64,000 nucleotides of DNA from Blastocatellia bacterium. Its GTDB lineage: Bacteria; Acidobacteriota; Blastocatellia; UBA7656. Shown piece by piece: positions 1 to 64,000 of this stretch. How positions within the stretch are numbered: position 1 is the first letter of the stretch; each line of letters opens with the position of its first letter. The position numbers and the translations under genes were made by a program. The notes below the pieces were generated by a model, which worked only from the letters and a program-made list of their open reading frames with translations, did no database searches and had not been told where the DNA came from. Where the stretch lies: positions 28,142 to 92,141 of the forward strand of contig DATNBZ010000164.1 in NCBI GenBank assembly GCA_035607285.1, given 5' to 3'.

Positions 1-915
1 CGTCGCGCCCTTGAACGGCGGACGGCCTGCGAGCATTTCATAAAACACGACGCCCAGGCTGAATAAGTCGGAGCGCCCGTCCATCGCGAGCCCGCGCGCC
101 TGTTCAGGCGACATATAGGTCACCGTGCCCATCAATATTCCCGGGTTTGTATCTACCGCTGAAAAGCTTGCGCCGGTGTCATGAATAAAGGCCTGCCGGT
201 CGCTCAGCTTTGCCAGTCCGAAGTCTACGACTTTCACATAGCCGTCGGGTCTGATCATTATGTTCTCGGGCTTGATGTCTCGATGGAGGATTCCTGCTTC
301 GTGCGCCGCCAGGAGCGCGCTTGCTACTTGAATGACCACATCGATCGATTCATCGAGCCTCATCTTTCCGCCTTTGATAGAGGCGCGCAGCGTGTGCCCT
401 TCAACGAACTCGGTTGCGATGAAGTGCGCGTCGGCTATGTGACCGACTTCATGAATGGTGATGATATTAGGATGATTGAGAGCAGAAGCGGCGCGCGCTT
501 CCTGCTTGAAGCGGCGCAGGCGTTCTTCATCGGTCCTGAAGCCGGCCGGCAGCAGCTTGAGAGCAACACGTCGGCCAAGGCGCGTGTCCTGCGCGAGATA
601 AACTTCTCCCATACCGCCCCGTCCTAACTGGCTTATGATCTTGTACGGGCCAAGGGACTGGCCTGTCGTAACCTTAGTCTCATGCGTGGCCAGCAAGGGG
701 GCGGCTACTTCGATCAAGGGCTTGTCGATGAGACTGTCGGCCTGCCCGTGAGCGGCGATGAGAGATTCGACTTCGTTTCGCATCTGCTCATCGTCACCGC
801 ACACTTCATCCAGAAACGCGGCCCGACCGCCGGCCCCGCGCTCGATTGCCGCATAGAACAGTTGCTTGGTTTGAAGCCAGCGTTCCGGCGTCATCGGTGC
901 TTTGTTATCAGTCAT
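1..915 (-). CDS. Serine/threonine protein kinase (Hanks-type), partial. The N-terminus lies in the window and the kinase domain runs off the window edge.
   Basis: The reverse-complement translation begins [13 protein letters not shown] and continues through [22 protein letters not shown] (glycine-rich loop), VALK (catalytic Lys), HRDIKPEN (catalytic loop), VVDFGLAK (DFG) and SPEQ (activation segment). The frame stays open to position 1. Confidence 0.85.
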
Positions 916-1023
916 TGGTCACTAGCGTTCAACGTATCTCCCTTTCTCGAGCGGATTCCTTGCGCAAAGCTCGCAAAGTACCGCAAAGCTCGCGGGTGCC
1001 TTTAATCGCTGTCCTGAGAATTC

Positions 1024-1190
1024 CCTGGAACCCCGTACGGGTAGAATGTTTATAGTAGCGAGCTCCATACGTTGCTAACCCCGTAGGCGTGAAATGTTCC
1101 TGCGCTCAACTCTATGCCGCACCTAACGGAGCTGAGGAGTCCACGTCGGCGTCCGTAACTATAAACATCGCACCCCTACGGGGTTGCCGG
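1024..1190. repeat. Long interrupted palindrome (about 26-bp arms around an about 110-bp spacer) in the kinase upstream region.
   Basis: ccccgtacgggtagaatgtttatagt ... actataaacatcgcacccctacgggg are near-perfect reverse complements. Confidence 0.5.
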
Positions 1191-1272
1191 CGGAACGCTC
1201 GATTCCCCGCTCTGAGTTCAGGGTGACCTATGTCCCAACCAAGTTCCAGTTTTAATCACACCCCTCGCGCGT

Positions 1273-4203
1273 TCAATTCGACTCGGAACTCACCGGGGTC
1301 TCCGCGTTTGGATCGCTGATAAATTCGACCATCCGTTGCCGGTATCGTTGATACAGGAACGACACCGCAAGCAGTATCGCGCCCAGCACGATGAACGAGA
1401 TTATCCGGTAAAGCTTTTCGAGCGACGAAAGGTCTAACAGGAAGACCTTGAAGATCGTCAGCCCAAGCAGCAACAGCGCCATTACCCGTAGCAGCTTGCT
1501 GCGTCGCGCGATTCCGATTGTAAGCATTGCTCCACCGTAGATCGCCCATACTACCGATAACGAAAGCTGCTGGGCCAGCCGCAAATCGCCGAGCGGTCCC
1601 GGCGTCGCCGCGCTGGCGCTGATCTTCGCCGCGAATGGACCCAACGCTTCGGCAGAAAGCGCCACCAGAGCGAGCAGGTTCGCGCCAGCCACAAGAACCG
1701 GCACTAGTAACCTGCTCTCTTCCTTATCCGCTGACCTGGCGCCCGAATAAAACCTGGCGCTCGACGCGAGTGCGTACACCAGCAACGCAAATGTCGCGAA
1801 AGTCTGGTTGAGAAAAAGCGTGTGCCACCCGGCGTTGTAATAAGACAGGTCGACTATCAAGACCTTTCCAATCGTGAGAGCGAGCAGGAGCAACGCGCCT
1901 ACCCTGAAAGCCTGCGTCCCGCGCTTGATGCCTACGAACAGCGCGACCGCGCCATAGATCGTCCAGACCACGGAGAGCACAAACTGCTTTGTATTCTCGA
2001 GTCGCAAGTAATCTATGCCCTGCGCTTCAGATCTGATCCTTGTGAAGTGTCCCCACACTTCGGCGCTGAGCGCGATGAGCGCAAGCACGTTGGCTGCGCC
2101 TATCAGCAGTGGAAGCATGATCTCACGCTCTGAATCGTCAGGTTCGAAGTTGCGCGCATAAAACCACGCTCCAAGAGCAAGCGCAGATACGATCAACGCG
2201 AAACTCGCAAAGGTCTGATTCAAGATCAGGAAGTGCCACGATGCCGCGTAGTAGTTCAGGTCAACCACTAAAACTTTTACCGTCGCTCCGGCGAGCAGGA
2301 GAATCGCGAGAAATCGCAGCGGCCTGATCTTGCGCGTGACCCCGATGAACAACGTTCCTACACCGTACATCGTCCATAAAGCGGTGAGCGTCAGCGCCTT
2401 CGTGTTGCCGAGCGAGTTCGCAAAATCGACTCCCGACAGCGCCTTTCTCTGCTCGAAGTAATCATTAGCATCGATGCTCAGCAGCGCGATGGCGAGTGCG
2501 TTCGCTGCCAGTAGCAGCAACCCCCCGAAGCTCTTCCGGTCTTCACTGTTCTCGCTATACCGTTTGTAGAAAATCGACGCCGCGACTAGCGCGGCTATAA
2601 GCACCGCGCACGACAGCGCGCGCTTGTTCAAGAGGGGAACGAAATGAGCCGGCGCGAGATAAGCGAATTGCTCCAAGTCCCACATCGCCCAGTGATATAT
2701 CGCGATCGCGAAAACTACCAACGCGCCGTTCCGTGAAATTCGATCGTTCGCGCGCAATCCGATCCAGGTCATTACCGCGCCTTCGATCGCCCAGCCCATC
2801 GTTATCCAGTGCTGCTCGAATTGAATCGGCACCGCAAGCACCGAGAACAAAAATCCGAGCCCAAGAAAAGTAAACACCAGCAACTTGTCTTCGCGGTCCC
2901 GGCGATACGTGAAGTAGCCCAGCCCCAGATAGAACGCGGCTACAAGGACGGCGAAAAGGCCGAGCCTGCTGTGATATTTGTCATCGAGCAACGCGTAGCT
3001 CGTGCCGAAATAGAGCAGCGCATTCGAGAACACCATCGCGAGATCCAGCCATCCGGTGGGCCTGCGGTTCACCACGTTGTACAGGACTGCGAGCAACGCA
3101 AAGATGATGAAGAAAACGGACAGAAAGATGATAGTCGTTCGCAGCTTTGACGGGTCGTACCACGTCTCCATCCACGCCGCGAACATCAGGATGGTCGCGA
3201 TGAATGACAAATAATTAAGGCTGCGCCATTGTTTCGAGTAGGCCAGCAGAAGGACCCCCGCGTCGAGCACCGCTATGTACCCGAACAATCCGGTTTCATT
3301 GTCGATGCCGGTGGACAGAAGTATCGGAGTCAGGAAGCCGCCGATCAGCCCGAGGACCGCGATCGGCAACGCGCTGTATCTCGCGGCTAACAGCGACGCT
3401 GTAACGGTGACTACAACCATTAAGGCGAACGCTTCAGTAGAGGAAATCAGCCCATAGCGTTTTGACGACGCAAACCATATCGACGCGTACAGCACCGCGA
3501 TCCCGCCGCCGGTGAGACCGTACGCGTAACTCGCGTAGCGCTTTCGCAACCGCTCGCCGCCAACCAGGAACAGCACGCCGATGGCCACCCCGATCAGCAC
3601 TCTAGTCGTTGGGCCAATCCAATCGTTATCAACCGCGTACTTCAGAAAAAACGCGACGCCGAGAAAGATCGCCAGGACGCCAATTCGGTTGAACCAGTTT
3701 CCACCGATGCGGGATTCGAGATCGCTTTCCCTCAGCGAACGGGCCGACGTGACAGTTGGCGGCCCGGGTATCGAGTACTCGCCTGAACTCGAACGCGCCG
3801 TATGCGGCAGCGGAGTGTACGACGCCGGCGTACGCGGCAGCGTCGTTGCGGCGGCAGGCTCGCTTGATGGATCCGAAGCTTGCGGCAAAGAGCTCGGTGG
3901 TTGGCCGGCGGGCGAATCGCCGGAAACCGTTTTCGCGATCGGGGCGTTGGCTGGCTCCCGATGCGCCGGGAGTTTGGTTGCCGGTTCAACAGGTTTCGAA
4001 GCCTGGTCGCCGGCATGCACGTCTTCGCGCTTGTCCGCTGAAGCTGTCTTCAGGTCGCGCGGCACGGCGTGAAAGACGAGGCCCAGATGTTTTTCAATTT
4101 CATAAAGTCGCGAGGCCGTATCTCGCGCCACCAATTCCAGGTAGCTTAAGCGATCGTCCAACCGTTTGGATTTGTCGGGTGAGGATTGGTCATCATCAGC
4201 CAT
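1273..4203 (-). CDS. Large multi-pass membrane protein, DUF2339-like. It has an N-terminal coiled-coil/Pro-Ser-rich region followed by more than 20 predicted TM helices in repeated modules.
   Basis: A 976-aa ORF. The N-terminal soluble segment is followed by very hydrophobic repeating blocks (e.g. WHFLILNQTFASFAL / WHTLFLNQTFATFAL internal repeats). Confidence 0.6.
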   Translation of the reverse strand: MADDDQSSPDKSKRLDDRLSYLELVARDTASRLYEIEKHLGLVFHAVPRDLKTASADKREDVHAGDQASKPVEPATKLPAHREPANAPIAKTVSGDSPAGQPPSSLPQASDPSSEPAAATTLPRTPASYTPLPHTARSSSGEYSIPGPPTVTSARSLRESDLESRIGGNWFNRIGVLAIFLGVAFFLKYAVDNDWIGPTTRVLIGVAIGVLFLVGGERLRKRYASYAYGLTGGGIAVLYASIWFASSKRYGLISSTEAFALMVVVTVTASLLAARYSALPIAVLGLIGGFLTPILLSTGIDNETGLFGYIAVLDAGVLLLAYSKQWRSLNYLSFIATILMFAAWMETWYDPSKLRTTIIFLSVFFIIFALLAVLYNVVNRRPTGWLDLAMVFSNALLYFGTSYALLDDKYHSRLGLFAVLVAAFYLGLGYFTYRRDREDKLLVFTFLGLGFLFSVLAVPIQFEQHWITMGWAIEGAVMTWIGLRANDRISRNGALVVFAIAIYHWAMWDLEQFAYLAPAHFVPLLNKRALSCAVLIAALVAASIFYKRYSENSEDRKSFGGLLLLAANALAIALLSIDANDYFEQRKALSGVDFANSLGNTKALTLTALWTMYGVGTLFIGVTRKIRPLRFLAILLLAGATVKVLVVDLNYYAASWHFLILNQTFASFALIVSALALGAWFYARNFEPDDSEREIMLPLLIGAANVLALIALSAEVWGHFTRIRSEAQGIDYLRLENTKQFVLSVVWTIYGAVALFVGIKRGTQAFRVGALLLLALTIGKVLIVDLSYYNAGWHTLFLNQTFATFALLVYALASSARFYSGARSADKEESRLLVPVLVAGANLLALVALSAEALGPFAAKISASAATPGPLGDLRLAQQLSLSVVWAIYGGAMLTIGIARRSKLLRVMALLLLGLTIFKVFLLDLSSLEKLYRIISFIVLGAILLAVSFLYQRYRQRMVEFISDPNAETPVSSESN

Positions 4204-4339
4204 AAGAGGCCTCCGTAACTGTAACGCTCGTTGGTAAACTCTACAGCGCGCATTTGGGGGCTATAGATGAACCGGCAACCGCTCCGGTTGCATGACAATG
4301 CGTTCATCATCTTGTCCACTTGTAACGTCACGGGTCAAC

Positions 4340-4442
4340 CCTTCGCGTGCTTTGCGGTCCTTTGCGTCTTTGCGCTGAGTATTTGGGTCTTAGTTCTTCA
4401 ATACTCAACGCCAAGACGCAAGGACCGCAAAGCACGCGAAGG
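4340..4442. repeat. Family-A palindromic intergenic repeat element, copy A1 (inverted orientation relative to A2/A5).
   Basis: ccttcgcgtgctttgcggtcctttgcgtctttgcgctgagtatt ... aatactcaacgccaagacgcaaggaccgcaaagcacgcgaagg are perfect hairpin arms. The adjacent tail cgcaacccagaatccgaac matches the gttcggattctgcgt tail of other copies. Confidence 0.85.
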
Positions 4443-4622
4443 TTATTACGCAACCCAGAATCCGAACAGGACTGCTTGTCGTCACGCGGACCGCAAACTA
4501 GAATAGCTGCGAAGCGCGCGCTGGTACCCCGTGATCGATGCGTCTCAGTCACGTCAGGCGCCTTTGTTTCAAGCCGGACCCCACGTGCCAGGTTCGAATG
4601 GAATGAAAAAAGGAGATTCCAA

Positions 4623-7600
4623 ATGTCTCGATCAGATTTCCAAAGAACTGTTTCGACTATCGCCCGCGTCTTAACTCTCACCGCGGCTGCAGGTCTGCTC
4701 GCGAGTGCATCGTTGGTGTTTCCATCCTTTGTCAACGCCCAGACATTTAGAGGCTCAATCGTCGGAACCGTGACCGATGTAAATGCCGCTGCGATCCCCG
4801 ATGCATTAGTCGGCGCGCGCAACGTCGCAACCGGACTCGCGAGAACCTCGACTACCGACTCCGCCGGAAACTACTCGATACCAGAACTCCCGATCGGCAC
4901 TTATGAGGTGACGGTTACCAAAGCCAATTTCAAAACCTCGAGGGTCACCGAAGTCCAGGTCGGGGTCGCCAGTGAGCGGCGAACCGACGTCACCCTTGAA
5001 GTCTCCGGCGGTTCGGAGAGCGTCGAGATTTCGGCGAACGCGGTTCAGGTTGAAAGCACGACCAACACGCTCGGCGGAACAATCGCGGCGCGAGAAGTAG
5101 CGGACCTTCCGATCAACGGCCGGGACTTCACCAAGTTCCTGGTTCTTGTTCCCGGCGCGACGGGCGACCCTTCGGGCGCAACCGACTCGCCCGGTTCGTT
5201 CGGGTTGTTCAGCGCGAATGGAAATCGCGGACGCGCGAACAATTACCTGCTCGACGGAACCGATATGAACGACGGCTATCGCAATCTGCCGGCGATCAAT
5301 GAAGCCGGCGTCTTCGGCACTCCCGCCACCATTCTTCCCGTCGAAGCAATCGCAGAAGCCGCGATACTCTCGAACTTCGAAGCAGAGTATGGCCGCAACT
5401 CCGGCGCAATCGTAAACATCGTTACCAAGTCCGGGACCAACAACTTTCACGGCTCGTTGTTCGAGTTCTTCCGTAACAACTGGCTCGACGCGCGCAACTT
5501 CTTCAACCCCAAGCCCGATCCGCAAACGGCTTTTCGAAACAACCAGTTCGGCTTCGCCGCCGGCGGGCCCATCGTCAAAAACAAGACGTTCTGGTTCGCG
5601 AGCTACGAAGGTCAGCGCGAACGCGTAGGCCTGAACTCGGTTGCTCGAGTGCCTGATCCGCGCGAGATTGCAGCGCTCGGCGGCCCGCAGAACCCGGTGA
5701 TTGCCAGGCTGCTCGCGCGAAACCCATGGCCGGCGCCCAATCGCCCGGTCGCGCTGTTTGATCCGTCGCCGAACCTGTTCGTTACCACTCCGGCGCTAAA
5801 CGATGTAGACAGCTTCATCGCGAAGATCGATCATTCGTTCAACGAGCGCAATCAAGTCACCGGCCGCTACTACTACGGCAACAGCGATCAGTCTTTTCCT
5901 CTCGCGATACTTGCGGGCAACGTGCTGCCCGGCTTCAACACCGTCACCCCGACTACGGTCAACCTGCTTTCGCTTTCTTACGTGAAAGTCGTATTCGCGA
6001 AGAAGGTCAACGAGGCTCGTTTTGGTTACAACCGTTTCGACGAAGGTTTCTTTCCCGAAGACAGCGGCTTCGATCCCCGCTCGATCGGCCTGAACACGGG
6101 CATTGGAGGCGCGCAGGATTTTGGTCTGCCGTTTATCCGAATCAGAAACGATCCCAACTTCGGCTCCTCGCTCGCCTCGCTTGGAGCAACTCTCTCGGTC
6201 CCGCGAGCTCGCGTGGATACCAACTGGCATTTCATCGACAACTTTTCATGGAAGCTCGACCGGCACGAGATCAAGTTCGGCTACGAGTTTCGCCGAACGT
6301 TCATCAACGCGTTCTTCGACGCCGGCTATCGAGGCCGGCTGGATTTCGCATCGCTCGAGGATTTTCTCAGCGGCACGCTGAGCGGCGGACGCGCGGCGAT
6401 GGGCGACTCGCGGCGCAACACGTTTCAAAACTCACACGCCGGGTACGTTCAGGACAGCATTCGATGGAACCGCAATCTGACCATCAATCTCGGAGTGCGC
6501 TACGACTACTTCGGCGAGATCGGCGAGAAGCATGGCTTGTTGAGCAACTTCGATCCAACGCACGGCCTGAGGCTTGTGGGCGCCGGCGGGCTCGATCATT
6601 TGTACGACCGGGACCTCAACAATTTTTCTCCGCGAATTGGATTGGCGTGGGACGTCACCGGCAAAGGCAAGACGGTGGTGCGAGCCGGTTGGGGCATGTT
6701 CTACGATGCTTTTTCTCAAGACTTTTTTGTGGGCCAGCTTCCATTCAACACCTTCAACCCGGGGCCCGCTTACAATCCTGTCGGACCGGCGCCGATCCTG
6801 TTTTCGTTTTCGACCGTGTCTCAAATTCAGCCCGGCGTTCCGATCTTCACCGATTTCCTCGATTCGGATGTCTTCGCAGTCGATCAGCACCTGCGAACCC
6901 CTTACGTCCAGAATTTCAATCTGAACATCCAGCAGGAGCTGTTCAAGAACGTGGTGTTTCAAGTTGGCTACGTCGGCTCGCACGGGACGAAGCTCTTCCG
7001 CTATCGCGACATCAATCAACCGGTGAATCCCGCGGTGTCAACGGGGCGGCCCTTCGACAACGGACCGTTCGCGCCGTCGGGCGGAACGTTCTTCTATGTC
7101 AACAACCTCGAGACTACCGCCAACTCAAACTACAACGCGCTGCAGACGAGTCTTACTTTGCGAGATCGTCACGGTATCACTTCGATGGTCAACTACACGT
7201 GGTCGCACTCGATCGACAACGCATCGGACGGACAAGACTACGTGGCGAACGCTACACAGCCCGACAACAGCTTCCGGCCGGACCAGGAGCGAGGCAATTC
7301 GAATTTCGACGTGAGGCATCGGCTGGTGTGGTCTTTCAGCTATGAGATTCCTACTTTCCTGAAGAGCTACCCGAAACTCGGCGACGGCTGGCAATTGAAC
7401 GGGATCCTCACGCTGAGAAGCGGGAGCCCGTTTCACGTGAACTTGTTTGACGACTACAACGGCACGGGCGAATTCTTTCCGCGACCCGACATCGTCGGCG
7501 ATCCTTATGCAGGCACTCACACGCCCGACAATTTCCTGAACCTTGCGGCGTTCAAGGTCCCGTGCACTTTGGACCCAACGGGCGACGGCAGCGCGGCGTC

Positions 7601-7946
7601 GTGCATACCGGGCACTCAGCACTTTGGCAGCCTGGGCCGCAACTCTCTGATCGGTCCGGGCTACGCGAACCTGGATCTGTCGTTGTTCAAAACGACGCCG
7701 CTCGGCGAGCAGTTGAAGCTGCAGTTCAGAGCCGAGGTTTTCAATGTACTCAATCATCCCAACTTCTCATCGCCGCTGCTGCCGGGATTCTCGGCGGACG
7801 CGAGCTTCAACGGAATCGACCCGGTGACCGGAAGAGGCATCGGGTTCTTGCCGATCACTGTTACGCCTGACGTAGGAATCGGGAATCCCTTTTTAGGAGG
7901 CGGCGGCTCGAGGAACATTCAGCTTGCGGTGAGATTAACGTTTTAA
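4623..7946 (+). CDS. TonB-dependent-receptor-like outer-membrane protein with an N-terminal carboxypeptidase-regulatory-like (CarbopepD_reg) domain.
   Basis: RBS aaaggag precedes ATG 4623. A signal peptide is followed by SIVGTVTD...GNYSI..LP.GTYEVTV (CarbopepD_reg), plug-like NNYLLDGTDMND, a long beta-barrel, and a C-terminal aromatic residue (..AVRLTF). The upstream part of track ORF 4347 is a repeat artefact. Confidence 0.85.
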   Translation: MSRSDFQRTVSTIARVLTLTAAAGLLASASLVFPSFVNAQTFRGSIVGTVTDVNAAAIPDALVGARNVATGLARTSTTDSAGNYSIPELPIGTYEVTVTKANFKTSRVTEVQVGVASERRTDVTLEVSGGSESVEISANAVQVESTTNTLGGTIAAREVADLPINGRDFTKFLVLVPGATGDPSGATDSPGSFGLFSANGNRGRANNYLLDGTDMNDGYRNLPAINEAGVFGTPATILPVEAIAEAAILSNFEAEYGRNSGAIVNIVTKSGTNNFHGSLFEFFRNNWLDARNFFNPKPDPQTAFRNNQFGFAAGGPIVKNKTFWFASYEGQRERVGLNSVARVPDPREIAALGGPQNPVIARLLARNPWPAPNRPVALFDPSPNLFVTTPALNDVDSFIAKIDHSFNERNQVTGRYYYGNSDQSFPLAILAGNVLPGFNTVTPTTVNLLSLSYVKVVFAKKVNEARFGYNRFDEGFFPEDSGFDPRSIGLNTGIGGAQDFGLPFIRIRNDPNFGSSLASLGATLSVPRARVDTNWHFIDNFSWKLDRHEIKFGYEFRRTFINAFFDAGYRGRLDFASLEDFLSGTLSGGRAAMGDSRRNTFQNSHAGYVQDSIRWNRNLTINLGVRYDYFGEIGEKHGLLSNFDPTHGLRLVGAGGLDHLYDRDLNNFSPRIGLAWDVTGKGKTVVRAGWGMFYDAFSQDFFVGQLPFNTFNPGPAYNPVGPAPILFSFSTVSQIQPGVPIFTDFLDSDVFAVDQHLRTPYVQNFNLNIQQELFKNVVFQVGYVGSHGTKLFRYRDINQPVNPAVSTGRPFDNGPFAPSGGTFFYVNNLETTANSNYNALQTSLTLRDRHGITSMVNYTWSHSIDNASDGQDYVANATQPDNSFRPDQERGNSNFDVRHRLVWSFSYEIPTFLKSYPKLGDGWQLNGILTLRSGSPFHVNLFDDYNGTGEFFPRPDIVGDPYAGTHTPDNFLNLAAFKVPCTLDPTGDGSAASCIPGTQHFGSLGRNSLIGPGYANLDLSLFKTTPLGEQLKLQFRAEVFNVLNHPNFSSPLLPGFSADASFNGIDPVTGRGIGFLPITVTPDVGIGNPFLGGGGSRNIQLAVRLTF
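7838..7946 (+). repeat. Direct repeat DR1a, the 3' end of the TBDR-like gene. It is duplicated at 8497-8610.
   Basis: About 110 bp with more than 93% identity to 8497-8610. Both copies end exactly at a stop codon (taa vs tga). Confidence 0.9.
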
Positions 7947-8204
7947 TTAGCTCTGAGGTGAGTACTCAAAGTCAAAAATGAGAAGAAGTTCGGCAACTGG
8001 ACTCTGTTGCCCGGAGGAGGGAGACGTTATTGGCTCGATGTTGCTGGTCGTCACGGATGACGAGCGCGATATGTTAAGGAAGTGGATGCGGCGGAAATGA
8101 CGGTACGGTTTGCCCAGGAAATCTATGATGACCAGGCAACTTGCTTGAGATCCATGAGAAATATCCAGTAGATAAGGGTCACGTGAAGTTGTAGGATTAG
8201 GCAT

Positions 8205-8462
8205 ATGATCACCAAGCAAGCAGTCGCGGATAAGATTGGCGCATATCTTCACCACGCAATCTCGCTCGCCGAATTAGTAGACTGGGCCGAGGACGCGATG
8301 ATGGAAGGTGAGTTCGAAGAAGGCGACATTGATGCGCTACGGGCTGTTGTAGCCCGCCTCGGTCTGGCCGACGTGCGCGCATTTGGGTTGGAGTGGAGTG
8401 ACTGCGAAGAACTGCTTCGTCAACTCGGATTCTCTGCGCGAGTGGATATCGTCGCAGCATAG
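8205..8462 (+). CDS. Small hypothetical acidic protein (85 aa) inside the segment flanked by DR1a/DR1b.
   Basis: Intact ORF MITKQAVADKIGAYLHHAISLAELVDWAEDAMMEGEFEEGDIDALRAVV.... Local GC is lower than the surroundings. No recognisable family. Confidence 0.4.
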   Translation: MITKQAVADKIGAYLHHAISLAELVDWAEDAMMEGEFEEGDIDALRAVVARLGLADVRAFGLEWSDCEELLRQLGFSARVDIVAA

Positions 8463-8496
8463 CGGCCGCATTCATCACTTATCTACACTCAAAAAG

Positions 8497-8610
8497 AGCG
8501 GGGTCGGGTTCTTGCCGATCACTGTTACGCCTGACGCAGGAATCGGCAATCCCTTTTTAGGAGGCGGCGGCTCGAGGAATATTCAGCTTGCGGTGAGATT
8601 AACGTTTTGA
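8497..8610 (+). repeat. Direct repeat DR1b, an orphan copy of the last about 37 codons of the upstream TBDR-like gene.
   Basis: gggtcgggttcttgccgatcactgttacgcctgacgcaggaatcggcaatccctttttaggaggcggcggctcgaggaatattcagcttgcggtgagattaacgttttga matches 7838-7946. Confidence 0.9.
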
Positions 8611-8690
8611 CCTGTTGGCGCGCATTGTACAGCCCATTGTTCTGCGGCAATACGCGAGTCTGTCGTTTCCAGTGAGGTCTCAGGCTGAAA

Positions 8691-11600
8691 CTAGAAGCTC
8701 AACTTCAATCCAAACTGAATCACGCGCGCGGGCGCTGCGGTTTCAACCGCTGAGCCGAATCCTGGAGCTCCTATCGTTCTGATCGGCAGTCCGAAATTTG
8801 CGCGGTTCATTACATTGAAACTCTCAGCGCGGAAATCCAGCGCGTTCCTTTCGCTTAACTGGAAGCGCTTGCTAATCGCCACATCCAAATTGACAAAGCC
8901 ATCGCCGCGAACGGTGTTGCGGCCCACTGCCCCGTCGGCCCCAACCTCGAAGAAGGCTTCGGGCTGAACGCCCGGTGCAACTGCCACTCTGCGCGAGCCG
9001 TGCCCGCTGAAGAAGAGGAGTCCGTTAGTTGTGGAAGGGCGATCGCTGAGATTTCCATCGAGGTTCGCGTCAAATGGAACATTAAGCGTGAAGGGCTGAC
9101 CGGTGTGGGCTTGAAAGATTGAAGCTAGCTGCCATCCTGCGGCAAGCTTCTTCAGCCGGCCGGTCGAGTTGCTGAAGTACGGAAGATCCCAGACCAGCGA
9201 CGCCGCAAACCGATGACGAACGTCGAAGTTCGCGCTGGCTTTCTCGGCTCTGAGATCAAGCGAGTCCTGAGCCAGAACGGGCGCGCCGGCGATCGGAAAC
9301 ACATCCGACACATCGTCGATCGCGTGAGACCAGGTGTAGGCAGCGGTGAACTGGAAGCCTGTGCTGTAGCGCTTGCGCGCCTCGAGTTGCAGAGCGTGGT
9401 AGGTCGAGGCGGCCGAGTTCTCGAATATTTGATAGGCGCCCAGGTCCGGATTCGGCCGAAGCGCAAAGCTAAATCCTCCGGCCAGGCATGGATTGCAAGG
9501 CACAACAAATGAGCTGCCCACAAATGGACTGTATATGACTGGAAAAGCGAAGGGCTCTTGGCTGTTCGCGCCGGGTCTCGATCCGGCGAGCGGGATCGCC
9601 GGGGTGACGTTAACGCCGAGATTGGGCGTCGTCAGCCGCGTCAGCTTCGTTCCTTTTGTCCCGACGTAAGCCGCCGAGACAAAGTAGTCGTCGGCCAACT
9701 GGCGCTCGATCGTAAGGTGCCACTGCTGCGAGTAAGGCGTGCGAAGGTTCTTCTCCGGCAACGTGAACGCCAGTCCGCCAAATGGATTCTGCGAGAAGAG
9801 CTGACCGATCAGCGCGACAAAATCGGCGCGGCTTCCGCCGAACTGATTGCACGTCCCGAATCGATTGCACGTCCCAGGCTTGAGCAGGCTGACTGGGTTG
9901 GTAAAATTGCCATTTGCATCCATGACTATCTGGAGAAAGGCGGGGTTGTTGAGACTAAACAAGCTGAATTGGAGGAACGAGGGATCAACGTTGATCGGGA
10001 TCTCGCGTGAAAAGACGTTGCGCGATTGGCTGACCACCGCTCCCAGGATCGTATCGTAGTAAATCCCATATCCCGCGCGAACAGCCGTGTTGCCGCCGGG
10101 AGCCCATGCTGCGCCAACATGTGGTCCGAAGTTGTTATGGTCCGGCTCGTAGATTCCCGTACGGCCATCCAGAACCTTCTTATAGGCGCCAACCGAATCG
10201 TTAAACTTCTTCGAACGGTCGCTGCTGTCGAATCGTGACTCACCCGGTGTCGGCAGATCTGCCAGAGCCAATGCGTCCTCAATACGGTTGTGTGCGTCCC
10301 GGGGAACGGTGTTGTACTCGTAACGCAGACCGTAATCGATACTGAGGTTTGGTCGCACCCGCCAGGTGTCGTTAATAAAGAAATGATATTCGGTAGAGCG
10401 CAAACCAAGCGTAGAGTCGGGGGCGCCGCTTGTGATGGTCTGCAACACCGAAGAGGCAACACCCAGACTCGCCAACTCGACTCCGGGGATAGGCAACTTT
10501 TCTCCGACGGATTTGAACCCCAGCAAGCCGAAGCTGTCGTAGCCGATATCACCGAACATCAAGAGCCCTCCGCTGTAGACAACCTGCGGCCGGTAAAGCC
10601 GATCCAGCAGGCTGTTCAGTTGATACCGGCGAACATTGCCGCCGAACTTTAACAGGTGCTCGCCGGCTGCGAGCGACATGGTGTCGGCATATTGAAATGT
10701 GTTGCTCGCGCGGCTCTGCGGAAAGGTAAAGGCGCCGACGCCGACCGGGCTGAACGGCTCGATAAGCAGCTCGCCTATCGGTCCTGTTTGCGAAGTGAAT
10801 GGCACAGTTGACCCGCCGCGTCCAACTGTGCCGGTGGAACTCCTGGAAAAAATAAACGGATTGTCCGGATAGTCCGAGAAACTCAGGCTCGTGCGCCCAA
10901 ATGAGAAACGCGCCAGATTGTAGAGCCGCGGGCTCAGTGTACTGTTAAGCATCAACGACAGGTTATGCGACCGCGTCCCAGACTCGAGCGTGGAGCGAAT
11001 CGCACGATTGACGCTGGGCAATATGCGGTCATCGTCCGTGAAGTTGTATCGCGCATCCAATGTGTGCATCTCCGCTAACCGATGCGTCATCCGGAAGGAA
11101 AGCAGATTGCCCAGGCCATCGGCGGCCAGCAACTCGGTGAAGGTATTCGCTCCGAACGGGCCGCCGGCATTGTTGGGCGCCGGATAGAGCGAGAGGATGT
11201 TGTCACCCAGCGGCGTGGTGCGCCGGAATGGTCCGATTACCGGTCCGTCGAGAGATCCCAGACTCCCGAATTGGTCTACCGACGAAAACCTTCGCTCGGC
11301 AAGCGTCGGAGTTGCAAAGTGCTGTTCGGCTGACGCGTTGATCTTTTGGTGTTCGTAGCTGCCAAAGAACTGAGTGCGGGCGCCGGCAACGGGTCCTGAG
11401 ATCACGAACCCCGCTTGCGTGTGAGTGAACGGATCCTTTCGTCGGGCGAAAGCGTCTCGCGCGTTCAAGCGGGAGTCAGTTAAGAATCCGAACGCTTGAC
11501 CGTGATACTTATTGGGCCCGTACTTCGACACCGCATTAACCTGAGAGCCGAAGTTGCGCCCAAGCTCCGCATCCCACAAAAGGGTCGAAATTGAAACTTC

Positions 11601-12686
11601 CATTACCGACTCGATGGGCTGCGGCACCAGCGCGACAAAGCCTTGCCGCCGCACGCCAACATCCGGATCGTTGTTGTCCGACCCATCCACCGAAAAATTG
11701 TTGGAACGCGCGCGCATTCCGTTCACCGAGAACTGCCCGGCCGTACCGATGCCAAAGCCGACGCCGGGCCCGTGCACTCCCGGCGTGAACGGAGGCGGAG
11801 CGACGCCGGCCGCCAGCAGCGCAAGGTCGTCAAACGTGCGCATGTAAGTCGAGCCTCCCAGCGGCAACGACTCGATCTGGTGTTGGGTGAAGTTGGTCGT
11901 TCGAGCGGCGTCGAATGGGTGAATGAGTGCGCCGTATTTGCTTTCCTCCAGGACCGAAGCTGAAGGTTGCGGCTGAGGCTGAGGCGGATTCTGCGCGCTA
12001 TTGACGGCATCGACAATGATCGTAATTGTGGGCGCCCATATTTCTCTTCGATCGAGTGCGACTACAACGCTTTCGCCAGGCGAGGCTCCGCAGCCCTGAT
12101 GCGAGGCCGTATTCGAAGCTGGATACGAAGCAGTGACAATGTAGTTGCCGGTGGAAAGATCAGAGATGGAATAGTCGCCATACTGATTGGTGGAAGCCGC
12201 GCGACTGGCGCCGTCGCTTTGATTTGTTACGACAACCTGCGCATCGAGCAGAGGAGTATTGCTCCGATCCAGGACCTTCCCACCGAGCGTGACGGTGTGC
12301 AGCGTAAGCTTGGGCAATTCGACCGCGTTCTTCTGATTGAACTGCACTGCGAAGCGAGGGATCGAGTCGTCGACGAAGCCCTTCTTGTGAGCAGTCAGCT
12401 TGTAAAAACCCTGTGGCAGGTTCGGAATTCGATAGGTCCCACTCTCACTTGCGCTCGCGATTTGCTGATACCCGTTAATAGAGTTCTCCGCAATCACCAG
12501 CGCTTTCGGCACTCCTTTGCCCGAGTTGTCGCGGACGATACCGACAACAGTCCCCGAAGTCGTCTGGGCGAAAGCGGGCCGAACCGGGAACAGGCTCAAG
12601 AGCAGAAGAAGAACGCTCCCGATGACGCGAGGTTCCTTAATTGACATGGCCTGGTGACATCTCATGAGAAACTCCCTCGAAGCCAC
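8691..12686 (-). CDS. TonB-dependent-receptor-like outer-membrane protein with tandem CarbopepD_reg domains (paralog of 4623-7946 and 37187-40192).
   Basis: 1331 aa. The signal peptide is probably MSIKEPRVIGSVLLLLLSLFPVRPAFA (true start near 12647). GTYRIPNLPQGFYKLTA and GNYIVTAS are CarbopepD_reg-like. The C-terminal barrel ends ...FGLKLSF. Confidence 0.8.
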   Translation of the reverse strand: MASREFLMRCHQAMSIKEPRVIGSVLLLLLSLFPVRPAFAQTTSGTVVGIVRDNSGKGVPKALVIAENSINGYQQIASASESGTYRIPNLPQGFYKLTAHKKGFVDDSIPRFAVQFNQKNAVELPKLTLHTVTLGGKVLDRSNTPLLDAQVVVTNQSDGASRAASTNQYGDYSISDLSTGNYIVTASYPASNTASHQGCGASPGESVVVALDRREIWAPTITIIVDAVNSAQNPPQPQPQPSASVLEESKYGALIHPFDAARTTNFTQHQIESLPLGGSTYMRTFDDLALLAAGVAPPPFTPGVHGPGVGFGIGTAGQFSVNGMRARSNNFSVDGSDNNDPDVGVRRQGFVALVPQPIESVMEVSISTLLWDAELGRNFGSQVNAVSKYGPNKYHGQAFGFLTDSRLNARDAFARRKDPFTHTQAGFVISGPVAGARTQFFGSYEHQKINASAEQHFATPTLAERRFSSVDQFGSLGSLDGPVIGPFRRTTPLGDNILSLYPAPNNAGGPFGANTFTELLAADGLGNLLSFRMTHRLAEMHTLDARYNFTDDDRILPSVNRAIRSTLESGTRSHNLSLMLNSTLSPRLYNLARFSFGRTSLSFSDYPDNPFIFSRSSTGTVGRGGSTVPFTSQTGPIGELLIEPFSPVGVGAFTFPQSRASNTFQYADTMSLAAGEHLLKFGGNVRRYQLNSLLDRLYRPQVVYSGGLLMFGDIGYDSFGLLGFKSVGEKLPIPGVELASLGVASSVLQTITSGAPDSTLGLRSTEYHFFINDTWRVRPNLSIDYGLRYEYNTVPRDAHNRIEDALALADLPTPGESRFDSSDRSKKFNDSVGAYKKVLDGRTGIYEPDHNNFGPHVGAAWAPGGNTAVRAGYGIYYDTILGAVVSQSRNVFSREIPINVDPSFLQFSLFSLNNPAFLQIVMDANGNFTNPVSLLKPGTCNRFGTCNQFGGSRADFVALIGQLFSQNPFGGLAFTLPEKNLRTPYSQQWHLTIERQLADDYFVSAAYVGTKGTKLTRLTTPNLGVNVTPAIPLAGSRPGANSQEPFAFPVIYSPFVGSSFVVPCNPCLAGGFSFALRPNPDLGAYQIFENSAASTYHALQLEARKRYSTGFQFTAAYTWSHAIDDVSDVFPIAGAPVLAQDSLDLRAEKASANFDVRHRFAASLVWDLPYFSNSTGRLKKLAAGWQLASIFQAHTGQPFTLNVPFDANLDGNLSDRPSTTNGLLFFSGHGSRRVAVAPGVQPEAFFEVGADGAVGRNTVRGDGFVNLDVAISKRFQLSERNALDFRAESFNVMNRANFGLPIRTIGAPGFGSAVETAAPARVIQFGLKLSF

Positions 12687-12720
12687 GAAGCTGGGCTTCT
12701 CCGAGACACGTCGAACATGA

Positions 12721-15700
12721 CTATCTCCTGAAAGGGACTACCGTCTGGGTTCCATCACCGTTCGTAAATTTGATCTGCACGACCTTGCCCGGGGGCACGG
12801 CTTCTTCGATGCTCTTTCCATTTGTGAGCTTGCCGCTCTGCTTAACCCGAGTGCCTCGCTTGAGTTTTGCGTATTCCGAGAATTCGACGTCGTCTATTGC
12901 CAGTTTGACTCTATCGATGAAACCGAACCCCGTCGCAACTATGTTCGACGATACCGAAATGCTTCGGACCACGCCGCTCCCCACACAAGGTGAGAGTTCG
13001 GAGGTATTGTCATCCTGGTCGGTCGCAGTCGCGTTGATAAAGCCAGTGGGAGAAGTGTTCGGAATAACGAAGTTGATGAACGCGGCGCCTTTACTATCGG
13101 TGGTAACCGCTACAGAGCCGACGAAGACGCGGGCCTGATGGCAATCCGAGTCGGCAGTGTTCGAATACAACTCGATTCTGAAAGTCTTATTAGGCGCGCT
13201 GTTCTTTAGAACGCCTTGAATTGTATTGCCGTCGCCAGTCCGTGCGGTCAGCTCTGGAAAGTTCTGGCCGTTATTGGCTTCGGGCGGATCGCCAGGCCCC
13301 CTGACATGATTGGAGCTCTGACCGTCGTCGTTCAGATCAATTCCAATGTCGCCGTTAGAGAAGATGCTATTTTGTGAAATCATGATCCTAAAGCCTGGCG
13401 TCAATTCCTTTCCCTCGGCGGCGCCCAGCACTTCGGGATCGGGATTTTTTGGAATGACAATCCCTTTCTTCTTGTTGAATGCGATGACGTTGTTCTTGAT
13501 CGTGTGGGTCAGAGAATTGTTTTCAACGTAGATTCCGTGAAACACGTTTCCCAGGTCTTTGACGCCGCTAAGGTCGGCGCCGATCTTGTTGTCTTCAACC
13601 ACGGTCCCACTTCCACCAAAAAGCGGCACGCCAGTATCCGGGTCAAGGAAAAATCCGCCGATTGAGACACCGTTTTGGCCGTTCGCCGATATGACGTTGT
13701 TCTTAATCATCGAAGGGTTGCCGGCATCTGAGATAATCACTCCATTCCTGACATTGCCCAAGGCGGCGGCGCCTGACGAATCGGTGCCGATGAGATTACC
13801 CTGCACTATGTTGTCTGATCTCGGAGCGGAGCCCTCGGAACCGATGACCACGCCATTGTGCAGATTACCTGAGATGACGTTAGCGGCCCCGGCTGTCGCT
13901 CCTCCAATCGTGTTCGCGGCGGCGCCCAGGTTTATCAACACACCTTCGGATGCGTTACCAATCGCGCTAGTGCCATCGAAGTTAGTGCCCAGATAATTTC
14001 CCTGGATGAGATTGCCGGTCGCTTGCACTAGACTGCCGGGCTCCAGAGGGCCGGTAATCGCCAATCCCAGGTGGTTGCCGGAGATGAGATTCCGCGCGCC
14101 AGGCTGCATTCCACCGATAGTGTTATCGGGCTGGTCGAATATAAATATCCCTTCATTGGAATTGCCGAGCGGTGCGCTTCCGGTGAAGTCCGTGCCAATG
14201 TAGTTTCCCTGCACCAGGTTTGACGTGGAGCCATCGACAAGAATGCGAATGCCCTGCCCGTTGCCTGAAATTACGTTGCGGGCGCTTGAGTGCGTCCCCC
14301 CGATCAAGTTGCTATTCGAGCCGAAAAAGCCGGAACCGAATATCCCTATGTTAATGCCGCGAGGCTGTGGGGCTCCAGGCGCTGTACCGCTTATGTCGGT
14401 ACCGATGAAGTTGCCTTCGATAACGTTATGACCGGTGGGTGATTGATCAGTTCCGGATAGTTGTATCCCGGCAATATTGAAGCTATTGATCACCAGGCCT
14501 CGCACGACGCTGTTGCCACCTATGATTGTGAGCCCGGCGCCCTGCATGACGCTTACCTCGCCGCCGTTCAGTTCGACAACCGGCTTGCCTTGAAAGCCCG
14601 GCTGGGTGAAGCCATCGATGGTTACAGGCTCAGTGATGTCGGGCAGAAGCGTTGTGGGAGTGATTGTGAGCGCCGTCCCCTGAATATTGAAAACAATCGT
14701 GTCGGCGCCCGCGTTGGCGTTGGCATCGGTGATCGCTTGCCTTAAGGAGCCGGGGCCGCCGTCGTCCGTGTTGGTAACGATGAAGGTATTGGCAGCGGCC
14801 GTGTTCACAACCGTCGGCGCGCTGTTGCCCCTTCGGAGAATCACCAGGTCGCTCAAGGCGTCTTCATTCAACCGCATCGCCAGCGCGGCTACCGGCTGGC
14901 CTTCCACGCCCAACGACGTCATCTCGCGGCGGAAGCCCGACCGAGCGTCTGGCTGCGCTTCTGGCTGCATGGATTCACCCGTTGCGATTTGCATTTGACC
15001 CGCGGCTGAATCGGCTACTACCAAATCGTCAGTCGGAAAGCTGGACAAACGCGCCGCGAGCAACTGACATTGCGAATGAGAGACGTCGCGACCGCTCGGG
15101 CCGGGAAGCGAGCAGGCGTTAAGCTCGATCCAACTCGTTGCTTTCTTCTGCTCCTGCACTGAAGCCTGCGCGCTTGCGTCAGCGCTTCTCAAAAGATGGA
15201 CCACTCCATCGGCAGATAGCAAAGCGATACTCGAAGCGTGATTCGCGGTGAAGTCGCCGATAGCAAGCGACTTGATTGCGAATGGAAAAGAGCGGCGACT
15301 GATGATCGCTGGAGGCGCGGGCCCGCGCCGCAGCTCGGCAACTGCCTCGCTTCTGTCGCGCCCGTGCACGACAATCAACTCGTTGCCTGCTCCGACAGCG
15401 ATGTCTATCGGGTAAGAATCGTCAAGCCGGCCCAGTGCCAGGGCGGTCGCTTCGGCAGGCAGATCGAAGATCTCGGGCTTGGCTTTGAGTGCTCCTTGCG
15501 ATCCTTCAAACACCATTAGCTTCGGCCCACCTCGCCCGTTGACCGCGACTATCACATCTTCCAATCCGTCGCGTCTGTTTATGTCTCCGGTGACCAGAGC
15601 AGTTACTGCTCCGAACATATCTAAAGACTTCGCTGGTGCGAACCCTCCCCGTCCGTCTCCCGATAACAAGTAAAGTTTGTCGCCGCCGCGAGCTGCAGCG

Positions 15701-16269
15701 ACGATGTCTGAATGGCCATCCGCGTCGAAGTCGCCGGCGCCAATGAACTCTGCAGGCGCAGGCACGGCGAAGACAAACGCAGGCGATAGAAACGGCGCGT
15801 CCGTGAATTCGCCTGTTGACTTGCGTCGCTTTGCATCGAGACTGTCGGGATAGATCGAATCCACGTTGCCTCGAAGCAGAGTGATAATTCCTGAGCCTGC
15901 GTGACCGTAACCGCCGATCAGATCCGGGACTCCGTCTCCATCGAAATCAGCAGAAGCGAGCGCCAGTGCTTCAGCCTCATTGCGCTGTAAAGCTTGCGCA
16001 AGCGCAGATGAGCCTGAGTAAGAAGTAAGAACGTCCCGGCCATCACTAAGGTTGATAGACGGATTTCCATGTCCGCCGGCGTGTACAGATATGGTCTGAC
16101 TAAGGCTTGCACGTGGTATCGCCGAAGCCTTGCCTGAACGGGCGAATTGAACCACTCCCCACCCAATCGCTATCAGCACAACCATTGAAACCACTCGCGA
16201 CAGCTTCATCAGCGCGATTGTGAGTGGCAGCGGACCTTGCTGGTTTTGACTTTTCGCCCGTGAGCGCAT
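12721..16269 (-). CDS. Large secreted/surface protein with FG-GAP/VCBS-like repeats, a right-handed parallel beta-helix repeat region, and a C-terminal Ig-like domain.
   Basis: [12 protein letters not shown] and [12 protein letters not shown] (FG-GAP) are followed by many NxVISxNxxxGIxI / GNxIGTD repeats (beta-helix). The likely start is MRSRAK with RBS aggag (16269). The track ORF extends to 16329. Confidence 0.75.
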
Positions 16270-16571
16270 GGCATTTCTCCTGTCGCCAAACAGGTTCCCT
16301 GAGACCCTGGCCTTCGGCATGAGTTCCACCTCGTCTACCAGCGCTTCAGCCTGTGTATCGCCGGGAAAGATGGCGCGCGAAACACTGCATTTGGACCGCT
16401 GCGACTCGCTGGCAGAAGCTGCGGGCTCGGGCCTGCCTAACTGCTTATTCTGCTTATCCTTTGTTATTCTACGGCGTCTGAGTGGAGCAGCCGGGCCACG
16501 CAGTTTAGAAGAGCCTGTATTGACGGACGGTATGATATATCAGCGATTGTCCGGGTGCAATACCCATTACA

Positions 16572-17993
16572 TCAATCAGGCGTCGTCACGTTCGGCGGTC
16601 TAACGAAAAGGCCCCAGACCACAAACTTCTCGGCGCCCAGGGTTCGGAACCCGATGCTGCCGGTGTGATATGTATCATCGCGGAGCTGTCCCAACGGCTT
16701 CTTCACACCGGGGTCTTCGTCGTCAAGATTGTCCGACGTAATCGTTTGGGTGATTAGATCGTTCGTCACATTAATATCGATATGATATTGGCCGCCGGCC
16801 TTGAGGGTCACAACCAGATTGTCGGCCTTTTTCTGAAGCTGCTTGCCGTCCCGAACCAGATATGTAAAGAAGGCGTTCTTATCATTCATCCCGCCCGGAC
16901 CCGAGAGGTAGAAGAGGTAATAGTTGTTGGGATCCTTGACGCGCAAAGCCCAGGCCGCTCCGCCATCGTTTATGAGCGTCAGATGAAACGACATATCGAA
17001 GTCCCCGACATTGACTTCGCGGGCGTAGCCTAAGATGGGCTCATTCTCGATCTGAAGTCTCTGCTTCGCAAAGCTCCACGATGAAGGCGCCTTCCACTGA
17101 TCCAGGCTCGTGAAGATCTCCGCGAATTCAGTTGTAGTAAGCGGCTTCTCAGCGGAAGGCGCAGGAGCAGGAGCAGGATTGGAAGTTAGAATCATGAAGC
17201 CGGCGATCCCCGCAACAGCGGCCAATACCGAGAGCACTGCGATTACCATGATTCTCTTTTTGCTTGTCGTCGCAGCAACCCGAGCCGCCGCCGCGGATAA
17301 AACGGGCGCCGCCGTGGCAACACCAACTGCCGCGGCGCTGGTTGTTGGCAGCGTGGCCGGGAACTCACAAGGCCGCTCGGGATTGCCCACTTCGCCTGTC
17401 CACAGGTTGAACAACTGAAGCCGCGCGCCGGGCGTCAACTCTCGCTCGCCGAGATCGTAAAGACACTTTGACCAGGTCCCAAGATGGTTCAACGTATCGG
17501 CGACGGATTTGGAGACAAGGATGTGACCGGCATCGCCGATCTCCATGATTCGCTGCGCGGTCTTGATTCCCTCACCCGATACGCTAGACCGGGCGTCGAT
17601 ACTGGTCATCCGGTAAACCGGCCCGCTGTGGATTCCGATTCGAACCTTCATCTCCGGATAGCTCTGAAGCGCGCGGCCAATTTCTGTTGCGCAGCGGGCC
17701 GGCGCAACCGGGTCCCCGAAAAACACAAGCGTCATGCCTTCATCGCCGGGCACGCTGATCAGTTGATCGCTTGATTGCCAGCGTCGAAACTCGACCGTCT
17801 CCGAGACAATTCTCATCAACCGTCCGAGAAGTCGGGTCTGTTGATCCATCGGCAGCTTTGAATAATCGACGATCTCGATCGACATCACGTGTGCGATCTC
17901 GAGCGCCGAGAGCGGCTGACTTTGCACCGGAGTTTGGGCTATTGCGGTCTGTCCGGCCGGCTCGCGCGGGCTCGGGTAAGCCGCGCTGGACAT
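16572..17993 (-). CDS. Membrane protein with an N-terminal cytoplasmic class-III nucleotidyl-cyclase homology domain (CHD) bearing non-canonical substitutions, one TM helix, and a C-terminal extracytoplasmic concanavalin/LamG-like jelly-roll domain.
   Basis: MSIEIVDYSKL...VPGDEGMTLVFFG...KVRIGIHSGPVYRM...GEGIKTAQRIMEIGDAGHILVS aligns with the adenylate/guanylate-cyclase CHD fold. It is followed by a Pro/Ala linker, the TM segment IMVIAVLSVLAAVAGIAGFMIL, and a WALRVKDPNNYYLFYL jelly-roll-like domain. Confidence 0.65.
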   Translation of the reverse strand: MSSAAYPSPREPAGQTAIAQTPVQSQPLSALEIAHVMSIEIVDYSKLPMDQQTRLLGRLMRIVSETVEFRRWQSSDQLISVPGDEGMTLVFFGDPVAPARCATEIGRALQSYPEMKVRIGIHSGPVYRMTSIDARSSVSGEGIKTAQRIMEIGDAGHILVSKSVADTLNHLGTWSKCLYDLGERELTPGARLQLFNLWTGEVGNPERPCEFPATLPTTSAAAVGVATAAPVLSAAAARVAATTSKKRIMVIAVLSVLAAVAGIAGFMILTSNPAPAPAPSAEKPLTTTEFAEIFTSLDQWKAPSSWSFAKQRLQIENEPILGYAREVNVGDFDMSFHLTLINDGGAAWALRVKDPNNYYLFYLSGPGGMNDKNAFFTYLVRDGKQLQKKADNLVVTLKAGGQYHIDINVTNDLITQTITSDNLDDEDPGVKKPLGQLRDDTYHTGSIGFRTLGAEKFVVWGLFVRPPNVTTPD

Positions 17994-18064
17994 TCGCGGG
18001 CCAACAATCTTTCCAGCCTTTGAACGACCCGCCGCACCCGGCTCGATTTCGTGCGGCGGGCCGG

Positions 18065-18520
18065 CTAAGGGTTTGCCGCCGCCTTGATCTTTCGCGCGAT
18101 GCTGACCAGCTCTTTGTTCAAGTCAGCGCCCTTCAGGCTGTCAAGAGGACGCGTCGGATCGTTTGCCGCCTGATACTTCGCAATGTCGGTCTCCTCATAC
18201 AGGCTCGCGCTGACCGCCACCCAGATGATCGTTGCCCCTTGCTGCTCCGCTGCTTCAAGAAGCGGCGGCAGCTCCTGCTCGACTATAAAATCGGAGGCGA
18301 GAAAATGCTGGCTGACCAGAAGCACCGCAACATTAGCCGAGGCGAGAGCCTTTTCGATCTCGTCTTTCCACTTCTCGCCGGTTCGGATTTGAGTGTCTGC
18401 CCAGACGTTGACGGTTCCCTGTCGCACGAGCGGAATCAAGGTGGTCTGGAGTCTTTCCAGCCATTTCTTGTCCTTGTGACTGTAGCTGATGAAGACCTGA
18501 TCGCGGGCCTGCTCAGGCAT
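18065..18520 (-). CDS. Stand-alone TIR-domain protein (about 150 aa).
   Basis: [16 protein letters not shown]...[14 protein letters not shown]...[21 protein letters not shown] is a canonical bacterial TIR (flavodoxin-like). The likely start is MPEQARDQ with RBS gaggt. The track ORF extends to 18622. Confidence 0.85.
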
Positions 18521-18637
18521 TTTTGTTACCTCTAGGCCGCGGATTGTACAGTCCAGGGTTAACCTGTGCAAGCATCGGCGTCTTGCGTTTTCGCGACCTG
18601 GTGAGATGCATAGCTTTCCCAATGCCTTTCACAACAT

Positions 18638-21600
18638 TTAGTTCTTCGAGAATGACTTGGCGACTTCCGCTGCGCGCTTCTCGATCGTTGTTTCCGGAGA
18701 TGTCAGTTGACGGTGGTACTGCAACCAGTCGCACGCTTCGCGTAGAAAGGTCTCGAGGCCGATGTGACGCAGCGACAGGGTCCCTGCCGAGTCGCCGCTG
18801 ACAAACGTCTTTCCATCGGGGCTAAAGGCGACCGATGTGATCCCGTCATTCCCTTTGAATGGATGTCCGATGGGTTTGCCATGCCGATCCCATAGCCGGA
18901 CCGTGCCATCCTCGGCGCCGCTGACGATCGTCTCGCCATCACTGCTAAAAGCGAGACAGCTTACGTTCTGTTCGTGTCCCTTAAATACGCGAATGGTCGC
19001 GCCCAGCCCATTCCAGAGGCGCATCATCCCGCTCTCACTGCCACTTGCAATGGTCTGTCCGTCGGGGCTCACGGCTACAGCTTCACCCTTTCCAGATGAA
19101 AAGGAGGCGCCCAATGGTGGAAAAACAGGTGAACCCTGCAGATTCCACCGCAGGACTTTCCCATCAGAACCGCCGCTAACGATCGTTTGCCCATTGAAGC
19201 TCACGGCGACGGACACGACGGGCCCGTCATGACCTCTCTCGGGTTGTCCGATGGGTCTGCCTTCCTGATCCCAGAGACGCACGGTCCCCTTCGCATCGCC
19301 GCTGACTATCATTTTCCCGTCGCCGCTTACGGCAATAGATGTTACTGGGGCGGTGTGATCACCACCGAAGGGCTGATCCCTGATCGCGTCTTGCTGATTC
19401 CGCAGCAGGAGCTTCCCATCGGCGCGCCCTATTACAAGGAGTTTGCCATCGGGTCCTAAAGCAGCAGTAGTCACTGTCGCATCCGTGACCTGCGCATCAG
19501 ACGAGCCGTTCGGAGCATTCCGGATTGGCGCTCCATCCCGATCCCACCGCAGTATTCGCCCGTCTGGGCCGGCCGTGACAATCGTCTGGCCATCGCCGCT
19601 AAAGAGCGCCGCCACGACCGGCCCAGCATTACCCTTGGAAGGCTCACTCTGTGTACGCTGCTCCCACAACCGCACCACGCCTCCGTCGCCGGTGCTGACA
19701 AAGGTCTTACCGTCGGCGCTCACGGCGACAGAATTGACGTTTCCCTCATGTCCTTCTAAGGGCCGCCCAATGGGTTTGCCCTGCCGATCCCAAACGCGCA
19801 CTGTCCCATCGGCGCCGCCGCTGACGATCGTTTGGCCTTCGGAGCTGACGGCGACAGTGTTGACTCTTCCACCGTGTCCCCTCAAGGGTTTCTCGGTAAT
19901 GGGCCTGCCCTGTCCGTCCCACAGGCGTACTGTCCCGTCATAACTGCCGCTGACAATCGTCTGTCCATTGGCGCTGATCGCGACACAACCCACTTCTGCG
20001 TCGTGCTTCTCAATCGTCTTCAATATGAGTTCGCCTTTTCGATTCCAGAGCCGCACTCTACCGTCAGCGCCGCCGCTGACTATGATCAGCCCATCGCGGC
20101 TCAAGGCGATGGTAGGGAGTTGCGTCGCCTCGACGCCAATCCATCTCTTGATCAACTTGCCGTTAGGTTCCGTGAGCCGAAGAGCGGAACCGTCGTAACT
20201 TAGAACGGTTTGACCATCGGAGCTCACGGCGACCGACGAGAACTTTCCCTCCGCAGCCAACTGGCCTGGGGCGCCGCCGCGCCGATCCCAAATTCGAACG
20301 CCGTCAGAGCCCACACTGACAATGGTCTGCCCATCAGGGGTCAAGGCAACAGACCTGACTCTGCCGCCATGGCCTTCCAAAGGTTCACCCTTCGGATTAC
20401 CGTGTCCATCCCAAACCCGGACCTTCTTGTCCCAGCCGCCGGTGACAATCGTCTGCCCGTCATCGCTCATCGCGACGGAAGTAACGATCTCTCCCTCATG
20501 TGCGAGCCAGGCATCGCGTTCTATGCTGCCCTCTCGAAGGAGTTGTAAGGCTTCAATAAAGCTGGACCGGATCTCGAGAGGGATGTCACCTGATGAGAAT
20601 TGCATTGCATCCGAGCTGCTTACAATGGCCGCAATCAGCCCTTCGGCAGGCTTGGTGGAAAGCAGATTCTTCGCTCCTACCGCGAGAGCGATGCTCGCTT
20701 GTTTCTGTGCGTCTCTCTTCGCCACCAATGCCCACACGAGAAGCCCTGCCAGAACCGCGAACACGAAAAGCGTAATCCCGGACCGCGTCAAACGCCTGCG
20801 CAAACGCGCGGCCCTGCTGTTCTTCAAAAAACCCATCGCGCCCATGAATTCGGGATGGTAGCGCCGCGCCCACACCTCGTTGGGCTGGTTGTGTTCCTGC
20901 CACTTCAACGCCACCTGCAAGTCCGGATCTTGCCAGAGCCCCGCCTGGCCTTCTGCATGCAGAACCGAGGTCTCCGCCAGGCGACTGTAAGTCTGCGCCG
21001 ACTCGGCTTCCTGATCCGCCCAGGTCTTCAATCGCTCCCACACGCGCATCAGGCTTTCGTGTGAGATGTCAATCACCGTCTCTGCCTGAAGCGCGTCCTC
21101 GGCTGGGGGCATCAAGAAGGAACGGCTCGGCTTGCGAAACACATCGATCACCTCCGTGACCTCAGCCAGCGTCGCATCCGCGAGGGCGCACAATGTGCCG
21201 AGAGTAGTGGGGCGCCGGACGCCCCGCGGGTCTGTCGCTTTGTCGGTCAGCGCCTTAAACAGCTTCTCGCAGATCTGACGCTGTCGCTCGGTCGTCAGTT
21301 CGGCATAAGCCTTCTCCGCATGCTGATTCAGCGCGTGGGCCATGGTGCCGATGGCCTCATACTGTGTCAGGGCCAGAACCCCGTCGCCTCGCCCCTCGCT
21401 TTGCCACCGCGCCCAGGTGCGATTCAATGCGTGCTGCAGAATCGATAGTTGGTCGGGGTTGTCGCCGACGTCGTTGACCAGACGAGTCAACAACACTGGA
21501 GAGATCTCGGCTCCTTCCACTCCAACAGGCCCACTGATGGCCGCGCGGCGTTCATCTCGAGTCATTCGGGGCACGAGGTATTGCCCCGCATTGATGGCCT

Positions 21601-22252
21601 CGGCCAAGCCGCGAAGCTGGGCGCAGTCGCCCAGAAAATCCGATCGCATGGTCAGGACGATGTAGATCGGGTATGACGTCTGCTCCTTTGCTTCCAGCAG
21701 CAGATTCACAAAAGCGGCGGCCTCTTCAGTAACGCCGTAGGAGTTCTCTTGCTGGCCTGCGCCCAATCGCCGGTAACGAAACAGCTCTTCAAACTGGTCC
21801 ACCACCACCAGCAGATTGACGTCCTTGTCCAACTGCGCTTGTTCGTAAATATCGATGAGTCCCAGGTTGCTCATCCGCAACGTGGTGTCGACGATTTCGG
21901 CGAGCGTCAAGCCCCCGGCTTGATAGTCGCGGAACAATACGCCGTCCTCGGCCAAAGCACGGGCCATCGCCCGCATTGGATCGCTGCCGGGGCGGAACTG
22001 GGCCATCCGCCACGCGGTGCCGGCGCTGGCCATCAATCCTCCGTGCAAGGCCGGCCGCAGCCCGCAGTTGACCAGGGAGCTTTTGCCGCTGCCCGACGTG
22101 CCGACCACCGCCAGGAAACGAGTGGCCGCCAGCTTATCGACCATCGCGTCGACCTGGTTCTCCCGGCCAAAGAATAAGTACTCCTCATCTTCTCGGAACG
22201 GCCTCAGCCCCGGAAACGGGTTCTTCGTAATTGCCATTGCAGCGGTGCTCAT
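18638..22252 (-). CDS. STAND-class P-loop NTPase (NACHT/AAA-like) with an array of more than 14 C-terminal WD40 repeats.
   Basis: N-terminus NPFPGLRPFREDEEYLFFGRE. Walker A AVVGTSGSGKSS and Walker B LLVVVDQFEELF. One TM-like segment is followed by repeated GHxxxVxSVAxSxDGQTIVSGGxDGTVRLWD WD40 units. The ATG (MSTAAM) overlaps the upstream TIR gene stop in an ATGA arrangement. Confidence 0.85.
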   Translation of the reverse strand: MSTAAMAITKNPFPGLRPFREDEEYLFFGRENQVDAMVDKLAATRFLAVVGTSGSGKSSLVNCGLRPALHGGLMASAGTAWRMAQFRPGSDPMRAMARALAEDGVLFRDYQAGGLTLAEIVDTTLRMSNLGLIDIYEQAQLDKDVNLLVVVDQFEELFRYRRLGAGQQENSYGVTEEAAAFVNLLLEAKEQTSYPIYIVLTMRSDFLGDCAQLRGLAEAINAGQYLVPRMTRDERRAAISGPVGVEGAEISPVLLTRLVNDVGDNPDQLSILQHALNRTWARWQSEGRGDGVLALTQYEAIGTMAHALNQHAEKAYAELTTERQRQICEKLFKALTDKATDPRGVRRPTTLGTLCALADATLAEVTEVIDVFRKPSRSFLMPPAEDALQAETVIDISHESLMRVWERLKTWADQEAESAQTYSRLAETSVLHAEGQAGLWQDPDLQVALKWQEHNQPNEVWARRYHPEFMGAMGFLKNSRAARLRRRLTRSGITLFVFAVLAGLLVWALVAKRDAQKQASIALAVGAKNLLSTKPAEGLIAAIVSSSDAMQFSSGDIPLEIRSSFIEALQLLREGSIERDAWLAHEGEIVTSVAMSDDGQTIVTGGWDKKVRVWDGHGNPKGEPLEGHGGRVRSVALTPDGQTIVSVGSDGVRIWDRRGGAPGQLAAEGKFSSVAVSSDGQTVLSYDGSALRLTEPNGKLIKRWIGVEATQLPTIALSRDGLIIVSGGADGRVRLWNRKGELILKTIEKHDAEVGCVAISANGQTIVSGSYDGTVRLWDGQGRPITEKPLRGHGGRVNTVAVSSEGQTIVSGGADGTVRVWDRQGKPIGRPLEGHEGNVNSVAVSADGKTFVSTGDGGVVRLWEQRTQSEPSKGNAGPVVAALFSGDGQTIVTAGPDGRILRWDRDGAPIRNAPNGSSDAQVTDATVTTAALGPDGKLLVIGRADGKLLLRNQQDAIRDQPFGGDHTAPVTSIAVSGDGKMIVSGDAKGTVRLWDQEGRPIGQPERGHDGPVVSVAVSFNGQTIVSGGSDGKVLRWNLQGSPVFPPLGASFSSGKGEAVAVSPDGQTIASGSESGMMRLWNGLGATIRVFKGHEQNVSCLAFSSDGETIVSGAEDGTVRLWDRHGKPIGHPFKGNDGITSVAFSPDGKTFVSGDSAGTLSLRHIGLETFLREACDWLQYHRQLTSPETTIEKRAAEVAKSFSKN

Positions 22253-23778
22253 CCTCTCGCTCCACACAAGGTCATGGCCTTCACAAATGCCGCCATCCGC
22301 GCCTCCGAAAAGTCTCCCAAGCCATTAATCAAGTTTGGTTCTTCCATATCGATCAGGTCTTCTTTGTCAGTTGTCGTGGGATCGGCCACGTACGTATAGC
22401 TGGCCAACAGGGGCTTCCCGCCGCGGTAGCCCGGCATCTTTTTAAGGTCATTGTCCATCGTGCGCTTCCATGCTTCATCGCCCGCGCCGTAAAAGAGAAT
22501 CACGGCGTCGGCGTTGGTCAGGTTCTGCTGGTGGGCCTCGCGCACCACGGCGGCGTCGCCCTCAAAGGCCGGGATGGCGACTTCGAAGCCCTGGCCCCGG
22601 CAAAACTTGCGTAGCGGAACCGTCGCTTTGCGATCCTTCTCATTGCAGATCAGGTAGATCAGCCTGGCGCTCTTCGCGGCGGAGGCTTGCTCGGCAGGCA
22701 ACTGAGGCTCAGGCCTTTCCAGTTTCTTTAGCGTAGCGTGGATCGAGGCTTTCAGATTCTCGAGGTCCCCCGTGATCAAGTCCGCTCCGACCTGGGCCTC
22801 GGCATTCTGGTGAAGCGCGTCGATAAACGCCTGCTGCTGCGCTTGCTGGGATCGCGTTCCGTCGGGCGCCCAGATCACGCGTTTCAATGGGTCGCTCTTG
22901 GCGTCGCTCTTGGCGTCGCTCTTGCTCAGCTTCGCCGCAAGCTCATTTTGCAGCACCACTACCGATTTTTGGCTCGGGCCATCGGGCACGGCGCCATAGC
23001 TGTCGCCGACCAGATGGATGGAAAGCTTGCAACGTTCGAGCAAGCGTTCGACCGCCGCCACATAGTCAGCTTCGTCGCGCGGCAACTGTTGATCCGGCAA
23101 AACGGTATAGCCGTGCCGTCGTAACTCGCCTTCCAGAATCTCCCTGGCCTGCTTCCGGTCATAACTGCATTCAGCCAAATAGACACCCGGTTTGGCCGCG
23201 GCTTGTAAGTCCTGACCGCTGTCGCCGTCGTCGGTCTCCAGCCTCTTTAGCAGTTGTGAGATATCCCACGCTAGTTTTCCGATCTTCCGGTTATAGTCCT
23301 GGGCGAACGTCTCTCCGTAAGCCGAATCAAGTTCCAGCGGCGCCCCGTCTTCGAACGCGAAAAACTCATAACCCAGGACGTTTTTCATCACAGTTGGCAG
23401 CGACTCCTGCGTGTCCACCGGCGCTTTCAGCACCTTGAAGACTCTGGCTTTGTTATCGACCACAATCCCGCCGTTCCGTTCCGCGCTCTTGCAGAATTCA
23501 GATACTTCCTTGTTGCACCAGACGGAATTGAGATAGCGAGGAGTCAGCACCGAAACGAGTACAGCGGTATGCTCGAATTGTTCGACGATTTCGTCGGCAA
23601 AGACATCGTTCCCTTGGAGTTTATTGTCTCTCCAAATTCGGACCTTGCCTCCCCTGCGCATGCTCAGGATCGCCTCCAGCGACATATGAAAGCGAGTGAT
23701 CCACCCCTTTTGTTCGGGCGTTAACGGCAGGTTGTCGATATGAGCGTAGCTGATGAATATGTCTTCTTTATACCTCAT
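22249..23778 (-). CDS. Multi-domain TIR protein: an N-terminal TIR with an intact SxWCxxE catalytic-type motif plus one to two further TIR-like/flavodoxin-like domains, separated by a short SKSDAK repeat.
   Basis: DIFISYAHIDN...RIWRDN...VLVSVLTPRYLNSVWCNKEVSEF (TIR). A second block is VYLAECSYDRKQAREIL...SIHLVGDSYG. A third is LIYLICNEKDRKATVPLRKF...AVILFYGAGDEAWKR. An RBS gggagg precedes the ATG. Confidence 0.75.
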   Translation of the reverse strand: MRYKEDIFISYAHIDNLPLTPEQKGWITRFHMSLEAILSMRRGGKVRIWRDNKLQGNDVFADEIVEQFEHTAVLVSVLTPRYLNSVWCNKEVSEFCKSAERNGGIVVDNKARVFKVLKAPVDTQESLPTVMKNVLGYEFFAFEDGAPLELDSAYGETFAQDYNRKIGKLAWDISQLLKRLETDDGDSGQDLQAAAKPGVYLAECSYDRKQAREILEGELRRHGYTVLPDQQLPRDEADYVAAVERLLERCKLSIHLVGDSYGAVPDGPSQKSVVVLQNELAAKLSKSDAKSDAKSDPLKRVIWAPDGTRSQQAQQQAFIDALHQNAEAQVGADLITGDLENLKASIHATLKKLERPEPQLPAEQASAAKSARLIYLICNEKDRKATVPLRKFCRGQGFEVAIPAFEGDAAVVREAHQQNLTNADAVILFYGAGDEAWKRTMDNDLKKMPGYRGGKPLLASYTYVADPTTTDKEDLIDMEEPNLINGLGDFSEARMAAFVKAMTLCGARG

Positions 23779-23945
23779 ATAAGCCTCCCACTGGCTTGAA
23801 CGAACCGGGGTCCTGAATGGAGCGGCTTTGATTTTACCTGAGCGCCAAGTCCGATTCGAAGTTGAGATGATTCTATCGTTATTCGATTAGATTGCAAGGG
23901 GAGCTAGATTGCAAGAAAGCGCAGTCCGCTGATAATGCGGCCGGC

Positions 23946-24060
23946 TGAACAGTCATGTAGGGGCGGCCCTCCGTGGCCGCCCCTCTTGTCGATTATCCAA
24001 GGCGTGCGCAGAACGAAAAGAGGGGCGGCCACGGAGGGCCGCCCCTACATGAACTGTTCA
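23946..24060. repeat. Family-B palindromic repeat element, copy B1, between the TIR-operon promoter and the gyrB 3' end.
   Basis: tgaacagtcatgtaggggcggccctccgtggccgcccctc ... gaggggcggccacggagggccgcccctacatgaactgttca are near-perfect arms. Confidence 0.85.
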
Positions 24061-24071
24061 ACAGAGAAGAA

Positions 24072-27700
<3,629 letters not shown>

Positions 27701-27785
27701 TTTCAGATCTTAACATTCGAACGCAGGAACATGTCAGTCAGGTAGTGGGGTAATAGTGTGTTGCTCGCTCACATTCGCGTTTCTC

Positions 27786-27868
27786 CTCTGCGTCCTCGGC
27801 GTCCTCTGCGGTTGATTCCGAGCCACTGAGCAGGAAAAACCGCGGAGGACGCCGTGGACGCAGAGGAC
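27786..27868. repeat. GC-rich imperfect palindrome upstream of recF.
   Basis: ctctgcgtcctcggcgtcctctgcgg ... ccgcggaggacgccgtggacgcagagg. Confidence 0.5.
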
Positions 27869-28006
27869 TGCTTGCTGGCAACACGCCAATATCTCACTAC
27901 CGTCAGTCAAGGGCGTCGCGCTCAAAATCCGGGCGTTTGTTTGACAATAAATCATCGCTGATATAGTTTTGGTCCGCCTCAGGAGAATGCCTGAGCGAGC
28001 AGGATC

Positions 28007-28258
28007 GTGGAGCAGCAAATCAGAATAGAAATCAAAGGCAAAGACGAGTTCTGGGAGCGGGCTTTTCACGTGGAGTGGGAACACCAGTTTCCCGATCGAG
28101 CCTTGACGGCGAGTGGCGGTGGACAGTTCATCGCCGGCGGCGAATGGTTCGACGATATGGAACGCGTGGCCGCCCAGACTTTTTGCAGAATCGTGCGCGC
28201 CCCTGAGAATCCGCAACGAAGACGATGGATGAATTCACTCATTCCCCGGCGTAGTTGA
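28007..28258 (+). CDS. Small hypothetical protein (83 aa, GTG start).
   Basis: The ORF has protein-like composition (EFWERAFHVEWEHQFPDRALTASGGGQFIAGGEWFDDMERV). There is no family call and the RBS is weak. Confidence 0.3.
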   Translation: MEQQIRIEIKGKDEFWERAFHVEWEHQFPDRALTASGGGQFIAGGEWFDDMERVAAQTFCRIVRAPENPQRRRWMNSLIPRRS

Positions 28259-28302
28259 CGAATTGACTGATTCCTATGAATTGAGACTGTAGTGGAGACT
28301 CG

Positions 28303-28920
28303 ATGATGGCAAACGAAAAAGACCAGTTTACGCGTCGCGAAGCGATCAAGACAATTGGCGCCGGAGTCGGCGTGATAGCCACCTTGCCGGTGCTTGCGGG
28401 CCCGGCTCGCGCTCAGGAGATGGCTGCGCACGCGCATTCGCATAACAGCGGTCAGGCTACAGCTCCCGCGAAAGCCCAGCCTCTGAAGTTCTTCACCGAA
28501 GAAGAAAACAAAACGGTGATCGAGATGTCTGAGCGCATCATTCCCGCCGACGAGAACTCGCCGGGCGCAAAGGCCGCGGGTGTAAGCGGGTACATAGATC
28601 TGATCGTCAGCGAGTCTCCCGAAGTCACCAGGCAGACCTGGCGCGAGGGTCTTGCCGCAATCAACAAGATGAGCCGCGACAAGTTCGGGAAATCCTTCGC
28701 CGACTCGACGGTGGATCAACAGGTCGACCTTCTGAAAGAGATCAGCAAGAACGAGCGCTCACCGCAGACTGTCGAGGAGAGGTTCTTCCGAACCATCAAG
28801 TACGCGACGGCGGACGGTTACTACACCTCCGAGATCGGTATTCACAAGGAGCTTCACTACAAGGGCAACTCGTACTTGAAAGAGTTCAACGGCTGCACAC
28901 ATCCCGAGCATCAGCAGTAA
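28303..28920 (+). CDS. Gluconate 2-dehydrogenase subunit 3 family protein (Tat-secreted), orphan with no adjacent GMC oxidoreductase.
   Basis: Twin-arginine signal TRREAIKTIGAGVGV. The FFTEEENKTVIEMSERIIPADENSPGAKAAGVSGYID motif is typical of the family. Confidence 0.75.
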   Translation: MMANEKDQFTRREAIKTIGAGVGVIATLPVLAGPARAQEMAAHAHSHNSGQATAPAKAQPLKFFTEEENKTVIEMSERIIPADENSPGAKAAGVSGYIDLIVSESPEVTRQTWREGLAAINKMSRDKFGKSFADSTVDQQVDLLKEISKNERSPQTVEERFFRTIKYATADGYYTSEIGIHKELHYKGNSYLKEFNGCTHPEHQQ

Positions 28921-28932
28921 GGTGCGCTTCGT

Positions 28933-29031
28933 GATGACCTGTACGGGCGTCCCTCCGTGGGCGCCCCTCCTCCCAAAACAAGAACCTTACGACCGAGGGG
29001 CGCCCACGGAGGGACGCCCGTACAGGTCATC
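28933..29031. repeat. Family-B palindromic repeat element, copy B2.
   Basis: gatgacctgtacgggcgtccctccgtgggcgcccctc ... gaggggcgcccacggagggacgcccgtacaggtcatc. Confidence 0.85.
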
Positions 29032-29051
29032 AAATCTCAAGGAGCTGGTTT

Positions 29052-31142
29052 ATGAAACGCGTCATCAGGTTAACCGCCGCTTCGCTGTCAGTATTTATTC
29101 TGCTGCTATCCACCGTGGCCGTCGGGTGGCAAGCTGAAGGCAAGCGCGGCGTCACTCCCGAAGATTATTTTTCATTTGAGTTCGTCAGCGATCCGCGCAT
29201 CTCGCCCGATGGCAAGCTCGTCGCTTATGTAGTGACCACCGTCGATCAAAAACAGAATCGCCGTCACTCCTCGATCTGGATGACCGCGGTTGATGGAGGC
29301 CGCGCGCCGTGGCAGTTCACAACCAGTCCGCAGAATTCCAATTCGCCGCGCTGGAGCCCTGATGGCCAGTGGCTCGCGTTCATCTCGTCGCGTCCCTCCG
29401 CGGAAGCCGCCCCGCGCGCAACAAATGAAAGCGCCGGCGATCAGAGAGCTCAGGTTTGGGTCTTATCGATGAGCGGAGGTGAAGCGCGCCGCATCACCAA
29501 TCTCAAGAACGGCGCGAGCAATTTTCAGTGGTCGCCCGATGGAAAGCGGCTTGTTTGCCTCAGCCGCACGGGTCCGAGCGACGCCCGCGCTGAGAATCGA
29601 GATCGCAGCGACGTGCGTCACTACTCTCACATATCTTACAAGTTCAATGACACCGGCTGGTTTGACGATCGCCGAACTCATATCTGGATCGTCGATGTGA
29701 AGTCGGGCGCCGGTAAACAAATCACAACGGGCGATGATTGGAATGATGCCGATCCACAATGGTCGCCCGACGGGACCCGCCTCGCTTTCGTGTCCAATCG
29801 CACCGGCAAGGAGTATGAAGAAGATCGCAACACCGACGTTTGGGTGATCGCGGCGGAAGGCGGACCACTCACCAGGATTTCGGATCACAATGAAAGCGAC
29901 AACAGCCCGCGCTGGTCTCCCGATGGAAAGACAATCGCGTTTGTCGGGAGAGTGCGCGAAGACGAGCACCCGAAGATATGGCTTGCGCCGGGTGCAGGGG
30001 GCGCGCCGTCGGTGCTCGCAGCAAGAAATCTCGATCTCATTCCAACCGATCTCGACTGGGCCGAAGACGGCCGCGCGCTTTACTTCCAAACCGGCGTCAA
30101 AGGCGAAACGCACTTGTTTCGAGTCGACGTCACATCAAAGGAAATCGCCAAGGTAACCTCAGGCGCACGCGCGGTGCGAGGCGTGGATCTCAACGACAAA
30201 ACTCGAAAGATGGTCTACACCGCAAACGACTTCAAGCATCTGGACGATCTCTATGTTGCGGATCTTTCGGGGCAAAACGAACGCAAGCTGACAAAACTGA
30301 ATGAAGCGCTGTGGCGTCAGCTCGAACTGGCGGACGTCGAGCGTGTACCTTACAAGAGCGCTGACGGTTGGGATATCGATGGCTTTCTGGTCAAGCCGAT
30401 CGGCTGGCAGGAAGGCAAGAAGTACCCGATGATCCTCAGCGTTCATGGCGGACCCGCCGGGCAGTACGGCGTCGATTGGTATCACGAGTTCCAGGTGTAT
30501 GCGGCGCGCGGATGGACGGTGTTCTTTTGCAATCCTCGAGGGTCGACCGGCTACGGTGAAAAGTTCGAGCGCGGGATCGTCGGCGAATGGGGTGGCAAAG
30601 ATTACCAGGATGTAATGAACGGAGTCGACGCGATACTGAAGAAGTATTCGTGGATCGATCGCGACCGGCTCGGTGTGACCGGCGGAAGCTACGGCGGATT
30701 CATGACTAACTGGATAATCGGCCACACTAATATGTTCAAGGCCGCGGTGACGCTTCGCAGTTTATCAAACTTCATCAGCGATGACGGCACGCGGGATGGA
30801 GCCTACGGGCACAAGCGTGATTTCGGCGGCGACATCTTTGAAAAATTCGATATGTTCTGGGACCGCTCGCCGCTCAAGTACGCGAAGAACGTGAAGACGC
30901 CGACGTTGATCCTGCATTCGGATAACGACTTTCGCGTGCCGATCGAGCAGGGCGAGCAGTGGTTCCGCGCGCTGAAGCATTTCGGCGTAACCACCGAGAT
31001 CGTCTTCTTCCCGCGCGAGAATCACAACCTCACGCGCACGGGCGAACCTAAGCACCTGGTCGAGAGTTTGAACTGGCAGATCTATTGGTTCGACCGGTTT
31101 TTGAACGGGAATGCGTCAGCGATAGCTCCTGATGCCAGGTAG
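29052..31142 (+). CDS. S9 family serine peptidase (prolyl oligopeptidase / acylaminoacyl-peptidase-like) with an N-terminal beta-propeller.
   Basis: Signal peptide. TolB-like repeats SPRWSPDG, a catalytic GGSYGGFMTNW (GxSxGG), and the downstream Asp/His regions. Confidence 0.88.
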   Translation: MKRVIRLTAASLSVFILLLSTVAVGWQAEGKRGVTPEDYFSFEFVSDPRISPDGKLVAYVVTTVDQKQNRRHSSIWMTAVDGGRAPWQFTTSPQNSNSPRWSPDGQWLAFISSRPSAEAAPRATNESAGDQRAQVWVLSMSGGEARRITNLKNGASNFQWSPDGKRLVCLSRTGPSDARAENRDRSDVRHYSHISYKFNDTGWFDDRRTHIWIVDVKSGAGKQITTGDDWNDADPQWSPDGTRLAFVSNRTGKEYEEDRNTDVWVIAAEGGPLTRISDHNESDNSPRWSPDGKTIAFVGRVREDEHPKIWLAPGAGGAPSVLAARNLDLIPTDLDWAEDGRALYFQTGVKGETHLFRVDVTSKEIAKVTSGARAVRGVDLNDKTRKMVYTANDFKHLDDLYVADLSGQNERKLTKLNEALWRQLELADVERVPYKSADGWDIDGFLVKPIGWQEGKKYPMILSVHGGPAGQYGVDWYHEFQVYAARGWTVFFCNPRGSTGYGEKFERGIVGEWGGKDYQDVMNGVDAILKKYSWIDRDRLGVTGGSYGGFMTNWIIGHTNMFKAAVTLRSLSNFISDDGTRDGAYGHKRDFGGDIFEKFDMFWDRSPLKYAKNVKTPTLILHSDNDFRVPIEQGEQWFRALKHFGVTTEIVFFPRENHNLTRTGEPKHLVESLNWQIYWFDRFLNGNASAIAPDAR

Positions 31143-31217
31143 CAGCTAATTGTCGCGCTATTGCTGCGAGGCGTATACTTTCGATTAACCAGATTAACCA
31201 CGCGATACCGAGTCCAT

Positions 31218-31436
31218 ATGACAGTCCTTCTTGAAAAAGCATTTGCCGAAGTAGCTCGGCTTAGTGACCCAGAGCAGGATGCTTTGGCCGGTTGGATCCT
31301 TGAGGAAATCGCGTCCGAACGACGATGGGACCATGCCTTCGCCGAGTCGCATGAACTGCTGCAACAGATGGCGAGTGAAGCGTGGGTCGAGCATAGCGCA
31401 GGCAAAAGCGAAGTCTTAGACCCAGAGACCTTATGA
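31218..31436 (+). CDS. Small helical protein resembling putative addiction-module (antitoxin-like) components. It is orphan, with no cognate toxin ORF.
   Basis: MTVLLEKAFAEVARLSDPEQDALAGWILEEIASERRWDHAF...DPETL. Its stop overlaps ATG of a non-protein-like ORF that itself overlaps pssA. Confidence 0.4.
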   Translation: MTVLLEKAFAEVARLSDPEQDALAGWILEEIASERRWDHAFAESHELLQQMASEAWVEHSAGKSEVLDPETL

Positions 31437-31539
31437 AGTCTCAAGACTACAAACAAGCTCATAGCACGATTGCGGCGTCGATAGGTCTGGGATCAAATCT
31501 GGTGACTCATGCGATCGCGCCTCACGCGAGGACGGCCAG

Positions 31540-32511
31540 TCACGGCCGTGGTTTGGCTTCCAATTCAAGATCCGGGTGCTCTGCTTCAGACCGACGCGGC
31601 CTGAGTAAGGACCATAACTTCACCAGCACTCCGTGTGAAGCATAGGCGGTCGAGATCACCAGCAGAAAATACTGCGAATAAAACCAGATCAACATCGCCA
31701 CCAGCGCCAAGCCAATGATCAGAATTCGCGGATTGCGATTCCCTACTCCCGCGTTCTTGAAGCTCGAGTAGCGTAGCGTCGAGATCATCAGAAAGGCGAG
31801 GCACACAACCAGCACAAGAAGCGCGGTCGCGTAAAAGTGAGCACCTATCGGTAACGACCACAGGTGAGATTCGTTGGCGTAGCTGACCGGCTTGGGTCTG
31901 AAGTGCACGATCGAGGCGATCATCGCCGCGCCGACCGGTATCGGCATTCCCACGAAAGCCTTCCTGTCGACCTTCGGATTCTTGGGCGGCAGGTTAGAGT
32001 GGGGACGCCGAGCCTGAACGTTGAAACGCGCCAGCCTCAGCGCGCCACAGATCACAAACAGAAACGAAGCTGCCCAGCCGATGTTATGAAGATCCGGCAC
32101 TCCTCCATAGCTCCAGGCGAACGCAAGCACCGCCGGCGCGATCCCGAACGAAATAACGTCGGCTATCGAATCCAATTCGAGTCCGAATTCCGACGTAGCA
32201 TTTGTCATCCTGGCGACGCGGCCGTCCAGCAAATCGAAAAGCGCCGCAAGCCCGATCGTGATGGCGGCGCGATCGAAGTGCTCGGTAGCCAAAGCGATCG
32301 CGTTGGTTCCCACCGGCTCGGACCCATTGTTCAAGCCGACCAGAGCAAGCGATCGAGCGCCGGCAAGCGATTCCATCACGGAATAAAACCCACAAAAGAT
32401 GTTAGCGGTCGTCAGCAGGCTCGGAATTACAAACACGCCTTTGCGAAATCGCTGTCGCAACCGACGAGCTTGAGCTTCGTCAACCGTAGAGTTGGTTGTG
32501 CGGCTGGCCAT
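31540..32511 (-). CDS. pssA: CDP-diacylglycerol--serine O-phosphatidyltransferase (CDP-alcohol phosphatidyltransferase family).
   Basis: DLLDGRVARMTNATSEFGLELDSIADVISFG matches the D-x2-DG-x2-AR...G-x3-D-x3-D motif. The protein has 8 TM segments. The true start is MASRTTN. The upstream track ORF is a repeat artefact. Confidence 0.85.
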   Translation of the reverse strand: MASRTTNSTVDEAQARRLRQRFRKGVFVIPSLLTTANIFCGFYSVMESLAGARSLALVGLNNGSEPVGTNAIALATEHFDRAAITIGLAALFDLLDGRVARMTNATSEFGLELDSIADVISFGIAPAVLAFAWSYGGVPDLHNIGWAASFLFVICGALRLARFNVQARRPHSNLPPKNPKVDRKAFVGMPIPVGAAMIASIVHFRPKPVSYANESHLWSLPIGAHFYATALLVLVVCLAFLMISTLRYSSFKNAGVGNRNPRILIIGLALVAMLIWFYSQYFLLVISTAYASHGVLVKLWSLLRPRRSEAEHPDLELEAKPRP

Positions 32512-32605
32512 CGTTTCCTTTACTCTCCCGAGGTTCCAGATCCCGATAGTACGACGACTAGTGTCTCTAATCCAAATGAACTGAAGTTGTTCGGATTCTG
32601 CGTCG

Positions 32606-32725
32606 CTTAATAGCCTCCGCGTGCTTTGCGGTCCTTTGCGGCTTTGCGCTGAGTATTGCGTATTGAAGCAGCAATACACAATACTCAGCGCAAAGCCGCA
32701 AAGGACCGCAAAGCACGCAAAGGCT
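32606..32725. repeat. Family-A palindromic repeat element, copy A2.
   Basis: gttcggattctgcgtcgcttaatagcctccgcgtgctttgcggtcctttgcggctttgcgctgagtattg...caatactcagcgcaaagccgcaaaggaccgcaaagcacgcaaagg. Confidence 0.85.
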
Positions 32726-32824
32726 CAGGGCGGCCGGCCCTGCTTGACACTGTCCGACTTGGGGACTTATAAGCCTACGCATCAAACGAAATCATTGCCA
32801 TTTTCAGTCCTGATCGGAGGATCT

Positions 32825-34960
32825 ATGAAACACGCTCGCCCAGTCAAACTCAGTGTGTTCTCGATCACGCTCGTGATTTTAGGGGCGTCGCTCGCCTGGG
32901 GCAACGGCTTCACTCTCGAGCAAGTCTTGAGCTCCCCTTTTCCTTCCGACCTGATCGCCTCGAAGAACGGCGACAAGGTCGCCTGGGTATTCGACGCCGA
33001 AGGCAAGCGCAATATCTGGATAGCCGAAGCGCCCGCCTTCAAAGGCCGGCAACTGACCCGCTACGACAAAGACGACGGGCAGGAAATAACCGAGCCTGGT
33101 TTTTCGCCTGATGGAAATTGGATTGCCTACGTAAGAGGCGGCCCTCCGAATAGTGATAAGGACGTTCCCAATCCGACGACCGATCCCGCCGGCGCTAAAC
33201 AAGAAGTATGGGTTGCCAACGTCCGTACCGGAGCACTCATGAAAGCCGGCGTTGGAACTCATCCGTTCTTTTCAGTTCGTAGCGACCGTGTCTTTTTCGA
33301 CAACGAAGATCATCTCTGGTGGGTCCCGCTCGCAGCCGCTTCTGCCGCAAGAGGAGCCGCCCAAAAACCCGCAGTTACACCGAAGAAGATGTTTGAGATT
33401 CGCGGCGACGTAATGTCGCCGGCTTGGTCGCCCGACGGCTCTCAACTCGCGTTCGTCTCCGGCCGCGCCGATCACAGCTTTATCGCTATCTACGAAACAA
33501 GCGCAATGCGCATTCGCTTCCTCGAGCCGAGCACCGATCGCGATATCGAGCCTCGCTGGTCTCCCGACGGAAAACGAATCGCCTACATTCGCCTCTTCAA
33601 CATCAGCGACACGCCGTCCGCCGATCGAGAAAGGCTCGTTCCGTGGTCGATCAGGGTTGTGGATGTTGCGACCGGCCAGGGCAAGGAAGTCTGGCGCTCC
33701 GGAAACACCGCGATGGACTCGTTCTCACGATTACCTGTAGGCGAGAACACATTGCAGTGGGCCGCGGGGGGTCAACTCGTGTTCGCTTCAGAGAAGGACG
33801 GCTGGGCGCATCTCTATTCAGTTTCTTCGAGCGGTGGACCGGAGAACGCGCTCACGCCGGGCGGCTACGAGATCGAGAATGTCGCGTGGCCGCCCGACCG
33901 GTCTTACGTTGTCGTTGCCTGCAACAACGGAGACATAGATCACCGTCACCTGTGGAAGGTGAACGTTGGCGGCGGCGCTCCCGAACAACTCACAAGCGGT
34001 CCCTCAATCGAGATGTACCCGGTGATCGTCAGCGGAGGAAAACAAATCGCGTTCATGCGCTCGACCGCAACCAGTCCTCTCCTTCCGTACATCTCTTCAT
34101 CCGACGCAAAGGCGCCCAGGGCCCTTGCGCCACAAGCGCTCTCGGCCGACTTTCCCTCCAATCAACTAGCCGCACCCGAACAAGTCATATTCAAAGCGGC
34201 CGACGGCACTGAGATACACGGGCAGTTCTTCAAGCCGAAGAGCGCGGCGGGCAAATCACCGGCGGTGGTTTTCATGCACGGAGGTCCGATTCGCCAGATG
34301 CTGCTCGGTTGGCACTACAGTTACTACTATCACAATGCGTACGCCATGAATCAGTACCTCGCAAGCCGGGGCTATGCGGTGTTGTCCGTCAATTATCGAG
34401 CGGGGATCGGATACGGCCGCGCATTTCGCGAAGCGAAGCATCGCGGCGCGCGCGGGGCTTCGGAGTACCAGGACATCGTAGCTGCGGGCAAATATCTCCG
34501 CACTCGCAGCGACATCGACGGCAAACGAATAGGCTTATGGGGTGGTTCTTACGGCGGCTTCCTTACGGCTATGGGACTGGCTCGAGACTCGGATCTGTTC
34601 GCGGCGGGCGTTGATCTCCACGGGGTTCACGACTGGAGCGCTCGAGTAGGTGGACGCGGCGCGGCCGGCGCGGGTTCTCCGGATCTGAACAAGCTGGCTC
34701 GTGAGTCTTCGCCGATCGCGTCGGTAGACAAGTGGAAGTCGCCGGTCTTGCTGATACACGGAGACGACGATCGCAACGTAGCCTTCAGCCAGACGGTGGA
34801 TTTGGTTCGCAAGCTTCGCGAACATCACGTCGAATTCGAAGAGCTGATATTTCCGGATGAAGTGCACGACTTCCTGAGGCACGAGGACTGGCTGCGAGCT
34901 TATCACGCGGCGTCGGATTTCTTTGCTCGAAAACTGAGAGCGGGCCAGGCTCAGAACTAA
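32825..34960 (+). CDS. S9 family serine peptidase with an N-terminal beta-propeller (second paralog).
   Basis: Signal peptide MKHARPVKLSVFSITLVILGASLAWG, repeated SP(A/R)WSPDG blades, and a catalytic GLWGGSYGGFLTAMGL. Confidence 0.88.
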   Translation: MKHARPVKLSVFSITLVILGASLAWGNGFTLEQVLSSPFPSDLIASKNGDKVAWVFDAEGKRNIWIAEAPAFKGRQLTRYDKDDGQEITEPGFSPDGNWIAYVRGGPPNSDKDVPNPTTDPAGAKQEVWVANVRTGALMKAGVGTHPFFSVRSDRVFFDNEDHLWWVPLAAASAARGAAQKPAVTPKKMFEIRGDVMSPAWSPDGSQLAFVSGRADHSFIAIYETSAMRIRFLEPSTDRDIEPRWSPDGKRIAYIRLFNISDTPSADRERLVPWSIRVVDVATGQGKEVWRSGNTAMDSFSRLPVGENTLQWAAGGQLVFASEKDGWAHLYSVSSSGGPENALTPGGYEIENVAWPPDRSYVVVACNNGDIDHRHLWKVNVGGGAPEQLTSGPSIEMYPVIVSGGKQIAFMRSTATSPLLPYISSSDAKAPRALAPQALSADFPSNQLAAPEQVIFKAADGTEIHGQFFKPKSAAGKSPAVVFMHGGPIRQMLLGWHYSYYYHNAYAMNQYLASRGYAVLSVNYRAGIGYGRAFREAKHRGARGASEYQDIVAAGKYLRTRSDIDGKRIGLWGGSYGGFLTAMGLARDSDLFAAGVDLHGVHDWSARVGGRGAAGAGSPDLNKLARESSPIASVDKWKSPVLLIHGDDDRNVAFSQTVDLVRKLREHHVEFEELIFPDEVHDFLRHEDWLRAYHAASDFFARKLRAGQAQN

Positions 34961-35339
34961 GCCGTAGGTTCAAGAACTGAGATCCCTGACTCGCTGTCGT
35001 CGCCCGGGCGCTCTTTTGGAAAGCTGATGCGGTCATAAACATCAGCCAGGCGCAGTGAACAATCAATCGAGGCGATGTAAAGCGTGCCTTCAAGCCCATC
35101 GACTGAGGATAGAACCCATTCACCTGATCGGTGGACGTAGTGGTCTATCATCGGCATTGATTGCGAGACCACGACATAGTCTTTGAGTGACGGAAGGTGC
35201 GTGCGATAGCGCCGGAACTTTTCGCCGCGATCAAAGGCTTCCGTAACCCGTCCAGATACTCGTGACGCTCTTCCGACTCTCGTTCGATCGCTAAGTATTC
35301 TTCGACGGTATGAAGTGTTTGTGTTTGCGGCAAGCTCAT
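34957..35339 (-). pseudogene. Uma2-family (DUF820) endonuclease remnant, frameshifted and internally shortened.
   Basis: The N-terminal fragment HTVEEYLAIERESEERHEYLDG (35148-35339) and the C-terminal fragment IDHYVHRSGEWVL...LEGTLYIASIDCSLRLADVYDRI (34957-35172) are in different frames. The total span is too short for an intact Uma2. Confidence 0.6.
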
Positions 35340-35396
35340 AACTGAACTCGATTATAGCCTCTCCGTTTAGGCAAGAGAAGCGATCCTTGCGGCGCG

Positions 35397-35527
35397 GGGT
35401 GCCTTAATTTGGAGTGCGGCGGCAAGGTACTCCGCGACGCCGCTTTCCCTTCCAGATCAACTAAATCACCAGACAAAAGCGGCGTCGCGGAGTACCTTGC
35501 CGCCGCACTCCAAAATTAAGGCACCGC
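35397..35527. repeat. Very long unique hairpin (about 55-bp arms).
   Basis: ccttaatttggagtgcggcggcaaggtactccgcgacgccgcttt ... aaagcggcgtcgcggagtaccttgccgccgcactccaaaattaagg. Confidence 0.8.
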
Positions 35528-35669
35528 CTGGCGGCGCGTAGTGGGGTATTAGTGTGTAGCTAAAGCTTGATGCACCTTCTAAGTACCCTCGACTACCTGG
35601 GCGGCGGGCCGAATGGAAGAAATTCTCCTGCCTTGTGTCTAATCATGGTGTAGCACTAATCTAGTCCTA

Positions 35670-36248
35670 ATGAATGTCCGGGAGATGCAGCCTGATTCCG
35701 AGGAGCGCGAGCTTGTCGACGCGGCGCGCCGTGAGGATAGGGGTGCGTTCAAGGCACTCTACGAGCGCTATCGCGACCGGGTCTACAACCTCGCGTTCTA
35801 TTCGTTGGGCGAGGAGCTGTGGGCCGAGGATGTGCTGCAGATTGTATTCTTGAAAATCTATCGGGGACTGCCCGCCTTTCGTTATGAGGCTTCGCTTTCG
35901 ACGTGGATCTACCGAATCGCGGTAAATGAATGTCAGAACCAGCTCCAGAGGCGCGGCGCGAAGCACGTTCCGCTCGACGCAATACTGGGCAGCGACGAGG
36001 AATTCGATACCGCCAAGTTGCCCGATACGGAACATCTTGAACGCGAACGCCGGCAGATACTGCGCGATGCCGTGATGGATCTGTCGCCGAAGCTTCGAGG
36101 CGTCGTCGTGCTGAAGTACGTTGAAGGCCTGTCCTACGATGAGATCGCTCGAGTGTTGGAGTGCGCTCCCGGAACCGTCGCGTCTCGGCTCAACCGAGCC
36201 CTTGCCGAGTTGGAAACGCGATTGCACCCGCTTAGAAGGATTCTTTGA
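35670..36248 (+). CDS. ECF-type RNA polymerase sigma-70 factor.
   Basis: Region 2 AFKALYERYRDRVYNLAFYSLG...IYRIAVNECQN and region 4 LSYDEIARVLECAPGTVASRLNRA. Confidence 0.9.
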   Translation: MNVREMQPDSEERELVDAARREDRGAFKALYERYRDRVYNLAFYSLGEELWAEDVLQIVFLKIYRGLPAFRYEASLSTWIYRIAVNECQNQLQRRGAKHVPLDAILGSDEEFDTAKLPDTEHLERERRQILRDAVMDLSPKLRGVVVLKYVEGLSYDEIARVLECAPGTVASRLNRALAELETRLHPLRRIL

Positions 36249-36261
36249 TCGGTAGGAACGA

Positions 36262-36335
36262 CTCTCGTAGTAACGAATTTATTCGTTCAATAGTCAGAGA
36301 ACGAATGAATTCGTTACTACGAGGAAACGCGGTAG
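36262..36335. repeat. AT-rich hairpin between the sigma and anti-sigma genes.
   Basis: tcgtagtaacgaatttattcgttc ... gaacgaatgaattcgttactacga. Confidence 0.6.
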
Positions 36336-36376
36336 CGAAACACATTCCTTACTACACAGCTAGAGAGGTAAGAAAC

Positions 36377-37090
36377 ATGAGATGCTGGCGTGTGAACCTT
36401 CGTCAAAAGTTCTCGCTTTATTTGAACGGTGAGCTCTCACCATCCGATGTCAAGCGTATCGAAGACCATCTGCTTGACTGCGCATCTTGTCGAGACCGGT
36501 TTGCGCAGCTTCGTAGCGGCCATCGCCTGGCGCAGCAGATACCGCGGTTCACACCCGAGCGCAATCCGTGGGCTTCAATTGAAGCGGGCCTGGAGGCTGA
36601 GCGATTCGCGCCCGCGCAAAGACCGCGCGCGCGTGGCCAGTGGCGCGGGCTGATGATCAAGCCTGGTTTCGCGCTGGCTTTCATCGGAGTCGCCGCCCTC
36701 ATCGCCGCGGTGCTTGTTGTGTCGACCAGGCGCTCGCCCGAAGAGGAGCGCGCCGGATCGCTCATGGCCGAAGCGCTCGACCTTAAAGAATTTCACCTTG
36801 TGAATATTGCGGACATCGAACGCAACCGGCAGCCGCACGTCGTTGCTGAAGGCTTCGTCTCGGAGATTCAAGTCAACGACGAAGACGGCGATCTGAGTTT
36901 CAAACTGGTCGACGAGCTGGGCCGGCCCGGACCGTTCATCGTCTGCGAAATCATCGATCCAATTCACCTCGCGCCACCATCGGTCGGAAGTCGAGTGCGA
37001 GTCTACGGCGTCAGCCGCTATGACGGACAGACGGATCACAACTGGTACGAAGTCCATCCGGTGTTGAACATCGAGGTGGTGCGGCGGTAG
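36377..37090 (+). CDS. Anti-sigma factor (zf-HC2 type) with one TM helix and a C-terminal extracytoplasmic domain.
   Basis: HLLDCASCRDRF is a zinc-finger motif. The TM segment is FALAFIGVAALIAAVLVV. RBS gagagg precedes ATG 36377. The upstream part of the track ORF crosses the hairpin. Confidence 0.75.
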   Translation: MRCWRVNLRQKFSLYLNGELSPSDVKRIEDHLLDCASCRDRFAQLRSGHRLAQQIPRFTPERNPWASIEAGLEAERFAPAQRPRARGQWRGLMIKPGFALAFIGVAALIAAVLVVSTRRSPEEERAGSLMAEALDLKEFHLVNIADIERNRQPHVVAEGFVSEIQVNDEDGDLSFKLVDELGRPGPFIVCEIIDPIHLAPPSVGSRVRVYGVSRYDGQTDHNWYEVHPVLNIEVVRR

Positions 37091-37186
37091 TTAGCCGCAG
37101 CGGCTCGACACATCCGAGTCGATCTAACGGCAAAGCAACAATAACTAAAGAACACTTCAAAAAAGAGCTACTTCAAAAACGACGAG

Positions 37187-40192
<3,006 letters not shown>

Positions 40193-40225
40193 GTGAAAGC
40201 CGTGGGTTGTTTCAGGATGAAATAA

Positions 40226-40340
40226 CCTTCGCGTGCTTTGCGGTCCTTTGCGTCTTTGCGTTGAGAATTCTCATGCGCCCCTCGGGGAGAATTCTCAACG
40301 CAAAGACGCAAAGGACCGCAAAGCACGCGAAGGACTGACC
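40226..40340. repeat. Family-A palindromic repeat element, copy A3.
   Basis: ccttcgcgtgctttgcggtcctttgcgtctttgcgttgagaattctc ... gagaattctcaacgcaaagacgcaaaggaccgcaaagcacgcgaaggactgac. Confidence 0.85.
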
Positions 40341-40401
40341 GCACGTTACAAGTCAGAAACCCGGTCGCGATCGAAATTCAAGAGCAGGACGGAATTCAAG
40401 T

Positions 40402-41103
40402 TTGCTGCTGAGCGTCGAAGGAATCTCCAAACGATTCGGATCCAACGCGGTCCTCAAGGATGTCAGCTTTTCAGTACTGGACGGCGAAGTGTTGGGGCTG
40501 ATTGGCCCCAACGGCGCCGGAAAGACTACGTTGTTTGAATGCGTCGCGGGACTCTTGCCTTCGAATGGCGGCGCAGTTCGTTTTAAGGATCGACCTCTCC
40601 CCCTCGCGCGCCGCAAGGACGCGCTGTTCTACATGCCCGACGGAATTCACCCCTGGGCTGATCAAACAGTAAAGTGGGCGCTTCGGTTTTTTGAAAAGCT
40701 TTATCGCGGCGCCAATCTTAAAGCATCATCGCTTGCAGAACCGCTGAAGCTGGACACGCTGATGAAGTCGCGGATCGGCTCGCTTTCAAAAGGCGAGCGC
40801 AAACGCTTCCTCCTGGCGCTCGGGCTGCTGACGCCGCATCCGCTGTTGATGCTCGATGAGCCGTTCGACGGTCTCGACCTGCGACAAACGCGAGACGTGA
40901 TGTCGCTGCTAAAGGATCAGGCGCACCGCGGGCGGACGCTGATGCTTTCGATTCACCAGCTCGTGGACGCCGCTCGTGTTTGTGATCGGTTGGTTTTGTT
41001 GAGCGCGGGAGAAGTAGCCGGTGAAGGAACCATCGCCCAGTTGCAGTCGAAGGCCGGGCTAACCGAAGGCGGGCTCGAGGAGGTCTTCCTTGCGCTCACC
41101 TAG
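40402..41103 (+). CDS. ABC transporter ATP-binding protein.
   Basis: Walker A GPNGAGKTT, the signature LSKGERKR, Walker B LLMLDEPFDGLD, and an H-loop. Confidence 0.92.
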   Translation: MLLSVEGISKRFGSNAVLKDVSFSVLDGEVLGLIGPNGAGKTTLFECVAGLLPSNGGAVRFKDRPLPLARRKDALFYMPDGIHPWADQTVKWALRFFEKLYRGANLKASSLAEPLKLDTLMKSRIGSLSKGERKRFLLALGLLTPHPLLMLDEPFDGLDLRQTRDVMSLLKDQAHRGRTLMLSIHQLVDAARVCDRLVLLSAGEVAGEGTIAQLQSKAGLTEGGLEEVFLALT

Positions 41104-42412
41104 ATGGTTGCAACTCGCGAGCAAAGAGTGCCGTGAGTTGTCGGCATCGCGCGCATACTGGCTTCTGCTGTTGATGATCGCGCCGCTCGTAGGGCACAGC
41201 TTCATCACGGCGGTCGATCTCTATGCCGAAGCCAGCGGCATAGGCGGCGGCCCCGCCGCTTTGTCGCAGGGTTTGACTCCGCTGGACGGAATACTCGTTC
41301 CGACATTTGGAGCTTATGACCTGGCGGTGACGCTGCTCTTTCCGTTCGTCGCGATTCGCTTGATCTCGGCTGAGAAGGAGAGCGGGGCGGCGAAATTGTT
41401 GCTTCAGTTCCCATCGCGTCTCGCCACCAGCGTCGCGGTGAAGGCTCTGGTCCTGCTGCTGGGCTGGATGGTCGCGTGGCTGCCGGGGCTCGTCGCCGTC
41501 GCGCTTTGGAAATCGTACGGCGGGCACTTGTACGCGCCGGAGACTTTGAATCTTCTGCTTGGGCATTTGCTGCGCGTAGCCTTGAGCGGCGGAGTGGCAG
41601 TTGCGGCGGCATCGATAGCCGAGAGCGCTGCGAGCGCCGCCATCGCGACTCTCGGATTCACGGTCGGCACGTGGGCGCTGGACTTCATCGGCGCGGGACG
41701 GGGCGGGTGGACGCAGGAGCTGGCTGCTTACACGCCGACCGCGGCCCTCCGATTGTTCGAGCAAGGACTGCTTCGGCTCAGCACGTTAGTGGTAATCGCA
41801 GTGCTCGCAATCGGAGGCTTTGCGTTGGCAGCCGTCTGGCTGCACACGGGCCGCACCTGGCGCTATCGGTTCATGGCGACATTCGTAGTTATGATCACGC
41901 TTGCCGCGGCAGCAACAGCAGGCGCCGCATTGCGGTCGAGTTGGGATTTGAGTGAGAACCGGCGCAATTCATTTCCGCCGGCGGATGAAGCTGCTCTGAA
42001 GCAAATCAAAGAGCCGCTGAAAGTCACTGTTTATCTATCGGCGGAAGATCCGCGTCTGACCGATCTCGAGCGGAGCATCTTGAGCAAGCTTCAACGAATT
42101 CTGCCGCGCGTCGACGTCGACTACGCGGCAAGCAGCCGCACGGGTTTGTTTGAAGGAGCGGAAGAGCAATACGGCGAGATATGGTACGAGATGGGCGGAC
42201 GGAGAGTTATGAATCGCTCAACGACCGAGCCAATCGTGCTCGAGCAACTCTACGAACTCGCCGAAGTAAAACCACCTGCGCGCGCAAAGGACGTGAACGA
42301 GAACGACTTCCCCGGCTATCCGCTGCCCGCTCGCGCAACAGGAGCGCCGTGGATCTTCTACATGATTTTCCCGGTTGCAACGATCCTGGCCTTCTGGCTT
42401 ATTAGAAAATGA
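41090..42412 (+). CDS. ABC-2 family permease fused to a C-terminal soluble domain (GldG-like N-terminal region).
   Basis: Six hydrophobic TM segments followed by a soluble region. It overlaps the ATPase gene by 14 nt. Confidence 0.7.
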   Translation: MRSPRWLQLASKECRELSASRAYWLLLLMIAPLVGHSFITAVDLYAEASGIGGGPAALSQGLTPLDGILVPTFGAYDLAVTLLFPFVAIRLISAEKESGAAKLLLQFPSRLATSVAVKALVLLLGWMVAWLPGLVAVALWKSYGGHLYAPETLNLLLGHLLRVALSGGVAVAAASIAESAASAAIATLGFTVGTWALDFIGAGRGGWTQELAAYTPTAALRLFEQGLLRLSTLVVIAVLAIGGFALAAVWLHTGRTWRYRFMATFVVMITLAAAATAGAALRSSWDLSENRRNSFPPADEAALKQIKEPLKVTVYLSAEDPRLTDLERSILSKLQRILPRVDVDYAASSRTGLFEGAEEQYGEIWYEMGGRRVMNRSTTEPIVLEQLYELAEVKPPARAKDVNENDFPGYPLPARATGAPWIFYMIFPVATILAFWLIRK

Positions 42413-42423
42413 GAGGAGCTAAC

Positions 42424-43170
42424 ATGAAATTTCGTTTGATCGCAATTGTAGGACTGGTGACTCTTTCGCTGGCGGTTTCGGCCGGGGCGCAACGCACAAA
42501 GAAATCGGCGGGCGGGCCAAAGAGCATCCAAGTCGACTTGTCGAAAGAGAAAGCGGGTGGCGAATCCGCGAAGTTCCTGTCGGTGGTCGGCAACTGGTCG
42601 ATCGTTCAGGACGGCGACAGAAAGGTCCTTGCGGTTGACGGCCGCGAATGGATGCGAGGCCAGCCGGCCGGGGGGCTCGCCGAAAAAGCGCGGGCGATCT
42701 ACGGCTCGCGCCACGAAGAGTTCATCGACAACGTGAAAGCCTTCGCCTACTTTCCCTACGCCGTCGCAAAAGAGATAGACAATTTTACGGACGGCGAAAT
42801 AAGCATTCGCTTCAAGATGATTTCCGGGAAGCTGGATTCATGTGCGGGGATCCTTTTCAACTTGAAACCCAACGGCGATTACCTGACCGTGCGTTTCAAC
42901 GGAAAAGAGGACAACCTCGTTCTTTGGACTTTCAAAACGGGCAAGCGGAGCTTTGTCAAAAAAGGCTCTGAGAACATGCCGCTTGCGAGGAACGAGTGGC
43001 ACTCGATGAAGATCACCGTCAAGGGCCAGAAGCTCGAGGGATACCTGAACGGAAAGCTGCTCCTGCAATACGATCTAGCGGAACCTGTCAGCGGCAAGAT
43101 CGGTACCTGGTCAAAGACGGACAGCGTCAGCTACTTCGATGACTACACTGTAATCCCGGCCTCAAAGTGA
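42424..43170 (+). CDS. Secreted DUF1080-like (3-keto-disaccharide hydrolase / LamG jelly-roll) protein.
   Basis: Signal peptide MKFRLIAIVGLVTLSLAVSAGA. WHSMKITVKGQKLEGYLNGKLLL resembles the DUF1080 C-terminal strands. Confidence 0.55.
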   Translation: MKFRLIAIVGLVTLSLAVSAGAQRTKKSAGGPKSIQVDLSKEKAGGESAKFLSVVGNWSIVQDGDRKVLAVDGREWMRGQPAGGLAEKARAIYGSRHEEFIDNVKAFAYFPYAVAKEIDNFTDGEISIRFKMISGKLDSCAGILFNLKPNGDYLTVRFNGKEDNLVLWTFKTGKRSFVKKGSENMPLARNEWHSMKITVKGQKLEGYLNGKLLLQYDLAEPVSGKIGTWSKTDSVSYFDDYTVIPASK

Positions 43171-43196
43171 ATGCTGCAACGTTGAATATCGGACGT

Positions 43197-43307
43197 TCCT
43201 TTGCGTGCTTTGCGGTCCTTTGCGCCTTTGCGCTGAGTATTGGGTCTTGAAGACGCAATACCGATACTCAGCGCAAAGGCGCAAAGGACCGCAAAGCACG
43301 CGGAAGT
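43197..43307. repeat. Family-A palindromic repeat element, copy A4.
   Basis: cctttgcgtgctttgcggtcctttgcgcctttgcgctgagtattgggtcttgaagacgcaataccgatactcagcgcaaaggcgcaaaggaccgcaaagcacgcggaag. Confidence 0.85.
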
Positions 43308-44437
43308 TACTTCGCTTCGTACTTGATCACTACTCCGCCTAAACCGACCGCCCAACCGGTACGGTTGTTCACAAACACAAGATCTATCAGCCGCGCGGGA
43401 ACCGGCGTTCCTGCATCGATCCAGCTCTCTCCGGCATCGGGCGTGTAAAGGATCGCGCCCTCTTCGCCGATGGCCCAGCCGTGATTCTTGTCGGTGAAAA
43501 CGAGGTCCTGCATCTTGAACTCGTCTTTGATCTCGTACATCTTTCGCCAGGTGCGTCCGCTGTCGGTCGTCTTTGCGATGCGCCCGCTGCGGCCGACCAC
43601 CCACCCGTCGTTTTGAGTAGTGAAGAATACCGACCGGAATACGTCTTCGGGCAGCTTCGTCTGGATCTTTGTCCAGTTGAGTCCGCCGTCGTTTGTCCGA
43701 TAAAAGCTCGCGCCGATGGTGCTCACCCAGGCATGCTCGGTGTCGAGAAAGAAAGCGGATGACACGCTCTGATCGAACGGGTATTTGATCTCGTTCCAGT
43801 TCTGTCCGCCGTCGATCGTGGTGAGAAAGATTCCAGGCTGTTCCGTGAATTCGTCTTTGCGTCCGCCGCCCCAGGCCCACCCGTGAGAGCTGTCGATGAA
43901 GTGGATCTGATCGATCTGCTCCGGCTGTTCGATTTCGGGCTGGCGCTTGTTGCCCGGCAGCTTGAGCTTGACCTTGCCGGCTTTCCGCTGAAGCGACCAG
44001 GTCTTGCCTCCGTCAGTCGTGCGCAGGATATCGCGATCGATGGTCAACGCCCAGCCCCTATCAGGATCTACAAACCAGACCGAGCGAATCTTGTTTTTGA
44101 ACTGATCGGGCATCCCGTGCCAGGTCTGTCCGCCGTCGGTCGTCTGCAGAACCTCGAAGCCCTGATTCGCTTTAAGCGGATCATCAGTTTTTTCGCCGGG
44201 CTTTTTGGGTTTCGCCTTCTTGTTGGCGTTGGCGTCGTCGCCCGGCGCCTCGAAACTCCGCCCGCTTACGCCGTTGATCCAGCCAACGTTCTCATTGACG
44301 AAATTCGCGCTGGAGAATGAGTCGCCGGTGCCGGTATCCTGGGTGACCCATGCCCCGGGCGCTTTAGCGGTCGAGCAGGAAACGCCCGCCAGAGTTGTTG
44401 CGATGACGAAACAGACGAGTATCCGCGGTGTCTTCAT
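43307..44437 (-). CDS. BNR/Asp-box repeat protein (Ycf48-like / sialidase-fold beta-propeller), lipoprotein-type signal.
   Basis: Repeated T(T)DGG(Q/K)TW Asp-box motifs (at least 6). The N-terminus MKTPRILVCFVIATTLAGVSCS is lipoprotein-like. Confidence 0.75.
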   Translation of the reverse strand: MKTPRILVCFVIATTLAGVSCSTAKAPGAWVTQDTGTGDSFSSANFVNENVGWINGVSGRSFEAPGDDANANKKAKPKKPGEKTDDPLKANQGFEVLQTTDGGQTWHGMPDQFKNKIRSVWFVDPDRGWALTIDRDILRTTDGGKTWSLQRKAGKVKLKLPGNKRQPEIEQPEQIDQIHFIDSSHGWAWGGGRKDEFTEQPGIFLTTIDGGQNWNEIKYPFDQSVSSAFFLDTEHAWVSTIGASFYRTNDGGLNWTKIQTKLPEDVFRSVFFTTQNDGWVVGRSGRIAKTTDSGRTWRKMYEIKDEFKMQDLVFTDKNHGWAIGEEGAILYTPDAGESWIDAGTPVPARLIDLVFVNNRTGWAVGLGGVVIKYEAK

Positions 44438-44522
44438 TCGAACCCTCTTTTTGGTTTTCCCGACCAACGCTGATTGATCGCTTCAATTCTATCATCTGAA
44501 TTCTATCGTTTGAATCTGGGCA

Positions 44523-44670
44523 GTGTTCGGATTCTGCGTTGCTCGATAAGCTTCGCGTGCTTTGCGGTCCTTTGCGTCTTTGCGTTGAGTATTGGGGTAT
44601 TGAAGGAGTAAGACCCAATACTCAACGCAAAGACGCAAAGGACCGCAAAGCACGCGAAGGACTGACAAGC
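44523..44670. repeat. Family-A palindromic repeat element, copy A5.
   Basis: gttcggattctgcgttgctcgataagcttcgcgtgctttgcggtcctttgcgtctttgcgttgagtattgg ... ccaatactcaacgcaaagacgcaaaggaccgcaaagcacgcgaaggactgac. Confidence 0.85.
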
Positions 44671-44684
44671 GGCGACAAGACAAC

Positions 44685-47600
44685 TCACTGGATGATTTTT
44701 AACTTCACGGTATTCGACCGCCCGCCGTCCGGGTGCCGCGCTTGAAGCGTGAGCACTCCCGGCTGGGCGGTCATCTCGGCTGGAATCCGAGCGGTGAATG
44801 AAGCCTCGCTCACGAAGGTGGTGCTTAACGCAGTTTCATTGGCAAACAGCACAACGCCCGGCTTGAAGGCTACGCCGCCGACGGTGATTTCGAACGCTCC
44901 GGTTCCCGCTTTTATCTTCCCGCGCGACAGCTTCGTGATAAGCGGGCCGTTCTCGACCGTCAGCGTAACCGTGTTGGATTGATTGGCGTCGGCATTGACG
45001 ACCAACAGCGGCAGTTCAGCGGCTCTTACGAAAGAGGTACCGGGCACGACCGCAGTCAGTGTGGTGGAAGATACAAACGTCGTAGATACCAAAACTCCCT
45101 GCACCTTAACCGCGGCGCCGCTTTGAAAACGTTCGCCGGTAATCGTGACTTCGAGTTTATCAGCGCCGGTGCCCGTGGTCTGCGGTGTAATCCTGATTAT
45201 CTTCGGCGGATCATCGACGATCAACAACCGCGCAACGCTCGAGAGCTCGCCTCTCGGGTTCCTGACTCGAATATCCGCGGCGCCTCCCTCGGCAACGAGG
45301 CCGGCGGCTACCGTAGCCTCCAGTTGCGTGTCGGAACGGAAGACGGTTTCCACCGCGATGTTGCCCACCAATACAACCGCGCCCGGCAGGAAGTTCGTTC
45401 CCGAGATGTTGAGCGTGAACTGCGATGCACCGACTCGAACCGTTCCCGGCGAGAGCGACCGAATCGTCGGCTTGATGGTGAACGTCTGGCCTGCAGCGCG
45501 GGTCCCTGGCGAGAACAGCCGGTTCGGGTCCGCGGCTACAATGCTGTGAAGCGTAAAAATTGCGCCGTCGCCATCCGGATCACGGTTGAGAGACTGGCTG
45601 GCCCCGCCTTCTTTGGAGCCGAATACGATCTGTTGCAATACGTGCCCCTGCGCGTCCTGCAGAATGATGGAATCTCCTCCGTTGTTGAGCGAGAGCCCTC
45701 CGGTAGACGCTTTGAATACGAGGTGGTTCTCCGCGGCATTTCCAAATGCGCCGACCGCGGTTCCTCCACCGAATACGACCGCGACTTCAAAAGCCGGGAT
45801 GATCGTCCCGGGAGCGAACACGTGCCTGACATCGTCGGCGTCAAACAGCTTGTAGCCTGAGATGTCGATCGGGTCGGCGGAGCGGTTCAGTATCTCGACA
45901 AATTCGTCTTGAGATGAGCTCCGGGTACCGTCCCCGTTGGCGTCGCCGGCGTCACCCGCGGGAGGATCGGCGAGATACTCATTGATCACCAACGGATCCT
46001 TTATCAGGACTCTGAGCGTTACGACATTCGATGTACCCGAGTCGGGATTCACCACCGCCATCAGGACATTACTTGGAGCCTGAATAAGCGCGGCAGGCAC
46101 TCTCGCTTGAAGCCGCCCGCTGTTGGTTACCGTGGTATCCAGAATGTCGCCTTGCAACCCTACGACGACCACGGCGCCCGGCTGGAACTTCTCGCCGGTA
46201 ATCGTCACCGTCAGATCGCCGCTTCCGGCGATAACACTTGACGGATCAAGTGACCCGATAAGCGGGGGATCCGGCAAAACCTGGAAGATCACCTGGTTCG
46301 ATGGCGACTCACCGGAGCTTTGCACTGAAACAACGTGAACCCCGATCGTGGATATCAGCGACGCCGGCACATCGGCTACCAGTTGAGTCGCCGATGTGAA
46401 ACGTGTCACAAGTGGCGTTTGATCAAAGAACACCACGGTGCTGCTGTTGAAATTTGAGCCCTTCACTGACAATGAGAATCCGGGCCCTCCCACAATCGCA
46501 TTCGAAGGCAATATCGAGCTGACAACCGTTGCGGGCAAGATCACCTCGAGAGTGGCGGTGCCCGATAGCTTCCCGTCGGGGTTGCGCACCGAGACCAGCT
46601 TCGTTCCGGCATTCGTCAGCAAAGACGCGGGGACGGTTGCCCGGAGATTCTGAGAGTTCGTGAACGTCGTCGTGACCGATGCTCCGTCGATCAACACTAC
46701 CGCTCCTGAAACGAAGTTCGCGCCTGAAGCAAACAGCGTAAGCGCGCCGCTGCCCACCACGACAACTCGCGGGCTGATCGATGTCAGCACGGGCGGTGGA
46801 ATGAGAATGGTGAGCGTGAGAGCGTTGGAACGATTGCCCCCCTCGTTGCGAACCTGGACCTGATGCGCACCGCCGGCGGCCAGGACGCTGGCCGGGACGT
46901 GGCCAATCAATCGGCCCGAGTCAACGAATGCCGTGGTGATCACTTGCGCGTCGATCAACACCTTCGCCCCTCCGTCAAAATCACTGCCCTCGACGGTCAA
47001 ATCAAAAGGCGGACCGTTCAGGTTGGCGCTGGTGGGATTAATCGACGTGAGCCGCGGGCCCGCGGTGAAGGGGTCGCCATTGACCTGAGCGCCGGGTGAG
47101 AACAAACGTCCTGCGCTGCCCGGAATGGTCGAGTGAGGCGCGAACGTGATTCCTCCTCCGTCGGGGTTGCGATTGAGCGACTGGTTGGCGTTACCTTCGC
47201 CTGAACCGAAGGTCACCGACTCGATTGCAGCCGCGTCAGAATTCTTCAATGTAATCGTGTCGCCGGTGTTATTGAGCGACAGCCCGCCTGATGTAAAAAC
47301 GAGCCCGTTTGCGCCTGCGCTTCCAAACTGGCCCTGCGGATGTCCTCCCCCAAAAACGACCGCAGCTTCGCCCGCCGGAATCAAGGTCTCGGGAGGGAAA
47401 ACGAATCGCTGCGCATCGGCGTCGCTTATCGAGAAGCCGCTGACGTCAAACGGCGCGTCGGTCCTGTTGAGGATCTCGACGAACTCATCGTCGGCCGAGT
47501 CGCGCACGCCGTCGCCGTTAGCGTCGCCCGCCAGACCGTCTGGCGGATCGGCCATGTATTCGTTGATCCCGATGGAAGCAAGGACCGTGAAAGGCACTGA

Positions 47601-48530
47601 GTTCGAAATGGCGCCATCAGGATTCCGAACGGTTATCGCATAAGTGCCTGGGACACTAGTTACCGTGCCGGGAATTACCGCGTTCAAATCGGTGTCGCTG
47701 AAGAACGCGGTGAAGATCGCGTTTCCATCCACTCGGACCTCAGCGCCGCCGTGAAAGTTCATGCCGACAACGTCTATGAAAACGTCTCCCGCGCCGGCGA
47801 TCGCGCCCGCCGGTGATATTGAAGCGATCACCGGATCGGTTGTCGTGAACGGAGCGCCATTGACGCGAGCGCCGGGTGAGAACAGCGCGCCGCCGCTTCC
47901 CGCGGCAGTCGAGTGCTCGACAAAAGGTCCGGTTATGTCCGGGCTGCGAGTAATCGACTGATTGGCGCCGCCTTCGGTCGCGGTGTAGGTAACCGCATCA
48001 ACGACCGCTCCGAGATTGTCCTTCACTGTAATCGTATCGCCGCCGTTGTTTAGTGAAAGGCCCGAACCGCCGACCGCAAACACCAGCCCATTCATGGTGG
48101 CGTTTCCAAACGCCCCGGTCGGAGTACCGCCACCGAAGACGACTGCCGCCTCACCCGCCGGAATTATTTTGCCGCCGGGAACGGTGAACCTTGTTTGTGT
48201 CGCGTCGCTGATCGTGAAGGAACTAATGTCCAGCGGCGCGGGTCCGTTATTGACGATCTCGACGAACTCATCCGCGGTTGCATCGCGAACGCCGTCGCCG
48301 TTCGCGTCGCCCGCCAGACCGTCGGGCGGGTCGGCGAGGTACTCGTTGATGATGAGCGTGGCGGATTCCGGCTTCAGCTTTTTGTTCGGCTCATGCCGGC
48401 CATCACGAGACGCAAGAACAGGAAGCAGTGTGCTCATCGTCCCTGTCATTAGGACGAAAGCGATAATTAATGTGAGGAGCCTTCTGCTAAACATACCTAA
48501 CTTCCATTGAGTCGGATCTCGCTGCGGCAT
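44685..48530 (-). CDS. Giant secreted protein with three lamin-tail-domain (LTD) repeats interspersed with IPT/TIG-like Ig domains.
   Basis: Three copies of INEY(L/M)ADPPDGLAGDANGDGVRD..DEFVEI(V/L)N........S.F.ISDA. The repeats are visible at the DNA level and as mirrored minus-strand ORF fragments. The signal peptide is MFSRRLLTLIIAFVLM. Confidence 0.8.
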   Translation of the reverse strand: MPQRDPTQWKLGMFSRRLLTLIIAFVLMTGTMSTLLPVLASRDGRHEPNKKLKPESATLIINEYLADPPDGLAGDANGDGVRDATADEFVEIVNNGPAPLDISSFTISDATQTRFTVPGGKIIPAGEAAVVFGGGTPTGAFGNATMNGLVFAVGGSGLSLNNGGDTITVKDNLGAVVDAVTYTATEGGANQSITRSPDITGPFVEHSTAAGSGGALFSPGARVNGAPFTTTDPVIASISPAGAIAGAGDVFIDVVGMNFHGGAEVRVDGNAIFTAFFSDTDLNAVIPGTVTSVPGTYAITVRNPDGAISNSVPFTVLASIGINEYMADPPDGLAGDANGDGVRDSADDEFVEILNRTDAPFDVSGFSISDADAQRFVFPPETLIPAGEAAVVFGGGHPQGQFGSAGANGLVFTSGGLSLNNTGDTITLKNSDAAAIESVTFGSGEGNANQSLNRNPDGGGITFAPHSTIPGSAGRLFSPGAQVNGDPFTAGPRLTSINPTSANLNGPPFDLTVEGSDFDGGAKVLIDAQVITTAFVDSGRLIGHVPASVLAAGGAHQVQVRNEGGNRSNALTLTILIPPPVLTSISPRVVVVGSGALTLFASGANFVSGAVVLIDGASVTTTFTNSQNLRATVPASLLTNAGTKLVSVRNPDGKLSGTATLEVILPATVVSSILPSNAIVGGPGFSLSVKGSNFNSSTVVFFDQTPLVTRFTSATQLVADVPASLISTIGVHVVSVQSSGESPSNQVIFQVLPDPPLIGSLDPSSVIAGSGDLTVTITGEKFQPGAVVVVGLQGDILDTTVTNSGRLQARVPAALIQAPSNVLMAVVNPDSGTSNVVTLRVLIKDPLVINEYLADPPAGDAGDANGDGTRSSSQDEFVEILNRSADPIDISGYKLFDADDVRHVFAPGTIIPAFEVAVVFGGGTAVGAFGNAAENHLVFKASTGGLSLNNGGDSIILQDAQGHVLQQIVFGSKEGGASQSLNRDPDGDGAIFTLHSIVAADPNRLFSPGTRAAGQTFTIKPTIRSLSPGTVRVGASQFTLNISGTNFLPGAVVLVGNIAVETVFRSDTQLEATVAAGLVAEGGAADIRVRNPRGELSSVARLLIVDDPPKIIRITPQTTGTGADKLEVTITGERFQSGAAVKVQGVLVSTTFVSSTTLTAVVPGTSFVRAAELPLLVVNADANQSNTVTLTVENGPLITKLSRGKIKAGTGAFEITVGGVAFKPGVVLFANETALSTTFVSEASFTARIPAEMTAQPGVLTLQARHPDGGRSNTVKLKIIQ

Positions 48531-48653
48531 CTGCTCGAATTGACAAGGATGATGCTTCGAGTACGACCTTGGGAATCCCCGAGTGGCGGGAGCGATGCTA
48601 TCGCAAAAGGCGATGACATGTCCATCGCTGAACAGCTTGCTTGCTTGGGGAAG

Positions 48654-48902
48654 TCAGTAAGCGGATCCCGTGGCACAGCGGGCAGGAATATACCGGCAGC
48701 CAGTAGTTGAGAGAGACGTGCAGCCGCTTTGGTAATGATATGCGCACTGTAGTTTGTAGCACCTGTTATTCTGGAGATCGGTATATACTTCACAGGTGGG
48801 GCTACCACAATTGGCCATTGCGGTCGACCAACTATATAGAACAGATAAGATGAGGAATCCGACGGTCCAAACTATGCGAACAGTTATTCCTCGATTACGC
48901 AT
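48654..48902 (-). CDS. Small secreted cysteine-rich peptide (82-aa precursor, about 55-aa mature, 7 Cys).
   Basis: RBS gaggt 7 nt upstream. The signal peptide is IVWTVGFLILSVLYSWSTAMA. The mature region is NCGSPTCEVYTDLQNNRCYKLQCAYHYQSGCTSLSTTGCRYIPARCATGSAY. It lies immediately downstream of 48908-49660 on the same strand in the low-GC island. Confidence 0.5.
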   Translation of the reverse strand: MRNRGITVRIVWTVGFLILSVLYSWSTAMANCGSPTCEVYTDLQNNRCYKLQCAYHYQSGCTSLSTTGCRYIPARCATGSAY

Positions 48903-48907
48903 ACTCG

Positions 48908-49660
48908 TTACCTCTTCTTGATTTCATCAAGGGCATCAATCGGCAACGCCAGCACCCTCTCGACTTCGGCATTTGAGAATGTTTTTATCTCGTGTTTCGC
49001 CCGAGCCTTGATGAAGGATGCGCCTCGTTGAAAACCTTCCTGCCACTTGGCTGATCCGTCTCTGGCGCCGATATCGTCACCTGTTTGGTCTAGCTCTGCT
49101 GATAAAGCATTCATACCTTTTTCAGCGAGCACGCCCAATAAATGTTTAGCCATAGTTCGAGCTCCCGCTCGAAGGCCCGCGAGCACTTCCTTTGATGAGT
49201 ATGTATCGGCTCCCCAAGTGCTGGCATCTGTGAATTCGACGAAGTCGAGTGATACCACAACGCGCTCGACGGGACGCGAATAGTGGGCGTCACCCACAGT
49301 GACCGTTCGAGTATCCCCCGGTCGGAAGAGAGAGTTTGCAGTAGTACTTTGGTTGAGCTCCACGCCTCCAGGGCGTAGCTCACCGCCAATAACGATATCG
49401 TACTTAATCGCGTACGCACTCACGTCTCTGCCGCTGGCATTTGCGACTACAACGTCCTCCTTTGGAGCATACTGGTCGTCTGCCGTGCTTTCCGGATGAA
49501 GGATTTGGAGCCTCAAAGGCGCATCGGGCTGGGGGCTAACAGCCGTGCGCGCAGCCTGACTCGAAGCCCTCTTCATCGCGCTGACGCTCACAAGCAAAAT
49601 ACAGCAAGCAAGAAAGGTGAATAACAGTTTTCTCTTAAAGATTTTTTGATGCTTGTTCAT
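48908..49660 (-). CDS. Hypothetical secreted protein.
   Basis: Signal peptide MNKHQKIFKRKLLFTFLACCILLVSVSA. No family recognised. Low-GC context. Confidence 0.5.
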   Translation of the reverse strand: MNKHQKIFKRKLLFTFLACCILLVSVSAMKRASSQAARTAVSPQPDAPLRLQILHPESTADDQYAPKEDVVVANASGRDVSAYAIKYDIVIGGELRPGGVELNQSTTANSLFRPGDTRTVTVGDAHYSRPVERVVVSLDFVEFTDASTWGADTYSSKEVLAGLRAGARTMAKHLLGVLAEKGMNALSAELDQTGDDIGARDGSAKWQEGFQRGASFIKARAKHEIKTFSNAEVERVLALPIDALDEIKKR

Positions 49661-49789
49661 GGACACTCCCTTCCGAGACAAGTTCCGAATCGAATCACTG
49701 AGATTGAGAAGCGGGGAAAAGCAGACGAGCAAGTTAGTATCATGTATTACAGGTTTAAGTCAAGAAAAAACTGCGCACAGCCGAAAGCG

Positions 49790-49906
49790 TTAGTTTTCTT
49801 AAGCGCGCTTTCTGTCACTTACTACAATAGCGAGAGTCACTTCGTGCGCGGCTTCGGAAAGGCATTTGGTCTTTCTCCTTCAGAATACAGAGAGCCCTTG
49901 AGTTGA
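49790..49906 (+). pseudogene. Remnant of an AraC-family HTH C-terminus (3' fragment only).
   Basis: ...YNSESHFVRGFGKAFGLSPSEYRE is the conserved tail of AraC/XylS HTH domains. It lacks an upstream domain and a plausible start. Confidence 0.45.
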
Positions 49907-50173
49907 TCTTGAAAGGGCAGCGGATTCGCGCGGCAGAACCGTAAAGGCCGGATAACGTTAGCAAGATTGATGACCTTTTTCTTATTGTAACGAAAAAGAT
50001 ATCGTGCGATACTGGGCTCCTGTCAAAGTCCCGTGTACGTGTCCTAAGAATGATCGACATAGGTTAGTCCAAATGCGGCTCGACCGACAGATGCTCTGAA
50101 ATGTTAGTGAAAACGATCACTGGGAACGCATGGCGTTCTCCGTGTACGACGCGCCTTCTGGGCCAAGGAGCTC

Positions 50174-50512
50174 ATGCATCCTAAAGTTCAGAGAGTCATC
50201 GATTATACGAATGCGAATTTACATCGAAAGCTCGATCTGATCAACCTGGGTCGATTAGCCGGGCTCTCTCGTTCACGTCTTTGTTATGTGTTCAAGAACG
50301 AGATGGGAATATCGCTGGGAAAGTACCTCAAAGCTCAAAGGATGCAGAAGGCGCGTGAGCTTCTCGAAAGAACTTCTCTTAACGCAAAGGAGGTAGCTGC
50401 GGCAGTAGGGATGCGTGATCAAAGCCACTTTTCGAAAGACTTCAAAAGGACCTACGACCTGACGCCATTGCAGTATAGAGCGCAGTTTTTCACGAACGAT
50501 CAAGAGGAATAA
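50174..50512 (+). CDS. AraC-family HTH-only transcriptional regulator (112 aa).
   Basis: VIDYTNANLHRKLDLINLGRLAGLSRSRLCYVFKNEMGISLGKYL...SHFSKDFKRTYDLTPLQYR are tandem HTH_18 helices. Confidence 0.8.
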   Translation: MHPKVQRVIDYTNANLHRKLDLINLGRLAGLSRSRLCYVFKNEMGISLGKYLKAQRMQKARELLERTSLNAKEVAAAVGMRDQSHFSKDFKRTYDLTPLQYRAQFFTNDQEE

Positions 50513-50715
50513 GGAGAACAGGACGATTGGCCAAGAAACAGTACCTTTGGCCAAATCTTTCCTGTTGCATTCAGGAATGTGTTGAGGGATACTCGCCGAT
50601 GGATGATACATCACAACAAGTACTGAAGTCACTGAGGGCCGCTCATTCAACGCATCCGTCATCGAGTTCATCGTAACTACCGGCTCGAGGGCGTACGATT
50701 CAGCGAGGTCAACAC

Positions 50716-51525
50716 ATGAAAACACAGCGAAGCACTTCAGCAAGTCAACGTCTCATCGGGCCGATAGCTGTGTTCGCCGGACTCTGTCTCGCGTTCGTCG
50801 GCGTGAATGCCAGGTCCGCGAAGAAATCTCAGCCACCGCAAGCGAGCCCGGAGATTCAAATAAGAAACTACACAAATGCCTTTCAAGTGGTCGGCACCGA
50901 AACCGTCGGTGACGATTATGTCATCATGCTGAAGAACGTTTCGCAGAAGGCGATTTCGGCGTATTCATGGTCGCTCGGACCCAGTAGCCGTCCTACGAAT
51001 ATTCGTGACTCAGATGGCGCGGGAACTGGGCAAGTTATCAGTCCTGGCGCAATATTCAGAGCAGAGGTCCCGCTAATAGCATTCAAGCATTCGGCTGAAA
51101 CGACGCCCTCCCACCAGGCTATCTTCAACTTCATTGCCGTGGTATTCGACGACCTCAGTAGCGAGGGCTTCCCTGAGCGGGTGAAGGTAATCAAAGACAG
51201 GCGGATCGGCGAGAAAATTCAACTCAAGCGAGTCAAGCGACTGCTCAACGAGGCCGGCGATGCCCAGGATTCTGAAATACCAAACAGACTCGACAGCTTG
51301 AGAGCACGGATCACCGCGCTTTCGAATACTCCGGAAGAAGGGCAATCTGATGAGATAGCCGACGGGTTGTTGAGCGCTAAACGGCACACGCTGGTAATGC
51401 TCGAACACTTGATGACGGAACACGGTGGTATTGAAATGTTAAGCGGGCCAAACGGTGTTGAGCATGCCAGGAGAATCCTTTCCGGCTTAATGGAACAGAC
51501 CGATACCTGGCTTTCAAGATACTAG
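50716..51525 (+). CDS. Hypothetical secreted protein, distant paralog of 52808-53665.
   Basis: Signal peptide. Shared architecture and motifs with the downstream paralog ([13 protein letters not shown] / [18 protein letters not shown]; [23 protein letters not shown] / [21 protein letters not shown]). Confidence 0.5.
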
Positions 51526-51574
51526 GCAAGGAAGCCGGTCCAAACCATCAATCGCGTACACGAGGAGGTTTCCC

Positions 51575-52642
51575 ATGAACCGAAAGAGCATAGGTGTTTT
51601 TATCCTCCTATTTGTTATTTCGCTGGGAGCAGGTGACACATCGGGGAGATGCTTACCCACGAGTTGGTATCAGAACGCGAGTGACACACTCGCGAGCGAC
51701 TGCCAGGGGTTCTTTCCGAACTATACTCTAACCAAGATTTCTCATTGGACCATAGCGTGGCCGAACGATTATGGGACTACCCCGTTGTACAGCTATTGCG
51801 ATGCTAAGGGCTACGGCCAATGCACACCCAGCGTATTTTGCTGGCCAAGTTTTTGGCCCCCTCAACCCATCGGTCAACTTTGGAGGCAGCAGGTCGACGA
51901 TGCGACGCTTAACTGTTCTGATCCGAGCGGGTCGGGCTGTACGGCTTGCCGCAAAGGGCTGACGCACTTCGAGGACTCTCCCAGTCCGTGTAACACTTGC
52001 GGAAATCCTTGTATCGCTGACGGCGGCGGGGGTGGCTGCATTAATACCTGTCCAGGCGGCGGCGACACCAGAAGTTGTGATCCGAGCTGCAATAGTTGTT
52101 GTGACAGCCCCATCCTCATAGATGTACTCGGCAATGGATTCAACCTTACCGATGCGGCACGCGGTGTCAACTTCGACATCAACACCAACGGCACGACCGA
52201 GCAACTCGGCTGGACGGCGGCAGGTTCCGACGATGCTTTCCTCGTGCTGGACAGGAACGGAAACGGCGCCATAGATAACGGCCTGGAACTGTTCGGTAAC
52301 TTCACGCCGCAGCCTCTGTCTAATAATCTGAATGGCTTCGCCGCACTAGCAGAGTTTGATAAGCCTGCGAACGGCGGCAACGGTGACGGTATGATTGACA
52401 GCCACGACGCGATATTCTCTTCGCTTCGGCTATGGCAGGACGTTAACCACAATGGCCTCTCGGAACCAAATGAACTCCACACGTTGCCCGACCTCGGTTT
52501 GGCTTCGATCAGCCTTGATTACAGGTGGTCTTCGCGGCATGACGAATACGGGAATGTATTTAGGTATCGCGCCAAGGTCTATGACGCCAGCGGCGCTCAC
52601 CTGGGGCGATTGGCGTATGACGTGTTCCTGGTTAAGCAGTGA
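51575..52642 (+). CDS. Secreted protein with a Cys-rich N-terminal region and calcium-binding-like D-x-N-x-N-G repeats. Its last about 55 codons are duplicated downstream (DR2).
   Basis: Signal peptide. More than 20 Cys in the first 190 aa ([41 protein letters not shown]). Then [33 protein letters not shown] and [12 protein letters not shown] motifs. The C-terminus is [26 protein letters not shown]. Confidence 0.6.
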
Positions 52643-52685
52643 TAATGACGAGTCGTTTGTGGCAGGATACAAACCATAACGGTCT
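52482..52685 (+). repeat. Direct repeat DR2a (3' end of 51575-52642 plus about 40 bp downstream). It is duplicated at 53743-53952.
   Basis: About 205 bp with more than 95% identity to 53743-53952. Confidence 0.9.
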
Positions 52686-52807
52686 ATGGGAGCCGGCCGA
52701 ACTACTTTGGCCAATACTTTCTTATTGCATCGGGCCGCGTAATGTAAGATACTCCGCACAGACGTAGTGTTGACGCCGGTAGATGGCACGACTAAAAGAT
52801 CGTCGCT

Positions 52808-53665
52808 TTGAAGCAGATAATAGGTCATCTCATGAAAAGGCATTCTTACAGATTGCGCACGCTTTATCTTACTGGAATTACAATGACCTTCGGACTTCTC
52901 TTTCTCATTTTTTCAGGAATGAGGGGGCCGACTTCCAGATTCATTGCACCGCAAGAAACTGGGCGCCGCCTCAAAGAATCGGACGGCGATCTGAAGATAA
53001 GGAGCTTGAAAGTAACGAACAGGACTAGAGCTTTTGAACTTGTCGATATAGAAGAGGTCGACGACAAGAACATTCGGCTAACACTCAAGAACGGCTACGA
53101 AAAGAAAATCACTGGCTTTCAGGTATCCGTTGGCGCTGGGCGGGTCCAAACAGACCTGACGTTGGGAGGTGACGAAACGAATTTTATTCTTCCTGAAAAC
53201 ACGTATCAAGAAATATACGCCATTCAGCACGAGACGGACGCTCGCGGCATCACTATCCTCGCGGTCGTATTGGAGGATGGAACCACAGATGGCGATGCCG
53301 AAGCAATCGAAGAAATCGAGTATTATCGCCTCGGGATGAAAATGGAGCGCAAGCGTGTTCTCAGCCTACTACAAGGTGTTTTGAAAACAGATGATTCAGA
53401 GATAGTCTCTGCACTGAGTCGAGTCGAAAATCAAGTTTCATCGCCTTCAATAACTCAAGATAAGACATTGCCATATCAGAAGAACAGGCGGCTGTACAAC
53501 ATAAATTTTGGAACCAGTGATGAGAGAATGCGCATAGCTCGTGAGATTCACAGTATCATTATGCAAAGACAGGATACTCTTCACGTCGCAAATCAGTCGC
53601 AATCGTTCCGGCTGCGTTTACTAGAGCTTGTTGAGTACTATGAGAGAATCATCAACAAGCTCTAG
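52808..53665 (+). CDS. Hypothetical membrane-anchored or secreted protein (paralog of 50716-51525). It lies in a segment flanked by DR2a/DR2b.
   Basis: N-terminal hydrophobic segment [19 protein letters not shown]. Low GC. Confidence 0.5.
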
Positions 53666-53742
53666 TTCATCTTCTGTTGAAATACTGCGAAGGAATCATC
53701 TGCAAACTTCAGTTCACCTGCCTTGAGGGAGTCCGGGCCACA

Positions 53743-53952
53743 CTCCACACGTTACCCGACCTCGGTTTGGCTTCGATCAGCCTTGATTACAGGTGGTCTT
53801 CGCGGCAGGACGAATACGGGAACGTATTTAGGTATCGCGCCAAGGTCTATGACGCCAGCGGCGCTCACCTGGGGCGATGGGCGTATGACGTGTTCCTGGT
53901 TAAGCAGTGATAATGACGAGTCGTTTGTGCAGGATAAAAAACATAACGGTCT
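53743..53952 (+). repeat. Direct repeat DR2b, an orphan copy of the 3' end of 51575-52642.
   Basis: It encodes ...[54 protein letters not shown] with the same downstream taatgacgagtcgtttgtg...ccataacggtct tail. Confidence 0.9.
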
Positions 53953-53976
53953 GTCAGAACTTGGCGAACTTCGCAC

Positions 53977-55044
53977 TCAGACAGAGTTTTCAAATCCCAC
54001 GAACACCGGTTCAACCGCCAGCGCGATGCCGGTCAGGTCCAGGACGCGTTTCTGTATGAAATCTTTCAACTCGATTACTTCGCGAGCCGTGCCGCCTCCG
54101 CGATTGACGATCGCAAGCGCGTGCTTTGTTGAAGTGCCGACGTTGCCGTAAGGGTAACCTCGAGCTATTCCGGCGCGTTCGATCAGCCATGCTGCTGAAA
54201 GTTTTACGCGATCTTGCGAGACTGGAAAGGCGGGGAGGTCGTCGCTTGAGAGATCCTGTTTGATTCGCTCTAACTCTGCAATCGAAACAACGGGATTGAC
54301 GAAGAAGGAACCAACGCTGCGCGAGTCTGTGTCGGAAGGATCGATGACCATGGCCTTGCGCCGCCGGATCGTCAGCACTGCGTCACGAACATCCGCGAGA
54401 GATGGATTGTTAACGCCGCGCTCAGCCAGATACTTCTGAAGCTCAGGATAGCGAACGGCGGGTTTGCCATTCACCGACAGGCGATACGTCACTTGCGCGA
54501 TCACGAACCGGGCGCGATCTCGCTCCTTGAATCTGCTGGTCCGGTAGCCGAACTCACAATCCACCGCGTTGAGCTCAACAATGTTCCCGGTGACCTGGTC
54601 CAACGCCTGCACCGACGTGAGGCTCTCGCTGGTTTCCTGGCCGTAGGCTCCCACGTTCTGAATTGGAGTCGCGCCGACGCGGCCCGGTATTCCGGACAGG
54701 CATTCGAAGCCCGCCCAGTTGCCGGCGACGCAACGCGCGACCAGCGGGTCCCACTCTTCGCCGGCGCCCGCCGTTATTAGAACGTTATCTCCTGAACTGC
54801 GAGTCTCGATTCCACGAATGCTCATCCGAAGCACGAGTCCGGCGAATCCGGAGTCCGCTACCACTATGTTGCTCCCGCCGCCAAGCACGAAGTGTGGCAG
54901 TTTTAGAGCGCGCGCCCATTCAATGCCCGAGCTCAAGGCTTCAACAGTGGTCACGTCAGCGAAGTAACGAGCCGCGCCGCCGATGCCAAGAGTGGTCATC
55001 GGGGCCAGCGGTTCATTCTCTCGCAACAACTGTTCGAAGTTCAT
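53977..55044 (-). CDS. murB: UDP-N-acetylenolpyruvoylglucosamine reductase (MurB).
   Basis: MTTLGIGGAARYF, the FAD-binding GGGSNIVV, and the C-terminal MurB domain SAAWLIERAGIARGYPYGNVGTSTKHALAIVN. The track ORF is N-extended. Confidence 0.9.
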   Translation of the reverse strand: MNFEQLLRENEPLAPMTTLGIGGAARYFADVTTVEALSSGIEWARALKLPHFVLGGGSNIVVADSGFAGLVLRMSIRGIETRSSGDNVLITAGAGEEWDPLVARCVAGNWAGFECLSGIPGRVGATPIQNVGAYGQETSESLTSVQALDQVTGNIVELNAVDCEFGYRTSRFKERDRARFVIAQVTYRLSVNGKPAVRYPELQKYLAERGVNNPSLADVRDAVLTIRRRKAMVIDPSDTDSRSVGSFFVNPVVSIAELERIKQDLSSDDLPAFPVSQDRVKLSAAWLIERAGIARGYPYGNVGTSTKHALAIVNRGGGTAREVIELKDFIQKRVLDLTGIALAVEPVFVGFENSV

Positions 55045-55259
55045 ATGTACTGCGCCGTGGCGATGCGTCATCCTCGAGAACAGATCAGGCAAGTGGCTGA
55101 TTGGGATGAAAAGCCAAAGCGCCGCCCGATTAGACCCGTAATTCGACAACAACAGCGGCGGCGCACTCCAAAGCGCGCCACGTCGAACCCTACATTGCCG
55201 CGTCGGATCGAGTCCAGTATCATCAGGCATCTGATCTCTGGGATCCCAGGAGGATAACC

Positions 55260-55904
55260 ATGAAAAACACTATCGCAGTTCTGGTATGCATCATCTTTCT
55301 CTCGGCGCTCGCTCAGGGGGTCACGCCTCCGGGTCCGAGCGATGGAAAGCTTACGCCGGAAGAAAGAGCCAAAGCCATCAAGATGCTGGTGGACTCGCAG
55401 AACGAGTTTCTCTCTTATGTCGAGAAGCTCAGCGACGAGCAGTGGAATTTCCGCCCCGCGCCTTTCAAGTGGACGGTAGGTGAAACGGCCGAGCACATCG
55501 CGCTCGCCGAAGGGCTGCTGTTCAGCGCAGTCGAGCGCGCCCTCGCAACTCCGGTCAACCCGGATTGGGAGACGAAGTCCGCCGGCAAAGAGTCTCTTCT
55601 TGATAACCTTCTCGCCGCGCGCAAGGGCAAGGCGAACGCTCCCGAACCGATTCAACCTTTCAAGCGAAAGATGACGCGCGCCGAGATCATGACGATGTTC
55701 AAAGAGGGCCGCGCCAAATCGCTCAAGTTCGCCGAGCAAACCGATCTCCCATTGAAGGCTCACACGTTCGATCACCCGTTCCCGGTCTTCGGAACTTTGA
55801 ACGCTTATCAATGGCTGCTCTACATTCCGGCTCACAATCTCAGGCACGATAAACAAATCGCAGAGATCATGAGCAATCCGGCTTTCCCCGCGTTTTCTAG
55901 ATAG
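55260..55904 (+). CDS. DinB-family (four-helix-bundle metal-dependent) protein with a signal peptide.
   Basis: WTVGETAEHIALAEG ... LLYIPAHNLRHDKQIAEIM is a His-rich DinB_2-like pattern. Confidence 0.65.
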   Translation: MKNTIAVLVCIIFLSALAQGVTPPGPSDGKLTPEERAKAIKMLVDSQNEFLSYVEKLSDEQWNFRPAPFKWTVGETAEHIALAEGLLFSAVERALATPVNPDWETKSAGKESLLDNLLAARKGKANAPEPIQPFKRKMTRAEIMTMFKEGRAKSLKFAEQTDLPLKAHTFDHPFPVFGTLNAYQWLLYIPAHNLRHDKQIAEIMSNPAFPAFSR

Positions 55905-55916
55905 TTTGTAGCGAAT

Positions 55917-56603
55917 ATGACTGAAGAGCTTCGAGTCGATATCAACGAGTATCAGCGCGTGACGGCGCTGATCTATCCGGCCAAGCCAAAGAGCCGCGCG
56001 GGAATCAATCTAATTCTCGGGCACGGCGCGGGAGCCGGCCAGTTGAGCGGGTTTATGGTGAGCTTCGCTACGGAGCTTGCCGCGCGCGGGATCGACGCGG
56101 TCACCTTCAACTTTTCCTACACCGAAAATGGACGGCACATTCCTGATAAGAACGACAAGCTTGAAGCTTGCTACCTGTCGGTGATTGAAACGGTTCGCAA
56201 GCATAAGAAACTCGGGCGAAACAAACTGGCGATAGGCGGCAAGTCAATGGGAGGGCGAATCGCTTCACAGGTTGCGGCTTCCGGGATCGAAGGAGTGAGT
56301 GATCTCGCGGGCCTGGTCTTTCTTGGTTATCCGCTGCATCCACCAGGCAACCTCGAAAAGATGAGGTCCAAGCACTTGCCGGACATAAAAGCGCCGATGT
56401 TGTTCGTACAGGGCTCGCGCGATTCGTTCGGAACACCTGACGAGTTGAAGCCCATACTGAAGAAGCTGAAGACACCGGCGGAGCTTTACGCAGTCGAGGG
56501 CGGAGATCACTCATTCAAAGTTCCAAAGAGTGCGGGTGTCACTCAAGAGGAAGTGTACCGAGCGGTGCTGGACAAAGTCGCCACCTGGTTGAAGCAGAAA
56601 TGA
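55917..56603 (+). CDS. Alpha/beta-hydrolase fold protein (dienelactone-hydrolase-like).
   Basis: ILGHGAGAGQ, the nucleophile elbow GGKSMGGRIASQ, and downstream Asp/His (SRDSFG ... GGDHSF). Confidence 0.75.
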   Translation: MTEELRVDINEYQRVTALIYPAKPKSRAGINLILGHGAGAGQLSGFMVSFATELAARGIDAVTFNFSYTENGRHIPDKNDKLEACYLSVIETVRKHKKLGRNKLAIGGKSMGGRIASQVAASGIEGVSDLAGLVFLGYPLHPPGNLEKMRSKHLPDIKAPMLFVQGSRDSFGTPDELKPILKKLKTPAELYAVEGGDHSFKVPKSAGVTQEEVYRAVLDKVATWLKQK

Positions 56604-56682
56604 ACAGAGATGGACAAGATGAACAGGATTAACCAATTGAGATGTTCATCCTGTTCATCCTGTCTATACCTTTTCGGCTCGC

Positions 56683-57171
56683 CTATTTCGCGCCGATGAA
56701 CTGCTTGACCTGAGGATAAGTCTCATCAGCGGCGTTTGCGATCTGGGTCACAAGGTATTTCAATTCCTCGCCGTCCAGTAGTCTCAAGTGCGTATCCATT
56801 CGCAAGTAGGCCATGTCTTCGGAGAGCGCCAACTTGATCGAATCAAATTTATGATTGAGTTCAAGAAGCTTTGTCAAAAGGGCGGGCTGAAGCTTCAGGT
56901 CCTTGCGATCCGCGATCTTTACCATCACCAGCAGGATGTCGTCGGCAAGCGCGAGCCTGATCCCAAACTCCTTGAGGTTCTTGCCGGTGCCCGGTATCTC
57001 CCAAACACCATCGCTTACCTTGGTGTAGGTATAACCAGACTTCTCGAGTAGCGCGACGATCTCTGGAACGCCCTTCGTTTTGGTCTGAGCTCGACCGGAA
57101 CCGAGCACCGGAGTGGTTAGAAGAACGAGTGCGACTATTGATGTGATCATCACTAGTTTAGATTTTGGCAA
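56683..57171 (-). CDS. YbjN-domain (putative sensory transduction regulator-like) protein with a signal peptide.
   Basis: YTKVSDGVWEIP...LADDILLVMVKIA...LLELNHKFDSIKLAL.EDMAYLRMD..LRLLDGEELKYLV matches the YbjN-family pattern. Confidence 0.55.
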   Translation of the reverse strand: MPKSKLVMITSIVALVLLTTPVLGSGRAQTKTKGVPEIVALLEKSGYTYTKVSDGVWEIPGTGKNLKEFGIRLALADDILLVMVKIADRKDLKLQPALLTKLLELNHKFDSIKLALSEDMAYLRMDTHLRLLDGEELKYLVTQIANAADETYPQVKQFIGAK

Positions 57172-57235
57172 GTCTTCCTCCTGATGACATGTTGTTCATT
57201 GATTCTATGGCGCGGCGCGTAATCATATCATACGA

Positions 57236-57333
57236 CCCTGTATGGGCGGCCCTCCGTGGCCGTCCCTCGCCCGTTATCCGGAGCATACACAATTACGAAA
57301 GAGGGGCGGCCACGGAGGGCCGCCCATACAGGT
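57236..57333. repeat. Family-B palindromic repeat element, copy B3.
   Basis: ccctgtatgggcggccctccgtggccgtccctcgcc ... gaggggcggccacggagggccgcccatacaggtg. Confidence 0.85.
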
Positions 57334-57336
57334 GAA

Positions 57337-57460
57337 CGTGACGCGCAGGTGAACGTGACGCGCAGGTGAACGTGACGCGCCGGTGAGCGTGACGCGCCGG
57401 TGGAACGTGACGCGCCGGTGAACTTGACGCGCCGGTGAACGTGACGCACCGCTGGAAACC
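57337..57460. repeat. Tandem array of about 7 copies of a 17-18 bp unit (GGTGAACGTGACGCGC[A/C]).
   Basis: caggtgaacgtgacgcgcaggtgaacgtgacgcgcaggtgaacgtgacgcgccggtgagcgtgacgcgccggtggaacgtgacgcgccggtgaacttgacgcgccggtgaacgtgacgc. Confidence 0.9.
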
Positions 57461-57463
57461 GGG

Positions 57464-58441
57464 CTACCAATGTAAGACGATCTTGCCGACGGCTTTGCGC
57501 GACGCCAGAAACTCCATTGCGTCGGCCACCTTTTCCATGTGGAAGCGGCCGCCGATCACCGGCTTCAACTTTCTCGATTGATAAAGCTCCATCAGCTCGT
57601 TCCAACCCTGCTCGATCTTCGCCGGATTGTTGTGCCGATATGCTCCCCAGTGAAGACCAACCACGCTGTAGTTCTTCACCAGAATATGATTCGCGACAAA
57701 GTTCGAGAACTTGCCGCTGGTAAATCCGATGATCACCAGCCGGCCTTCGAAGGCGATGCACTTCGTGCTGCGTTCGCCGATTTCTCCGCCCACCGGATCG
57801 TAGATCACATCGGCGCCGCGTCCATTAGTCTCGCGTTTGACGACTTCCACGAAGTCTTCGGTTTGGTAGTTCAAGGCGATGTCCGCGCCGTTCTCGCGAA
57901 CCACCGCGAGCTTGTCATCTGAACCCACAGTGCCGATGACCTTCCCGGCTCCAAGCGCGCGAGCGATCTGAACCGCCGCGAGTCCGACTCCGCCGGCGGC
58001 CGAGTGCACGAGGACGGTCTCCCCTTTTTCCATCGCGCCTCTGTACGCCAGTCCGAAATAAGAAGTCTGATATACGAGCGGGAACGCGGCGCCTTCATCA
58101 TCGCTCATCGAATCCGGCGCCGGATGCGCGTAAGACTCTTCGGCGATCGCGTATTCGGCGAAGCCGCCGACCGGCACTTGCGCGATAACGCGCTGTCCCT
58201 CGCGGAACTTTGTGACGGCGGGGCCGAGCTTTTCAACTGTCCCTGCGACTTCAAATCCCGGTGAGAACGGCAACGCCGGCTTGAATTGATACTTGCCGGT
58301 AATGATCAGCAGATCAGGGAAGTTCAGACCCGCGGCGTTGACTCGCAACAGGATCTGGCCGTCTCCCGGTTCTGGCTGTTCGATCTCATCGATAGCCAGG
58401 TCACGCGGGCCGCACCACTCGTGCGCGCGAATCGCTTTCAT
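57464..58441 (-). CDS. NADPH:quinone oxidoreductase / zinc-type alcohol dehydrogenase-like (MDR superfamily).
   Basis: LLRVNAAGLNFPDLLIITGKY and the Rossmann GAAGGVGLAAVQIARALGA. Confidence 0.88.
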   Translation of the reverse strand: MKAIRAHEWCGPRDLAIDEIEQPEPGDGQILLRVNAAGLNFPDLLIITGKYQFKPALPFSPGFEVAGTVEKLGPAVTKFREGQRVIAQVPVGGFAEYAIAEESYAHPAPDSMSDDEGAAFPLVYQTSYFGLAYRGAMEKGETVLVHSAAGGVGLAAVQIARALGAGKVIGTVGSDDKLAVVRENGADIALNYQTEDFVEVVKRETNGRGADVIYDPVGGEIGERSTKCIAFEGRLVIIGFTSGKFSNFVANHILVKNYSVVGLHWGAYRHNNPAKIEQGWNELMELYQSRKLKPVIGGRFHMEKVADAMEFLASRKAVGKIVLHW

Positions 58442-58517
58442 TCACAATCTCCTTCGCAGGCTTAGACATATGCAGCGCGGGTCATATTAACGAAGCCGGC
58501 GAGTGCGGTCAAAGAAC

Positions 58518-58620
58518 CCTCTGCGTCTTTGCGGGACTTTGCGTCTTTGCGCGAAACGTATCCTCCGAATTCTAAAACCGGTTTCGCGCAAAGACGCAAA
58601 GCCCCGCAAAGACGCAGAGA
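58518..58620. repeat. Family-A-related palindromic repeat (variant copy A6 sharing the ctttgcg heptad core).
   Basis: ctctgcgtctttgcgggactttgcgtctttgcgcgaaac ... gtttcgcgcaaagacgcaaagccccgcaaagacgcagag. Confidence 0.75.
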
Positions 58621-58848
58621 AGACAACCGCAAACTTACCCTCATTGAAACTACATCCGTCGTTTTGTTAGTCTTCCCGATGTGAGATGCTTTCCCCCGAG
58701 CAGGCGTAGGGCAACGTCGATTAGCGACCCATGTTTTCTGCCCGCTTTGTGAACCTGCCGAGGCTGTATTCCGGGACGTTGCTTCAATCCTGCGACAGTT
58801 TGAGTGAACGTGCCAGGCAACCAACAGATTAAATTACGTGGTCCGATC

Positions 58849-61800
58849 ATGCGCTACGGCGGCGCAGTCGTGGCCGTTGCACTTGCGACGGCGTTGCGCC
58901 TGCTGCTTAGCAGCGCGTTAGGGTCGAGGCTTCCGTTTACGATCTATTTCGTTGTGGTAATGCTCGTGGCCTGCTTCGCCGGTTTAGGTCCCGCCCTTCT
59001 CAGCATTGCTCTTGGAGCGGCTCTCGGTGCGTACCTGTTCGTCGCTCCGACAAATGCATTCGGGATCGCCGACACATCGGGCATCCTCCAGGTGGCGGTT
59101 TTCTGCGGCCTCACCTTAGGCCTCTCGATCCTCATCAAGGTAATTCAGGACGCTCGGAAACGCGCCGAGCAAAACGCGTCCGCGCTGGCAGCCAACCGCA
59201 AGCAGTTGGCGACGATTCTCGCGAGCATCAACGATGCTGTTATTGCTACGGACACCGACGGTTGCGTGACTTTCATAAACGGCGTTGCGCAATCATTAAC
59301 CGGTTGGAATTCAAGTGACGCCTCGGGCAAGCCGGTTCACGAACTCTTCAGAATACTCGACGAAACCAGTCACACGCCGGTTGAAGACGTCGTGAAGAGG
59401 GTTATCGACAATGAGGCCCGGAGCAGGCAGTCGCACCGCGGCGTGTTGGTCGGGAAGAGCGGAATCGAAACTCCAATCGAGGACAGCAGCTCCCCGATCA
59501 AGGATGAAGACGGAGCGAGCGTCGGCGCCTTGCTGGTGTTCCGCGACATTACTCAACGAAAGCTCGCCGAGCAAGCTCTGCGAGAGAGTGAAGCGCGCTT
59601 TCGCACCATCGCAAACACCGCGCCGGTGATGATGTGGCTTTCGGATTCCGAGGGGAAGCGGACCTTTTTCAATCAGCAGTGGCTCGACTTCACCGGACGA
59701 ACGCTCGAGCAGGAGCTGGGACTGGGCTGGATCGACAGCGTTCATCCGGATGACCTGCAGCGCCTGCTCGATAGATACACCTCGTCGTTGAAGGCTCGTG
59801 AGAGCTTCAGGGTCGAATACCGGTTGAGACGTTTCGACGACCAGTATCGATGGGTGCTGGTCTCAAGCGCTCCCCGGACGACCGACGGCGGCGAGTTCAT
59901 TGGCCTTGCCGGCTCGGTGATTGATATCACCGATAGCAAAAGCGCCGCGGAGGCTTCGTACTTCCTGGCCTCGATCGTCGAATCCTCGGAGGACGCGATA
60001 ATCGGCAAGACTCTAAACGGAGTGATCCTGAGCTGGAATGCCGCCGCGGAGCGCATCTACGGTTATTCGGCGGACGAAGTCAAGGGACAGAACATTGACA
60101 TTCTCGTTCCGCCCGATCTCAAAGACGAACTGGCGCGGATGTATCAGGTCCTGAAGGGTGGACAATCTATACCTCACGTTGAAACCTTGCGCATTCGAAA
60201 AGACGGAGTGTTGATTGACGTCGCCCTGACGCTTTCCCCGATGAGGGACGACAGCGGGCGCCTGACCGGAGTCTCGGCGATCGAGCGAGACATTACCGGT
60301 CGCAAACGCGCCGAACAGGAACGGGAGACGTTGGCGGCGCAGATCGAAAGCGAACGCCTGCGACAGAACAACCTGGTAGCAAACGTCCCGGGCGTTGTCT
60401 GGGAGGCGTGGGGCAAGCCGGATGAAGGCGAGCAGCGAATCGACTTCGTCAGCGAACACGTCGAGAAGATGCTGGGCTACGGTGTGGAGCAGTGGCTTTC
60501 AACTCCAAATTTCTGGCTGACAATTGTCCACCCGGACGACAAGGAACGCGCGGCGCAGGAAGCCGCGGCCATCTTCGCCTCTCGCAAGGGGGGCATCAGC
60601 AGATTTCGATGGCTTGCAAGCGACGGGCGCGTAGTCTGGGTAGAGTCGCAGTCAGTCGTAGTTTGCGACGACCACGAAACGCCTATCGGAATGCGCGGCG
60701 TTACGATGGACATCACCGAACGCAAACGAGCCGAAGACTCGCAGCGCTTTCTGGCCGAAGCAAGCGGCCTGCTTGCAACTTCACTCGATTACGAAACGAC
60801 GCTGGCCAGCGTAGCCAGGCTCGCAGTTCCGATGCTCGCCGATTGGTGCACGGTTTACATCATGGAAGAGTCTACCGGCGGACTTCGCCAGGTTGCGATC
60901 GCGCATTCAGATCCGGCTAAGGTAAAAGCAGCCCAGGAGCTCTCGAGGCGTTTTCCACCGGATCCCGATTCACCGATCGGAGTGCCCAATGTCATGCGAA
61001 CCGGACGTCCGGAGTTTTATCCTCACATCGATCAGCAAAGGCTGGAGCTCGCGGCTCAGAGTCCTGAGCTCGCCGAGATTCTTCGGCGAGAGGGTTTGCG
61101 CTCCGGCATGATAGTGCCCCTGGTCGCGCGCAACCGAACGCTCGGCACTATCACCCTGCTGACCGCGGAATCGGGTCGCGTCTACGATCGCATCGATCTC
61201 GCGCTGGCTGAAGACCTGGCTCATCGCATCGCGCTTGCGGTCGATAATGCCCGGCTCTATCGCGAGGCCCAGGCGGCGTTGATAGCTCGCGAAGATGCGC
61301 TCGGGCTGCGCGACGAATTGCTCGAGCGGGAACACGCGGCGCGGCAGGAGGCTGAAACCGCAAACCGCGCCAAAGATGAATTCCTCGCTACGGTGTCGCA
61401 CGAGCTGCGCACTCCGCTGAACGCGATTCTCGGGTGGGCTCACATGCTGCGCGCCAACCAGCTCGATCAGGTAACTCAATCCCGCGCGCTCGAGACGATT
61501 GAACGCAACGCGAAGTCTCAGGCTCAACTGATCGAGGACATTCTCGACGTCTCGCGCATCGTGACCGGCAAGTTAAGACTCGACGTCCGTCCGGTTGAGC
61601 TCGCGCCGGTCGTGGAAGCCGCGATCGATTCCGTCAGGCCCGCCGCGGACGCCAAAGACATTCGAATCGAAGCCATCCTCGACCCGCGCGCGGGACCCGT
61701 CTCGGGTGACGCAAATCGCCTACAGCAAATCGTCTGGAACCTTGTTTCCAACGCGGTGAAGTTCACCGGTAAAGGCGGACGCGTTCAGGTCCGGATCGAG

Positions 61801-62526
61801 CGGGTCAAATCGCGGGTCGAAATCATCGTCGGCGATACGGGTCAGGGCATCACAAGCGATTTCATCCCCTACGTCTTTGACCGGTTTCGACAGGCCGACG
61901 CCACCAGCACACGCCGATACGGCGGGCTCGGTCTGGGATTAGCGATCGTGAGACATCTTACAGAGATGCATGGCGGGGTCGTCACAGCGGCAAGCCCGGG
62001 AGAAGGCCTCGGTGCAACCTTCACCGTTAAATTGCCGGTGATCGCGGCGCTTGCCGACGAGCTGGCTTCCGACCGCGTGCATCCGGCTTCGGGAGGGAGC
62101 GTATCATCGCTGCCTCCGCCGAACCTCGACGGTGTGAAGGTCCTGGTGGTTGACGACGAACCCGACACACGCGAGATGCTGCGTGTGATGGTCGGCCAAT
62201 TCGGCGCGTCGGTGAAGACTTGCTCTTCAAGCGTCGAGGCGCTGAACGTGCTTAAGGACTGGGAGCCGGACGTGATTGTGAGCGACATTGAAATGCCGGA
62301 CGAGGACGGCTATGAGTTGATCAGAAAGGTGCGCCGCGATGAAGCCAGCAGCGGAGCACGGCTGATCCCGGCGGTTGCATTGACGGCTTATGCGAGAGTC
62401 GAGGATCGAATGCGCGCGCTGTCCGCCGGGTACCAGATGCACATAGCCAAGCCCGCTGAGCCCGCCGAGCTTGCCATCGTGATTGCCAGCCTGGCAGGCG
62501 GCGTCGGCCGCGGAACAAGTTCGTAG
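58849..62526 (+). CDS. Hybrid sensor histidine kinase/response regulator with an N-terminal 4-TM (DUF4118-like) domain, multiple PAS domains, a GAF domain, HisKA/HATPase_c, and a C-terminal receiver.
   Basis: The H-box VSHELRTPLNAILGW, N/G boxes (NLVSNAVKFT ... GDTGQGI ... GGLGLGLAIV), and a receiver VLVVDDEPD...D...KP. Repeated PAS signatures are present. The start MRYGG lies after the repeat-spanning part of the track ORF. Confidence 0.88.
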   Translation: MRYGGAVVAVALATALRLLLSSALGSRLPFTIYFVVVMLVACFAGLGPALLSIALGAALGAYLFVAPTNAFGIADTSGILQVAVFCGLTLGLSILIKVIQDARKRAEQNASALAANRKQLATILASINDAVIATDTDGCVTFINGVAQSLTGWNSSDASGKPVHELFRILDETSHTPVEDVVKRVIDNEARSRQSHRGVLVGKSGIETPIEDSSSPIKDEDGASVGALLVFRDITQRKLAEQALRESEARFRTIANTAPVMMWLSDSEGKRTFFNQQWLDFTGRTLEQELGLGWIDSVHPDDLQRLLDRYTSSLKARESFRVEYRLRRFDDQYRWVLVSSAPRTTDGGEFIGLAGSVIDITDSKSAAEASYFLASIVESSEDAIIGKTLNGVILSWNAAAERIYGYSADEVKGQNIDILVPPDLKDELARMYQVLKGGQSIPHVETLRIRKDGVLIDVALTLSPMRDDSGRLTGVSAIERDITGRKRAEQERETLAAQIESERLRQNNLVANVPGVVWEAWGKPDEGEQRIDFVSEHVEKMLGYGVEQWLSTPNFWLTIVHPDDKERAAQEAAAIFASRKGGISRFRWLASDGRVVWVESQSVVVCDDHETPIGMRGVTMDITERKRAEDSQRFLAEASGLLATSLDYETTLASVARLAVPMLADWCTVYIMEESTGGLRQVAIAHSDPAKVKAAQELSRRFPPDPDSPIGVPNVMRTGRPEFYPHIDQQRLELAAQSPELAEILRREGLRSGMIVPLVARNRTLGTITLLTAESGRVYDRIDLALAEDLAHRIALAVDNARLYREAQAALIAREDALGLRDELLEREHAARQEAETANRAKDEFLATVSHELRTPLNAILGWAHMLRANQLDQVTQSRALETIERNAKSQAQLIEDILDVSRIVTGKLRLDVRPVELAPVVEAAIDSVRPAADAKDIRIEAILDPRAGPVSGDANRLQQIVWNLVSNAVKFTGKGGRVQVRIERVKSRVEIIVGDTGQGITSDFIPYVFDRFRQADATSTRRYGGLGLGLAIVRHLTEMHGGVVTAASPGEGLGATFTVKLPVIAALADELASDRVHPASGGSVSSLPPPNLDGVKVLVVDDEPDTREMLRVMVGQFGASVKTCSSSVEALNVLKDWEPDVIVSDIEMPDEDGYELIRKVRRDEASSGARLIPAVALTAYARVEDRMRALSAGYQMHIAKPAEPAELAIVIASLAGGVGRGTSS

Positions 62527-62566
62527 GCATTTACTGGAGCAGTTACCGGCATTGAACATCATCAAA

Positions 62567-62662
62567 CAATAACAGGTAGGGAAGAGGGACTTGTCCCCGC
62601 CGTTTGGTTTGACGATGTCAGCGAGGGGCGGGGACAAGTCCCTCTTCCCTACCTGTTATTGT
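62567..62662. repeat. Long hairpin (about 38-bp arms) in the convergent intergenic region. It could serve as a bidirectional terminator.
   Basis: caataacaggtagggaagagggacttgtccccgcc ... ggcggggacaagtccctcttccctacctgttattg. Confidence 0.7.
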
Positions 62663-62700
62663 TTATTGACTTCCCGATCTGTGAATGGTGTGCCAATCGC

Positions 62701-64000
62701 TCAGCTTTTTGAACCTGCCAGTACTCCCGACGGGGGCGACACGTGAGCGCGCTTGAAACGATCGCGAAACCGATCCAGGTATAAGTAGATCACCGGCGTC
62801 GTGAATAACGTCAGCATCTGACTCAGCATCAAGCCGCCAACTATTGCGATGCCCAGCGGGCGCCTGAGCTCCGATCCCGTCCCGCCGCCCAGCGCAAGCG
62901 GAAGTCCTCCCAACAACGCCGCCATTGTAGTCATCATTATCGGGCGAAAGCGCAGGAGGCACGCTTCGTAGATTGCATCCTTCGGACTCTTGCCTTCCGA
63001 CCTCTCGGCCTCGAGCGCAAAGTCCACCATCATTATCCCGTTCTTTTTGACTATCCCTATCAACAACAGAATTCCTATCAGAGCGATGACCGTCAGTTCC
63101 GTCCGGCAAATAAGCAGAGCCAGCAACGCGCCGACGCCGGCCGAAGGCAGCGTGGACAAGATCGTAAACGGATGAACAAAACTCTCGTACAACACGCCCA
63201 GCACAATGTACACAGTCACCAGCGCAGCAAGGATCAGCAGCGGCTCGTTGGCGAGCGACGATTGGAACGCCTGGGCAGTGCCCTGGAACCCGGCTTGAAT
63301 AGTTGCGGGCAGGCCCAGTTCCCGCTCGGCCGCTTCTACTTCCTTCACCGCGTCCCCGAGAGATACGCCGGGAGCGAGATTGAACGAAATCGTGATCGCC
63401 GGAAACTGGCCCTGGTGGTTTACCGCAAGAGTCGTCGTGGATCGCTCGATGTGAGTGAACGCGCTGAGCGGCACCTGGCGCCCGTTCGCCGACCGCACAT
63501 AGATGTCTTTCAGCGTGTCGGGGTCCTGCCAGTACTGTGGGGCTACTTCCATAACGACGTGGTACTGATTCAAAGCCTTGTACATCGTCGAAACCGGTCT
63601 CTGTCCAAACGCATCGTACAAGGTTTCGTCGATCATCTGAGCGGTAATTCCAAGCCGGGAAGCAGTGTCGCGATCGATTGTAATGGAAGCCATCAGCCCG
63701 CGGTCCTGCTGATCTACGTTCACGTCGGTGAGCTGCGGCATGGTTCGAAGGCGCTCGAGCACTTTTGGCGCCCACCTGGTCAAATCGTCAAGGTTGTCGC
63801 CCTGCAGGGTGAACTGAAAGTTGGCGTTGCCAATCCGTCCGCCGATGTTGACGTCCTGGACCGGGCGCAGAAACGTGTTCGCGCCGACTTCTGTGGAGAG
63901 CTTGCCGCGCAGCCGATTGATCACCTGGTCCGCGCCGACCTTTCTTTCTGAAATAGGCTTGAGCGCAATGAACATTCGAGCCGTGTTGGTCGTCGAACCG
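62701..64000 (-). CDS. RND efflux transporter permease (AcrB/CzcA family), C-terminal portion. The N-terminus lies beyond the window.
   Basis: TM bundle LILAALVTVYIVLGVLYESFVHPFTILSTLPSAGVGALLALL and a conserved C-terminal RPIMMTTMAALLGGLPLALG. Confidence 0.9.
   Translation of the reverse strand, partial: GSTTNTARMFIALKPISERKVGADQVINRLRGKLSTEVGANTFLRPVQDVNIGGRIGNANFQFTLQGDNLDDLTRWAPKVLERLRTMPQLTDVNVDQQDRGLMASITIDRDTASRLGITAQMIDETLYDAFGQRPVSTMYKALNQYHVVMEVAPQYWQDPDTLKDIYVRSANGRQVPLSAFTHIERSTTTLAVNHQGQFPAITISFNLAPGVSLGDAVKEVEAAERELGLPATIQAGFQGTAQAFQSSLANEPLLILAALVTVYIVLGVLYESFVHPFTILSTLPSAGVGALLALLICRTELTVIALIGILLLIGIVKKNGIMMVDFALEAERSEGKSPKDAIYEACLLRFRPIMMTTMAALLGGLPLALGGGTGSELRRPLGIAIVGGLMLSQMLTLFTTPVIYLYLDRFRDRFKRAHVSPPSGVLAGSKS

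Follow-up and report, generated by a model that had tools for sequence, protein, structure and literature searches.

The minus-strand genes that follow gyrB in the window, the stretch of 64,000 nt from a Blastocatellia bacterium analysed here, are likely to represent two independent modules, each consisting of a membrane receptor and a cytoplasmic TIR protein, which were brought together by a lineage-specific deletion. Module A is a pair of P1, a TIR protein, and P2, a STAND NTPase with a predicted transmembrane (TM) helix and a WD40 sensor, while module B (P3-P4-P5-P6) combines a small TIR protein with a membrane-bound lectin receptor and two envelope proteins. The modules are conserved separately from each other, and both are uncharacterised.

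Gene layout and the P1–P2 pair

All four open reading frames (P1–P4) that the preliminary description had placed on the minus strand were confirmed, with gyrB and then recF directly upstream (Table 1), and all four genes are under purifying selection (dN/dS 0.06–0.21). The domains assigned to them earlier were recovered by a Pfam HMM search: TIR_2 in P1 and P3, nSTAND1-WD40 in P2 and a partial Guanylate_cyc in P4. The ATGA overlap of P1 and P2 reads GGATGAGC, with GAGAGG in front, and of 68 homologous junctions, 55 kept a 4-nt start/stop overlap; P1 and P2 are translationally coupled. The gap of 71 nt between P3 and P4 was also as described. The distance of 15 nt given for P2 and P3 applies only to the longest reading frame, with a TTG start at 18622; the start that relatives have kept is the ATG at 18520, which has a GAGG ribosome-binding site 8 nt upstream and leaves a gap of 117 nt. 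Furthermore, the set of four had overlooked P5 and P6, which group with P3 and P4, as well as the TM helix of P2. The supposed origin region was not confirmed, with dnaA and dnaN absent from the window and DnaA boxes not enriched (6 found vs 6.4 expected). Between gyrB and P1 lie a strong hairpin terminator, which marks the upstream boundary of module A, and a promoter-like site.

Table 1. Features of the two modules and of their surroundings (positions in the window; aa, amino acid residues of the respective protein)
Feature	Position	Strand	Remarks
recF	26534-27700	minus	housekeeping context, outside both modules
gyrB	24072-26501	minus	housekeeping context, outside both modules
Terminator-like element after gyrB	23953-24052		two 39-nt arms, 97% complementary, each a GC-rich hairpin
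Promoter-like TTGCAA-16-TAGAAT upstream of P1	23870-23897	minus	consensus match only; regional count equals shuffle expectation
P1	22249-23778	minus	509 aa
P1 TIR domain	23224-23778	minus	aa 1-185; catalytic Glu E91
P1 DUF4062/NIR-like domain	22714-23208	minus	aa ~191-355; invariant Q277-N278 where the E-Y catalytic site is expected
P1 degenerate third copy	22252-22713	minus	aa 356-509
P2	18638-22252	minus	1204 aa, counted from the ATG in the ATGA overlap
P2 nSTAND1 NTPase	20966-22219	minus	aa 12-429; Pfam
P2 predicted TM helix	20708-20782	minus	aa ~491-515; hydropathy only
P2 WD40 array	18773-20491	minus	aa ~588-1160; 11 repeats
P2-P3 spacer	18521-18637	minus	117 nt; read as deletion junction plus P3's own promoter
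Promoter-like TGCACA-16-TACAAT before P3	18543-18570	minus	in conserved block
P3	18065-18520	minus	151-aa stand-alone TIR
P4	16572-17993	minus	473 aa
P4 class-III cyclase-homology domain (CHD)	17478-17906	minus	aa 30-172; cytoplasmic
P4 predicted TM helix	17184-17258	minus	aa ~246-270
P4 CBM66/ConA-like beta-sandwich	16584-17102	minus	aa 298-470; predicted periplasmic
P5	12721-16329	minus	1202-aa FG-GAP/beta-helix protein, N-terminal signal anchor
P6	8691-12686	minus	1331-aa outer-membrane protein (OMP): CarboxypepD_reg + OMP_b-brl_4 (E 3e-153)

P1 is soluble and consists of three domains, of which the N-terminal TIR domain kept the NADase glutamate. Its earlier label "multi-TIR" is approximately right, because the TIR_2 match (E 1.7e-13) is followed by a DUF4062 match (PF13271; aa 199–274, E 9e-6, 26.2 bits vs the cut-off of 24.7; 27.4 bits in the type-B paralog) and by a third unit that has only weak similarity to the DUF4062 unit (hhalign E 8e-4). 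The catalytic Glu, whose absence would have refuted the proposed system according to the preliminary description, is present in both TIR proteins, P1 and P3. In the S-W-C-x-x-E motif of the P1 TIR domain it was found in 74 of 75 family representatives (50% identity or less), and in alignments E91 fell on the Glu of WCLDE in RUN1 and on the Ala of the E100A mutant entry of that protein. The NIR-like domain carries S272-V-V-V-L-Q277-N278, with the register of Q277 against the DUF4062 catalytic site inferred from our motif alignment to 'SYT..E-Y' as published (bioRxiv 10.64898/2026.06.25.731849). Q277 is invariant in 73 of the 75 representatives and retained in a Caballeronia homolog at 25% identity, while E279 occurs in 41 of the 75 only. 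Such an invariant Gln suggests a just-described NADase fold turned non-catalytic, and this domain is more likely ligand-binding or regulatory than a hydrolase. The structure model of P1 was poor (pLDDT 56). The middle domain had 1361 representatives (clusters at 50% identity) at E ≤ 1e-3, and the large family in which such an effector is paired with a transmembrane STAND NTPase is spread over Acidobacteriota, Planctomycetota and a Betaproteobacterial plasmid.

The NTPase of P2 was identified with a wide margin (PF20703, E 1e-93, 315.5 bits vs the gathering cut-off of 27.1), the translation showing GTSGSGKSS (Walker A) and LLVVVDQFEE (Walker B), and the WD40 repeats matched TEP1 beta-propeller models. 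The TM helix, with an Arg-rich N-terminal flank, follows straight after the NTPase in 40 of 46 P2 homologs; the type-B paralogs and the homolog from Caballeronia have it, too. By prediction, P2 is a bitopic inner-membrane protein with the NTPase N-terminal of this conserved helix; the helices and the topology of both P2 and P4 were predicted from hydropathy only. Because the conserved helix lies between NTPase and sensor, the latter is probably periplasmic. The region beyond the helix is variable among homologs and consists of WD40, TPR or pentapeptide repeats, an FGE-sulfatase, or no recognisable domain.

The pair recurs in 80 metagenome loci that were located with P1 (53–94% identity), and a P2-type NTPase (66–92% identity) lies downstream of P1 wherever the DNA extends that far. 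SLATT/DUF4231 genes flank P1-P2 in at least 12 loci and are missing from the copy in the window. Plasmid pSBC2-4 of Caballeronia (25% identity) has the order DUF4231, TIR, nSTAND1-TM-propeller; a TPR-S-cyclase gene is located 3 kb from this triad. We read module A, from its domains and their conservation, as a putative NLR-like conflict or immunity pair. The NLR-like conflict system proposed for the whole operon fits P1-P2, with their strictly conserved pairing of TIR effector and STAND protein and a hyper-variable sensor region. In the proposed mechanism, the WD40 array of P2 would sense an extracytoplasmic ligand or an envelope perturbation, upon which P2 would oligomerise at the membrane in an NTP-dependent manner and gather P1 TIR domains into active NADase sites. 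The outcome would be NAD+ depletion and/or an NAD-derived signal, and in the many loci that encode a SLATT 2-TM protein as well this signal may lead to pore opening.

Alternatively, module A might serve developmental or envelope-stress signalling of soil bacteria, with the TIR products as second messengers and no cell killing, which we consider unlikely. The swapping of sensors on a constant effector/NTPase chassis is an immune-receptor signature, and the P2 NTPase is at the same time unusually conserved for a defence gene, which would suit a signalling role. The same can be said of the chromosomal position beside housekeeping genes (gyrB in the window, rsmG-parA-parB in L108/L110), albeit the gene contexts of P1-P2 vary from locus to locus. 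STAND/WD40 proteins are plentiful in bacteria with complex lifestyles (PMC7159879), and no P1-P2 matches were found in phage genomes and few on plasmids; against this stand the tandem paralogous pairs (types A and B) and the common presence of SLATT pore-type partners.

The P2–P3 junction and co-occurrence of the modules

Within the P2-P3 spacer, the first ~14 nt past the P2 stop codon had no counterpart in relatives, while the other ~100 nt are conserved with their SLATT-TIR intergenic region. DNA alignments with relatives of 90% identity placed the breakpoint no more than ~15 nt from the P2 stop codon. One relative (L164/L165) has the order recF-gyrB-P1A-P2A, SLATT fragment, P1B-P2B, SLATT, and the relatives L166/L167 have SLATT followed by TIR-P4-FG-GAP-OMP. 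Because close relatives hold a second P1-P2 pair and SLATT genes at this place, the tight P2-P3 junction is interpreted as a lineage-specific deletion junction; since L164 and L166 are separate contigs, the "deletion" could also be an insertion in the relatives. Tight gene junctions in a single genome are no evidence of a system, and one of the junctions here was probably made by a deletion.

The four genes as one conserved system were not borne out by the distribution of their homologs. Genes similar to P3, P4, P5 or P6 were found in none of the 80 P1-P2 loci, 39 of which had at least 1.5 kb of DNA upstream and 11 at least 1.5 kb downstream of P2. Conversely, P1 or P2 was present in two of the 79 genome loci located with P4, both genes in one of them (L006) and P1 at the contig end in the other (L005), and loci with the lectin-type C-terminal domain of P4 alone had neither P1 nor P2 within 10 kb. 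A functional link between the modules is nevertheless possible, because at least four contigs of related Blastocatellia have P1-P2 or P1 beside a TIR-P4 cassette. The adjoining pair is of type A in the window and of type B in both L006 and the contig P0010, with P1 at the end of L005; two paralog types and two positions are represented.

Alternatively, P1-P4, or P1-P6 when the two downstream genes are counted, might form one system, in which the periplasm-facing receptors P2 and P4 converge through contacts of the P1 and P3 TIR domains or through shared NAD-derived messengers. Both modules follow a common logic of external sensor, TM helix and cytoplasmic TIR, and the cyclase gene near the Caballeronia triad would also fit. 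P2 and P3 are not separated by a terminator, and therefore read-through co-transcription is possible in this genome; in the relatives, however, an opposite-strand SLATT gene and a divergent promoter region of ~300 nt lie between the modules. All co-locating contigs belong to related Blastocatellia, and therefore synteny by descent explains the adjacency; shared ancestry accounts for it equally well. Together with the counts given above, this makes a single system improbable, and two independent modules remain the preferred reading.

The P3–P6 cassette

P3 and P4 in the window are split products of what is a single protein in relatives, where TIR-CHD-TM-lectin forms one reading frame (L001-L004, L006, L007). 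The TIR_2 match of P3 had an E-value of 1.7e-17, and its catalytic Glu (VEQEL) aligned with that of AbTir and PdTIR and was kept in 15 of 16 TIR domains of relatives. In P4, the partial Guanylate_cyc match (E 1e-5) was backed by the predicted fold, for which Foldseek matched Rv1900c and Ma1120 with a target-normalised TM-score of ~0.68 (phmmer E 6e-5). E40, E85, K144 and R148 occupy the positions of D, D, N and R in the wider family, i.e., both metal sites (1 and 2) have diverged, as has the Asn position, and the purine-specifying Lys/Asp (or Glu/Cys) pair is replaced by Ser and Ser at the aligned positions. The C-terminal domain has a CBM66/ConA-like fold according to the predicted model and Foldseek.

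In 31 of 33 loci this C-terminal domain is followed by an OMP or FG-GAP gene. P5 belongs to the conserved cassette downstream of P4, P6 is the partner conserved along with the C-terminal domain of P4, and functionally P4 probably belongs with the FG-GAP and OMP genes. The module in front of the TM-lectin part, as identified with Pfam, can be absent or a Ser/Thr kinase, TIR, kinase-CHD or TIR-CHD. The gene for the CBM66-like lectin is thus coupled to that for a CarboxypepD_reg outer-membrane barrel, in some loci together with an FG-GAP gene, and a single TM helix connects the lectin to interchangeable cytoplasmic parts. Module B appears to be an envelope-spanning sensory cassette specific to Blastocatellia, and the "signalling module" offered earlier as an alternative for the operon is reasonable for P3-P4. 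A ligand or the state of the OMP may be relayed inward, resembling FecR/TonB-transducer or Toll-like receptor signalling, with the CHD serving chiefly for dimerisation or regulation and the enzymatic output coming from the TIR domain. Pyrimidine cyclases also lack the purine-specifying Lys and Asp, and the confirmed cyclase-homology fold, the fusion of TIR and CHD in relatives and a weak CAP12/PCTIR_TIR match of P3 (E 0.004) would agree with P4 making a cyclic nucleotide (cNMP), possibly a pyrimidine one, upon a periplasmic stimulus and so activating the P3 TIR NADase in a Pycsar-like way, but this is very improbable given that P3 is a bare TIR without a cNMP-binding domain, that no Pycsar match was obtained with PADLOC, that the wider family keeps Asp, Asp and Asn at the positions of Glu, Glu and Lys in the P4 subfamily, and that the CHD is dispensable in the sister architectures TIR-TM-lectin and kinase-TM-lectin.

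Comparison with known systems

Neither module matched a described system in PADLOC-DB v2, in agreement with the earlier statement that the combination was not recognised as a described one. The Pycsar/CBASS precedent invoked for it did not hold, with a P3 lacking a cNMP-binding domain, no CD-NTase, and a P4 CHD diverged at both metal sites and the Asn position. CBASS was rejected since no CD-NTase (cGAS/DncV-like) was detected in P1-P4 with Pfam, NCBIfam or PADLOC. Module B shares with Pycsar the genetic linkage of a class-III-like cyclase fold to a TIR protein, but its cyclase domain sits in a membrane protein of the receptor type whose gene is linked to that of an OMP; membership was rejected on the diverged catalytic residues of P4, the presence of TIR_2 alone in P3 and the unmatched PADLOC Pycsar models. 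P3 resembles ThsB-type TIR proteins of Thoeris (PADLOC ThsB1, E 3e-20) with the catalytic Glu kept, but its counterparts in relatives form one protein with a membrane receptor, and the locus has no ThsA (SIR2 or Macro plus SLOG) gene, which excluded Thoeris itself.

The NTPase clade of P2, nSTAND1, was defined within predicted counter-invader systems, which occur in multicellular bacteria (PMC8195603). Module A shares with the systems of Kaur et al. (2021, PMC8195603; 2020, PMC7159879) the PF20703 clade and the recurrence of TIR effectors and SLATT partners, while a TIR-NIR-NIR partner and a layout with TM helix and external sensor were not found described in these two papers, and neither EAD nor bacterial Death-like adaptor domains were detected here. 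P1 matches PF13271, the profile of the DUF4062/NIR NADases (Swarozyc, Evangelion, Vulcan, Vesta, NIR-Avs2 and TEP1). The human proteins TEP1 and NWD1 (NIR-NACHT-WD40) similarly combine a DUF4062-type domain, a STAND NTPase and WD40 propellers; in contrast, here two proteins are involved, with nSTAND1 instead of NACHT, an additional canonical TIR domain, a TM helix, and, by the inferred register, Gln instead of the catalytic Glu of TEP1 in the NIR-like domain. Avs/bNACHT proteins, including NIR(DUF4062)-Avs2, have a STAND NTPase, C-terminal repeat sensors and a TIR or TIR-like NADase effector, with a variable sensor on a constant core (bioRxiv 10.64898/2026.09.04.749371). P1-P2 differ from these in three respects: the effector, with its three TIR-like domains, is encoded apart from the NTPase but translationally coupled to it, the NTPase is of the nSTAND1 clade, and a conserved TM helix precedes the sensor. 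The single-chain Avs/bNACHT type was rejected on this separate effector and on family models that remained unmatched, except for the WD40 part of P2 (HEAT-ARM_XIII) and marginal mad3/mad8 matches.

Like receptor-type class III adenylyl cyclases, module B has its ligand-binding domain outside the cytoplasm and its signalling domain inside, joined by a single TM helix, and it resembles FecA-FecR in its genetic coupling to an outer-membrane barrel, the analogy being one of topology alone. TonB-dependent transducer/FecR signalling was rejected, since P4 has no FecR domain, P6 no Plug, and no ECF sigma/anti-sigma domain is present. The order of external domain, TM helix and TIR in this module is that of Toll-like receptors, but with a CBM66-like lectin instead of LRR and a TIR domain bearing the enzyme-type Glu; in this reminiscent layout, TIR swaps with Ser/Thr kinases as the cytoplasmic output of a receptor coupled to the outer membrane.

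In the NLR-like defences that have been characterised in bacteria (Avs, bNACHT), phage proteins are sensed in the cytoplasm. We tentatively suggest that P2 and its ~1000 relatives might be NLR-like STAND receptors with an extracytoplasmic sensor, which would notice an invader or antagonist while it is at the envelope, whether or not it later enters the cytoplasm, and fire a TIR effector with or without a SLATT pore, the TIR-(CHD/kinase)-TM-lectin proteins being a second, Toll-like-receptor-shaped family of the same logic. If true, the P1-P2 family would carry NLR-type sensing into the periplasm and provide a testable model of outside-in immune signalling in bacteria.

Layout of the four genes downstream of gyrB

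The preliminary description had placed four minus-strand genes directly downstream of gyrB, and this was borne out: P1 (TIR/DUF4062-like protein), P2 (nSTAND1 NTPase with a transmembrane (TM) helix and WD40 repeats), P3 (small TIR protein) and P4 (membrane protein with a class-III cyclase-homology domain, CHD) are all intact in the positions proposed, gyrB and recF lie directly upstream of P1, the stop of P1 overlaps the start of P2 in an ATGA with GAGAGG ahead of it, and P3 and P4 are separated by 71 nt. The 15-nt gap claimed between P2 and P3 holds only for a TTG-extended P3 frame, while the ATG at 18520, common to all relatives, leaves a 117-nt spacer. The domain calls (TIR in P1 and P3, STAND-WD40 in P2, membrane cyclase-like in P4) were confirmed by Pfam and, for P4, also by AlphaFold/Foldseek. 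The dN/dS values of 0.06–0.21 for all four genes indicated purifying selection; that the genes are decaying remnants left by a deletion was rejected on these values and the intact frames.

Features of the locus and of related contigs (window positions unless a contig is named)
Feature	Position	Strand	Remarks
P1	22249-23778	-	509 aa, intact ORF
P2	18638-22252	-	1204 aa counted from ATG; longest-ORF start is GTG 5 codons upstream
P2 predicted TM helix	20708-20782		aa ~491-515, between nSTAND1 NTPase and WD40 array
P3	18065-18520	-	151 aa, intact ORF
P4	16572-17993	-	473 aa, intact ORF
Strong hairpin element	23953-24052		between gyrB and P1
Promoter-like site	23870-23897		between gyrB and P1
SLATT_1/DUF4231 genes flanking P1-P2 pairs in relatives	L164/L165 15270-15641 and 21497-; L166 74-526; L167 156-608; L006 481-1092 and 8692-9142		one copy truncated

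The hairpin element consists of two 39-nt arms that are 97% mutually complementary, each arm also being a GC-rich palindrome in its own right (AGGGGCGGCC...GGCCGCCCCT). It may act as a bidirectional terminator or be REP-like; an Rfam search of the whole window gave no match. As to the origin region suggested earlier, DnaA boxes were not enriched and neither dnaA nor dnaN was found in the window. The cumulative GC skew reached its minimum at ~24000–28300, and gene orientation flipped from minus to plus at ~28 kb. At two other P1-P2 loci (L108, L110) the pair adjoins rsmG-parA-parB upstream of P1, usually an origin-proximal context, comparable to gyrB-recF in the window.

The P1-P2 pair (module A) and its SLATT partner

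Pfam identified in P1 a TIR_2 domain (E 1.7e-13) and a DUF4062 domain (26.2 bits against a cut-off of 24.7). In the TIR motif S85-x-W-C-x-x-E91, E91 aligned with the catalytic Glu of plant RUN1 and was present in 74/75 representatives (≤50% identity). Preprints of 2026 describe DUF4062, under the name 'NIR', as an NADase that resembles TIR and has a Glu as catalytic residue, and report it from Swarozyc, Evangelion, Vulcan, Vesta and TEP1. The P1-family stretch corresponding to its catalytic site in the register of our own alignment reads S272-x-x-(V/E)-L-Q277-N278, Q277 being invariant in 73/75 representatives and kept in a Caballeronia homologue at 25% identity. We infer that the catalytic Glu has given way to Gln in this NIR-like domain, which would then bind a ligand rather than cleave it. 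Domain 3 of P1 was weakly similar to domain 2 (hhalign E 8e-4); the TIR domain resembled neither by hhalign, and domains 2–3 had no phmmer match among PDB sequences. The structure model (pLDDT 56) retrieved only generic TIR folds in Foldseek and thus could not identify domains 2 and 3. The P1 family is large, with 1361 representatives of the mid domain (E ≤ 1e-3), mostly ~500-aa proteins of the same layout; no P1 homologues were found in phage genomes.

The metagenome scan with P1 yielded 80 loci (53–94% identity), and wherever the DNA continued past P1 it was followed by a P2-type NTPase (66–92% identity), with the 4-nt overlap of P2 start and P1 stop preserved in 55/68 junctions. P2 itself carries nSTAND1 (E 1e-93) and 11 WD40 repeats. 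In 40/46 P2 homologues the NTPase is immediately followed by a strongly hydrophobic segment of 19–25 residues, flanked N-terminally by Arg-rich sequence. Such a segment recurs in diverged type-B paralogues (from a second P1-P2 pair of the relatives) and in the Betaproteobacterial Caballeronia homologue; its hydrophobic character is conserved, its sequence is not. Since P2 has no signal peptide and its N-terminal domain is ATP-dependent, the region beyond the predicted helix, including the WD40 sensor, should be periplasmic. Among homologues this region comprised WD40, TPR or pentapeptide repeats, an FGE-sulfatase or no recognisable domain. An exchangeable sensor on an unchanging core, as in this family, is the pattern expected of immune receptors. 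In eight loci (L092 1905-2993 and seven others) P1 is preceded, on its own strand, by a gene of a ~350-aa protein family without a Pfam match, perhaps an additional component in a single sub-clade.

P1-P2 pairs have SLATT_1/DUF4231 genes beside them in at least 12 loci; SLATT proteins were predicted to be nucleotide-responsive pore-forming effectors (PMC7159879). The order on plasmid pSBC2-4 of Caballeronia sp. SBC2 is a DUF4231 protein, a P1-like TIR protein and an nSTAND1-TM-propeller protein. The window contains no SLATT gene and has apparently lost all the copies of its relatives. One SLATT protein (L145 3405-4400) has an extra ~190-aa N-terminal domain starting MKIPVFVSCP, without a Pfam match, which may be a sensor for a TIR-derived signal. 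On pSBC2-4 (L168 512-2278, minus strand) a 588-aa TPR-S + Guanylate_cyc protein is encoded 3 kb from the triad, so that two TIR/STAND pairs of this kind have a cyclase-domain gene nearby; this may reflect coincidence or a conflict island.

The P3-P4-P5-P6 cassette (module B) and its adjacency to module A

P3 matched TIR_2 (E 1.7e-17) and P4 partially matched Guanylate_cyc (E 1e-5). In the AlphaFold model of P4, two domains are predicted with confidence, separated by a hydrophobic helix: Foldseek placed the first among class-III cyclase CHDs (Rv1900c, Ma1120) and the second among lectin beta-sandwiches of the CBM66/ConA-like kind (4b1m, E 5e-9, target TM-score 0.76). Because of these assignments and the helix between, the predicted layout is a cytoplasmic CHD, a TM helix and a periplasmic lectin-like domain. 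In the P4 CHD, Glu stands in for both the first metal Asp and the TGDG Asp, Lys takes the place of the transition-state Asn, and the purine-specifying Lys/Asp pair is absent; D, D, N and R are kept in the wider CHD family (120 homologues). To judge from these residues, the P4 cyclase domain probably has a regulatory role or is non-canonical. The P3-type catalytic Glu was kept in 15/16 TIR domains; the sole exception, with Ala, is the first TIR of a TIR-Ser/Thr kinase-TM-lectin fusion (L059 8366-10591).

P3-type TIRs are fused to the N-terminus of P4 in homologues (including P0012 and P0014), and TIR-CHD-TM-lectin forms one ORF in L001-L004, L006 and L007. Scanning the GTDB species genomes yielded 79 loci. 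Of the 33 with enough downstream DNA, 31 had, no more than 2.5 kb beyond the P4 C-terminal domain and in the same orientation, a gene for a P6-like outer-membrane protein (OMP; 26 loci) or a P5-like FG-GAP protein (5 loci), including MAGs labelled Blastocatellia, Pyrinomonadaceae and Chloracidobacterium. In view of these fusions and neighbours, the fourth gene of the proposed operon belongs with genes beyond its limits. N-terminal of the TM helix, P4-type proteins carry a Ser/Thr kinase, TIR-kinase, TIR, kinase-CHD, TIR-CHD or nothing, the last variant being a signal anchor with CarboxypepD_reg and PEGA. In Acidobacteriota this CHD family has recombined very widely, its partners being kinase, TPR, TolB-like, FGE-sulfatase and TIR+AAA_35; a 2393-aa ORF with a P4-type CHD (L027 4714-11895) adjoins a second CHD protein of 994 aa. 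Two large plus-strand ORFs of the window (4347-7946 and 37187-40192; 22–27% identity to P6) are paralogous CarboxypepD_reg-type OMPs without a P4-like partner.

The two modules appear to adjoin through a deletion. Contigs L164 and L165 (91% P1 identity) are syntenic with the window from recF-gyrB through P1-P2 and continue into a SLATT fragment, a second paralogous pair (pair B; 41% and 52% identity) and a further SLATT gene; in L166 and L167 (90% and 68% P4 identity) a divergent SLATT gene lies immediately upstream of TIR-P4-FG-GAP-OMP. The window DNA tracks L164 to ~10 nt past the P2 stop and L166/L167 from ~100 nt ahead of the P3 ATG, the simplest reading of which would be a loss of ~6.5 kb (SLATT fragment, pair B and SLATT gene) in the window lineage. 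Pair B, SLATT and TIR-P4 share single contigs in L006 and the P0010 contig, on which the continuity rests, since the post-SLATT sequence of L085, a single close-relative contig, matches L166 for ~95 nt and then diverges. The retained 100-nt block contains invariant TACAAT and GAGG, so P3 probably has its own promoter, predicted at 18543-18570.

The earlier observation was thus largely right, while its interpretation as a single system found no support: among the 80 P1-P2 loci, with at least 1.5 kb of flanking DNA upstream in 39 and downstream in 11, none had a separate P3-type TIR, P4 CHD, P4 C-terminal domain, P5 or P6. On several related contigs from Blastocatellia, P1-P2 pairs do lie next to the TIR-P4 cassette, with different paralogues and, in L005, in a different position. 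This could reflect a functional link or a shared variable island; a single integrated system seems unlikely. What remains are two uncharacterised membrane-receptor TIR modules, for which we infer all mechanistic steps beyond domain content, conservation and predicted topology.

Comparison with known systems

In agreement with the novelty suggested initially, PADLOC, NCBIfam and Pfam scans gave no system-specific match, only generic TIR/ThsB-like and WD40 ones (all sub-threshold in NCBIfam); FxsC_Nterm matched weakly (44.9 bits against a cut-off of 130). No description of the module A layout, or of a transmembrane STAND with TIR and periplasmic sensor, was found in the literature. Pycsar and CBASS, invoked earlier as precedents, and Thoeris were rejected because defining features were lacking, to judge from the Pfam and PADLOC results and the catalytic residues of the P4 CHD. 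Module A belongs to the nSTAND1 conflict-system world (PMC8195603) and would resemble Avs/bNACHT-type NLR defence in its mode of working, differing in three respects: its three-domain effector is a protein of its own, Gln is found in the NIR-like domain, and ahead of the sensor there is a TM helix. Module B is similar to receptor-type cyclases and FecR-type cell-surface signalling and, in topology, to Toll-like receptors.
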